The position numbers were made by a program, and so were the translations under genes. Source: Oikopleura dioica (lineage: Eukaryota; Animalia; Chordata). From it: 64,000 bases of DNA. Under the pieces are notes generated by a model. It saw only the letters and a program-made list of their open reading frames with translations, searched no databases and was not told the origin of the DNA. Every line of letters begins with the position of its first letter. Position 1 is the stretch's first letter. The stretch spans positions 6,386,001 to 6,450,000 of the forward strand of contig OU015569.1 in NCBI GenBank assembly GCA_907165135.1, written 5' to 3'. Below, in pieces: positions 1 through 64,000 of the stretch.

Positions 1-2570
1 ATTCTCCCAGAAATTAATTGCTACATTAAATATCTTTATTCTGATTAATCAAGCTGAAAGAATAATTGACTAGAGCCCATGATCCTTGGTGTTTAATTGA
101 TTCGCGGAAGCTGGCGGAGATGATCGAGCTTTGTGTAATCGGCAGACGCACGTTTACGAATTTTCGCATTTTTGGCGAAAGTGGGAATGGCGAAATCGAG
201 CACCGTGGCCAGAACAATGTTTCATGTTTTTGTTCGACATTGTTTTACAACGAAATGCGGTACCGCTCTTTTGTTGACTTATTTACGTGTTCCAGTCTTG
301 TCGCTTTCCTTGCTCTTGAGAAGACATTTAATTACGTGAAGAGCAAGATAGTGAAGAGCGTCTTTAGACAAATTCAAAAAGGAGTAACTTTCGTGATCGT
401 AAGATAATTAATGGCTTCTGTTTTTCGGAAAGAGAGGGAATGTTCCCCACCGTGGTGCGTAAATTGCTGCTTCTGTCACGCTGATAAGGAGGAGCGTTTT
501 CTCTCCTTCCGAGAAAAACGCATCAGCCAAAGAGTTTTCTATTATAATGGTGGAGCTTTGATTCGAAGTGCCTCAGTTCAGAACGTCTCTATAATTTTGC
601 CACTTAGTGCGCATTGTTCACATTCACGCGCGCAATTTCTCCATCGCCGATTCAGGTGTGTAATGAAACCTTTCGAGGATTTAACCCGCGCATGTCGAGT
701 GTTTAACCCTTTGACAACGGTTATTCACTACAGCTGCGCAGGGGCTGCTCTTGCTTTAAAGCATCGCTAGAACTGACCGTAGAAAGATCGTGTTGACTGT
801 TGGTGATCCAATGGGCGAATTCTGTGGGATCTAGTCGACCACTCAAGTCGTTTTCTTGAAAATGTCAGGGAGCAGCGGTGGCTCGATTCGATTTTGAGCT
901 TTTCTGGTTTTGCTATTTTGAGAAGATACTTTTCGCCAAGTGTTACCGCACGTGCATCCGGTGCTGGTCATCCATTTTCCAAAATTTTCGGTTCCATTTC
1001 CGCCCCTTTTGAAGCATCGCCTAATCGGATGGAACGTACGCAACTACAGCCATCCGCCAATTTCTGCATCATCCCAAATACCGTTTTTCCCTGAATACTC
1101 ACTTACTTCACTGTCGGCCTTATGCAAATTTTCACAGAGCAGTCGCCCGAATTTTGCATAATTATGAATCGAAAATGTTTTGACGCTGAAGTTGTTTTCC
1201 AGCGCTGCTGCTGCTGCTGGAAATGCAGCGACACATTGCAGATTATGTCTTCGAGGAAAGGAGCTAGTAATTGTCCAAAAAGTCGCGATTTGGGACAGAT
1301 TCTTCGAGTGCCCGTAGCAAGTGGCTCCGTTTTTCCGTACCATTCAAGAGCTGAAGGCGCCGACCGCTGGTGAATTTTGTGAATTTGTTGAGAATAATTT
1401 CTCAACAGCACAAACAGCACCTCCACCACCGCCCAAAGTTTCTTAATTAGCTTATTATTAATGGAATTGTCAGTCGCCTTCTTTCGTCAGCGTCTGAGGG
1501 TCTCGAAGTTTACGATAAGTGATATAGGCAGACTAGATAAGGGCCGGCGTGGAATCTGTATCTCAAATTCGGTATGCAAATTTGATAAGAACAATAGTTA
1601 TCTCCCCGAGCGGCAATTTTTGTTTTCGCCGAAATGAAGATGAAAGTAAACGTAACACCGAAAATCGAAGTGCAGCTTCCGATAATGACATTTGATCGAG
1701 AAAAAAAATGAATTTTTGATTATAGGCGCCCCGTGAGAAGTGCACAGTGAGGGAGATCTCGTTCGAAATGAAATTTGTTCAATTTTGGATCTCGACTCGC
1801 ATGGAAATTTATATTTGATTGCGACCGGCCGGAGTGAAAGTTTGACTTTGTTTTTATCGAAATAAGTCGCAAGTGCAAAACTTTTTTAACTGCATATAGT
1901 TAAGGTAGTGCTTTAGAAGTCTGTTGGATGTTTTTATGACTTTTCAACCGCTCAAAATAGCCTGGAAATCAGCTCGTTTGAAAACTGATTATCGTAGCCG
2001 ATCTCTTTCTTTCCAAAATTACACATATTTTCACTTGTAACAGTAATGGAAAAGAAATTATCAGTAAAACGTTCGCCCTAATCTCACGTCAGATAAGAAT
2101 AGAAAAATAAAGGCGTTTGTGTCTTATTCTTTTGCGTAACTTTTAAAATGCCAGGCTCCAGGATAGAAACTAGAGAAAAAGAAACGTGTCCACTCTTTTT
2201 AATCGTTAAAAATTTCGAAAAAATATTGCCGGAATACTTTCCGAAATCCGGCTTGAGTGTGTTTGCCAAATACCCTCAGAAGAGGTTTTAGAGCGGCTTG
2301 ATAGAGTGAGGGCAGAAAGAAAGTGAAAACTTGCAGAGGTGATCGAATCCGGAGTTTGCTTCTCTACCGGAGTTCTCGGCGTTAATTCTGAGCCGGAAAA
2401 AATAGTGCCATTTTATCGGGCTCCAAGTGAGCACTTCCCACGAAGCACCATCAGACGAGGGCATTAGCCGACAAAGCTCAACGATAAGGGTCGGATTAGC
2501 TGCCCCAGAAGAGTCCGCTCTTCGAGAATTTATAGCGAATACTGTGTTTTGAAGCGTTTCTTCAGATAGA

Positions 2571-5173
2571 ATGCGGCTGAGACTGCTGCTGCTCTTCCAG
2601 CTGGTCTTCTCATGTCCCGATGAATGCCGGTGTGACACAAGACGCAAGATCGTCTTCTGTAACGACAGAAATTTTAATTCCATTCCTGCCGGCATTCCAT
2701 CCGACACAAAGCAACTCCATTTACAGGTAATTATATCATCTTGTGAGTCATAGAAACAAAGTGAAAAATTCAGGAGAACGAGCTCTTCGACGATGACGAG
2801 TTAGATCGCCTTTTGAAGCGTTTGACAAGTTTAGAAAGTCTGAAGCTCTTCAACAACAAACTAACACGCGTTCCAAGGCTCAACTCGAAAGTGCTTCGCG
2901 AGATCTACATCAACCGAAACAGGTAATACCAAAGTTTTCAGCGTTCAAAATTTATGACCAACACATTCAAGAATTGAATAAATTCAGGAGGAAAGATAAA
3001 AACGGAGGGCTGGACACGTCTTTTGCGTCAGTTTTAGACGTTTTTTCCAGATGTGTGTTTCAGATTAAAATTTATCGAAACAGTTTCCGTGAACCAGAAA
3101 TTTCCATTTGCAAGATGGTGAACACTGTACCTCACAATAATTTTTTTTTCTTTTTAAATTCAATTTGTACCTTTATGCCGCCCATTCTTCACGAAAACTG
3201 TGGCCAGAAAACGGCAAATTCAATTTCGACACCTGTTGACAGGGGAATTCATAATTATGCGCAAGGATAGCGCCGGGATAATTGTTTTTAAAACTTGGAT
3301 GAGCGTTATTTGCGGAGTGATGTTTTTGAAATGGCTTGATTGATTTATTCAGAATATCCTCCGTCACGAGCAGCTCATTTGAAAACTGTCCGAAGCTGGC
3401 GGTGATTGTGCTTGACGAGAACGAACTCACAAGCGAGTCGATCGAGGCTGGAGCTTTTGCATCGCTTACAGAATTGCGAAGAATCAGCTACGCTCGGAAT
3501 AATGTTGAAGTATTTCCAGCCGGAATGCCTTACTCTTTGAAAGAAATCTACGCGCCACATAATGGAATGGCAAAAATACCTGCGACAACGCTGAGTCAAC
3601 TCATGAACGTGGAAGTCCTTGATTTGAGCCACAATCAGTTGACTGACGAGTCCTTCGGAGGAGAATCGTATGGCCTCGCCAATTTGGTCAATTTGCGAAA
3701 GGAACAGTTGTGATACGCATTCCTATGAAATTTTGATAAGGAATATTCCTTCTTAATTTTGAAACTGAAGACATAGAAGAGTAAAACTTATCATAACTTT
3801 TTGAAGATCTATCTTAGTTACAATCGACTGCAACATTTTCCAAAGCATCTCTCATTTACAACAGAGTCAGTGTATTTGAACGCAAACCAGCTTACCGCTA
3901 TTGCGATGACCGATATTGAACATCTTACTAATCTGAGAATGCTCGATCTCGCGCACAACCAACTATACTCTATCGAGCCTGGAACTCTACGAAATCTGAG
4001 AAGCCTCACCAACATCGATCTTTCAGGTTTCTATTTGAATAGAAACTACACTTTGCTACGTAAAATCCTATTGAATTGAGTTAAAATTCGTCTCGCTTAG
4101 ATTTTCAATTAGATTTCAAACTTATTTTCCCTCAACCATAGCGCTCAATTTTCGATTTGTAGGAAATAATTGGTGGTGCGATTGTTTCTTGCTGGATCTT
4201 TGGGAGTATTTAAAATCATCTGGCGTGCATCATGGAGCACAAGACTCTCCAAAATGCCGGGATCCTCGCAATTCTGCGCTACGAATCGACGAGCTCAATC
4301 AAAGTGATTTTGAATGTAGCCCGATCGAATTCGGATTGCTCAAAGAAAACGGCAACATCAAATTGGAAATAAACGAGTTCGACATGCCATCTTCTCCCGA
4401 TGTTAGAGTGCATCTTCAAAATATACAAGGTTTGTAGAGAAAATACTTATCTCATTAATAAATTGATTTTAAGGAAACCACTCTGTTTCCATGGTTCTTA
4501 CGGAAGCTTCAACGGTTTTGAAGACGTTAGAACCATCGACGGCTTATAGGATCTGCCTCTACAATTTTTACGCCATGGAGAGCTCTCGCCTCCCTGAAAG
4601 CATGTGCAGTCTAATTCACACGCCTTACAGCCAGGAGGTGGACTATTCGGCCACGATGGAAGCGATTCCACGATCGAGACAGCTCGAGCTTGTTGTCGGC
4701 ATCGTGACTGGTCTCATTTTGATGACGGTTATTCTTGCTGTGTACTTCGTATGCTGGAGAAATGGTCATCTCAGCGATCACAAAAAATATCACTCACCGC
4801 TTGGTTTGACAACTCATGACAGCTTTTTTTTAACTTTATTTTAGCACAAAGCCAGAATTTTTTGCAGAGCAGATCCCTCGATCGCAAAGCTGCATTTACT
4901 GGTGCTCACTCGACAACATCAACGACCTTCCAGCTCGCATCAATCACTTCGCCTGGGCTAGAGCTTACAGCTGATGCATCGAAAGAGTTCGATGTTACTC
5001 TGATGCTTCGCAATCCCATGATCCCCGATCCGAGAAGTAGTTTTCACAGTCACGGAGCTTGCTCGTCTGACAACACATCAGACGGTGCATATCATACTAT
5101 GACCTCATCTGTACACCACCACCATTCGGTCCCTCATCATAATAGGGCTGAGAGTATCGGTGTCTTCGTCTAA
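2571..5173 (+). CDS. FLRT: FLRT-family leucine-rich repeat / FN3 transmembrane protein (spliced, 7 coding exons)
   Basis: Signal peptide plus LRRNT (CPDECRCD...CNDRNFNSIPAGIP), serial LRRs (SIEAGAF, NLVNLRKIYLSYNRL), LRRCT (GNNWWCDC), an FN3-like segment (LEPSTAYRICL), a TM helix (LVVGIVTGLILMTVILAVYFVCW) and a cytoplasmic tail. Exons: 2571-2726, 2774-2922, 3353-3701, 3807-4026, 4163-4429, 4474-4803, 4845-5173. AATAAA near 5193. Confidence 0.88.
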
Positions 5174-5334
5174 ATGTCACCTCTGTCGATAAATAAAAAT
5201 AACCGTCATGCCCTGTTTCAAGTTCAATATTCGACCCTAATTTTAATAAAAAATTTCCGGTATGTTCAATAGTTGTTGTACTCATGCATTTGGATTGCGA
5301 GATAGCGTGGTGCTTAGAATAATTTATTTGAGCT

Positions 5335-5813
5335 TTAAAAAGTAATAAGATCTGGGCAATGCTGAAGAGCAAAAAGAAGATTTTCATCGTCCAAGCCAGA
5401 GCTATTTGCGATGTTTTCAATGATTTCTCCATAACCTTTGTTCAGTTTTAGAAATGCCAATGACAAAGAATGACCTCTATATCAGTGAATTATAAACTGT
5501 TCCTGGAGGAGACTCGTCGGAGTCAGAATCAATTGAAATACTGTCGTACGCGGGAGGGCTGTCAATGGGGAAGGATGAAGCATCGAAGAGAGTAGCATCT
5601 TCAGTTTCCCCGGAAAGTGTTTCTCTTCTGGCGTTCTCTAACACATCTTCTTGAACCCCCATACATATTGAGAGGCCTGCAAAAGAGTCTAATTTTAGAA
5701 TAATCATTTAGTAATAGCGTGGATAACCCTTGTCGATATCAGCTCTTTCCTGAAGTCATCCAGTCAATAAACTTGAATCGGATTCTCTTAAGCCCATTTA
5801 CAAAAAATGCCAT
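5335..5813 (-). CDS. Small acidic protein with two PPxY motifs (116 aa, 3 exons, orphan)
   Basis: Exons 5813-5750, 5688-5503 and 5435-5335 total 351 nt and give one open frame: MAFFVNGLKRIRFKFIDWMTSDSF...SPPAYDS...ESPPGYGEII...CPDLITF*. Both introns are AG|GA...AG. AATAAA follows the stop. Confidence 0.55.
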
Positions 5814-6068
5814 TTTCGATGAAATTTCGATCTACTGCTTTTGCATGTTTTTTGCTTTTGCCTGATTTTTATCAATTTATGTGAGGCGAAAAAGCTGATC
5901 GAAGAAATTGTAAAAATGTTTCAATAACAGTTCCTCTCTTTCCATCGAATAAGAACAGTTATCAACTCGCTAACAGATAATGAGATCGGAAGAAGATCCG
6001 CCAGACATTCCGAAAACATAAAATTCGCCTGATGCAAAAAAAATATTATTGCCAATAATCATCTAGCA

Positions 6069-6335
6069 ATGTCACGTCGGGTAGGCGTCCTTTTGGACAG
6101 ATTTGAGTATTTGATGACACGAACCTATGATGAAAACAAGGATGTAAAATTGATTCCGCTGCAGCAAGTTCCTGACAGCAACTACTCAATGGGCCGCTAC
6201 CAAACATTCGAACGAATCCGACGAAAAAAGGTAAGTAGGAGCCTGGACTTCCAGCTTCGGTGTCGACGACTCTCAATAAACCAAAGAAAGACGCCAAATA
6301 ATATCAGGAAGACGCAGAAACCTACAAAGCTTTGA
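6069..6335 (+). CDS. Hypothetical small protein (3' end uncertain)
   Basis: ATG-initiated ORF MSRRVGVLLDRFEYLM... A strong donor (AAG|GTAAGT at 6231) suggests splicing, and AATAAA lies near 6353. No family recognised. Confidence 0.3.
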   Translation: MSRRVGVLLDRFEYLMTRTYDENKDVKLIPLQQVPDSNYSMGRYQTFERIRRKKVSRSLDFQLRCRRLSINQRKTPNNIRKTQKPTKL

Positions 6336-6597
6336 ACACGCCTCTCTACTCAAATAAAACATTGTTATCGGCAACTGTTTTAGCTGATGATAAATATGAC
6401 TTGTTTAGGGTCATGTTCATATAGTATTTTATTTTTTTAATTTTCGGATTTGGTTGAGTAACAGAAAGGAGTCGTTTTGGTGAACAAAGAACTAAAGTTT
6501 TTCACAGACACAGGCAACACTTGGGTGAACTTTTTGTCTTGCGCGGAATATCGGCAACAATCACATGGAAAAATAGAAATAGAGTCATCAATTATGC

Positions 6598-8102
6598 TTA
6601 ATACGAGTGGTTGGCAACGAAGAGGGATTCAGAGGCGGCTCCAGAAGCTTCTTCACCTTCGTATTTGCCGAGGGCAGCGAGTTTGTTTGAAGTGGCTCGG
6701 TGCATCAGGGTCTTCTGAGCGTTGTTGACGTTCTCGGGTTCAGTCTTTCCCTAAAATACCGTTGAAATATGTTATTAGGCTCTATCTCTTCAAAACTCAA
6801 AATATTTTCGATAAGGGAACACATGCGTTAATGGGAATCTCATGCGATAAAGCAGAATAAGAACTCAAATGTACTTACGAATCCTTGCTACAAAATAAAC
6901 GATTAGTTTTGTCTTTGATTGATGTCGAAGTTATAGTGATAGCCCAATCTATTAATCTAGTGCTAATTTTAAAGGTACTTACACCCCATGCTTTGAGGAC
7001 AGAAGCCTGAAGGGCTCGGCCGTAAGAGAAAGAGATCTTCCATGGTCGGAGCTCCTGAGGAAGCACGTTCATCGAGTTGAGGTTCTCAGTAGCCTGGAGC
7101 TCAGTCTGACCGCCAGAGAGGAAGGTGACACCTTATTAAAAGTGTTAATCTCTAGCAACAAGAGACTTATCTAACCTGGCATGGCTGGTGGCACGGTTCG
7201 TCGAAGGGCAGTAACAGTAGCGTTAGCAATTTCAGCAGAAGTAGCCTTCTTGGGGCAGTCGAGACCTAGATTAATATTGTTAAAATGAAGATAAGACTGG
7301 CATCGTTTACCTGGAGTGACCATGTTTGGCTTGAGGAGGGTTCCTTCAAGGTAGACGTGGTGATCGCTGAGAGCCTTGTAGACGGCGGCGAGGACGCGCT
7401 CGGTAACTTCCTGGCAAACTTCGATTGTGTGGTCACCATCGATAAGGATTTCGGGCTCGACAATGGGGACAAGTCCCTCAGACTGGCAGATCGAAGCGTA
7501 TCGGGCGAGGACATTGGCGTTCTCGAGGATACCTCAAAGGGAATATTCTAATATGAAACATGGAAGCGCCTTACCCTGGGGAGAGGGAGTTCGGCCGTTG
7601 TCCTGGATTCGGAGGACGCATCGCCATTTGGCGAAGTCGCAACCGTCGGCCTTGTATTGTTTGCATCGCTCAGCAAGTCCGTCAAGACCCTGAGTGGTAC
7701 CCTCGTTCTGGGATCCGAAGAGTGGGACGACACCCTTGTCGACCTTGATTCCGAGAAGAATGCCTCGAGAGGTCAAGCTGTCGACGAGTCGCTTTCCTTC
7801 GTTGTCCTTCTGGTAAAGAGTCTCGTGGAAGAGGATGACACCACCGATGGATTCTTCGAGTCCCTTAGGGGTGGTAAAGAGGATCTTTCTGTAGGTCATT
7901 CTGTTTTCTTCGTTGTTCTCGACTCCAATGGAGCTGAATTTGTGAGCAACTGAAGTTCTACCCTCTCTATTTACCTGAGTCGCTTTCCAATGGTGCCGGT
8001 GGACTCGTCAGCGGCGAGGATACCCTTACCATTGGCAACGATCTGTTTGGCGATTCGGGCAAGCTCGGCTTGGAGTTCGGGGGAACCAGCTGGTGGAGCC
8101 AT
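6598..8102 (-). CDS. ALDO: Fructose-bisphosphate aldolase, class I
   Basis: Spliced motifs [94 protein letters not shown], and C-terminal SLFVANHSY* with the conserved Tyr. Confidence 0.97.
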
Positions 8103-8120
8103 CTCTTGTTTTTATTCAAT

Positions 8121-8127
8121 CTGAAAG
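8121..8127 (-). promoter_or_regulatory. Candidate SL trans-splice acceptor upstream of aldolase
   Basis: CTTTCAG lies 18 nt upstream of the ATG. The trans-splicing role is inferred from the presumed taxon; it could instead be a 5' UTR cis-intron acceptor. Confidence 0.4.
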
Positions 8128-9036
8128 TTTGAGTTTACTTCTCTTTGCAGAAGTAATGAACAGATTTGGGCACATTGGGGGACTATAAACGTTTGCCTCT
8201 GATGTAACCCGCAGGCACATGCCCGATGGGCGAAGCCAAGACGCAAAGTTATGCAATAAACATGAGTTGAGGTTGACAGATAAGGTAACAAAGTTATTTT
8301 CCGTAATTGGCAACGGAACTGATTTTATAATTGCAAAATTTGAATCATAAATTTTTGCATTAAGCGATTAAATAAACAAATGAGCTCTTCAGCATTGAAT
8401 AATAGTAGAATTTCTCTATCTCTAGAATTTCATTTTAACTGCAATTCCTCTCTTTTCCCAGTCGGCGTCTTATCCCACCCATTTCTCCACCAATGGGCGT
8501 TTTCTTTCCTTTCCTCGGGTAATGCTAAAAATTCGAAAACATTAGTGCCCCTGGTTTTACGCTAGCTTGTGACCCGTATTTCGTAAAATTCATAAAGCAC
8601 CGTTCACGTTAAAACGGCTCCACTCAATGTTTCAAATATTTGTCTGGATGGGCGGAGGAGAACGTTTTCGAAATATGGCCCGACAGAACCTGTACAGTTC
8701 GGAATGAGAACATAAAAGAAATCAAGTTCTAGAAGTCATTTATGAAGATAGCGAAGAACTCATAAAAATTGATTAAAATGTAACGATCAGTACGATTTAT
8801 TCGGGACCTTCTCAAGTTCAAAGCTAAACTTGGTATTCGGTTCAGCGTCATGTTTGAACTAAACACTGCCATAATGAACTTGGAGAAATGCTGCTTCGCT
8901 GACAGAGTCAATTTCTCTTAATGACGAGAAGAACGATAGATTTGCCGATAGCAATCAGAAGCAGTTGGCTCGGCACTCAACCGGTTGCGCATTTTCAGTT
9001 TTGTTTCTCACGAAAAGAGAACGCTGATTTGGAGAG

Positions 9037-10087
9037 ATGAAACTTACACGCGCTCTTCTCAGGTTTGAACATTACAATGTATCTTTCTCCTCTGAACCTA
9101 ACTATAGCTGCCCTAAATTTCCAGCCTTTCGTAAAGCTTCTACAGTGGAGCCCTTTGTCGAGCCAGTTTACGTCGAAACCCGACGAAGCTACGGAGGAAA
9201 TGGTGCGTTAAAATTGAGTAGAGAAACTAAATCAATTGTAGACGTTTTCATGCTGCGTTTGAACCGCCCTTTCAAGCAAAATGCAATCAACACTTTCATG
9301 GTCGAGCATCTTATTGTGGCGCTCAAAGTCTTCCAGCAACGTAATAGCTCCGACGCGGCGATCCTCTACGCGAAGGGCGAGGACTTTAGCCTCGGATACG
9401 ATTTGTGGCATTTCGACAAGCTCTTCTGCGTACGAGTGCAATTTCATAAAGCCCAATTTAATTTGCCATTCAGAACACGGAAGCACTGATTGACAGTCTC
9501 AAAATCAAGAAAATAAAAGCATCAAAGTGTCCTACTTCAAAAGCTTGCCAAAAACCAATTGTCACTGCGATTCATGGCCGCTGCGCGAACGGAGGGCTAG
9601 AATTGGCCCTCAACTCTGACTCAATTATCGCTTCTGACGACGCTGTCTTTAGTCTCCTACAGGTAAAATCCAAGTGACCCTATTTTCTAATGCTAGCATA
9701 GTACCAAATCGGACTACCCCTCATCGACGATGGACCGCAGCGCATTGCTGAAATACTCGGAGTCGACAAAACCATCGAAATGATTCAAAAGGGCACAGAA
9801 TTCTCCGCCCAAGAAGCACTGGAGCTCAAGTTGATACAACAAGTTGTGTCGAAGGATGACCTCCAAGAAGCGGTGAAATGCGTCTATACTTATTAAATAA
9901 AGAACTGGTTTTTAAGGCGTTCGATGCTGCGAGCACAATTTCGAAGAATAAAGGTCCCTTCAACGAGTCCTCAGTGTTCCGCACTGTCTACGCTGAGCTG
10001 GAGAAGAATGATGCGCTCGACTTAGTGATCAATCAGTCTTCCGATCTCTTCAAAATTCGCAAAGCGGCAGAAAGAGTTGCTTTCTGA
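9037..10087 (+). CDS. Enoyl-CoA hydratase/isomerase (crotonase) family protein, divergent
   Basis: Spliced segments LRLNRPFKQNAIN, KGEDFSLGYDL, KPIVTAIHGRCANGGLELALNSDSIIASDDAVF and FSAQEALELKLIQQVV match the crotonase-fold consensus. Confidence 0.85.
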
Positions 10088-10659
10088 TATTTCTACTCTG
10101 CTTCCTTTCTATGCGAGGCTAATAAACTTAATTCATTCATGCATATAAGGGTTGACGTGGATTTGTTGTGGATTGAGCGCAATTTTATTATTTTATATCA
10201 TACAGAGCAGTTAATTTAAGCACTGCGTGCTCGTAGTGAAAGATTACTGTTGGCTGAAGAATGAAAACATCACAGGAGAATTAAAGTTTCATTCGCGGCG
10301 GCTGAGTTCGGACTCGATGTTTTGCGATAGTTAGCGAGTAGTAGCTATCCGGTACAGTGGAAACGCACAGTAGGAAAGATCAGTGAGTAGTAGCGAAGGA
10401 GTACGGTTACTCGTTGGATTTGTTCAAGGCGGAAGAAATTATTTTATATTAGAAGGAATGTTGAATTGGAAAATTTCTACAGCGACGTGAGAAACGTCGC
10501 CTTTCATGGGGAACATTGCTGTGGAAACATGCTGATATATCTGTACCAGAACGGAATAAATACAGTGTGATAGTAAGATAGGCGGTAGGGTAACTTCTCG
10601 TAGCAAGATAAATTATATCCCAAAGAGGTAAATGTTTTGTTATTTTTAAATACTCATCG

Positions 10660-13600
10660 TTAGATAGTAGTAATCTCCATTTGGCCGCTTTTAGACGCTT
10701 CTGCGATGCGAAGACGAGCTTGAAGAGAGGCGATTTGCTTGGAAAGGTTCTAAAGAAGAGATTATAGACTTGAACTCTGTGCTGAGAAAGTACTGTTAGT
10801 TCTTCATCTTTGGCTGAACACTCGTCACGGAACTTTCTTTTCTCGTTTTGAGCTAGATCAAGCTCGCTTTCGGAAATGTCAAGTTGCTGCTTCATGGATT
10901 TCAGTCGAAGTTCGAGCTTTAAGTTAACGTTTGTTCTTGAAAAACTGACCATTCTCTTACCACTTCGTTGTTGGCGTTATTTTTACTGGAGGAGTTTTCG
11001 GCTTGGGACAGAACATGGCGCAGTTTTTGCTCCGTTTTCTTGTGCTAAAATGTAGTCATGGCAATAATTGTCGACAAGTGATTGATACCTGTTCCATGAT
11101 AATCTTCAATTCCTTCGTTTCATCTTGAAGACGCTTTTCGAGATCATCGCACTTTTTCTTCCACTCTTGCAGTTCTAAAGAAAGAGATCGTCTACTTCTT
11201 TCTCAAGTTGTAAATTACCTTTGTCTGCGAGTGACTTGACGGCTTTTGAATCAATTTGCCCGTGGCTTATTTGATTTGCTTGTTTTTCGGCTTCTCGCTG
11301 GGCAAGTTCCACCTTTTCGAAAACAATAATAACTCTGGATCTGTTTTAGAATAACGTACCTGACTCTTAAGGATCTCAATCTCGTCCTCTTGCGTAGCGA
11401 TAACTTCTTTTTGCTTTTCTATGTCGACAAAGCACTCATCGCGCTCGCCCTTGAGTTCGTCATTTTCTAGCTCTACCGTGGCCAGCTGGCTCGCGATGTG
11501 ATCGAAGCGAGTTTGAAGATTTTCTTTCTCCGCCATTAAGTCAGCAAGCTCATCCTCATTCTCGTCTTTTGACGCCACAGTGCCTAAAATGAATAATCAA
11601 AAAGCCGTTAAGCGAGTTATGTTGCATACCTTCTAGGCGACGTTTAAGGCGCGTCACTTCGGATTGCGACTCGAGTAATTTGTCTCTTAGTTCCCTGATG
11701 AGGGAGGCGGTCTCCTCGATAGTCGTGCCCTGATCGTTCTTTGCTTTGCGCGTGTTTTCATATCGCTCCTCAAGCAGCTCATATTTTTCCTCGATATTGT
11801 CTAGGTCTGACTCTAGAACTTCCTTTTCGTTCTTGAGCTTGGCGACTTCTTGGTCTTTTAGCTGAAGTTGTTTGCGCATTGTCTCGAACTGGCTCCGAGT
11901 GTCTGTCATATAGCCTTGCATTTCGTTCAGTGCCGCGTCTTCTGACTGCTTTTGAATATTGTCAAGTTCCTCGATGACCTCTTTTTGCTTCAAAATCGTT
12001 TCCTCTGCAGAAGCAATTTTGCGATCCTTTTCTTCAAGTGCTCTTCGCATTCTGAAAAGTTCCTTTTCGAAGTTTTTGTGATCTCCCTCAACGAGTTTAG
12101 CCTGGCCTTCGATATTTCGATGTTCCTGGTTCCTTACTGCATCTTGAAGTTCATCGTTTCGATGTCTCTCATCTTCGAGCTGCTTTTTCAGCGCAGCGAT
12201 TTTTCGCCGTGCTTCGGCGTCACTACCAGGCTGCATCTTGATCTGAGCTTCCAGCTCTCTTTGGATACGTGCAACGCGAGCTTCCGCCTGAGCAAGTTGT
12301 CGTGATTTTTCGTCGATAGTTTTTGTGAGACGATCGACTTCAGGTTGCAAGTCTGGAACCTTTCCACCAGACATGCCTTCCAGTTTAGTCGCAAGACCTT
12401 TGTATCGCTCGTCAGCAGCCGCTAATTGGACTTGCAGCTTCTCAACTCGATTCTCAGCATTATCTTTAATGATAGTCTCGTCGTCAAGATTCTCCCGGAT
12501 CTTTTGGTTTTCTCGCTCGAGGGTTGTCATCAGAATTGACTTCTCATGTAGGATATCTTCGAGCTCCGAAATCTTGTCGTTGGCTTGATTGAGGACTTCA
12601 GTTTTAGCTTGAAGCTCGAGTTCAAGTTGGTCGCGTCGACGAGCTTCTTGGCCTTTTCGTGTTTCACTCGCCTTGACGATCCCTTGAGATTTTCGCAACT
12701 CCGATTCGACAAGAACCACTTTTTCTTGAGCTTTGTCCAGATTTTCTGTGAGTCGACGATTAGCACGTACCTTTTCGTCGAGCTCTGCTTGTAACTCAGC
12801 TAGCTTGACATCGGATTCGGATTGATTGCTAATTTTCCTTTCAAGGTCGCGAATCTTTCGCTCAGCCTCACGAAGCTTTCGCTGGATCTCTTCATTCTCC
12901 AAGCTCGTATCGAAGCGCTCTTTTTCGATGCTTCTCTTTGTTTGATTCAACTCCCGGATTTGATTGAGGAACTTTTGGTTGTCGTCGTCCAACTTGCGAT
13001 ATTTCTCGTCGAAGCCTTCGATTTTGCGATCTTTCTCTTTGAGCGCGAGTTCGTTTTGCGACTTGAACTGATCAAAGAGCCGCTTTTGATTCTCAAGGTC
13101 AAGGATTTTGTTGAGCTGTTCTGATCTCCGTTGTTCTGTATGCTCAATTTCTTCTTCAAGCGAGGCAATTTTACTTTTGAAGCCAACAATGTCCTTTTGC
13201 CTGTCTTCAATTTGTCTACGCATTTCTTGCACTTGCTCCCGCGAGGCGTCCTCCATGGTATCGATCGCGATTTCTTTTTCATGTTTGATACGCTTGAGAC
13301 GATTGTTTTCTTCTTCCTGCCTGGCGAGTTGATCTTCCGTTTGCTTCAAGTTTGTCTTAAGATTCTTGATCTCTGTCTGAAGCCGGGAGATTTCTGAAGT
13401 TTGTGATTTAACACGATCCTCGTTTTCAACAGTTGTTTGCGAAAACTCTTGAACGCGTTGATCCATCTCTTCAAGTTGCATTCGCAAGCGGCGTTCTGAG
13501 TCCTGTAAATGGATCATACATTGTCAAATTTTACAAAAGATGTTCAATAGGAAGACCCATTCCTTAGAGGTGTCAAGCTCGCTCGTTCGCTCTTCTAGCA

Positions 13601-16600
13601 ATTCCGATCTATATTTGAGCTCGTCATTGACAGACTTGAGTTCCCGCTCCAGATCACCGATGCTTGTTTTCAAATCTGTAGTAGAACCAGCTTCGGAACT
13701 AATTCGGAACTTCAATTCTTCAATTTCGACATCTTTATCCTTGATTTCTTCAGTAAGGTCTTGGATATTTCGACGCATCTTTCTGTTGATTGCGTCTAAT
13801 TCGGAACTTTGCTCCTCAAGATTTAGTTTGTCGTCTTCTACATGGTCGAGCATGTTCTTGTGTTTTTTCGTCTCTTGCAAGAGCTCATCGCGCTCCTAAA
13901 TTCAAAATTAGCATTCGATACCATTAACGAGCGAATAACCTTTGTGATTTGCTCTAAGGACGCCTCCAAATCTTTCTTAGAAGCAGTTGTTTCTTTGAGT
14001 TCCTGGACGATGAGTTCTCTTTCCTTCAGCTCGTTTTCAATGTCCTTGTCCATTCGACGGAGCTCAGATTGCACTTTCGTATTTTTCTCCTCGGCGATCA
14101 TTACTAAATCGCGTAAATTATAAACGTTCAAATATTGGTATGTGTCAATTTGAATTAGAATTTGAATCGGGTGCAATTCTGAAAAATCAAGAAACGAATA
14201 CATGGCCTAATCACCGACCACGTACCTTGCTTCTGTGAAAGAACTAGCTCCTCTTTGACGAAATCCAACTCTTTTTGCAAGGCCTCCTCCTTCTTCGTAT
14301 TGTCGTTGAGAGTTTCGATTTGGTTGAGCTCATTTGCTTTTGACTTGATGTCGTATTCAAGTTGAATAATCTTTCGGGAGTCAGCGTCGCGCTGGAATTG
14401 CAACTCTCGATTTTTCGCTTCGGCCTGTAGTTTTTCTTTTTCCGATTCAATGACTGCCACTTTTTGGCTGTCAAGCTGCTCGTTCAGTTTTCGATTGTCT
14501 TCCATCATTACACCGAGACGGCGCTTGAGTTCTTGCATTTGAGCTTCAGCAAGATCTGCCCTTTTCTCCCACTCCTCTGCGTTTCTCATTATAACGGACG
14601 TTTCTTCTGACAGATTCGCCGCTGACTTTGTCGCTTGACCAGATAACCGTTCTGCGTCCTGTAATCTCTTGGCTATAATTTCCTTCTCCCGACGGAGACG
14701 CAAGAGCTCGGTTGCTTGCTGGTGGTTTTGCGTTTCGATTCTTACTGTCCGCACACTGGAAAGTTCTTTCGTTTTTCTTAGGACCTCGATTTCGGCGATA
14801 AACAAGTCATCGTCTGTAGCCATCATTAATTGCTTGTTCAGACGTTCAGATTCAGCGCTTTGCTCGTCTAACTGACGCGATAGTGCTTCCTCCGTAGCTT
14901 TTGCCTCGTTTATCAACTGACGAAGTTGTGAGATTTCTTTGGTCATTTTTAGGTTGTCGACAAAAACCTTTTCACGCATATCTTCATCGTAGCCCTCTGA
15001 TTCTAGTTCTGCTTCTTTCTCAAGCAATTTCGAGTTTAGTGATTCCTTCTCTAGTTTCAGGTTCTCAATTGAATGTCGATTTATGTTGCGAAGTTTCGTG
15101 ATTTCTTGATCATGTGTGACCAGCTCATCTCTCAGTACTTTCCGGAGAGCAGCGAGCTCCTTTTCTTTGCGCTCCAGAAGAGCTCTTACGCGTTCCATCT
15201 CGCTTTTTCCATGAGCGGCTTCGTCTTGCATATCTTCAAACTTTGACTGCAAATGTTTGAGCTCCTTTTCGGTTTCGTTGACGGCTGGTAAAGGTGCGGG
15301 AATGAAGCGAGGTGGTAGGTCTTGCATCGGACGATTTTGAAGCGGACTGGACTCTTTCAAAGCGTTCACTAGTTGACGGGATGAGAGGGATTTTAAAGGT
15401 TGGTGAGCGGAGTAGTCGTCGGTCTGCGTTTCGTATGAAGCTTCTGCTGCTAGTTTATGCTGATAGTCATTTGAAGACTCGCTGAGATAGTGTATGCTGT
15501 GGTCGGAGGAGCCGTTTGACGCCGGCGGAGCAGGGAAAGATTGGGCCGAATCGACGGACTCGAAACGATTGATGTTTGCGTCAGTAGCTGAGTCCTGCGA
15601 GTTGCGTTCCTCTCTGTAGACTCGGCCGCGAGAGATGTGCTGCGAATCCTCGAGTCTGATCGAGCCCATGCTATCAAGTCCACCGTCGGTGAAGTTATCG
15701 GTCTCTTGGATGACGCGATGGGATGGTGCGCGGCGTTCTCGTCGTTGGATTGAGCTGATCGATCTGATGGAAGTGGTCTCGTCGTCGGTAAAGCCCGTGG
15801 CAGAGCGGAGCGACGCTGATGAAGAATTTTGTTGAGAATTATGTGATCAAGGATTGGAAAGATCTGTCTGATTGGAAACAAGAAACACCAACTAAAGCAG
15901 GACATCGCTATCGAGCAACGCTGGCTTTAGGCTACTTATACAATGAAATGACGAGCACCAACTAACCTTGGACATCCGAGTCCTGCGATATCGTCCTAGG
16001 TTTGGTGGACGGAGGACGCTCGAGAGAGGACGCATGTAATGCAAAGTAGCGACCCTTTTCTTTGGTGACACCTTGTTAAAAAAGATCCGTTATAAATAAT
16101 ACTTTTGGAATATAGAACGACACGAAACTAATCATGCAAAGTATTAACGGAAATGGATTCAAGTCAAATATCCTCGATCGAATATTTGTTCTAGTGAGAT
16201 TAATGAATGTTTAACTAACTACTGGTGAGCACGTTCCTGGTTAGAATTTATTAAACGCTCATTACGCGGCGTTAAACTTCCATGTCTACTCGAGCCACGA
16301 GAATGGATTGGCGAGTTCTCAGCTGAAACTCTGTGATCATTGGAAGTTAACCGTTCAAGAGAGTTATTGTCGATGAGATCGATTTTGCCAGGACGTCCGA
16401 ACTCATCAACTGTCATAATAAATAGATGAAGTATATGGAGATATATACAAAAGAAAATACAACGATCAAATTCATCTGGACATAATCATAAACAGATCCC
16501 AGAGAAAAGAAAAGGGCAGAAGAATATGATCTATGTATTTATAAGACAATGAACATGCACACTGATGAAACCTCTCAAGAACCTGTAACTTACCGTTGCT

Positions 16601-17045
16601 TTTCGATTTGGCATTCCCGTAGGGATTGGAACGCGTTGGGGCAGACTGATAGGAAGAGACGTTAAGTCGTTGATTGTCCGACATCCGCGTAGGATTAGAT
16701 CGATACTACAACATTCAGATGATAAAACAGAGAAAATGGATTACTAACAGAATCAGGGCGAGCGTAATTTTGCGGCTGCTTGCTCACAGACTGCTGGTAC
16801 TCCCACTCTCTGTCCAGAGTGTGCGATGCCGACTGCGGCATAAACTCGTTAGCATCATTTCTGGCTATCAGCTGCTCATCGTCAGAAAGGTTCGAATCAA
16901 AGTCGGCTTTCTTAGGTGCCGGGACGAACTTTTTCTTGGCATCTGAACCCTCTAGAATCACAAAGGGGTGCCCTTTCAAGGCTTGAATTGAGACTTTCAC
17001 TCCAAATTCGGACTCTCGAGCCGAATCCGATCCCGATTCTACCAT
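10660..17045 (-). CDS. CGN/CGNL1: Cingulin/paracingulin-like protein: globular head plus very long myosin-tail-like coiled coil (~1800 aa, estimated)
   Basis: N-terminal SEFGVKVSIQALKGHPFVILEG resembles the remembered cingulin/CGNL1 ZO-1-interaction region (YGVxxRVQGIxGxPxxVLN). Long E/K/Q/L heptad exons (ORFs 14155-15669, 11556-13517). The spliced C-terminus KLRHVLSQAENSSSKNNANNEV|LELRLKSMKQQLDISESEL aligns without gaps to remembered cingulin [41 protein letters not shown]. Stop after MEITTI. Confidence 0.72.
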
Positions 17046-17064
17046 GTTACTGCATAAGTAATCT

Positions 17065-17070
17065 CTGAAA
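17065..17070 (-). promoter_or_regulatory. Candidate trans-splice acceptor between the cyclophilin-like and cingulin-like genes
   Basis: TTTCAG lies 19 nt upstream of the cingulin-like ATG, inside a 119-bp gap between same-strand CDSs. Confidence 0.45.
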
Positions 17071-17164
17071 TGGACAGGTTACATAGTTCTGGTTACTTAG
17101 CTGAAGAAATGTAGGTAAAGAGATTGAACTGGAACAGAACTGCGAAGGGACGTCCGGTTGACAT

Positions 17165-18601
17165 TTAAAACTTTGATAAAAGCGATTTCTGGCGATTTAA
17201 TATTCCGCAATCCACGATCGTTGCAGAAGCTGTCATGGGCCCCGGCCCAATAGTAGGATTGTTAATCAATTCTGACTTCTTCTCCATATTCAGGAAATTC
17301 TGCCGCTTGTTCATCGTCACAATGTCGAGCTCGGACTTCTTCTCCCACGCGAGCCACTTTTCTTTCTCTTTTTCTAGCGCCGTTTCCGACGATTCAAATG
17401 TCGGCCGCAACGCCACGGGTACACCTTTCAAAATTTCCTCCTTTCTTTGTTCGTTACTTCTGAGCGATTTCTCCTCAGAATTAATCTTTTCCGAATAGTT
17501 AGTTTTGTTCTCATCATCAGCCTCACTATGGGTGGTCTCCTCCGCTGCGTCCAGGGCGAGCTGTCTGTCAATCATACCGGGAATGTACGTGTCCGACTGA
17601 AAGAAAACTTAAAGCCGCCGTACTTATCAAATTTCATGTACTTTGAATCAAAAAGAGCAAATTTCTTTACCTGAAGGCCGAGGGCGATCCTTTCCAACAA
17701 GAGCGGATCTTTGTCTGCGCCCGTTTGCTCCGCCAGTGCCATCAAATGCTGATTGTTGGGGTAGTAGTAGGCGACCGGTTGCACGCAGGCACACTCGATC
17801 TCAATCAAACTGTCCCAACCTTCTTCGATTTCGCCGATAACTTGGAACTTGCCGTCCATGTCTGCGTGCGCATCGTATGTGATCCCAAACATTGTCTATT
17901 TAAAAGCAATAGTTTTAAATAGTGGAATAGAGAACCTAACCTCTGCGTGCGGATTCCTGCCTGAAATAAGCTGACGCATGAAATCTTCTTTGCGTAAATA
18001 TCGCTCAGGAATGCGCGTTACTGCCGTGAGGAGTCCCTCCCTGTTGTGCACTAGAATTGTCAGTTAAATCAAAAGATTTTCTCTGCAAAGTAGATTTACC
18101 AAGTGGATTGTCAGTGTTCTGTTCGAGGTAAGGGTGTGCGCGCAGCATAAACTCCCAAAGTTTTCTCAATTCGAAAAGGTCAACGTCGCTTTTACCAATC
18201 GTGGAGAACGCGACAGCCTCCCCACGGCCAAGGCCGGCTCGTTGGAATTCCGATCCGATAAACTTCCCTTCCGACACTAATTTGAGAAAATTGTCGCAGT
18301 AAGGAGCCGTCCACTCGCCCAAGTCGTCGAATATCTATATTCTAAAATACTTTCAGCCAGGCACAGCGCGAGTCTCCGCATTATTTAATTAATTTACGAA
18401 TTATTCAATCAATTCACTTGCAACTGTCATACAATTAAATAAATTCTAGTGATCAGATGCACTAACCTTGAAAACGATTCTCCCCGCTGGAATTTCATCG
18501 ACAGCAATGTCAAAGTAGACTTTAGTCGAAGAGACGGAAATAGCTTTCCTACTTTTGCGCGACATCGTTGCCCGGCCGAGCCATTTGTAAAGAGCACTCA
18601 T
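17165..18601 (-). CDS. Divergent cyclophilin-type PPIase domain protein with acidic/charged C-terminal extension
   Basis: Spliced KVYFDIAVDEIPAGRIVFK|IFDDLGEWTAPYCDNFLKLVSEGKFIGSEFQR and MFGITYDAHADMDGKFQVIGEIEEGWDSL follow the start and end of the cyclophilin fold. TTTTCAG sits directly before the ATG. Confidence 0.75.
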
Positions 18602-20073
18602 TCTGAAAAAACGAAGATTCGATGGAGCAATTGCTTGCAGGTGTAGTGTCTCTGATCGCTGTTAGTCTCCATATCTGTGAGTAGATAAACAATGTTCCTT
18701 GCATAACGGGCTTGTAGTAATGTTTTGGGCGCGCACAATTGACCCGGGAGGAATTCGCCACTACTGTTTGCTCTATGACGCGGCTGCAATAGTTGAATTT
18801 TGGCGGGGCTCTCCCTTTTCGTCCGATTCTTCCGTTGAGAGTAAACTTGGTAGAGTATCAAAAGGTATGAATAATGAAGCGTAATCTGAACGTGCGCGCT
18901 ATTCGAGCGCTTTGGGCCGGATTGGGCGCCAGCGGCCCGGCCGAAACGAAAAAAGGACATTGACTGCGGTCCGTGGTACAACCGCCATTCTAGCGCCTAG
19001 TCCGCACCTCGCTTAAAAACAAACCTCATCCCCTAATTGGACTCCTAATCGCCGAGAAAGCCGTTTTGGACCAATAAAGGCTATTCAATAATTTGTTCTA
19101 CAGCTAGACTAACTTTTTCAAAAGTCAAAGTAAAAAAATGCAATTGCATTCTGTCATTCAAAGCGAATAAATTCAACTAGCGTTTTGGATGATCGAATGA
19201 TTGACGAATCAATCAAGCTCTGCAGATCTTCAGCGTAGCTTTTTGAAGACTTCGCGAAAGGGTTTCGGTCATACCGTCTCTGTAACTTGAAATCCAAAAA
19301 TGGTACAACTGAGATGCAAATTTTAAATTTTGAGAGAATGCATGATTGAGGCTTAATCTTTTGCTCGATTTTCTTGCTTGTGATTGAGATAATAATAGGG
19401 TTGCACTTCTGAAATCGCCCTCGGCGAAAACCACTTTCACATATTTAAAAATAGCTAGAAACAGGTAACTTCTATTGGGCACCTTTTTTGCACAAAAAAA
19501 AAGAGTCACGGGAGTCGGTTTTGTATAAAAAATTTATTTCCTATCTTTAGAAATTTTATAATTTGTATTAACATAAATTTTACGAAGGATAATATTTTGT
19601 GTAGTAGCAAAATAGGTTTGGTTTGGGTTTGACATGGATATCATGGACAGGCAACGTGACTTTCGGCGAAAAGAGCAGTAAGGTTACAGTGACCCTTATC
19701 GCTTTTTTCTAGTTATATATAAATTTTCATGGAAGACATCAGTGTTAGTAAAAAGCAGAGAAAGCGTAGGTTATAAAAATAAAACTTTTTTTGGAAGAAA
19801 AGAGTGAGGCTGCGAGGGAACCTAAAGGAGGCGCCGGACGAGCTTTGGAAGTAATTTCATTTAGCGAGAAGGTAAGTATAAAAATTAAAATTATAAATGC
19901 ACATAAATAATATAAACAAAGTGCACGTATGGTTTAGGTGAAAAATTAAATTTCAAGAGTGGAAAAAGAGATTCTGAGAATTCTTTCCGCGCTCCTAATT
20001 TAAAAATAAAGGATGTATAAACATCAGGGTTATGATTTTTTGAAGAGGATAGACGATTTCAGGCGAGTTGAGG

Positions 20074-23000
20074 TCATTTGATATTGAGAGCCATATTGAC
20101 AGGAGTCGAGCAGAGCGGACACTGCGAATCCTTAAAATAACAATTACGAGTTTGTTAGACCAAAATCTTTCGTTTTCCTGAAATTCAGTCATTATGACGT
20201 TATTGAAAGTAAAAAATTGAGAATCGAAAAGGTGTGCGATCGTGGTTTAAAAATTGTGCTGAACTTTTACCTGCGCAGGAATTTGATTTAGAAATTTGTT
20301 AAGTTGGTCTCTAGTAGTTCAATCAAATACAACTGTGTTAAATAAGTGGTTTTCCTCACCGTCATGGCAGCAATAGTGAGAGCACAGGTGTAGCAAAAGG
20401 ACGAGTGACCGCAAGGCACCAGAGCGGCAGAACGCGAGTTTTGGTGGCACAGGATGCACGCCGCTTTCCCACTCACCGAACTGAACGAGAGTTGGTTCTA
20501 CACTTGAGTTGAGCCTCTTTCTTACCTGATGTCGGAGAGGGACTCGGTGCCGTAGCCGGACTCGAGGGTAGACATCGAGCGCGTATCGTCCGATGGCGAT
20601 GGGGCTGAAAAAAGTAATGCTAGTTTGATCGAGCATGGCGATTCATAACGCAACTGTTGTAGCGTTTTTGAAGTGGGTACTTACATCTAACGAGATTGCG
20701 AGTCAAGAGACTGTTTGTCATCGGGGCAGTTAGCTGACCAGTAGTCGTCATTTTTTTGGGAGCTTGGACAGCGCCATTGACAGAGGGAAAGTTTTGCATG
20801 TCGCGCGACGAGCGCAGCGTTGTCTGTTTCTGTTTAGTTTGGATGTAAATGCCATCGCCAGCTGCGATCTTCTGAATGTTCGGCGGCGTTCTGCGCTGCT
20901 TGGAAGAATTCGCGAAGTTCGGTGCCAAGTTAACGCTCGACGGCTTTTGGATTGGCTTTATCACTTTGGTGGCGGCGGGACACCACGAGGCGGCGGTTGG
21001 GTTTAGCTTTGACTTGCTAACATCGACTTCTACTTTCTCTTCTTCTTGCTTCTTCTGGATGCTACGACCAACATCCTTGTCCAGATCAACTCCGATTTCC
21101 TGAAAAAGTTCGGCCACAAGATTTAATTGAAAGAAATACCTTGAGGTTAACAACAATTTGCGGCGTGTCGTCTGTGGGCTCAACATCAGCAATTGGCTTT
21201 GACATCGACTTTTGGTAAAGTGCGAAATTGTTTTTGAGACTCAGAGAATTGATGTCCAGCATTGAAGTAGAATCTGTTAAAGATTCGTTATTATTCAACG
21301 AAGCAGAGGGCGGCGAGCTGGGCTGTTTGAATGAAGAAATACAGGAGCCAAGAAGACTTCCACCCAAAAGAGGTGGCATTTCAGTCGGCGTAGGGGTTTC
21401 GGAGGGTCGTGAAAAACTAGGGAAAACGGGACGAGGGGAGGAGACACCAGCCTCGACATATGGCTTGTGCTTGTTGGTTGTTGTCGTTGAATGCTGTAGA
21501 GCAGAACTGCTATTCAAACTGAAAAAAAAAATAATTTTTTTAGGTTCGTCTTTGAAGAGTACCTCTGGAGGAACTGATCCACTTTCTGCCTGTCGCCGAT
21601 AGAGAGCGAGCCGAAAGCCTGAAGAGCAGCCAAGGCACGCTCGGAGGTGCTTGCAGAAGAGTTTCCAGCACTGAAGTGTTTGTTTAGAACTTATCTGCTA
21701 AACTGATCTCCTAATCAGTGAATTATCGTTTTAGCTGTCGAAAGTCGCGCGTTCTCATGCTTGTCGATTACTTACATTGGATTCTCGATTTCGCCATCAT
21801 CGCCAATATCAACACCATTGGCGGCGAAGTCAAGGTCGCGATCGATAGAACCGGTGCCCGTCCTCGTCGCGATGTAGGCTTCGATTTCTTGCTTCGCGAC
21901 TTCGACGTTCTCCGGGAGACCTGTCACTTCGAATACTGGGTCTTTCTCGCGACTTGGGGTGACGATGTAAGTGTGCGTCTCGTTCTGTATCCTTTTGATG
22001 GTAGATCCGCGGGGACCAACGACCAGGCCGACGACTTTGTAGGGGACTCTCACTTTGACGGTGACAGTTCCATGTTCGGATCCGAGAACACCGTGGGCGG
22101 CTACCATTGAGCCAACCCGTGTTCGCTGAGCGCGTATAACAGTAAAGTGCTCCGCTGCCTCGCGGATCTCAGCAGCTGCGATAGCGACGTCTTCCGCTCG
22201 CCCTGACAGAAATTTATAAAGTTTGTTTATCAAGCTCCTCAATGGAGAGGAAATGGCTGCTTAATCGTAATGGCCAGCGTAAGTGGCGCCGCTTTGAAAT
22301 CGCTGAAGGCCTCCCGATTTTTATAATCACCTGTTATTACAAATTGTGGTTCCTCGCCACGGCCAGGTGTCTTGATGTAAGTGTTTGTCTTCTCTCGAAG
22401 AATTCTGATTTTACAGCCTAAATGACTAGTCAGCAATATTGAAACTCCAATAAAATTCTATCTGCAGGGTATTAACGAATGTTACCTTGCTTGCCGACGA
22501 TTTCAGCGACGTGTTCCGAAGTTGGCACTTTTATTGTTTCCTTCGTGTTTTGGCATTTCTTTGGAGGCTCGAGTAGCGAAAGATCGGGCGCACAATCGTT
22601 CTTTTTGTTTCCGCCGACCAGTCCTAGCGCGTGCATTTCTAGCGCTAGCTGCATTACTCCCTTGGCCGCGTTACTCTTCGGATCACTAATTAAGTCTTTT
22701 AAAATCGCACTCAAAATACTTATCGCCAAACTTCATAAGGGCTCCGTTCCCAGAGAGCAACTCATCAAGAGCTAAGCAAATTTAAACTTCCTGATTGATG
22801 ATTTTCTGAGAGTCCTCAATTAACAAGAATTAACGATAGTTTTCCGTTGTTAGAAGATCAACCAGAAATAACTAAAATTTGCGAAACAGATTCGAAACAA
22901 TAAATTAAGTAAAATATCAACTATTAATCTTAATAAATCTTCTAAAAAATAACTATTTTTCTACATTCCCAAATTTGGACGGCTTAAATTCGTAAGCATA

Positions 23001-23148
23001 AATTTTGAAATTCACTAGTTTAAAACTTTTTTTGTTTTTACAGGTGGCCATTTGAACTTTGCCCCTTAATTTTGGAGTATTGGCATTGCGCATACAGTTG
23101 CACTTCTTTCATAGAAGAAAGAGAACAGCTCTTACCTTCCATCCCCAT
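20074..23148 (-). CDS. MEX3: MEX3 RNA-binding E3 ligase (2 KH domains plus C-terminal RING); start approximate
   Basis: MQLALE motif, KH1 [46 protein letters not shown]2 [53 protein letters not shown]...[11 protein letters not shown]...DSQCPLC. Confidence 0.95.
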
Positions 23149-26100
23149 AGAGAGTAGAGATTGAGCCCGATGTAAGCAGGTCCGACATGACTTTCCAGGC
23201 AACAAACTGGACTCGTTTCTGAATGTTGAGTTGAAGAAATTCCATTTTTATTGAGCTGAGCGTCTTCAGTAGTCCCTTTATATCAAGGTGATTACTTGGC
23301 AGCTTGGGGGTCTTTCGAGCGATCGGGTGATACTTCTAACGGGAGCAAAATTACCGAGACAAGCTCGTGACACATTTACAAGGAGATAAAACTCGTATTT
23401 ATCCAGTTGGAGAGCTTTACAGAGCGTGTGGCAAGTGCGCTTTTACAAGCTTTATCTTTCGCAAATGGATACCGATTCAGCGGAACTATCTGAGAAAAAA
23501 TATTCATAAATGCCTCAACAAAAAGGCGGGGGTTACCATGCGACTCAGATACTTCATCCGGTTTAGAGGCTTTTTTATTTTTATTTTATTGTTTCAAACT
23601 TTCAATGAAAAAAGTTTATTTTTTAATTTCTCCCTTCCCTGAACGGGCCAAACATGCTGAGGCTGAATATTCGGACTCCAGATGTTGTTATTTATGCTAG
23701 GGATATTCTCGCTGAGGCCAATCATTATGGCTTCTGTATTTTTTATTCTCTAATCGCAAGAAGGTTGTACTCCTCTATGATTCCAACAGCGTTAAAAATT
23801 ATACGAAAATGTGTTTGGCTATCGAGAGATTTGGATTGTAGAACGGCAGGTTCGAACAATCAGCTCTGCAGGCTGGACAGTCAACGGATGACTCCTGGTG
23901 AGGGCGCCACGATGACGCAAAAACAAATACAGAGCTGCTTAACCCTGACCAGTTCCACCGGATCACCGGATCACACATAATTTTTAAACTTCCCCAATTG
24001 TGAGGCGAACACTCTTTGATCATTAGGGCGGATATCCGCGCAATCAACCACAAAAGTCAGCGCTGAACTGTCCGAAATACCAGACAGGAAAGAAACCAGC
24101 GCGATCGGGAAGTCGGTGACCTCCAACTCACTGAGGCCTCATTTCCTGGTCACTTTCCGTTTCCCTTTTGATAATGCGAAAAATGTCTCTACTTCGACAA
24201 TTGTTGCAAATTGAAATAGAGGCGATTAAATAAGTGTCATCAATGACTTCTTGGTTGCACTGTAAAAGAGGTCAATAGTAAGTATGAAGAATCGCCGACT
24301 GTAAAAATTGAGCAGAACGCGTCAATCAGAGTACATTCGACAATATCCTCTCCACTCGATTTATGATAAGTGGGTATCGCTGCAAACGCGTAAATCACCG
24401 CATGTCGATTTTTACACATCTGCCGTAGCCGAATGCTTTCTTGCAAAACGACCTCAAAATCGAGCATTTAACTGTTTCCTATCGCTCTGATGATTGTGTA
24501 TTCGTGTTCTAAGGCAGCCTTCGCACGCCGCAGCGATCCTATCAAAGGGAGCATTAAATTGATTTTATTAGGCTTTTATGAAACGCTCCTATTCATTTCT
24601 ACCTGAACGGGCAATTTCTATCTGGCACTTCAGCGCGCGTAAAATAAATTTTCAGTGATCCCAATAAAGAATCATTCTAATCGAATTTCATAATTATCAT
24701 TGATTGTAAATACTGGCTCGGAGAATTGTCGAGTACCTCTGCTTTTCCCACGGGCTTACTTGAGTCCCTAATGCCCTCGAGACGGACGTATGGGAATGGT
24801 CAGCGGAAGTGGGATTAAACAGCTTTCGCAAAATTAGCAAACCATCTCAAACTTTAGCACAGAACAGATGTTCGGTTTTATCGTAGTGACCAGTTCCCTG
24901 GAGCTTTACGAGCCGTGCTAAATTCGAATCGCACTGTGTTTATTCAATCTGCCATCGAACTTGCCTAGCATCTGTCCCACAAATTCTACCATTGAAGAAA
25001 AAGTATTTAATTTAGTGATTATAAAAATATGGATTATCATAATTTGGAATCATTTCACAATTTCCATAAACTAGCATTTACATTCAAGAAGATTATTTAC
25101 CCAGCTGGTCCAGAGAATCAGCAAAAGTCTAATCTACGAACTTTTATCAAGTGCATCTCACACATACTTCTAAGGCGGTGTTGACAAATATTCTTGCCAA
25201 ACAAAAACGTTTGAATGTTTCCTTGGCGGAATATTTCACCAGCTTGGTGTTAAAAAATAAAAAACAGACGCGAAGATAAAGTATCATTGCCGATCACTCA
25301 AAGTCCGAAAAAATAACAGCTCGATCAAAAATTTGGACAGTAAAGCTCTTTCGTCGTCTTTGGCTTCATCCTTTTGTCTTTTCTCTCTCTTTGAGTGGCG
25401 ATGATCACGGAGGCCGTGTATTTTGACTTGAGCGATCGACTGATGCTCCAAAATCGATGAAGACTGGCGCTCCTTTCAAAATTCATTTTTACACTTTTGA
25501 GACGCCATCAACGATCTCATCGCGAGGAAATGCCTGTTTGTTTTCTTTAGGTTTTTGGAGGAACATAGCTACGCACTTGTCCACAGGATACGCTCGTAAA
25601 GCGAGTAATAACGCGAGGAACTAGCTAGAAAGCCACAAAATGCTGCTTAGGGAGTCTGAAAGAGTCAAGAAAGAGTCCGAGGCTAGGTGTGTCGCTCACC
25701 CCGCTGCCAGAATAACAATGAACCTAATTTAACGAGAAGAGAACAGTTTTTTCTTGGCGAAAATCTCTCAAGTAGGCCACTTGACTTCTGGGTAATCTCT
25801 CTCAGAGTGTAACTGATCACAGAGCCGAGTTCGTCATCGCAGATCCAGAGGATTCTGACAACGATGCTCAACCTAGTGTCACCTAGAAATAGCGCTAACA
25901 CACGGCTCATCGCGTAGGCGAGCAAACGATTCAGCTTTAGGGGATGGGCGCCATGTGTGCCGTAATCTTACTCCACCACCGGTCGGTTACTCCGACACTT
26001 TCAACCCAAACACGCCGACCAGAGCTCGATTTCCGCCTGGAAGCTCTCAAAAACAGCTCCACTGATACAAGATGATTACTTCTGCTAATTTCATCCAAGT

Positions 26101-28090
26101 ATCGATTATTCTTTAACGTTTGAAATACAGTCTACTCGCACAATTGGCCCTAATTTGGTTTGCGAATCCCTCAAAAAAGACCGAATTCTGCGGGTCCGAA
26201 TCGTTGCATAATTTTTCATTTTTCGTGAAAATCGCAAGAAGGGCCGAATTATGCGAGTCTAAATTGTGCGAGTCGACTGTACCTTTTTCTGTACGATAGT
26301 ATTTTCGCTGGAGCGAGAAGTCTGACAAAGACTCTTTGTTCTGCGCTGAAAAGGGATAAAGTAGTGATTAGATGGATGCCTCTCTCTCTCTTTGATTTTT
26401 TCGACCTATGATGTTAAAAACTATTATTATAATTTAAGCAATTTGCGATATGAATATTGTGCTATCATTTGTGACGCGTCGCCTCGGAATGCCTAGATTT
26501 CCCATAATGTTTCCACTTTTTTCATCATTATGAATTTAATTCCCACGACAAATGTCGAGTTAGGTTTAACTTTTATTTGCCGAGTTTTGACCATCTAGTA
26601 GGAAGTAGCTAACAAAGACAGTAACTCACCCGTGACCAAGCCAAAGACCCGTTACTGCTCTATGAATCGTTCTCAATTGGCAGCGTAATTCCTAAAGAAT
26701 TCCTTTGGTAAAGCAAAAGCGATAGTAAAGTGGGCGTATAAGAACTCGAAACTCACTTGCACCGTTTTCCACCCGAGTGAGTTCCAATATTCCTCTCACA
26801 ATAAAAGCTCTTATAAAATGTCTTGTCTATCTATTCGCGCTTATCCTCCAAATTGAGGTATAATTTCAGCCTCTCGCGGAGAGCAACTCTCGTCTGGGTC
26901 ACTGAGCTCGGACAAAGGCGATCGCCAAAGGCTGTGTCTGTCTCTGCCCTTGAGTTGTTGCTGCTCATCTCGTGACGGATTCTGTTTGAACGAGGATCAG
27001 CGCCGACAGATCTTAGGCTCTGGAGATGCGTGTTTTCTTCCGGGCTCTTGAGCAGCGGCCGCACCCTGATCCCACATCAATCATTCTGTGCCCGGCGCAC
27101 TCTTCTGAAACGATTCTTTGTTTTCTTTTCCTTTGAGCCTAGAATCATTGACTCTTTCGGAAGAGTCTTTCCTTCCTATTTTACAGAATTTGAGCGCCAT
27201 ATGTGCGTTGACACTTCAGTATTGGAAAATGCGAGTACCAGCAGAATTGCTGCGAGCAGATGGCGAAAATGGACAGATTGTCATGTCACGTTTCGGAAGT
27301 GCGTAATTAGCCCGAAATGCTTGTTTTAGGGCTCACTGTGGCAGTAATACAACTTCCCGGAATCCAATAAATTCTTCCTTATTTGACGGGGCAAACAGTG
27401 CATGAAGATAAATTGCAACTTGCAACTACTTGATCTACCTATCAGAAGAGTGTCTAAACAACAATTGAGTGATAGCGCCCATCCGGTACGCATGATCATT
27501 TCTACTTTACTCGGAATTATCGATCCGGAGCAAACACCAACTGGAAAAGAGAAAATATTTTTGTGCGATATAAAACCAACTTAGGGCCATGTTTATGATT
27601 CCAATTTCCAAATTTAACCATCTTCTTATCCATAAAAAACAGTAATTAGTATTTGCAATAGCGGAGCCAAATAATTGTCTCTAATATATCTGAGGCTGGC
27701 GACCGATGGCGACGGTGACACTTACGCCTGTCATAACGAGCGGCCGATTTATGAAAATTTGCGATTGATGTGGCCGACGATATCATTTTTAGGGTCCTAC
27801 CTCTTCTCTTCTCTGTCTTCTCTTCCACTATTCTCTGTAGATTAGCTGGCTCGACTTAAATTCTACGAATTGATCTTAATCGAAGTGTCACTTCTCACTT
27901 ATGTGCAAAACACCTGCTTTGCATTTATTCTCAATAAATTCGGCCCCCGTAAGCATGTGAGACTTTTCACAGGACTAAAACAAATACTTTGTTTTTCAAC
28001 ATTGTTCTATGAGATATTTTATTACTCAAAATCGAGCTACAGTCAGTCTGTTTTTGATTTCAAGGCATACAAGTTATAAATATTAGTCGT

Positions 28091-30485
28091 CTAATCGGCA
28101 TATTCAACATAAGCGAATGGGACGTATCCGCTGTCTTCTGTGAGCAGGTTTACTACTTTAACCCAGCCATCGCGAACGTCTTTAGCACGATGAAAATCTG
28201 CTACCCGTCTAGGGCAACTAAAGTCATTTATCTCATCGTTTCCTTTGTATTTGAAAAGCTCGGCGGTGCTTATACCGACATGCGCTCCTCTTTTAACAGA
28301 CCTGAACAACTAATGAGTTCTGACATTTCTTACTTATCAAAGTACATTGCACCCTGGAATCCACCTTCAAAGTCTAAACAAAGAATTAGCACACTGACTA
28401 AAACTATAGTAAACCTTGAATGATGATTGCTCTCTTGAAAGATCGACCATCTTTGAGAGTTATAAATTCTCCGGCGTTCTCGATTTGCTTCAGCCTTTCG
28501 TTCTGCTCTGCGCTGTTAAGGACACTCATAGAAACAGAAACTCGTCTCTCATCTTCTTGACCATCGGTACTCGGTGGAAGCTCGGGAAACTAGAATATTA
28601 AGTCTTATTAGGTAAATTTGAAGACTCATTTGAACCTTGAACTGTTCCAGATCTTCAATAGTGTTCAACGGCGTTGGGGGTGCCTCGTTTTTCTTTTGTT
28701 CCAAATTTTTGAACAAAATATTCGAATCAAGGTCTTTATCTATTTTGTGGAAGAATTCCGTCACTTCGGTGGTGTCATTGAGCACTTGCTGCAATGACCT
28801 CGTTTGACACTGGCTGAGAGAGAGCTCATAAATTAAAGCCTCAAAATTAGTTTGAAAGAGCAAGTCATCAAGAGAACACTTTTATAGGAGCCTTCCCTAA
28901 ACGCAACAAGATTTGTTTGCCAAGATTCAGTCAGTTGCTGGTGGACTTCAAATTCCTTTCGGCAGAATTCTGGAAGATCATTCTCATAGTAGTTTGCTTG
29001 GAGATTGTTATACGTTGCAATCTGATTATCGTGTTCAGCTTTAGCTCTTTCTTTAGGTCTCTTTTAACTTTCTAAAACGATAATTCATTTGAAAAAAGGC
29101 CCCTGTCCTTGCAACGAGAGCTTCCTTTACATCGACTGCTACCCTAAGACGATCTTCTCTCTTGATGTCATCTTCGCCAGTAGCCTAGGAAAACAGGTAT
29201 GTTTATCCCAAATTTATTTAAATCATCGTTTTACCGTAAATTTGCTGTATTCATCCTGAGCTTTGTCCAGTTCGATAGATTGCTTGTTAAACTCAGATTT
29301 TGCATGTTTTACGCGACTCAGTTGCTCCTTAAAATGAAAATGAACAACTTTATTGAGGCGAGTTTGTAAACCTTGAGTTCCTTTTTCGCATTTTTGTTTG
29401 ATTTTGAGATTTTCTTTAGTTGATCATGAGCATCTTCAAGTGACACGATGAATTTCTGTTCGACAGTTGACTTCATCGACAATGAACTCACCTCGTTGTT
29501 GTCCGCAACTTTCAGCAAATACTAAACAGATCATTTTGGTATTTGCTCAAAGTTCTCATTGAGAGTATTAACATGAGTCGAGAGTATAAAATACCATCGC
29601 CCTGTCAATAGCTGTTTGGGGACCACAACACTTCGCCCTCAAAACCACCGTATTGATCGAGACATAAAACCTGGAACAAGTTGATAATCGCCTCGTGCTT
29701 TGAATATTCGGCATGCGGCTGGCTATCCAACTCTTTGTGTAGCTTTTGGTAGTCCCGTAAGTGAGAGTTAGCTTTCCTAGGACTGTAACCACTAGTCTTT
29801 GAAATAAGGGGAATTAGTTTCACAATCCATTCCTATTTCGCCAATGCGCTTCGAATATTTATGTTGAGCTTGTGCTATTTCGGTGAAGAGATTTTTAACT
29901 ATCGAAGGCTTCAATGCTTGATCCGTAAATTATGATGAATCCCACATTCTTAATGTGGAGGAATCGACAACGAAGAGCCCATTTCCTGAACAGTCTTTGA
30001 ATCAAGATTTCCAACAGCATGCTCGAAGTCGTCCATCGATGCCCAATTCTCTCCCCAGTCGAACTCACCGGAAAACTTATTTCTGTCTATCGGAGGAAGA
30101 ATCGCCTGTTCATGAAACACGTCGTCGATAGTAGGAGCATCCTTGGGTTTCTACTTTCGGTTTTCGTATTTTCAAAATGTTGAATAACTAAATTCATGAA
30201 AAACTTCCTGTAGTACGTGTACGTCAATCACATCTTTTATCCTGAAAAATGTATAAAATCATTCGATCAAATATTAATGAAATCAAACCTCAAAAGTCCC
30301 CTTGGAAGCGAGGAAATTCCAGAGCGTTTGCTTGAAATAGAAAGATTGTCTCTTGAATGCGCTCTGCTCATAGAAGTGGAAATCGAAGTCGTTGCTTTGA
30401 TCGTCTTGTCGATGCTTCTATCAACGAAGTCATTGAACACACATTTCGCGACACTTAGTTTTTCTTTTATTTTTTTCTTGCTCAT
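28091..30485 (-). CDS. F-BAR plus SH3 protein, CIP4/FBP17/Toca-like; exon structure only partly resolved
   Basis: FDWGENWASMDDFEH and VKNLFTEIAQAQHKYSKRI resemble the start of an F-BAR domain. Helical charged exons follow. The C-terminus DGWVKVVNLLTEDSGYVPFAYVEY* is an SH3 tail. Confidence 0.7.
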
Positions 30486-31621
30486 CAGCTTCTTTCCTTT
30501 AGACTGATTTTGAGTTTGAAATAAAAAATACGACGTCGATTCTCTTTTATGATTTCAAACTGTGTCTCTGATGCCGTCCGGGAACTTCCCCCATTCGAAG
30601 ACATTTTTTAGCAAAACTTAAATCTCCAAACTTGAAATTTCTTTTACTTCCTTTCCGGTGGCATTCGCGTTTCACAAAGGAAATTCAAAATAACTGATCC
30701 ATCCTTATTTTGATAAATACTTTTATATTAAAATGAAGAATCGATGAATTTTGAACTCATGACTAGCAAAATGAAATTTCTGGAATAAGCCCAAAGGCCA
30801 GGAGGAACGAATCTAATAGTCGTACAGATGTTTCTTCAAAAACTTGCTTTTCCGAGCCTATTTCTACAGTGCGAGAAGTTCTGAAAGCTGGAATTGAAAA
30901 ATTAAAACCGGTCTCACGAGGGTACCCGATTCCAAGTGGGCGCAATTAAGCAACTCCGACTGACCAATTTAACTGAATAATGCACAGCTAACAGGATATG
31001 CTCGCGATTGCAAGTGAGGGCTCGAGAGAAAGTGTCCTCTAGTCAGAGAAATAACATGTGTCAGATTTAAGTTTGAAACTAAAAATTTCACCCGAAATTG
31101 AAATAATGAGTCTGACTTATCGAAAATTCTGCTTTTGCCGTTCCTGCAATATTGTACGCGTCAAGGAAAAATCTCCAAGGCGACCAGAAAAGGCTTTCTC
31201 TGTCATTCTTGATTTCGAATTATGAATGCATTTTATAGCCTGAAGTAGAGCTGCCAACTTCGCCAAACACTAGTAACTTGACACAGATAGCACTTCGAAT
31301 CACAAATTTCTCCTACATATCCCGTCGGGGCTCGACGAAAAGGTACGCCTTCAATAGTCTTCTCGTATTTTTGCTGGCTCTAGAACTCGCTCCTCTACAA
31401 ATACTCCCAACTCGCCAACACCTTCTGGCAACGATTCGAGCTCTTCACATGTTTCGTCAACTGCGGGTGTTCATATGTGATTAGTTCAGTTCAAATGCTA
31501 TTATAAAATAAAACTTTGAATCGATCATGGCATGGTGAATTAAATTTCCTGATTTTTAAAGGTCGGTCAAACTCACCCGTCTTTTATAGACAAGTGGTGA
31601 CAAACAAGCGCTAATTGCCCC

Positions 31622-33962
31622 ATGCAACTGATAATTTTGCTTATATCAACATTCGCCCATGCAGAACTTGCAATAGAGAGGGCTAACAACACTTTGAATA
31701 GCGACTAATTAGAGAAATTACACTTGAGATAGCCCGACATGGAAAAAAGTACTCTCTAAATTTCACTCTCCCGGAAAACATCTTAGAAAGCAATTCAACG
31801 AAGATACTTCCTGGCAATGTGGAGATTCTCTTCTACTCCAAAGTGCCTCAGAACTTGCTTTTTCTGAATTCTTCAAAGAATATCCGAATTTCGTCGGTTA
31901 GCATAAGCAAAAACTCAATCAATTGGAAGAGAAGGGGAAGCATACTCGAAATTCTCGTTTCAGGAGGACTAGTGCCATTTCTAAAAACTACACTATTGGT
32001 CTCTTTTGAGACAGAAATAGCGAAAGTTTCTGATGAAAAGCTTGTTCATCGAGATCTTGTTGGTATTTTTGAAGAAAATGTCATCGGAAGTGACTCGGCT
32101 AAGGATACAAGTGCAAAATTATTTATGCAAAAGTTGAATGCATGATCTATCCTTATTTCAGTTAGTATTGCCACATATTTGGAACCGAACCACGCATCAA
32201 GGTTCTTCCCCTGTTTTGACAGAAAAATCACCAAATCAGTTTTTGAATTGTTCGTCAAGAAAAGTTCTAAAGACACGACGGTCTTGTTCAACACTGAAGC
32301 GAAGGAAGAAGGAGATGATTTTGTGATTTTTTATCCGACTCCAAGGATGCCGCTCCATCTTCTTAGGTAAATTATCGACGCTAGATTAGCATAATAAAAG
32401 TTCAGTTTTGTCATTTTGAACAGCTCTGACTTTTCGTACCAATCATCCTCTACGAAGAGTTTATCTGTCTTATCGTCGAAAAGAAACATCGATAGCCTTC
32501 ACATTTCGATATTTGAGGAAGCATTGGATTTCTTTGAAAGCGTTTTCGAAGTCACGCACGCATGGGCCGCACATTCTCTTCGTTGCTTGGTCCTTGATGA
32601 ATTTTCGGCGGCTGCTGTTGAGTCGCCTGGCCTGATGATCTTCCGCGCTGATCAAATATTACTCGACCGGAATTCTTCTCTGCTGGATTTTGTGCGAGCT
32701 CTTACTACAATTGGCCATGAGATGGCACACCAGTGGTTCGGCAATACTGTTTCCATCGGCCAGTGGAGTGATCTTTGGCTCAACGAAGGATTCGCCACGT
32801 TTTTTAGTGACGAATTTCTTAAAAAATACATTGACGATGACATCGTTTCCGACCTGAGATGGACAAAAAGCTTTGTTCAGGCGCTGCAAAATGACCGAAA
32901 GTCAGCTACACATCCACTTTCTTTCGCCCCAGAAGATCCAAGAGCATTATTCGACAAAATTACATATTACAAATCTTCCTCTATTTTATATCAGTACAGA
33001 GATATTATTATGGAAAAATTACCAGCATATTTATCGATGTTTTACTCCTCCGCAGTATCAACAGATGCGTTTCTACGATTTATGGAGCTTCCAGAAGAAT
33101 ATTTCTATGATAAAGGACTGCCAAATATTGAATTGAAGATTTCATCCAGTGGAATCGTCATCGAAAAAACCACTGCTATCTTCAAAACGCTACCGGTTTG
33201 CTATCGGACAAAAGATGGACAAGAGGAAAACCTCTTTCTCAAAGCAGGGGATCAGCTTTTCATGCCCGAAAACAGCTTGTTCCCGAATTGCAATGGACGT
33301 TCATTCTACACTGTTTCCTTCGATAAACAACTTAACTCCGATATCCTCTCAGATATTGACGATCTCAACGAGCACGAACTCTCGTATTTGATTCTGATGC
33401 TGAACTTTGGCAAAAACTTGGAAGGCTTAATTGATATTTCAGATGCCGTGCTCAATCGTCGTAGATGGGTATCAACGAATGCTTTGATTGATGCGTATGA
33501 ACAGCTGTTTGCTAAAAATGGCATTCCTTTTGCGATACGAGCGTTTCTCGAAGATCTTATAGATCCCATGCTTGAAAGTTTATGTGGACAGAAGGGCAGT
33601 GACTTCAACGGGATTCTTTTGTTATCTGTGTATTTGAAATTATATCGCCGAGAGATGCTTTGCACTTCCTCAGCATTTTCTTCCTTGATTGCAGAAAAAA
33701 ATATTACGAAGTACGATCCTGTTCGCAGCGATTGTCATTTATGGAATCACCCAACAGAGCGATGGAAATTAGAGCATCTGAAAAGATACGGGGATCAACA
33801 GAATATTATTAGTTTTAACAACTAAAAGAAAAATGTTTAAGATCCTGAAAAAGTGAAGATCGGATCTGGTGTGCGCAGAAAATGAAATCTAACGAAATGT
33901 GGCATCACGACAACGCATATATATTCGAGAAGCTTCTTGCTGGTCGCGATTTCGACTATTGA
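31622..33962 (+). CDS. M1-family zinc aminopeptidase, probably secreted; 3' end uncertain
   Basis: Signal-like MQLIILLISTFAHA, then ATYLEPNHASRFFPCFD, AAVES in place of GAMEN, HEMAH-x18-E (GHEMAHQWFGN...LWLNEGFATFF) and the catalytic Tyr region FDKITYYK. Confidence 0.9.
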
Positions 33963-34640
33963 GCATTTATATTTATATTCCAACATAAAGACTTTTCCGT
34001 ATCTCTTTGTTTTGCCAACAGGCTTTATCCCATGCCGTAATCTCCATTTATTTACGCCTTTTCAAGCGCTCTTCTGGCATTTATTTTTGCCTCGTAGAAC
34101 TGCGTGTTCCGGAAACAAGCACTTGAAAAATCATTTTATTTCTGCCAAAAAGAAGCGATGAAAACACAAACAGCGCGTTTTAAATAATAGCTGGATGTTT
34201 ATTTACAGAAATACTGCGGCATAGAAAGGGAAACACTTGTGTTATGATTTTTTCGGTTGGTAGGGTCGTCTTATTTGATAATTTAAAAATAACATGTTCG
34301 CCAAAATTAGCCCAACAGAGTCAGTTTACTTTCAAGCGTCAGAATAAGGTAGAACTCGCCCAACGAGCAGTTCCGGGCTCAATTTTTTTCTTCACGAAAA
34401 AGCACAACCATCCGAAAGAATGAATATTTGTACAGTTTAACCTTGGATATTTTAAGTTTATCGTGTGATGACACTTAATGCGCAGCCGCTTCTCGTCGAT
34501 GGTCAATATTGTTCTGAATACTTTTTTAGTTGTTATAAATACCTGGCGGGCGAAGATTTTAATTGTAAATTTATTACAACGTCGATGATTGATTTGATTT
34601 TGTTGGTTGTGCGCGTGTGATTTGCAAGATTAGAGCATGC

Positions 34641-37600
34641 CTAGTTTAGGTAAGTGTGCGCGTTAAATTGCGGCGTTAGGATGGCTTGGCGATGGTGGAA
34701 AACCTTGAGGTGATAGATTTTGCGGCGGTTCTCGCGGCGCTTGAAAAAGTCGAGTTTCTTTTTCGGCGCGAGGTGCTGGGGCTGGTGGCTGCTCTCGCAG
34801 CTGTGCTCCGACACCGTCGAGCCAGCTTGGCTGTTCGAGCTTTTCGGAATCAAAGAGGAGTCGTCGTCAGAAATGGAAACGCCCGAGTCCGAATCTCCGG
34901 ACAATCTCGCTGATCGTACCAGCTAATAATCAAGAGTAATTAACCAGAATTACGAGAAATTAACATTTGTGAACTGAATATTCGATCGCTCAGATATTCC
35001 TACTGAATAAAAACAGAAGCTAGAAGTGCAGAAAAATCACTTTCAAACTTACTTTTTCCAACTCCTGCTGGCTGCGGCGATTGCGCCTTGTCCGTCGGTT
35101 CTTTACAATTATCTCATCAGCAACACTGAAAGAAAGATACAGTCGATTTTTCGGAAGAGAGAACTGTTACATGGTAACTGTTTGGGTAGAAAATGCCAGC
35201 GATTTAACGTTAAAATAGCTCCGGCCGAGTGATGTCGCTTTGATTTGCGGCAAAACAAGCGTTTTTTCAATGTTAAACGGTAATAGAATTTTCTCAGAAA
35301 GCGGAAAATATGCTTCTGACATCTGCAGGAAGACATGGACCCTTTCCCGGGGAGTAGTTGTTTCTGCGGGACAACGGCTAATTAACTTAGAGCATAGTGA
35401 GTGCTGCGAATATACTTAGTAACGAGCTCGAAAAGACCTTCTAACGTGAGAACATTTAAAAATGCTCTAACGCTAATCTGAAATTAGCGATTTGGATTTT
35501 CTTGGATCAAAAACTAAGTCCGCCGAAGCGAGCCAAACTTATTAGAAAATATTTTAATTACTTCAAGGGCCTTGCTACGTTTTCTGTTGGGTCAAAATAG
35601 CCAAAAAACAAGTTCAATTAATTAAGCACCTGAGTTGCAGCTTAAATAATTGTTGAAAGGTAAGTCATGCTTCCCGAAACAAGCCAAAATATAAAAGTAA
35701 TATCTTTCGATATGAGATGTTAGCGACAGATTTTGTACAATTCGGGCTTCTAGGAACAATCGGATAGGTCAATTCAGGAGGTGGTTTCAATTTTTGGATT
35801 TACAGTTTCATGTCGATCCAAGAAATTGACGTCCAAAGTTACTGTTTAAAAAAATAATGAAATCCAGACAGAAAACATTTCCTTTTGACATGTCTTATTC
35901 TTCCGAGAGGCCGCAGTTCTCTACCCTGTTACCCTTTTAGTGGACTTTGTTCAACACTTACACTGACTCTGGAGCTTGTTTGGGAGGACTTTCTTTAGTT
36001 GGTTGTGTAGGTAGTATCAGCTCACATTCGTCGCTGGCTTCGACGGGTCTCAAAGATCTAAGAGGTGCGTTCGTACTAAGCCAAACATGCTCCAAGACCT
36101 CTTTGGCTTCCGGTCGATTGCTAGAATTTATTATAATTTTGGCACAAGTTGACTTTCCATACTTTGGTCTCGCTTGGCAAAGCGAGGAAATCAAGTCGAT
36201 CGAGGCCTGGCTCTTGTCTTCCCATTCTTCGTCATCGAAGTCTAAGTCAACTCAAGTGCGGATTTTCACATCTTTCTAACTTAGCAATAACGGCATTGAA
36301 TTGCTCGATCCGCTCCTTGGCTCACGTTTAAGTAAGTATCTTGAATGTCTTCTCCGGCAAAAGGTGAGAGTCCCGTCAGCATGACATAAATAACACAGCC
36401 GAGCGACCAAATGTCGGCAGCAGGTGTTACCGGTGAATAATCCAATATTTCTGGAGCTGAAATTCCCATAAGTGTTCCCTTTCACTCATACATAATCGCC
36501 CTTTGCGCTTGTTCGCCGCCACGTGCGTCCCGAGTTCTCAAGCGGAAAAATATTCTCCCGACTGTGAACTTTTTCGCAAACTTGTATGCAAAACAAACTA
36601 GCAAAAGCAGATTTTAAATGATATGGCTACGCGCCCAGAGCTAATGAAAACGAACAGAGCCGTTCTGAACAACTGTCTTGAAGAACAGAAGACTGGTCAT
36701 TACACGGCGCTTCTTGCCACTTGAGTCCGATTTATGAATTTGGAGAAGAGCGCGGCGCTAAAATCGTAACCCCTTGACCCACTAGAACCACGGCGTAACC
36801 AGTTATGTTAATTCGGAAGAAGATTCCTCTGTTATCAAAAGAGCAGGGCTCTCAATAAAGTCCAGATTATTAAAAAATCGCGGTCGAAATCAAAAATAGA
36901 ATTACCAGTGTATTCAGGCGTGCCGGAAATCTCGCAAACCTTCTGTCCAGGTGGAATCTTTCGCGATAGTCCAAAATCAGCGAGACGACAGTTTCCATCG
37001 TCTGAGAGGAGAATATTCTGCGGTTTCAGATCCATGTGCACAATGTGCTTACTGTGAATAAAGGCTTCGTTGAGGTTTGCATCGCGTCTTTTTAAAATCA
37101 ATTCTCGAAAATTGCATTTTGGAATTTAACTTTTGCAAATTTAGACTCTCAAAGTCGATGATGCTGGTTGATTAAATCACTCACGATAAACTGTGTTTGG
37201 CGCAAGCTTGATTCCAGCAAATGAATGAGAAATGAGTTCTAACGCATCAATCGAGCTTACTGTACAGGTGGCTGGCTTCGAAAATTACGCCGCCACCTAA
37301 TGTGGTGAAGCGATAATTTAGTTTAACTGTGCAGCACGGGCGCCAATCCGGCACCGGCAGAGAATTCTTTCTTCAAATGCTCAACAGTGACAGCACGTAA
37401 AGAAGCTTCTGATTTCAATTTCACATGTATAAAAATAATCCCATGGTATTTGTAGACGTGGGCGTACACGTGAGCAACTGGCAATTGTTTTCAATGAAAT
37501 TAACTTATCGCGCAAACCCTTTCTAGTGCGGACGTAACCTGTCTAGTCGCTTCTTTTGCTTCGTCTTCCGTGAACGGGCATTTGCCGACGCAGTATTCAA

Positions 37601-37900
37601 AAATGTCCCCCCTCGTCGCGCTAAAGCAAGTCTCATTTATACTCTAGTTGCTTTTTCTTACAGTTCCATCACAATCACCATTTCTGAGCGGTGTCTGTAG
37701 AAGGCTTCCATTCCGATGATGTAGGGATGTACTCCCACTTCGCTGTGCAGTCTGGCTTCGCGCTCGACATCGCCGCGCTAGAATAATTCAGTCAGTTGAG
37801 TCCTTCAAATCAGACCCGAAGAGTTGAAGTCATCGCTTCCGAGTAGGTCTTGATAAAAAAATAGGTCGAGTCCCTTTTCAAAATTGCATTATCTAATCTC
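34641..37900 (-). CDS. STK17: STK17/DRAK-like Ser/Thr kinase with long C-terminal tail; N-terminal exons unresolved
   Basis: HPYII...[97 protein letters not shown]. Tail exons 35053-35125 and 34641-34922 splice in frame through GT-AG sites. Confidence 0.85.
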
Positions 37901-40900
37901 AACGCCTCTGACGCTTTTCTGGGGCTGTTCCCTGATTGCATCCTCCCTCCAATACCGTATCCGCAATATCCGAAGAGCAGAGGCAAGCAGTACTTATGCT
38001 TGTGCTTAGTGGCGCAATTTTAGTAATTTGTGCGCGAATTCCACTGCTTTTAAAAGAAAAATATTTCTGGTCACGCAGTACACTTTACTTTGGCAACGTT
38101 TGCCTGCCGAAAATAAAGAAGCGCTTCCTACTTAAACCTGCAAATTGCATCACACTCTCTGTCTCTCTAAGGGCATCCCCGTCGATAAGACAGTCCCTCG
38201 AATTGGCGGTCAATAGCGTTCGTGTTTCCAAATTAAAGCCAAGCTAGAATCTAATTAGGCCGACGGCGTGTTCAGTGGATTACGTAAGAACTGCGAAGCA
38301 GATGACATTTGAGACATTTGGACGAATTTCAGCGAATTTGCTCTCGAAGGTCATCGCGCCCTGCCTCACGTTTCCGACAAAACCAGTTATCATCCCCAAT
38401 TTAGAAAGTAAATGAGAGCAAATTTTAGATTAAACCCTCTGCGAATTAATAAAAATGGAATTAATGCAGTAATGCGATGAGAAAAGAAGGAAAATGTATT
38501 TGTTCGAAAATAAGTCGCCGAATTTGTGAGATCCAATTGTCCGAAATGAAGGGCACTTGAACGCGCTTTTGGTGGAAAAATTATGTGGCGCGGCGGGATG
38601 CCCCCAAAGTTTTTTTAACGCCCGCTTGTAAGAGTCGCTTGACCAGCGGAATGTCGTGCAGTATGTCCTTCCGTGAACACAAGTAGCTCCCAATAAATAA
38701 AAATGAATAGACGGCCGTTTGGGCTAAACAGCAGGGCAATTGAAACGGGCGCTTCTTGAGCAGGGGATCAACTTAGTCGGCCGAGCGTCCCAAAGCAAAA
38801 AAAATGAGGCTTCGTTTATCTTTCCAGGAGAAAGACGCAAAAAACAATATTGAGATCAATTAGCGGGTGTCAGGATCGGCATTTCGCAATTGCAAAGTCG
38901 CCGTGTGTTTTGACATTCAATAGATACGTTCGGTATCGGGCTAGAATGGGAGGAGATCAATGGCTTACCCTTGCTATGCGAAACAATTACCACGCACTAG
39001 ATTATAGCGTAAGCAATGCTCGATCATGCACCCAACAAAGATAAGTACTGAATCTGCAGGAGAGCACGGAAACGGGGGATTATGAAAGGCAAGTGCACGT
39101 GCAATTAATCTCGGCAAGGAACTCTGTCTAAAGCAGAGATGTTAAATTTAGCTAAGTACTTCTGTTCATTCCGGACGCGGTTATTAGCCCGGTGCTGCGG
39201 CCCTGTGGCTGCCTGGAAATTGGATTCGGCGATATTCCTCTAGCCCTTCATCCCTTTGCAGAAAATCCCCTTTGCACCTGTTTTGAGCTTCGCCAATATA
39301 TATTTATTTATCTTATTTTCCACAAAACGCGTTTCTTCTCGGCAAAAATTTCTCAAAGCGAATTGCATGGTAAATAGATAATAAAGTTGTTGCGCCATCA
39401 ACGGACCAGCGACTGTTATAAAAAGTGCTTCTTGTGTAATCTAGAATTTATCGCAGTCTTGTGCCACAGTCTTGTCCAAGCTCTGATCGAAATCAATTGC
39501 TTATCAGTAGTTCTACTGTCGCAAAACAAAGACCAATGTTCCCAAAGAAGCTTATCACAAATTGAATATCGAGGAGATGAGCCAAATCTGTATCCTTCGA
39601 ATCGATTTTTAATCCGCAAATGGAAATTTAGCTTTCTCTTGATAAAAGTATTCAGACGGGGGGCACGACACAGGTGCCATTCTTGAAAAAGCGAAAAATG
39701 GTGAAAATTCAGTAATTAGGGGACTGATTATTTTTCGTTCGCAGAAAATGGCCGATATTACGAGAAAACCACAGGCAGGGGCGAGCTAATCACTGCGTTC
39801 GCAATGAAAAGAGCCTTCAAGCAGAGGCCACTGGCATTTGATTCTTGCGCACAAGGGCCACGTTTCTTACCTTGACAAACTTTCCAGCGAAGACTTTTCC
39901 TGTCGATCTGTCTTCCAGCCGCTTGACCACGCCAAATTTTCCTCTGAAATATTTTTGTTAACGCAAATTCTTCATTTTTGTTCTCATCGAAGCTTATTTG
40001 TAGAACAGACGCTGTAATCACAGTCAGACCTATTCAAAGTAAACTTCAATATTTTCTTCACTGGGCTTAAATATTCTGGGGCGTCTAAATAGGAGCACTT
40101 TCAAATTGATATTTATCATCTTCTCGGCGATAGTCATTAATACGATTAGCGGTTCTACTCGGAATCCAAAAAAAAGTACCCGAAACGCGTTTTTTTCGGA
40201 GCAGAGGCGAAACTAAAAGTCTCGAGGACTTTCTGAAAAAGTTTCTTATGCGTTACTTGTCGTTATGTTCCTATCTAACAACGTGGAAGGGGGCGTAAGA
40301 TGTGAATTAATCGCCGAGAGGATATCCGCATTACGAGTTTTTATCAATTGCGAGCTCCAGTTCCGCACGGAATAACGTGACGAAATTAGAACTAATCCCA
40401 GATTACAACCTGAAAACAATGACGCGAAACTTCTATTAATCTTATCTCCATTTATTATTCCCTAGTTCAAAGCTCCAGGAACATGTTCCGAGGGTTTGAA
40501 AAATTTGAAAATGACGTGGGACAAGTCCGTTCCGACGGTTAAGGGACAGGAGAAAATAAGGATACATGGTTATCTTGTTTGGAATATGCATTTTTAACTG
40601 GCGTGGATGAACGAATTGTCCACCCAAACACCTTTATGCTTATCCCAAAAGTGTGTAGAGCGGATCAAGGAGCCTTTTACACCGAATTCCGCTGAGAAGT
40701 GGTTAAATATTTGCCTCCGCGAAATCCCACTAGAAAATAAATACGCAAAAAAGAACGCCTTTTAAAAAATCAAAGCAATCTTGAACCGGTTTACATAATC
40801 TGAATGCTAAGAGCGAGTTCGATTTCACGGACTGTACTCATGGGAATCGTAAACGAGCCATCCAGAGCTGAGCTCAAAGGTCTGCTATCAAGGAATGAAA

Positions 40901-41612
40901 ATTTATCATTAATAAATCAAGAGCCTGTCGGATGGTGATTTCGCGTAAATATTCACGGGGCGACCTTTTGGCTCGTCATATCATCACTTTCGCCTCATTG
41001 ACAACTCATAAAATCCTTCATCTTATGGATCGTAGCGGAAATTTTCCAAAATCCTCGGCTATTTTTATTTTGGGCAGCAGATTAGCGAAAGTATAAGAAT
41101 AGCCGCCTCATAAACGTAACGTTATTGCGTTACATTCCAAGACTAAGTATTATGAGAGTCCTGTATCACTGCTAAATAGAGCGGCCAATGTACTATTCCA
41201 GCTCATGTCAGAAACAAAATTAAATAGTGAACGAAAAGCGCACCCGCCTGAGAAGTATCCAAGATTTTGATAAGTGACATTGTTCTGGCGAGCTGCGCAG
41301 CTGCCCGCGCAGAATACGGGCAATTACAAATGCTTGGTCAATATTAGAAAATCCTTTGCGAAGCCGTCGACAAGCAAATCTGCGGCGAGCGCTCCACCGG
41401 ATGATCTTCACTGCGCGTCCTCACTTGGCGATAAGGGCGATACAGAATCGCTCAGATTAATGCGCAGCGACGATCAAACAGCTTATCAAAAACCAAAAAT
41501 TTCAACTAACGACATGTTTACAGGAATTCGTCTCGAAATTCTTAGACCTTCACGTGCCGTTCTACTTTCTCTTTAAAATTGCCAAGAAAATCGTCCATAC
41601 CTGGCTATAACT

Positions 41613-43226
41613 TTATCTCCAACAATAAATCGGTCTGAAATGGCACTGGAGTAGGTCACCAGATCTCCTTGGTGCTCGTGATCGAGCACCGTCATGCTCT
41701 GCTCTCTTTGCGGCAATTTCCCAAGCGAATTCTTTCGTGTTTTCGTCTTCTTCTCGTTTCCAACCTTCTTCCAGAACAAAATTGAAACGGTCCTGTAAAA
41801 TTATTTAAGAATAAAAAATAATACGCGAGAAGCGTTGTGTGCCTAAACGCCGCAGGCAAGGACGAGAGAAAAAATTCTCGTCCAAAATCGCTAAGCTAAT
41901 ATTTGCGCTTGAGAATTTTGTTTCTGCTTTGACCTCGCGGCACCCGCTTTGATCAGCCAGATTTTTCACAAGTTATCGTGGGTTCATTGGGCACTCATGG
42001 AAATTTCAAAGGGGCGTCCTTAATATTCGCCAGAGAACGGTGATGAGCCACGGAAGACAGCAAGTCGCAGTCAGAATAAAATGGATAAACTCGACTAAAC
42101 TTTGACTTTAACGAAATGTCGCATTAATTTTTTCTCAAATATTCGCGAAATAAGCTCCCTTCTACAAGCGCATGACTGGTGGTTTATTATTTGAGCGCCT
42201 GACGTGCTTATGTTAATATATTTCGATAATTGAAATAATATTTCTTACTCAAAATTGGAAGGAAAAAGTTCATTACAAAAATTCTGTTTGCGCTTTTTTT
42301 CTGGAGACTACTATTTGGCGAGCTCAAGCACTCTGATTTAAGAAAATATATAAATGTAATCGGTAAATTATGACACGTTTTTACGACGCCGTCAACATGC
42401 TGCTCAGAGTGAACAGGTGTTCCAAAACACTAATAATCCCTCCTTCTGAAGGCAGTGACCGTTTCCGGCAGCAGTAGAAAATGCGATCCCACGGCTGCTG
42501 GTGGCGTAAAAAATGAGAATGTTAAGATTAAATATTTGATATAAAATATTTGGCATTTACCTGCGTCCGAGTCCTTCCTTTCCTCCGCGTGCAATAATAA
42601 ATCTCTTTCTTCAAACGATAGAATTCTGTTGAGTCTTTTCCGCGACTCAAACAAGGACTGAAAAAATGTTGGGGAAATTTTGTAGACAGGAAGTATGTGT
42701 ATAAAACAAGGTTTTAGGAGACAGAAGACGTTGCGCGCCGTATTCTTGAGCCCAGAAACGCGAGAGGCTCCAGCGCGCCATCGCCGAAAAAAGTCAGCAA
42801 AACGCAACCTAGCGCTGCGCTAAAGCTACCAGCCTCCAACCTCGCTTCACAATGACACAAATCTATTCACATTCTCTGGTAACAATACCTCCTCCAGCTA
42901 GAATGGACCCATATCTTTAATTTTTCATCTACCTGCTCCAGTATTCGCATCAATAATAAAAATAAAAAAAAATCGTTTCTAACAGATCAAGTGATTTTAT
43001 CTTCGAGTTCTAGTTTCGATATTTTACTCTTATTCGAGAACTTTAAAAAATGTCTTCTGAATTGAGAATAAGACAATACTGATTTTGATAAGGAAAGTAG
43101 GCTATACTACATAGGCTCTTGATATAATTTTCATCGGACTCTTCTTCGCCGCGATCGGATTGAAGGCCTCAATGTTAGGGAACTAACGGCCGCTAATGCT
43201 AACAAATGACGAAATTTATTTTGCAT
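41613..43226 (-). CDS. Putative neuropeptide precursor (133 aa) with a C-terminal allatostatin-C-like cyclic peptide
   Basis: Four exons with GT-AG introns (43226-43140, 42657-42561, 42497-42460, 41792-41613; 402 nt) give MQNKFRHLLALAAVSSLTLRPSIRSRRRRSLFESRKRLNRILSFEERDLLLHAEERKDSDAAAVGSHFLLLPETDRFNFVLEEGWKREEDENTKEFAWEIAAKRAEHDGARSRAPRRSGDLLQCHFRPIYCWR*. It has a signal-like N-terminus, several basic cleavage sites, acidic spacers and a terminal C-x6-C-W. Confidence 0.72.
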
Positions 43227-43986
43227 AAATTTTTTGAACGCTGACTGTGTGAGATTCTGCTGACCGTTAGGTAGCAAATGCGCATGCACGTGAGAATGGA
43301 ACTGAAAGCGGAGGAGTGAATAAGACAAATGAGCGGTTGAGGTAGCGATGACTGGCTTCGATTTGGGATTTGAGACCGGTACTCTTTTGTGAAGCCGTAA
43401 TTCCTCACGTTTGGTCAAGGGTACCTGCCATCTAACATGAAACATGTCATGTTTCACACGCGGCAGGACAGCTAATTGGGACAAACGCTGTCCGTTACAG
43501 TGACTTGATTACCGCGTGTTCCCGGAGCAAGCTGAGGAGCGATAATTTCGCCGAGTGACAGGCCGGAAGTCGAGCAATTAGTTGTGTTTTGAAGAAATTG
43601 CTCCACCAGGTCATATTTCTAACCTGATTTGTTCGGTTTTATCCCCATGAAAACATAACTCCAGAGACACCTGATGTCGATTTGCTTAATTCGGTTTATT
43701 ATCCTTCGTTACGAGTCATGTACAAATGAGATTCATAAAGTATTGCGTAGTATTGCATCCTATCAGATGAAATAAGCAGTTTAGGTTCTTCTAGTTAGCG
43801 GTTTGACCACAAAATAGAAGAAAAACCCTCTAGGAATACTATTCTGGAGACAAGGAAGAAATGATGTTTCTAGAACCACCAATGTTTCCATGATGCTCTT
43901 CAACTAGTTAAAATGCGAGGCTTTTGTCGTAAAAGAGAAAGATCAGGTAAAGCCCCATCTGAAAATACAATTAACTACTTTTAAGC

Positions 43987-44494
43987 ATGGGAAAAATTAA
44001 TGCCCCCGATCGGGGTACCCGGAAGCGAGTTTACAGAAGTCGCCCTGGAAGTACGGTATACATGCAGTCAGAGTTGGTGAGAGAGGATTCGGAAGAGTTC
44101 GCGAAAAGTGTCGGAGTTGACAAAAACAGTCTAGTCGTTCTCCGATACCGTCTTCATGTATTGAATAAAACATTTTTGGAGTAATTACGGCATCAGTTAG
44201 AAGATCTTGATCATTTCATTCAGACCGACGGCAAAAAAGTTAACAAGAATGACTAAACTTCTCACTAAGCTCAGGAGCGAAAAGTACCGCGAGATAGGAG
44301 CAACATCAATCGACGAAATCATTCCCGATGGTACTCAATGCGAAGAAGATCGATTACTAGCAGCACTCAAAGAACTCGAGAGTAGAGTGAAAGAACAAAA
44401 ACGCAAAACTAAGATGGCCCAAGAATCTATTTCAGAAGAGGCTACTTCACTTGCATCGACTTCTCAAGATGCATCTACATCACAAGATACATAA
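43987..44494 (+). CDS. Hypothetical protein (~150 aa, 2 exons)
   Basis: Two ORFs join in frame through a ~45-nt GT-AG intron (44159-44203). Short coiled coil RLLAALKELESRVKEQKRK, terminal STSQD repeat, and AATAAA twice after the stop. Confidence 0.45.
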
Positions 44495-44748
44495 AAAGTT
44501 TCTGCTTTCGTATATTATTTTAATTTCAATAAACGCTCAATAAACCGATTAAACCTTGACAGTACGGAAGCGCTCTGCTGAGACGCTTCTGTGATTTCTG
44601 AGTGTTGAAATATGGGAACCGTGTTGGATATATTCAAAGGATTGCACAGTCGACGGTTTCGGAAAAGAGAAAGGATACAGAAAATAAGAAATAAGGGTTT
44701 TAGACTTAAATATGGAAGTTTGTTTTTATTCTAGGACGGCGAAGATCT

Positions 44749-45880
44749 TTAGCCGGAGTAGGTAATGACTAGCCACGAGATGATGAAATAGAACAGAACC
44801 ATTGGATAGACAGCGAGAAACCGGCGATCTAGACTGCTTTCAAGAAAAATTCTTTCAACAAAACTCACCTGATGGGGCAGTGTCTCCAATAAAACACATA
44901 GCAGCTCTAGAACTCCAGCCAAAGGCGACGAGAGTGACGATAAAACGAAGGGCGAACTTTTAAGGGATTCAGAGTGTGGATCGAATTATTTACTGAAATT
45001 GCGATAGCATGGGTATTTTTTGAACCCGTGGCAGAAATGCGCCTTGCGTAGATAGAAGAACAAGTCTGCAGAATAATAACGCGCCTACTAGTGGAGCGAT
45101 GCAGTAGCCAAGAACGCACACCTGAAATGCAAATGTTAGGTTTTCTTCTTCATTAGCAGTGTTACCGATTGAAAGAACGAAATAGTGCCGCCAAGCAATT
45201 TGTTGTTGATTGTGACGACTGCGGAGCCCATCCAGAAGAGGACAAAGAACTGTGTAAAGTGAGGACCACCTTGGCCTTCGTGCAAAATCGCTCCGACAAC
45301 CATGCAGAGCAAAAGAGGACCCCACAGATCCCAGTCACGGAGAAGCAAATTTGATCCCTAGTGAAATATTTAAAAACTGTTATTTTACAGTATTCTGTAG
45401 CGAAGAATGTTGATTTATTGAAAAAGCAAGTTAGAAAAAATCAGTAGAATCTAATACGAATTTAGTTAATCACCCTACGCGCCCCGAATTTCACTGAAAA
45501 TATCAACCAGGAGATAAATTTTCGCGGTACTGATACTGATCTTCTAGCAATTATAAAATACCTCTTTGCTTTCATGAAATTCGCTCACAGAAACTTGCCA
45601 AATGTATTTCTGAGTAAGTTCAGTAAATTATTCGACTCCTTCTGGTAAAGACATTCAGGCGTACCTCTTTCAGTGGGAAGACGACATGTTTGAATTTGTG
45701 GGCAACATCGCGCAGATCTCGCATGATCGTTTCTCGCACTGGCTCGTCGAAATCGTCGTCGTCACAGACTGAATAAGTTCCATTCCAAGTTTGCTAAGGA
45801 TGCGTACCTGTCATGATGGGTTGGTCCATCTCACCGGACAAGTCACCGAAGCTGTAACTCGTCGACTCGAATTCAGCCAT
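44749..45880 (-). CDS. YIPF6: Yip1-domain protein YIPF6
   Basis: DEPVRETIMRDL, LLRDWDLWGPLLLC, INNKLLGGTISFFQSVCVLGYCIAPL, RFLAVYPMVLFYFIISWL. Confidence 0.92.
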
Positions 45881-46060
45881 TTCTTAATGTTTTCGCATAA
45901 GTCGACCGTTCATTAGTTACGCTACCAAGATAGCAATCATTATCCGTTCACGAGTTGCATGTCAGTTTTTGGATTAGTTGAAGAATCTTTTTTGCTTCAA
46001 TCAGAAAGAACAGTAGACAATCAATGTTATTTAACTAAACTAGCATCAGGCTCGTTGCAA

Positions 46061-49000
46061 TCAGCTCTCCTGTCCGACCATTGACCAGATATTCACCGTG
46101 AGCGCTCCGTGCTGCCTAATCACGCGTTTGTGATCGTCGAGGAGCCCCCTCAACTTGGCAAGGACGTCTGTTCGGTTTCGAACGAGCACGGGCGTGATCA
46201 TCGGTATCCTCGTCACTCGCCGCAAACACTTCAGAGCTTTACAGCGCGTTCTAAATCAGTATGTCAGGGCACACTCTTGACCCATCTTCAGCATGAACGA
46301 GAAAGAAAGGAAGACGACTGGTAAAAATTATTATTTCGTTTAATTTTGGTTTGTTTTTAATTGGGCTGGTTAGTGGTGGTTTGACAATATGTGTTAGGGA
46401 ATTGTTGGAATCAGAAGAAAGGATGAAACTTTTGAGTCACAACTTGGTTTTCCTAAAAGTTGAGATCAGTTGAATTACGTTAGATGTTCACTCTCTCAAA
46501 AACGCATTCATTCTCAACACATCACACGGAGCAAAAGAACTATTCGAATAGAAATTCCAGTTAATTTCTGAAAGTATATGCGGCCGTTGAATAATCTGGG
46601 AAAGCGGTGTCTATTATTTCTCCGCCGCATAAGAGCGAGTTGACTGTGCTTTTTGACCATTTGTTAGTTGGCAAAACTACCATTATATAGGACCTCCTAT
46701 ATGGCATGGCTCTCTCAGTAGTAGATCTTAGGGTTCGAGTCGTTTCCTCAAGAACAATGTGTTGGCACACTTTCGCGCAGACCTGAGATTGATTTTACTG
46801 TAAATGAGGCGCAAGAACTCGGCGACCAGTTTCTCCACGTGCTTGCCCAAGAGTTGCTCCACTTCGGGCGACCCTTCGTTGAACAACTGCATCAGAGTTG
46901 AGAGCGAACTGTCCACGAGGGAAGAATCGCTACTTGCAAGTGATTCAAGTAGCAATGGGAGCAAGGGGGGCAGCTCGCGAGACTGGACTTCTGACGGAAT
47001 CAGCGAGAGAAGATGTCCAAGGATTAGGAGCATGTTTTCTTTGATCGTGCCTGAACGATGGATAAGAACTGTCAGTAACGAAAGGTCCTTACTCATTTCT
47101 CTACTCGATTTAGTCTTGTCTTCAATGACTACTTTCAACTTTGGCAATGTGAGCGAAAACAGACGCTGCGGATGAAGAAGTTTAATGTTGAAAGCAGCTT
47201 CGGCGGAAAGATCCGGCGTATCTCCCAACAAGAGCCACCAGCAATCAGCTGCCACTCGACTGAGTTCCTTCGATGCAGTCGTAAAACGCAACAACCTGTC
47301 AAGCCATTCTTCTAGCGTCTTGCCCCCTTTCAAAAGAATTCCCTGAAAAAGAATGTTTGACTTGAAGGGTCGTAATTTAGCAGACCTTTGTGACCCAGGT
47401 CGCTAGAATAAGACTTTCTTCAGTGAGTCCACGTATCGCCATGAAATCGTTCATTCCTGACCATATCTTTTCATCCACATCTTCATGTTTGTTGATAACC
47501 GCGGCGAGAATCTTTGCAGCAGCTATTTTCGATGAATTAATCTTAAAAGAGCTGAAGAGAATATACCTTTTATATGGACAGGAGAGGAGTTTCCATTTCG
47601 AAGTACGGTCAAACAGAATGCCGTGTAATCATTGAAATTTCCAGGATGCGTTGTCGGCGTCGCGGAACATAGAAACGAAGTAAGAAAAGGAACAATCAGA
47701 CTTTGGTTCTTTGAGTAAGCGTACGAAGGCTCAAACTAAGAGGAACTTTCGTATCAAGTTGAATGACGCTGATCTCACCGGTTTGAAGTAGATTTTGCTC
47801 ATTCCGTTGCCCTTGCTCATCGTATTTGTCGTAAACTTGGTCCAAATATCAGCTCGGATGTCTTCTAATGACCCTTGGTCTAGCTGCCTCGCCAAATAAA
47901 GCGTCAATGCACAGATGTGCTCCATCGCTTTCTATTTCAAAAGTTGAAAGTGAGCGCAATAGAAGAAAATCACCTCTGATATCAAAACAGTCTTCTTGTT
48001 CTTATCTTGGCCGCAGTACATGACGGCTTGGATGAGTCCATCAGTCACCTCGACAAACCAGCATTTTGCTACAGCAATGTTCACTTGCGCTTAAATCCCA
48101 TTAGATTTTCGTCATACGTTAAAAACTGAAAACAATATAACTTCGAAAGCTAAAATCATTCGAGTGGCATTCCTTATTGAAATTAGTGTAAAATGTTAGT
48201 CAACAATTCCATACGAACATTGTAACCACCATTGTTATTTCAAACTGTGTGCTCACCAAATGATCCCTTGTACTCAACTACGGCTCCTAAATCATCAATA
48301 TACAGTGATATATTTGATGATTCTGTTATACATATGCAGTCAGTGTCCTATCATATGTGTTCTGCCGAGCTATATTTCTTCGCTACATATTTCCGCATAA
48401 GACGGGAAGAAATCACTTACTGGAGTTGAGTTTCGGAACGGTCCCTTCCAATCCAGACAAAGCGGCTAGGATCGCAGCATCCCAAGTCGAGTCGAATTGG
48501 TGTTTCGTGATCATCGCAATAAGCTTGTGACAAATCTCGAAGGGCAAGAAGCCGTCGTTGCTTATAAACTGGCAGAGGAGCAGAACAAATGTCTCTTGTT
48601 TCAACGCGTTTCCCGTTAGCCTTGGGAGAATATTATCGCGAATGAAATTCGGAGATTTCTCAGCCAGGAACGACATACAATGTGAAGCTTCTTTGCAGAG
48701 TTCCATGCTGTCCGCCTTCGTCGCTAGCTCGAATACTTCAAGAGTGATTGACTCCAAACCGGCTTGGCTTATCAAGTTGCTTTTAGCACATGCGGCGACA
48801 GCAGAAACAGAGAGCAGCTTCGTCTGGAGTGAAACTTCTTTGTTCTTGATCGATTTCAAAAGAACTTCTTCCAGGGCGGAGTTCTTGCTGCCCGATTTGT
48901 TTGAGTTTGCCAGCTCGACAATTGAGTCAAGGGCTTCGCCAGAACTAGCTGGACTAGACAATCCAGGAATCAGATTAGGCAATGCAACTGCCATCACGTC

Positions 49001-50155
49001 AACTCCAGAGGCAGACCAGGCCTTGAGTGCTTTCACTGCTGGCCAAAGAGTTGCCTTGAAGGGCGGTTTGAGATACTCGCCGACCATCTCAAAGAGAAGC
49101 GTCAAGCCCTGCGAGGCGAGTTGTGTACCTGCCAATGCACTGGCAAACGACTCTATGCACTTGATGATTTGTTCTTGCGCCGTCTTATCTTGCTCGCGTT
49201 GTCCAAGATTGATCACCATAATTTGGAGAAACTCTTTCAGTTTGTTTTCTAAAACAGCTTTGTGTAGCGCAGGCAGAGCGACGGCCAGGAGAGCGATAGA
49301 ATCGTCTATCGCCGCAGCAGAGTCTGATCCTAACTTTTCGCAGATGAGCTCCATCAGCGCAGCCGAATGCCGTTTCTTAGCAAGAGGAACGCCGCAAGTG
49401 AGTCCACTCACCATCGCTTTCGTCAACGCGTCGACAAGGTCTGCCCTCGTTATTGGATCCTCACTCGTAGAATCTGGTTCAAAGTCGACGGGAAAGTAGC
49501 ACATGATCACATCGAGCAATTCGTCCCAAAGATTTTCGTTTTCTCCAGCTAGGCACGAGCTCATCACTTCGCCGAACAATTTAAATCCAGTCAAAAGTAC
49601 TTTCGGATCGGTTTCGCCGTCGAAGCTAGAAATACAAAGAGTGACGAACTCGGGGCCGACTTGCTCCAGCCATTGTCTCTGGCGAGTGTGCAGTTCGCGT
49701 AAAAATCTACCACAGTGGAGTCGATTCTCAGCGGACAGGGTTGGCACGTGTAATTCTTGCTGTAGAGTCGGAAGGAGACGCATAACCGCGGATCCGGGAT
49801 ATTTAGCCTGCTATCTTCGGGTTGGCAAACTTGTCAAACTTATCAACTTTTAAAAATGAAACCGAAAAAGGCGTTTTTAACCCCACTGAACGAGATAGAG
49901 CATTCCTTCCATCGCCGCCCCATGCACTTCCCAAGTGTCTTTTAGACGTTCTCTGTAGAATTCTGTAAGCACAGCGACTTCTCGTACATTCAGCGCGTTT
50001 TCCTTGATGCAGCTCAATTCAGTTTCTACCGAGTGGGAGTTGCAATTGAAAACTTACGCGTTAATTTTGTTTAGTGCCTTTATCCTTGTCGCCGGTTCTT
50101 TGTTAGTGAGCTCCGCTCTATTTCCTTCCACGATTTCAAGCACGCTTTGCGACAT
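46061..50155 (-). CDS. MMS19: MMS19 cytosolic Fe-S assembly factor
   Basis: SSFDGETDPKVLL, IMCYFPVDFEP, ITRADLVDAL, ELPPLLPLLLESL, and terminal exon ALKCLRRVTRIP...LRGLLDDHKRVIRQ matching the MMS19 C-terminal LDDKKRLVR motif. Confidence 0.9.
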
Positions 50156-50448
50156 CTTCTTTACCAATAAATTTAGTTTGTGAAGTTTCTTCTAATGGAC
50201 CTTATCGTCTCTAGAAGAGGAAGATCTCTTGCTCGCTGAGAGATGGGACTGGCCAATCAGCGCGCGCTTTTCACCGCCAGAGGAAACTCGCGCAAGCGGC
50301 AAGAAGCTCGACCTGGAAGAAGTCCAGCTTCGCGAACTTTAAAAATGAACGCAGAAGAGGACTTGCATTCCTCCTCCCCATCGGCTGAAAGACAGCTTAC
50401 TTGGCTGAAGGAAAGATTTTTCGATTTTATTCCCATCTCTTCTGAATT

Positions 50449-51418
50449 TTGAACATCATCGGACAAATTCTTGCTCAGAGGCAATTCTCACAAAACGGCA
50501 CGCAGTCGGTTTTCTTCAAGATAGTTTCTTATAGCTCATCTTTATGGCTTCTCCTAAACAGTAAAGAAACAACTCGGAGAGCGAGCGCTAGAATATTTGA
50601 AGGAGAAGGGGAGACGCTCAACCCAGGCAGTATAACTGACGATGTTGACACTGACACGAACATATGATCAGGTTCTTCAACAACTTAATTTATTAGTTTC
50701 GATAAATTGTACAATTCAAGAACCTAGTCGAGTTTTCTTCCTTGTCGCCATCCAGAAATAAATTTTGCCGGCTCCGGATTTTTCAGAGAGGAGCCCAAGC
50801 GGATGATTTTCCTGTGCGAGGAGCATTTTGACTTTGAGATGCGCCAAGGCGACTTTAAAAACGTTGAGCAAACGCTCACGCATGAAATGATCCACTGGAT
50901 TGACTCGATTGATGGGAAAGACTTGACCAACACAGAGGCGCTATTCAAGTCGGAACTTCGAGCTGCGACGCTTTCTGGTCAATGTCTAGGTAATTTCCCG
51001 CTTTTTTGCTTTTTATGGGAATTCCATGGAAAACATGTTTTTAATCTCATACCCTGAACTACCTTTTAGACGGCTATTCTGGGGAGAATGAACTTTTCAA
51101 GAAAATATTCAATCATAGTCAGGGATTTAATTTTTCTGGCAGTAATTGATATTTTTCTGATAATTTATTCAAAGATATAGTAACATTACAGTATTAATTA
51201 TGATGCCTTTTCTCCTTGAAGCGCTTACATCCCACGAAAGATCAAAATGTGCAATAGAAAAAGCGCGCGAATCGCTGTCCTTGTCAAAGCTAGAATGCAA
51301 GCTAAAGCCAGATGAGCTGAAAAGTGCGTTATCAGAATGCCATCCCTGGCGTGATTGTCCCAGCACTCAACGAAGAGCGGACTTCCTTTACTCCCAGTCT
51401 AATAAATGCAACAATTGA
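50449..51418 (+). CDS. ATP23: ATP23/KUB3-like M76 metallopeptidase; start uncertain
   Basis: IFLCEE...VEQTLTHEMIHWID...FKSELRAATLSGQC matches the ATP23 HELIH...SEVRAANLSGDC pattern. Confidence 0.78.
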
Positions 51419-51859
51419 CTCATCCTCTTGACTCTCATTCTGTCGGCATGAACTTGGCTGAGTTGCGCACATAAAGAACAATTCATTGTGCCAAAGCCAT
51501 TTGCTCACTCGATTCGGAAGGTGCTGATCCGCAGCGCACAGGGCGCACATTACTGAAAGTTATTTTTGTGATGCGGCATACGTGGTACTTTCTTCTTCAG
51601 AAAGATTTTCGCTGATGACATGCTTCGATTTTCATCAATCACGCAAATCTTCCGCAAGCAGTTTACAGTTTTCATTCGCCTATTTACAGCACACAAGTTT
51701 TATTACTCAATGTCGAGAGTGCCGTTCCAAGGCATTTCTTCAGACACGAATTCCCTGATAATGACATGATTTGACACCAGAATAATTTTATTCAATAACA
51801 GTTGACAGAAGCAAGAGGCGATAAAAGGCGGTCATTTTTTGGACGAATAGTATAAAGTC

Positions 51860-52428
51860 TTAAAACTTCATCATTTTCATATCGTTTCTGTCAAGAATGC
51901 CTTCGAGCTTTGCGCGGTTGCTGCGGGCTTGCTCAAGAAGATCGTAGACGACATCATTGCAGGAGCCGTAATCCTAGTTTCCGTGATTAATTATCCAATT
52001 ATCAGCATTTTAAGACTTACTTTTTTCTCAACTTTGAGACTTCGGACGATGTTATCGGATCGGAGAATGATTCCGGTCATTTCCTGAAAGAAGAAAAAAA
52101 TTACGAAAAGACTCTTTGCCGAAATACCTTTCGCATTCTCAATGTCTCGGAGAAAGAGTGGTCCATCTTTTGGATGAAAGCTTCTCGGTCGCTAAGAGTG
52201 AAAGGCATCGTTTTTTTATTTGAAATTGGAATTAAAAAACTCTAGTAATCAGCCACTCTGCTGGAGTTGCACTGAGGGGTAAGAACTCGCCACTTTTCCC
52301 AGTTGTAACTAGTTTCAGCAGTTACTTCTTTCGCCACGCGAGGGAGACGTAAATCACGAGCAAAGGTGCTGATAAGCGCGCGACGAATAACGCCTGTAAT
52401 GATTGTAAATTTTAATTACTCAGCCCAT
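51860..52428 (-). CDS. Hypothetical small protein (multi-exon, possibly mitochondrial)
   Basis: A series of short exons with clear GT-AG junctions downstream (RMRK|EMTG...VEKK|DYGS...MMKF*) and an Arg-rich N-terminus (GVIRRALISTFARDLRLPR). One junction phase is ambiguous. Confidence 0.45.
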
Positions 52429-52771
52429 CAATTTCCCCAGGCGTTTATGATAGTAATACTGCTTGCAATCATAGAAGAGTGTATCAGTTTAAGGCAATAG
52501 TAATCAAGCGGGATAAAGAAACCCAATTAAACCCATTTATCGAAGAAAATCGAGCTTTTTCTCGATGCAGTTATATATTCCTGCGAAACTCCTAGAATAG
52601 AAAAACTTCAGAAAACATTAACTTATTAAATTATTCTGCTGAGGAGGATTTGCGAAAGTGTTAATTTACTCTCTGCCTTGTCATCAGGTCGTGATTTGTG
52701 TCCATTTGAACTTGTAAACCTTCAGTTCCAACTGTGATTTGTGCGAACAGCTGCCACTCACACAGGAAGTG

Positions 52772-53367
52772 AGACGATTTTCAATAAGGATTTCTGAGTG
52801 AAATCCTTACCCCCTTATTTTATTTGCTCATTGAAAAGAGCGTAAAAAGTTATCCCAGATTCCCCCGGAAAATGATGAAATTTTCGAAAAAATGATGAGA
52901 TGGCACGTGACTAAAGCCCAAAAAAACTCAAACTTTCCCGCTCGAGCATTTTCGACTCGTCTGAGCTAATAAGGCTTGTAATAGCTCAAAATGATCGTCT
53001 CTGCGAGCTCTTGGTGGGCATCAAGTTTTCATCCCTTTTCAACCCTTTTTTTAAATTTCTATTTTTCGAGCAATAGATAAAGGGATGAAAAAGGGTTGAA
53101 GAGGGATGAAAATATGATGCCCACCAAGAGCTCGCCAAGACGATCATTTTGAGCTATTACAAGCTCTTGTATCTCAGACGAGTCGAAAATGCCCGGGCGG
53201 GAAAGGTTTGGTACTTTTGGGACTTCAGTCACGTGCCATGACGCTATTTCTTCGGAAATTTCATCCTTTTCCGGGAAAATCTGGGATAACTTATTACGCT
53301 CTTTTCAATGAGCTAATAAAAAAGGGGGGTCAGGATTTCACTCAGAAATCGTTATTGAAAATCGTCT
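52772..53367. repeat. ~600-bp imperfect palindrome (foldback / MITE-like element)
   Basis: The left arm ~52772-53050 is the reverse complement of the right arm ~53088-53367 along its whole length. Examples: AGACGATTTTCAATAAGGATTTCTGAGTGAAATCCT vs AGGATTTCACTCAGAAATCGTTATTGAAAATCGTCT; GAGCTCTTGGTGGGCATCA vs TGATGCCCACCAAGAGCTC. Confidence 0.93.
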
Positions 53368-53748
53368 GAACTTTAATAAAAATAATGGCGATCGGTTTCT
53401 GAATGATCCGAGACTCTCGGGCCGATAAATCTTCTTCATCTTGAAATGACGAAAGTAGAACGAGACAAAGTAAGATTTAGACATCCTCCTGACAATGGTG
53501 GCTCTAGCGACTCTGATTCTGACGATTCCGGCTGACGAATTCCGAGAAAAAATTACGCGCTCTTCGATCAAGAACTGCGTGTTGTCTCTGTCTAAGATTA
53601 TTTCATCAAGAATTCAATCAAAAAATTCATCAAAAATTATTGCGAAATAGAGTTTTTCTTTCCTTAGTTGTTCAAACTCGAGCGTCTCCTTTTTCCAAGT
53701 TTTTCGAGCCGACTTTGACTTTCTCGAAACTTTTTCTTCGATTTTGGC

Positions 53749-53756
53749 TATAAAAG
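53749..53756 (+). promoter_or_regulatory. TATA box candidate
   Basis: GGCTATAAAAGG about 100 nt upstream of ATG 53856. Confidence 0.5.
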
Positions 53757-53855
53757 GAGCGGCAAATCAGGGAATCTCACCACTTTATTCGATCAGAAAT
53801 CAGAAAAAAACTCAGAAAATTCATTTTTTTTCCTCAACTCTGAAATTCATTTGCT

Positions 53856-55189
53856 ATGGATACGCGAAGTAAGAGCAAAACTCAAGCCGACGTTGGAGGC
53901 GAAACCGCGAAAGGGATGGAAAAGTTAGGGTTCTCAATAAAGTTTCTTAATAAGATTTGATTTGTTCAAATTTTCATATAAAAATTTCAATTTGAATAAA
54001 TTTTGAACCTGTCGAAGAAGCCAGCAAAACGCCGCAGCCAGCTTGAAATGCCACCTCCAACCACGGTCCCAAAGAGTTCGAAAAACTCCTCCCAAAAGAG
54101 CAACAAGCCTCCACGAGTCCAAGCTTCATCTCCAAAGATCCAAGAGCAAGATCAAAAAGAGAAGAAGAAGAAGCGAATGAGCTTGGTGGCGACGATGAAA
54201 GAATTCGGCGCCAAGGAGCCAATGATGGAGGAAGAGCAAGCGGCCGATAATGTGGAACTACCTGAAGCAATTACCTTCGACGAGTTTCGCACGATGGACA
54301 TCTTGACAGATAACGGCTTACGCGAGTTCTGCAAAAAAGTTGCTGATGTTCGCGGTAATTCTTTATTATTTTTAATTTTATAGACATTTTGGACACTTTA
54401 GAACTCGAAAAAGCAGTTGCCTTTCTGGACGAGAAAAATGCTGCATTGGAAAAGAACATCAAAGCTGAAAAAGGTATTTGTAAAAAACTAGAAGGCATCT
54501 GATGAGTTCTTTTAAGTTGCCTTGAAGCTTGAGACGGACGAGTTTTTCCTGACGGAGAATGCGATCGAAAAGTATGAAAAGAAGCTGGAGCATTCAATCG
54601 AGAGGCTTGAAGATTCCATCGAGACCGTAGAGGTACTGGATTTTAGAATGAGTTACAGTTACTGATTTTCTTTTCGTAGTCGATTCGACGTCTCCAGACG
54701 AGGTTGGTCAAAGCTGATTCGGCTGTGCGAGTCCTGACTCAGACTGTCAAAAGGTAAAGCTTTGTTAAAAATGAACAAAACATAGCGACTTACAATTTAG
54801 ATCGGCCCAGATTGAAACTGAACGAATCCTGCAGATTCGAAATAATGGACTCGTGGCGATGGAAGCTAAGGAATGGGTATTGACTCAAGACTCTTGACAT
54901 TTCAAACAACTCATTTTTGGAGTAAAGAATTAGTTAGACCTAATTGAAGACTGCGAACTTGGAGGATTACCTCGCTTACCAGAAGGTAATCAAAGGGATC
55001 TCGATGGAAAAGAAGCCCATGACCCGGAACCAGATGATCGTCTGGCTCATCGAGAAGAGCAATTCGCCTTCCACGGAAGAACCGGCAAAGACTATTCCGC
55101 CTGGAGAACAAAACAACAACGATTCGGACCAACGAGCTGCTTCTTCAGAGATCGGAAAACCAGAAGCAAATGCGAAAAAGAGAAGATGA
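53856..55189 (+). CDS. Orphan multi-exon charged/coiled-coil protein
   Basis: ATG at 53856. Successive short exons are separated by ~40-60-nt intron-like gaps (K-rich segment, LEKAVAFLDEKNAALEKNIK, IEKYEKKLEHSIERLEDSIE) and end NAKKRR*. AATAAA near 55350. No family recognised. Confidence 0.5.
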
Positions 55190-56717
55190 TCCGCCAAGCC
55201 ATCTCTCAAGAATCATCTGGCCCGGAAACTGACCATCAAATGTCCGACTTTTCGGACATCTCCAGCACTCAGAGCCCAAATCGCGAGACCCAAGAAAACT
55301 AAAAGTTTTGTCTGACCATAACTGTGTCCCAGTTGAGCATTTTTCAAAAATAAAACCTCAAAAACCTATAGTTTCATGACAATTGTCTTTTATATATTCA
55401 CTTGATCGAGTTGTCATAATTTTGCAAACTGACCGAGTTTATAAGAGTCCATTAGACGAGTAAATAAAACACTTTGTAAAATCCATTGGGATGCTTGATT
55501 TTCCGTGAGTTGATGTTAACTCGACATGAATGTCGATGAAAATTCTTTTTGAAAATCGTCAGATACGATATTTTCGAGGGTCGAAAACATCGAGAAAATA
55601 GACAATAAGGCGGACAGCCCTGGAGGGGGGAGTTGCCTCACTGAGTTTTGCGTTGAAGGTGACCGAGGACAGTCTGAGTTGAGTCCGACTTGCTCGGCGT
55701 ATGAGAGCACGGCTCAACGCGTGGGCAACAGTGAGAAATTCCCCCGTGTCCGCGACTCGCGTTATGTAATCGTGCAACCCTCCCAGCGAATAAAAATATA
55801 AAAAGGACAAAGAAATTTCCACCGCAGATTGAGGGAGAGAGAAAGGACAGCTGTCTTTGGAAGGAGAATGGCCAGCAAGCGGCCCAGGCGCAATGTGACA
55901 ACTAGAATCTCCCATCTCGAAGGACCGAAGGAAGGCGTCGAAGGCTTCTCTTTCAGTCAGGTATAGTTCTCAATATATCCATGATCCATTCAGTAGGCAT
56001 CTAGTTTTAATAATATTAGATTGTAGCAGCTGTGTTAGGGCCGTTTATCGACTGTATTCGATGATTTTAATGTGCCTCAAAGGATTAGTTGAGCCTATCA
56101 ATTCCCCCTCTTACAGGAAGTCATTCGGAGTGGTCGGATAACATCTGAAAGCGGGAAAAGACCAATTCGATCTTTCAGAGTTCATCTCATCATTCTTCTT
56201 TACTACGATGCGATGATAATTTTCCACTCCAAAACGAGTCCTTTTCAAAAGACGAAATCGATGAATAATCAACTGTAGATAGAATTACAGTTATTTTACT
56301 AAGATCATAACACTAATTTTGTTTTTGTTTGGACTATTTCTGGTTCTTTTCGAACTTTTCAGCGCTGTGCGAAGTGCTGATATTCGCTGCCTTAGCCTCG
56401 GGATATCAGCAGTCTCACTTCAGCGATTTTTTCTGTCGTTTCGAGATCGGCTTGGTACTCGATTGTTGACACTGGTAAAACTAATCGATTAATTGCGATA
56501 AATATTCTGATTCCTAGTATGTTGTGGAATAGGATATGAAAATGGTAAGCATACCGGGAAGGTCGAGCTTTTGATTGCGGATCTTGGGTAATATTGGCAG
56601 TAGGCCAACTCTGAACAGCTCGATTCATGATCTTCTTAAAACAATCCCAAGAAGGTTTTTTTTTATTTTATGAAATGGCGCTTTTTATTGACTAACGAGT
56701 ATTTTTAGCTGAAAGAG

Positions 56718-58315
56718 ATGAAACATGGTGTTCTGCTGCAGAAGTTCTCGCGACTTGAGAACAGCACGAAAAAACTTTCCTGTTGCTTTCCAACTTCTTG
56801 CAAATGCCCTTTCGAAACTACCCATTCAGAGTGGAACTCGCTCCTCTCACATCTTTTGCAGCATCGTCAAGAATGCCTTCGACGAGGAAAGAAAAACCCC
56901 CGATTCTTCGAGACGATGACTTTCCACTCTGTCCCAAAGAAAGAGCAGGTTGGATTTCATTCATCCATCAAAGGGGCTCATTATTTTCATTTTCAGCCGC
57001 CGTTCAGCTATTTCGACGAAGACGGCACTGCCAAGTCGAGAACTCAGAACGCAGAGAGCGAGGAGGACCATCTTGCACTCTTTCTTGCCGCGCTCAATCT
57101 CCGTCGTAGCGATCCAACCAAACCTGCAAAGATATTAAATAATACCAGCCACAACTTCAAGTAACGGGGCTTTTGACTTGTCGCTTTCTATTCCGATGAT
57201 TTTACCAAGCAATTTCTTGATTCAATCTACCAAGAAAAAAATACTGCTATTATAAAGCCTTATTGAAGAGATACTGCCATATGGCGAGAGGAAATCGGAT
57301 CGAAGCGGTCGAGACCTCTCCAGAAGGAATGGAGTCCAGCCTGGGGTACCTTTCTTCTCATTCCCTTTCTAAGAGCGCCGCTCACTCTCCATCAATCGAC
57401 AGCCATCGTCGCGTGTCCATTTTCAACCCTATGACGAAAGAATCGCGACCCTCTGTTATCCAACTTTCGCCTGCCGAACCCGTACCCAAGCCCATCTCAA
57501 CCGACGCCGAGTTAATCCCAGAAACGAACGCTTCACTGCGAGCGCTAGGCCCGAACATCACAATTCGGCCAATGGCAGAACCTGATCCAGAGTCTTGGAA
57601 GCACACACTGCATGCAATCTGCTACCCGTTAGTGTAAAATGTTTGATAAAACGCTAATACTCATTTGTAGAGACGATAAAGATGACTTCTTCCCTTGCTT
57701 ACATCTGCCAGAGACCACAGAAATTGCTTCTCGTGTGTCCGTCATCCGGGAGAACCCGATTTTAGCTGAAAAACCTGCCCCACTAATAAACAAAGATCCC
57801 ATTGATCCTGCCACGATAGAGGAAGACCTTCGCCGGCTTCGTCTTATTCAGAGTCTCTTCGATAAGAATCAAAATCTGAATGATGACGAAGAGTTTTTTG
57901 AGCTCAAGAAAACCCCACAAAAGCGTCCAATCCAGGAAGTCGCTGCGAATTCCATCACCAAACGATTACAGGTTAGTTTTTGCCTATCAAAAGGGTTCTT
58001 CATTTTCGTTTTAGCCCGTTCAACAAGACAGCATTTTCTCCATCGAGCAGACATTTGGCACTCGACGAAACACCCGGTATGAAAAGAATCGTTTAGAAAG
58101 AGATCACATTCGAATTAAGTCGCGTTTCTGACGTCTTTGGGTACGGCGCTGGAACTGACAATGACCTTGAAGCTGCCCTGAAAGCATCTCTAGAAGACAG
58201 CAACGCGAACATTACATCACCTGCCAATACAAGCGGCGTAAAGCCACGAAAAATCCGCCGGGGTCATGCAGCCCGAAAATCAGGTGGCCAAATTATGACT
58301 GAAGTTTCCACATAA
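56718..58315 (+). CDS. Orphan protein with a possible C2H2-like finger and a UIM-like motif
   Basis: Several long open exons. N-terminal CFPTSCKCPF...LLSHLLQH and near-terminal DNDLEAALKASLED. The last junction is not resolved. Confidence 0.5.
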
Positions 58316-59032
58316 ACGCCTTCCTTTACCCTCAATCGTTTTCGACCGAACACATACGGTAGCGGAAAGAGATCAGTTTGGTCTATTTAACGTAGAACTG
58401 GTTGCACCCTTATCTTCATCTGTCTTAAGTTATATTTTATAACTTGTCTACATTATTACGCGGAGTTATTTTGCCTTCCCTAATTTAAAGTATTTATTTT
58501 TTGTTTCCCCTTTCTATGACTTTAGCTCGCCAATCTTCTCATAGCATTTTATTTTCCATTCGTCTACATTTGCGTGCTTCTCTCATTTTTTAGAATTTTC
58601 ATGTTGAGTTTACATGAAAATATGAACAACTTTTTGGTTGCTTGTCACGTCTTTAAAAATTTATTGCTCTCTAGTTCCATTTAACTATCAGTTATCATTA
58701 GTGAAATTTTTTCAATTAGAGAATCTTTTTCTACACTTAGCCTTCTTAACGGAACTTACTTCTCTCTCATTTATCGACACACATTTTATCAACTTCACTC
58801 GTTGTAAGAGCGCGTTCGCAAGAACTCTTAAATCTTTGACCCAATTCGCTTGAAACTTATGAACTGTGTTTCCGCTTTGTTTCGCCCCCAAACTTCAACC
58901 TATCTCATTGTATAACTTGGGTATGATGCATTGTCTTCTCTCTTTCAATGCATAAACCGTTACTAAGGGATAAAGTAATCGATCGATGACTTTACCCTTA
59001 ATAAAATAATTTAAGTGTTAGCCATTGTGTCT

Positions 59033-60618
59033 TTATTTGCATGCGCAGGCTGTACAACAGGCACAGGTAGCAACAAGGCAGGCGCAACGAGCTTGCCAAG
59101 TTTTGTCGTATAATGCCTCTCGATTGAGGTTCTCAGAACGCTGGTAAAAATGCTTGAATAAGACTAAGATCGAGAGTAAATACCTGGTTTTCGATATCTT
59201 CTTCCATTCTTTGCTCGAGTCCTTTTCGGAGTTCTTCTTCCATTTCGCTAGCTTCAAGTTTTGGTGCAGAGTCGTAGATGTTCCACGCTTCTTTTTGGTA
59301 CTTTTTCACCTTATCGTCGAACTCGTCCGTCTCAAGGAAGTCATATTTTCTCGGTGTATCTCGTCGGCTCTCGGGCATATCGGGAAGAATATTCTCGATC
59401 TTTGAGTTCCAGTAATTTGCAGCCCGTTTGGTTGCCTAAAAAATTCTCCAATATGCATTGATGAAGTCACATATCACTCACTTTTCCGTGGCTGACTTTA
59501 GAGTATGCAGAGTAAAGCGATTCAGGACTTTCGATTTGTCCACTCTCAAACACTTCTTTCAGCATTTCCACTTGGTCGATGAAATCCTCACAATTCATGT
59601 TGTTTCCGAGCGGATCCGTCTTGATTACTGGACATACAGACTGGTCGTCTGTGGAGTCGTTGCAAACGTAAGGGATCAGTTCTTCAAGGGTCGTTCTAAA
59701 TTCTTCATCAAGTCGACCAAATTGGCCCTCAAAATCTTCGTCCCGCAGGCAACTTCCAGGGTGTCGCATCGTCGAACAAATAAGCTTTTTGAAGGAATTT
59801 TTGATGCTTATCAATAGTTAGGAACCTATAAATTTTGTATATCACCTTTGTACAAGTTCACTCCCTTCTTCGGAATCGCTGCAATCTTCCATTGTTTGCA
59901 TAAGAATACTTGTACCAGCTTCGAGTCCGAGCTCATCATCTAGATCCCAGTCACGAATGACAAAAGCGAGCTGCTGGAAAGGCGTGAGCTCGGCTTATTT
60001 AAATCTTTGTTTTTAGAAGTTATGAGATTTTTCTTACCATTAGGATTCATATCGATGATCATCTTTCCAAAGGAAGCAAATAGGCGAAGATGCTCAAGGT
60101 CATTTCTTGTCATATTTCCTCTAAACAAAAAATCTGATTACGATAATAATTCGTATGCACGACCTGATATTGTATAGCTGCATTGACGAGAGGAGAAGCG
60201 AGATAGCAAAAATTGCCACCGATTCGGCATAGTCCGAGTTCATCGAAAAGATTCCCTGCGTGTCGAGAACAACAACGACAACTGGGCCGTGAACTGCGTG
60301 CTCGAATTCGAAAATCTCGTCGAAAATGTCAATCCCATCTGTGACTGGATCCCGAGTTCGGATTGACTTGAAGCCTGCCAGTGACTCTTCAGCATTGTCT
60401 TCGTTTTGCAGGAATTCCGAGAATGACTCCTTGCTGCCACAGTTGAGATATTTTAGAACCCAGTTCTGCAGGAAGGACTTTCCTGTTCGAAAAGCTCCGG
60501 AGATCGAGATAACAGAAATCAGTTTTTCTTTGTGAGGCTCAAGAAGAGCTGCAAGTGAGTCCAAATGAAATTCAATCTTCCCCTCTTCCTCATTGTGAGA
60601 GACTAGGTCCAGAACCAT
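59033..60618 (-). CDS. ATL: Atlastin-like GTPase (GB1/RHD3 family) with a Cys-rich tail
   Basis: SVISISGAFRTGKSFL (P-loop), GFKS...TDGI, VLDTQGIF, LSSMQLYN, DLEHLRLF, PFQQLAFVIRDW, then a helical bundle region. The last exon 59033-59140 encodes ...ARCACLVATCACCTACACK*. Confidence 0.88.
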
Positions 60619-60995
60619 TTTCAATGCTTCTTATATCTTCAATTTCTCTGCTTGAATTATAGAGCGATTTAGTTCTGGGTATTTGATCTTCAATAATATC
60701 GACAAATGCAAACATCGACGTATTCCTGTGACTAGGCAAGGTAAATATTTCTGCAACAAAGTTTACTGAAAATGATTCGTTTGTCTCCGGCAAAAATAAC
60801 ATCAGCTTTATTGAAATACCTTGAGTAAAACTCGTTGTTTCGAAGGCTCAAATTGTTACTTGCCACTAAAAAGCTATGGTGATGTTTTTCTCCATAAAAA
60901 TATTGAGGGAACTTGAGTTATTTGCCTTTACGTATTTATTTGTTTGTTAGTCCTAATAGAAAAAATTCCCCACTTTAGCACATTCAAATAATATC

Positions 60996-61138
60996 ATGAG
61001 GCGGGTGTGTCCACGAAGCTTGAGCGATTTAAAATCATTGCAGAAAGGAAAACTAAATTTTGTAAATGGAAAGAGAATCGATGGCTCAGGCAAAAGCTTT
61101 GACGTTTATCAGCCAAGAAATGGAGAAGTTCTTTGCAG
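60996..61138 (+). CDS. 5' fragment of an ALDH9A1-like aldehyde dehydrogenase, interrupted by an LTR element
   Basis: LNFVNGKRIDGSGKSFDVYQPRNGEVLC is a typical ALDH N-terminus. Similarity stops at the inferred LTR start. Confidence 0.65.
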
Positions 61139-61394
61139 TATTGGGATCTTAGATTCGTTAGACTCCCTCGTCCCCTAAGGTCACTTGCTTATCTAGATCG
61201 AGCTTTGCTCGGTCGCCGCCGTGTATTTCTCTCCATTCGGTAATTCACGCAGTTCGTGAATTAACCTCTATTTTACTCCAGCTCGAAATACAGACGTCAA
61301 AGATACTTTACTCGTTTTCTTCACTCGTCCAGATATAGAGAGCAGGCAAACTACGCTAGAAGTGGGAGATTCAGCAGAAGCTAGGATCCCTTCA
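61139..61394 (+). repeat. Putative 5' LTR (~256 bp)
   Basis: Ends in CA just before the PBS. The start TATTGGGATCTTAG is an imperfect inverted repeat of the end CTAGGATCCCTTCA. The left boundary is inferred because the 3' LTR lies outside the window. Confidence 0.6.
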
Positions 61395-61395
61395 G

Positions 61396-61406
61396 TGGTA
61401 TCAGAG
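61396..61406 (+). promoter_or_regulatory. Primer-binding site, initiator tRNA-Met type
   Basis: TGGTATCAGAG starts 1 nt after the terminal CA of the LTR. Confidence 0.8.
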
Positions 61407-61906
61407 TAGTCCCGTTGGAGAAAAGATAAATTTTTCCGCCATCGACAACCGAAGTTTCGCAACTTGGACGCTGATTGGCCGTCAGCGGAGTCGAGGGGAA
61501 CCGAATCACCAACCGCCACCGCGCCGCCGGAGAAACTCCACTCAGAGAATTTTCCGCACCACACCAACACCACCCCGAGCGAGCGCCACCGCACGAGCGC
61601 CACCACGACCCACGCGCCGAAAGTCGCGCCCACGCAACCACGCACGCACGCCGGGGAAAACCTAAAATACTGAGAAAAACATAATTCTTTCGCCACTTTT
61701 CACCAAAAATCGAGAGAAGTTTACGAAGAATCGACCCTTGGACCAGACCTTGAAATTTCGACAATCGCTGGACAGAGAAATCGTCGGGCGTTTGCGCAAA
61801 AAGGCACCTCAGCTCATCATATTGCGACTTTTAGTCGCAGTATTTTCTGAGGGCCTGAAAGGTAATCCAAGGCCCATAAACCCTTACTGCCGATATATTT
61901 CGAGCT

Positions 61907-62839
61907 ATGGCGGCGAACAAATCACTGCTAGAAACCGTCACCGAAATAAGAAGCATAAACGATCGAGTAAACTACCTCGAAGAACAAGTGCGAAATGACG
62001 AATCACTAAAGCCAAGCCTAGAGCCCTTGATCACAGAAAGCAGAGTAAAATTAGAACAGCTCAGTACAACGCTTCTTACCTGCGAGCTCGATCAAGGAAA
62101 AGACTCTACGAATGCGACAATGAGAGAAGAAGCATGGGTGGCCACTACCTGGTCTCGTCACGTCCAAGACTTGCCGAAGCTGGACGCCGCATGCAACACA
62201 TCTTTCAACACCTTCTTGGGCAGAGCCGACATTTATCACCGCGCCTACGTCCGCGACAGACCTTCACGTGAACAGCCTTTCATCGCAGCAGTGTACAGCC
62301 ACTTCGACTTGAACATCGAACGCTCACTTGGAACCGAATTTCTGAATTGTCAAGACTGGAAATCGGCCAAGGCGCTGCTAGAGAAATCATTCGCCGCGAA
62401 GAGTCACTACTTACTGAAGCTAAGCGAAGTTTTCGACGTCGAATACGACCATTCGAAGCCGTTTGCACACTACACCGCCAACGTCTTGCAAAAGATGAAC
62501 GAGGCGAAGCAAGCGACTTTGAACTCTTACCGACAAGAGAAGTCGGCCGACGCCGGGGTCGATGAAATATTTGACATATTCTCGACGATGATGCTGTACT
62601 TGAATCTTAGGAAAGAAGAACCAGACGTTTTCAACGCAATCCTTCCAAGCCTATCAAAAGTTTACGATATCAACGAACTCTGCCGTCTCGCCCAATCCAC
62701 AAGACAGAATCGAGTTGACAGCGCGACCGTCTCCCAGCACTTCAACAGAAATAAGAACAAAAGAAGAAGAATGCTAAGCGCGCCAGCAACGATTCTAAGG
62801 ATGGGAAAGACGATAAACAACCAGAATCCAAGAAGATAA
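61907..62839 (+). CDS. gag: Retrotransposon Gag-like protein
   Basis: 310-aa intronless ORF between the PBS and the protease, with an N-terminal coiled coil and a basic C-terminus. No CCHC knuckle is visible. Confidence 0.75.
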   Translation: MAANKSLLETVTEIRSINDRVNYLEEQVRNDESLKPSLEPLITESRVKLEQLSTTLLTCELDQGKDSTNATMREEAWVATTWSRHVQDLPKLDAACNTSFNTFLGRADIYHRAYVRDRPSREQPFIAAVYSHFDLNIERSLGTEFLNCQDWKSAKALLEKSFAAKSHYLLKLSEVFDVEYDHSKPFAHYTANVLQKMNEAKQATLNSYRQEKSADAGVDEIFDIFSTMMLYLNLRKEEPDVFNAILPSLSKVYDINELCRLAQSTRQNRVDSATVSQHFNRNKNKRRRMLSAPATILRMGKTINNQNPRR

Positions 62840-64000
62840 ATACGACTAAGAACGTTGAAGATTTCCAACCATTCGACGTTCACTTTTACACAGTGAAGAA
62901 GAAGCGACCAGGAAAGGCTTATTTCGCTTCGGCTACCATCATTACGGGCTCTAAAAGTTTTGACGTATCGATGGAAGTCGACAGCGGAGCCGAGTCCTCC
63001 TGTCTGTCCGCTGCTTACGTTCCCGACGAATTTCTCCAGATGCTGAAGCCCTGTCCCTTCAAGGTCACCGGTTTCAGCCCAAATATTCCCGCCGAGCAGC
63101 CGATGGGTATCCTTCCCTGCCGCTTATCATTCAATGGTGGCCCTGCATTCTCCCTGAATCTCACCATTATGCCAGGCAGTAAATACCCAAGTCTACTGGG
63201 CCGCGATATACTAGAGAATGCGATGACGGACAGCTTCACAGTCGACAATAAGAATCGTACTCTCTCATTTTGCTACAACGAAGCCTTCACACAAACTGAG
63301 ACTCAAGTGGTGAAGCTGGACGGAGTGAAGCGGACCAAAATCAAGAAATACTTGACGACTAGATCAGCGGTCAAAGACAGCGATCGGTCCCGCACTCAAC
63401 CACCACGAGAAGTCCCAAAGCTGGACGCGCCGAACAAGAACGCAGCCAGGTGCCCCATTCAGCTAGCGAAGCAAAAACTCGGAATAACCCTACCAGCAGA
63501 CGCAGACCCGGGGCAAAAGAAGATGGTCGCCGAGCTGTGTTTGGAATTCGACGACAGATTCGGCTGCGACGGTCAAAAATGGGTGAATTCCCGTTCGAGA
63601 TCGAAATCCCGACTGATGGTACGAGTCGAAACATCAGTCAACACCCGATTCCGCAAGCTTTTCATGGTCAGGTCAGCGATCACATCTCCGAACTGCTCGA
63701 AACGAAAATAATAGAAGAGATCAAAGACCAGAAAGGGTTTAACAGCCCGGTATTGCCTATTCCTAAGAAATCTGGGGAAATGCGCTTCTGCATCAACTAC
63801 AAAAACAGCCTGAACAAATGCCTCTCCGACAAATCCGACCCTTACCATCTCCCAAGCATGGAGGATACGATTGCGAACATTGGACCGGGCAATAAGTTTT
63901 CGCCACAGTTGATCTACGAAGTGGATATTGGCAGTGCCCTGTAAAGAAAAGCGACAGGTACAAGACTTCCTTCCAGTGGGGTGGGAAATCTTACGCCTTC
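62755..64000 (+). CDS. pol: Retrotransposon Pol (aspartic protease plus start of RT), frameshifted in this sequence
   Basis: Protease D-S-G motif and SLLGRD flap region, followed by RT motifs. Continuity requires frame changes at 63575-63579 and 63897-63900. Confidence 0.88.

Follow-up and report, generated by a model that had tools for sequence, protein, structure and literature searches.

A tunicate-wide, motor-less coiled-coil protein from Oikopleura dioica as a probable counterpart of cingulin and paracingulin

Gene structure and transcript

The window (the whole stretch of 64,000 nucleotides of Oikopleura dioica DNA that was analysed) contains a 14-exon gene on the minus strand that runs from 17045 to 10660, with 5352 coding nucleotides that specify a protein of 1783 aa and with phases that are consistent throughout. 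The encoded protein is a motor-less head-rod-tail protein without any other globular domain, in which a short tail tip follows the rod. The features of the locus are listed below in window coordinates; L001 is a contig from related plankton.

17065-17067, minus strand: trans-splice acceptor (cag), joins the 40-nt Oikopleura spliced leader
17064-17046, minus strand: 5'UTR, between the trans-splice acceptor and the ATG
16749-17045, minus strand: exon 1 (99 aa), carrying the start codon, the ZIM-like motif and, as a second conserved block, MPxSAxxTLDREWEYQ
16594-16705, minus strand: exon 2 (head), 43-nt GT-AG intron, consistent phase, tblastn match in L001
16233-16409, minus strand: exon 3 (head), 59% identical in L001 up to the last residue
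15967-16071, minus strand: exon 4 (head), GRYFAL block, 70% identical in L001 in the same frame
14226-15815, minus strand: exon 5, head end (INRFESVDS..SFPAPP block) and rod start
15286 and ~15285, minus strand: head/rod boundary in exon 5, with the last proline at 15286 and the rod from ~15285
13940-14103, minus strand: exon 6 (rod), with an X1 contig confirming the intron that follows it (13896-13939)
13563-13895, minus strand: exon 7 (rod), followed by the GA-AG intron, matched in L001 and in ascidians
11630-13502, minus strand: exon 8 (rod, 624 aa), 63% identical in L001, heptad signal
11583-11360, 11312-11219, 11174-11089, 11044-10961, 10916-10794 and 10749-10663, minus strand: exons 9-14 (rod end)
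10663-10686, minus strand: C-terminal tip GQMEITTI, before the stop
10660-10662, minus strand: stop codon
10184-10189, minus strand: candidate polyadenylation signal AATAAA, ~470 nt past the stop, a pattern match only

The span of 10660-17045 given by the first-pass annotation was thereby borne out at both ends, and a length of 1783 aa fits its estimate of a protein roughly 500 aa longer than the vertebrate ones. Plankton metatranscriptome contigs of at least 99% identity confirm three introns (11175-11218, 11584-11629 and 13896-13939), and the non-canonical GA-AG intron at 13503-13562 is backed by the loose ends (at 13504) of sister-lineage reads. The donor of exon 3 (GTGCTC) was picked by phase alone, as exon 4 needs phase 1, and its exact position is uncertain. 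All 14 exons are colinear in L001, with exon 13 the best conserved (82.5% identical) and exon 6 at 72% identity; exons 4 and 5 are fused in this contig, which confirms the junction ...DSDVQ-A-SLR. Two further relatives read through the exon 1-2 junction (P0024) and carry exons 13 and 14 as joined (P0022).

At the 5' end, six X12 reads exhibit a loose end at 17067, the reverse complement of which (CCATTTTTGAGTCCGATTTCGATTGTCTAA) is identical to nucleotides 8-37 of the spliced leader printed for O. dioica in PMC6883708. The leader joins the mRNA ~20 nt upstream of the ATG and was detected solely ahead of exon 1, and two relatives (P0005 and P0009) open with THPIFESDFDCLT, the same leader translated in frame. 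The raw reads stem from a lineage that is 90-95% identical; too few of them crossed any junction for listing, and none bridges exons 1-5. The gene is real and expressed, being both transcribed and trans-spliced.

N-terminal motif and head

The motif FGVKVSIQALKGHPFVILEG, equal to SEFGVKVSIQALKGHPFVILEG, lies at 16947-17012 on the minus strand and corresponds to residues 12-33 of the open reading frame starting at 17045. Across tunicates its consensus is [YF]GVx[IV]xI[KQ]xxxGHPF[VI]ILE and nearly invariant: in an alignment of three tunicate groups (A4), G, V, I, G, H, P, F, I, L and E are fixed. No other element of the head is as well conserved throughout Tunicata. AlphaFold2 predicts it to be a beta-hairpin, with strands at 17-23 and 26-32 and a pLDDT of 71-81 over the block. 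A conserved KKKxVPAP block comes after the motif, and exon 1 as a whole has 18 fragment homologues in marine data (E 1e-57 to 4e-15). The remainder of the head, which totals ~407 aa (exons 1-4 together with codons 1-176 of exon 5), contains prolines, exhibits little heptad signal and has no Pfam domain; the final cluster of prolines reaches to residue 176 of exon 5. Further short conserved blocks are found within it, namely INRFES / LIGFFET and GRYFAL, the latter being kept in ascidian heads as well. Profiles built from the head alignments A1 and A4 matched nothing relevant in the PDB, a match to the La protein (E 0.47) being due to chance, and the motif profile found nothing there at E <= 10.

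Rod and C-terminal tip

The rod comprises ~1375 aa, is free of proline and is rich in E, K, R, Q and L. In the best register its heptad scores amount to 0.44-0.60, compared with 0.24-0.28 in shuffled sequences, and the scaled Fourier intensity of exon 8 at period 3.5 reaches 23, against a null mean of 1. Charge periodicity at 28/3 residues is weak by comparison, with intensities of 0.9-3.6 against 14-23 at the hydrophobic period of 3.5 in the same rods. When each exon ORF was searched singly against Pfam, only sub-threshold generic coiled-coil matches were obtained (exon 8 matched Tropomyosin alone, and weakly), and Myosin_tail_1 (PF01576; gathering cut-off 38.1 bits) gave no match at E <= 1 to these single exon ORFs, of which exons 9-14 are short. 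In the appendicularian relative P0022, Myosin_tail_1 is matched over positions 852-1081 at 12.6 bits (E 0.03), which is below the cut-off but keeps the same end-to-end register as the ascidian matches described below.

Behind the rod, the residues QMEITTI are identical in the window, L001 and P0022. The tip GQMEITTI fits the pattern of a class-I PDZ ligand (T-x-I at the COOH end) and may serve as one.

Orthologues in other tunicates

Besides L001, a third lineage (L005) has a motif exon followed by a rod ORF of 1341 aa, and full-length counterparts exist in ascidians. An HMM of the appendicularian head, searched against 1.84 billion proteins, retrieved Ciona XP_078483226 (E 9e-6) and Clavelina XP_076809698 (E 1.4e-4), in both cases at residues 114-164, and a word search with the Ciona motif region added a Phallusia protein. 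The window exons map in order onto these proteins of 2233-2492 aa and are colinear with them from residue 123 to 2200: exon 6 is 51% identical to Ciona 1175-1217, exon 8 is colinear with Ciona 1392-2007 (E 2e-16) and exons 12 and 13 together match Ciona 2136-2200 without a break. Ciona intestinalis LOC104265795, Clavelina lepadiformis LOC143452557 and the Phallusia mammillata protein are orthologues; they carry the motif as well, are 53-55% identical over exon 1 and share the colinear rod and its end block HxKTEQKLRxVLxQAE...KSxKQQL. They differ from the Oikopleura protein in a conserved ~115-aa extension before the motif (TIELTPELVFERLSD) and a head of ~750 aa, and in their ends, as all three ascidian proteins close with LFTSV where Oikopleura has ITTI. 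Their public annotation is "uncharacterized" or generic, the Phallusia protein being named "ELKS/Rab6-interacting/CAST family member 1-like".

The ascidian rod ends, to which the window rod end aligns, pass the Myosin_tail_1 cut-off with 45-97 bits, whereas the appendicularian end remains below it. In Ciona and Clavelina the best stretch is formed by the last 220 residues, which cover profile positions 857-1078 of 1081, and Clavelina 2015-2308 aligns to human myosin-10 (NM2B) 1629-1925 with an E value of 2.2e-9; exons 9-14 of the window correspond to this myosin-II-like end. The alignments show that the rod end of the ascidian proteins and the end of the myosin-II tail are homologous. The C-terminal 300 aa of the MYH10 (non-muscle myosin-IIB) rod are the best relative of solved structure for the ascidian rod end, although the tunicate protein differs from MYH10 in having neither motor nor neck, in its low-complexity head and in its lack of a strong 28/3 charge repeat.

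These sequences show that both architecture and motif are conserved across tunicates and that the rod is coiled-coil in character. Several statements of the first-pass annotation can be set beside these data: the head motif was recovered at precisely the proposed position of 16947-17012, the low-complexity head is found again as ~407 aa with prolines, and the coiled coil of more than 1000 aa extends to ~1375 aa and is longer still in ascidians. The supposed splicing of the head exon to the rod agrees with the colinearity of all exons in L001 and with the presence of motif and rod within single ascidian RefSeq proteins. In each ascidian species the motif search returned a single locus, in agreement with the single gene that the annotation had supposed. 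Of the outcomes that the annotation had named as contrary to its reading, none was encountered, although its identification as cingulin still depends on the likeness of the motif to the vertebrate one.

Two other searches are noted here. An archaeal match of the head HMM (P0029, Promethearchaeota) consists of five repeats of ...KVSVxCxEGHxFE..., with a cysteine and without a coiled coil, and was rejected as a false positive. A word search with rod exon 8 passed three of the 8000 candidates listed, all of them close relatives.

Probable relationship to cingulin and paracingulin

In layout the Oikopleura protein resembles cingulin (CGN) and paracingulin (CGNL1), with a short motif at the N-terminus, then a disordered head, next a long dimeric coiled coil, and lastly a short tail. 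Here, likeness to CGN and CGNL1 is judged from published descriptions and from motifs ascribed to the vertebrate proteins. The human CGN ZIM, which we take to be a segment of 21 residues, would be identical to Ciona YGVAISIKGIKGHPFVILED at 11 of 20 positions with the same spacing; presumably the differences include H in the tunicate motif for Q in CGN, and E-D/G for N-S. We also take the CGN head to hold SLINKFDS, comparable to INRFES in Oikopleura. On this basis the motif is probably homologous to the vertebrate ZIM. At the other end of the molecule, the ascidian rod end is related to the non-muscle myosin-II rod, as has been described for CGN Rod2 (PMC10202830); Rod2 of CGN and CGNL1 is the part most like NM2 rods, and its last ~190 aa bind NM2 (PMC10202830). 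CGN Rod2 forms no filaments (PMC10202830), and the tunicate rod, that of Oikopleura included, shows no strong 28/3 charge periodicity.

Clear differences accompany these likenesses. With 1783 aa in Oikopleura and 2233-2492 aa in ascidians, the tunicate proteins are 1.5-2 times longer than human CGN and CGNL1 (1203 and 1302 aa), and the rod accounts for ~1375-1500 aa in tunicates against ~700-800 aa in CGN and CGNL1. The conserved KKKxVPAP block behind the motif and the T-x-[IV] tip likewise set the tunicate proteins apart. Taking these points together, we consider it probable (roughly 0.65) that the Oikopleura gene belongs to a family of dimeric coiled-coil adaptors without a motor that extends across tunicates and is most likely the pre-duplication counterpart of CGN and CGNL1; that the family is homologous to cingulin and paracingulin at all appears equally probable, partly on the basis of the likeness of the motif to the human ZIM.

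The strongest competing explanation, which we nevertheless consider unlikely, is that of a tunicate-specific long coiled coil, derived from a myosin tail or not, whose hairpin is unrelated to the cingulin ZIM and may have a partner other than ZO-1, with a possible place at the centrosome, at the Golgi or in muscle. The much greater length of the tunicate proteins would suit such an origin, as would the "uncharacterized" and ELKS-like public names and several searches. At E <= 0.001 the appendicularian head HMM retrieved nothing from vertebrates among 1.84 billion proteins, a search with too little power for 22 aa; the Ciona motif region, a query long enough to admit CGNL1, gave only ascidians among 17 candidates in a word search; and exon-sized word searches, the length window of which excludes full-length CGN, gave only tunicate proteins. 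In a language-model search (ESM Atlas), Ciona 1-2040 was placed next to ELKS/CAST, trichohyalin, CEP162 and rootletin, with cingulin not named: these clusters are generic coiled coils that share 142-145 features, as opposed to the 170 typical of a true family, and exon 1 gave no usable match there. Against 1.8 billion proteins, however, E <= 0.001 is out of reach for a motif of 22 aa, so that the blank HMM result is weak evidence. Furthermore, the motif is N-terminal in a head-rod protein as it is in CGN, it is the head element that Tunicata have conserved most, and it presumably has 11 of 20 residues in common with the human ZIM at identical spacing. The ascidian rod end in turn relates to the NM2 rod in the manner described for CGN Rod2 (PMC10202830).

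A paramyosin-like protein, or another myosin-tail paralogue of muscle thick filaments with a long N-terminal extension, is very improbable. Among invertebrate proteins without a motor, paramyosin is the classical relative of the myosin rod, and the end-to-end match of the ascidian rod end to Myosin_tail_1 would agree with such an assignment. However, paramyosins have ~850-900 aa that are nearly all coiled coil with short non-helical ends, whilst the protein described here has about twice that length and carries a proline-rich, non-helical head (407 aa, and up to 750 aa in ascidians) with conserved short motifs; the 28/3 charge periodicity that drives thick-filament packing is moreover not strong (0.9-3.6 against 14-23 for the heptad). 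Least credible of all is a model that erroneously fuses a small motif-exon gene to a separate coiled-coil gene: although no read bridges exons 1-5 of this genome (the read lineage being 90-95% identical), the phases fit with a total divisible by three, the 14 exons keep their order in L001, motif and rod lie within one and the same polypeptide in the ascidian RefSeq entries, onto which the window exons map in order, and the spliced leader occurs solely ahead of exon 1.

Rod similarity as such cannot tell cingulin from paramyosin or from other myosin-tail derivatives. "Cingulin" labels on invertebrate transcripts, for example from octopus (PMC3387010), rest on BLAST of coiled coils and were not counted.

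Proposed function and evolutionary implications

To our knowledge, cingulin and paracingulin are among the plaque proteins found so far only in vertebrates, and no description of a tunicate cingulin was found in the literature searched. Vertebrate junctions are regarded as far richer in plaque proteins than those of invertebrates, with some of these proteins so far restricted to vertebrates (PMC4601189), and among invertebrate chordates tight junctions are confined to tunicates, amphioxus showing none (PMC8618301). The first 70 residues of CGN, with the ZIM among them, have a Kd of 40 nM for the ZU5 domain of ZO-1 (PMC9010756). A 22-aa hairpin of GRINL1A/MYZAP completes the incomplete ZU5 barrel of ZO-1 in an NMR complex (PMC6928914); the tunicate motif is likewise predicted to be a two-stranded hairpin, although there is no detectable sequence similarity between the two.

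By analogy, the N-terminal beta-hairpin of 20-22 residues would dock onto the incomplete beta-barrel of ZO-1 ZU5 in the manner of the cingulin ZIM and so place the Oikopleura protein in the junctional plaque. The disordered head, carrying its short conserved blocks (INRFES / LIGFFET and GRYFAL), would lead into a rod of ~1375 aa that is expected to form a parallel two-stranded coiled coil, the last ~230 aa of which could bind myosin-II rods and thus tether the actomyosin belt to the junction, whilst a further contact, with a PDZ domain, may be made through the conserved T-x-[IV] tip at the C-terminus. In this arrangement we infer every binding partner as well as the junctional localisation itself.

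A more far-reaching scenario, which we offer as speculation and hold to be rather doubtful, is that the ZO-1-cingulin-myosin-II tether arose in the tunicate-vertebrate ancestor together with true tight junctions, from a motor-less myosin-II tail that gained a ZU5-binding hairpin. The ancestral protein would then have had a rod of ~1400-1500 aa and a C-terminal PDZ ligand, forming a scaffold held at both ends, and vertebrates would later have shortened the rod and lost the ligand.

Should the tunicate family indeed be orthologous to cingulin, the link between ZO-1 ZU5 and the ZIM would date to the origin of tight junctions in Olfactores, and several "uncharacterized" ascidian genes could be named. 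Ciona and Oikopleura would in that case offer a tractable single-copy version for the coupling of junctions to actomyosin, free of the redundancy between CGN and CGNL1, and the invariant hairpin residues (G-V...I....GHPF.ILE) would be candidates for the contacts with ZU5.

Gene structure and transcription

The cingulin-like candidate is a real, expressed and trans-spliced gene and belongs to a tunicate-wide family that public annotation leaves without a name or labels generically. Its open segments lie in series on the minus strand from 17045 to 10660, with short AT-rich gaps with GT..AG ends between them, and yield a 14-exon model with consistent phases throughout and 5352 nt of coding sequence (1783 codons plus stop). 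Introns in this model measure 43-184 nt, 9 of the 13 being 43-47 nt long. A non-canonical GA-AG intron of 60 nt (13562-13503, minus) separates exons 7 and 8: G*-AG introns are a recognised peculiarity of Oikopleura, and this one is backed by a loose end of sister-lineage RNA reads at 13504. The exon 4-5 junction is confirmed by L001, a relative's contig in which both exons are fused.

Exons of the derived model, with corresponding residues of Ciona intestinalis XP_078483226 where mapped
Exon 1: 17045-16749, minus; ATG at 17045 and motif; Ciona 123-164
Exon 2: 16705-16594, minus
Exon 3: 16409-16233, minus
Exon 4: 16071-15967, minus
Exon 5: 15815-14226, minus; head ends at exon-5 residue 176; Ciona 838-926
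Exon 6: 14103-13940, minus; Ciona 1175-1217
Exon 7: 13895-13563, minus; Ciona 1235-1330
Exon 8: 13502-11630, minus; Ciona 1392-2007
Exon 9: 11583-11360, minus
Exon 10: 11312-11219, minus
Exon 11: 11174-11089, minus
Exon 12: 11044-10961, minus; Ciona 2136-2163
Exon 13: 10916-10794, minus; Ciona 2164-2200
Exon 14: 10749-10660, minus; includes stop

Marine plankton metatranscriptome contigs (X1, at least 99% identity) match the rod and lack exactly three predicted introns (11175-11218, 11584-11629 and 13896-13939). Raw RNA reads carrying the genome's own species label (runs X11-X13, window 11100-17099) are only 90-95% identical and hence derive from a sister lineage, with coverage of exon 1, exons 3-4 and the rod. 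A loose read end at 17067 reads CCATTTTTGAGTCCGATTTCGATTGTCTAA on the mRNA strand, which corresponds to positions 8-37 of the 40-nt Oikopleura dioica spliced leader printed in PMC6883708: trans-splicing of the mRNA thus occurs some 20 nt ahead of the ATG, and the organism falls within the Oikopleura dioica complex. Two relatives' fragments (P0005 and P0009) start with an in-frame translation of the leader.

Three further observations concern these transcripts. The differing identities of own-label reads and metatranscriptome contigs show that the species label covers deeply diverged cryptic lineages. The 19-nt 5'UTR between leader junction and main ATG contains a three-codon upstream ORF, ATG CAG TAA (17047-17055, minus). 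At 13897-13965, 67 nt around intron 6 are swapped in the sister lineage (X12 and X13) for 23 other letters, TTGTTGTTTGTTCAAGATTAGCT (plus strand); the change reflects divergence at an exon end or intron boundary rather than alternative splicing in the window genome.

Protein architecture and the tunicate family

The first-pass annotation had described a ZIM-like motif (ZIM being the ZO-1 interaction motif of cingulin), a low-complexity head and a coiled coil of more than 1000 aa, all of which we recovered. The motif, SEFGVKVSIQALKGHPFVILEG, lies in exon 1 at 16947-17012 and is predicted by AlphaFold2 as a hairpin (strands 17-23 and 26-32, block pLDDT 71-81). The head of ~407 aa is proline-rich with little heptad signal, and Pfam searches of the exon ORFs found no domain in it. 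All analyses took either single exons or natural full-length orthologues as input. The rod of ~1375 aa contains three prolines in total, consists to ~50% of E, K, R, D and Q and has a very strong heptad signal (in exon 8, a hydrophobic Fourier intensity of 23 at period 3.5, where the null averages 1). The C-terminal tip is kept within groups, as QMEITTI in appendicularians and LFTSV in ascidians (window 10663-10686; C-termini of P0022, P0028, P0031 and P0034); both fit the class-I PDZ-ligand pattern and are putative PDZ ligands, a feature that to our knowledge has not been described for cingulin.

Marine metagenomes and transcript catalogues contain 18 fragment proteins that match exon 1, and among these SDFGVK[IV]SIQALKGHPFVILEG[NS]DAKKKYVPAPK and MPxSAxxTLDREWEYQ are nearly invariant. 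The 15.5-kb contig L001 holds all 14 exons in unchanged order at ~40-80% amino-acid identity per exon, with the highest values in the head exon (72%) and in exon 13 (82.5%), which lies close to the end of the rod. An HMM of the trimmed appendicularian head alignment (A2), searched against 1.84 billion proteins, returned 16 at E <= 0.001. Apart from close relatives, the hits included Ciona intestinalis XP_078483226 (2233 aa, E 9e-6) and Clavelina lepadiformis XP_076809698 (2321 aa, E 1.4e-4), both annotated 'uncharacterized protein', and a third group of plankton fragments bearing YGVRVQIKALQGHPFVILED, located on a 14-kb contig (L005) where a long head and then a rod ORF of 1341 aa follow the motif. 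A Phallusia mammillata protein of 2492 aa, automatically labelled 'ELKS/Rab6-interacting/CAST family member 1-like', came from a word search with the Ciona motif.

Seven window exons (1, 5, 6, 7, 8, 12 and 13) map in order on the single Ciona protein. Motif exon and rod therefore form one gene, as had been proposed, and this gene is the Oikopleura orthologue of a Tunicata-wide family. The motif core (G, V, I, GHPF, ILE) is invariant across all three tunicate groups (alignment A4), and Oikopleura and ascidians have two more head blocks in common, GRYFAL and INRFES / LIGFFET. In this family, a predicted N-terminal hairpin motif is followed by a disordered head, then by a very long coiled coil whose end resembles myosin II, and finally by a conserved tip.

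The A2 profile also matched P0029, a Promethearchaeota MAG protein of 1121 aa, through five repeats of a ~70-aa unit (...SKITSTEYVNxKTKVSVxCxEGHxFE..P..IKRGxWC..C). This repeated unit of an Asgard archaeon carries cysteines and probably has no relation to the motif of tunicates; the hit was taken as a false positive.

Proposed relationship to cingulin and paracingulin

The ascidian proteins exceed the Pfam Myosin_tail_1 cut-off (45-97 bits versus 38.1), with the best stretch in Ciona and Clavelina being the last 220 residues, at profile positions 857-1078 of 1081. Clavelina 2015-2308 has human myosin-10 (NM2B) 1629-1925 as its top PDB match (E 2.2e-9). The spliced appendicularian fragment P0022 aligns in the same register but at only 12.6 bits, in line with the fast evolution of its lineage. 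In cingulin (CGN) and paracingulin (CGNL1), the C-terminal rod part Rod2 is the part most similar to non-muscle myosin-II (NM2) rods, and the last 190-250 residues bind NM2 (PMC10202830). Periodicity analysis of our rod found no strong 28/3-residue charge repeat of the type that packs myosin rods into filaments; likewise, Rod2 forms no filaments (PMC10202830).

We regard cingulin/paracingulin identity as the best explanation, at a probability of roughly 0.65: it accords with the architecture, with where the motif sits, with how the rod end relates to NM2 and with tunicates having tight junctions (PMC8618301). The main rival, a tunicate-specific myosin-tail derivative with an N-terminal motif unrelated to ZIM, appears rather unlikely to us. 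CGN residues 1-70, which include ZIM, bind the ZO-1 ZU5 domain with a Kd of ~40 nM (PMC9010756), and in the one solved ZU5 complex a 22-aa hairpin completes the barrel (PMC6928914). No vertebrate protein reached E <= 0.001 in the A2 search of 1.84 billion proteins, where a 22-aa motif is expected to score ~25 bits, equivalent to E 1-10; word searches (candidates of 0.55-1.75x query length) returned only tunicate proteins, the PDB contained no cingulin and our literature search found no printed ZIM motif. The putative likeness to ZIM would pair human CGN ZIM with Ciona YGVAISIKGIKGHPFVILED, and SLINKFDS of CGN with tunicate INRFES / LIGFFET. Cingulin/paracingulin identity remains our favoured reading.

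Upstream gene

A same-strand gene at 17165-18601 (minus), whose ORFs had no Pfam match, ends ~100 nt before the trans-splice acceptor of the motif-rod gene, and given this short gap the two may form an operon. In each of the four relatives' contigs (L001-L004) the motif exon is likewise preceded by an ORF of 236-237 aa, so that the pairing may be conserved.
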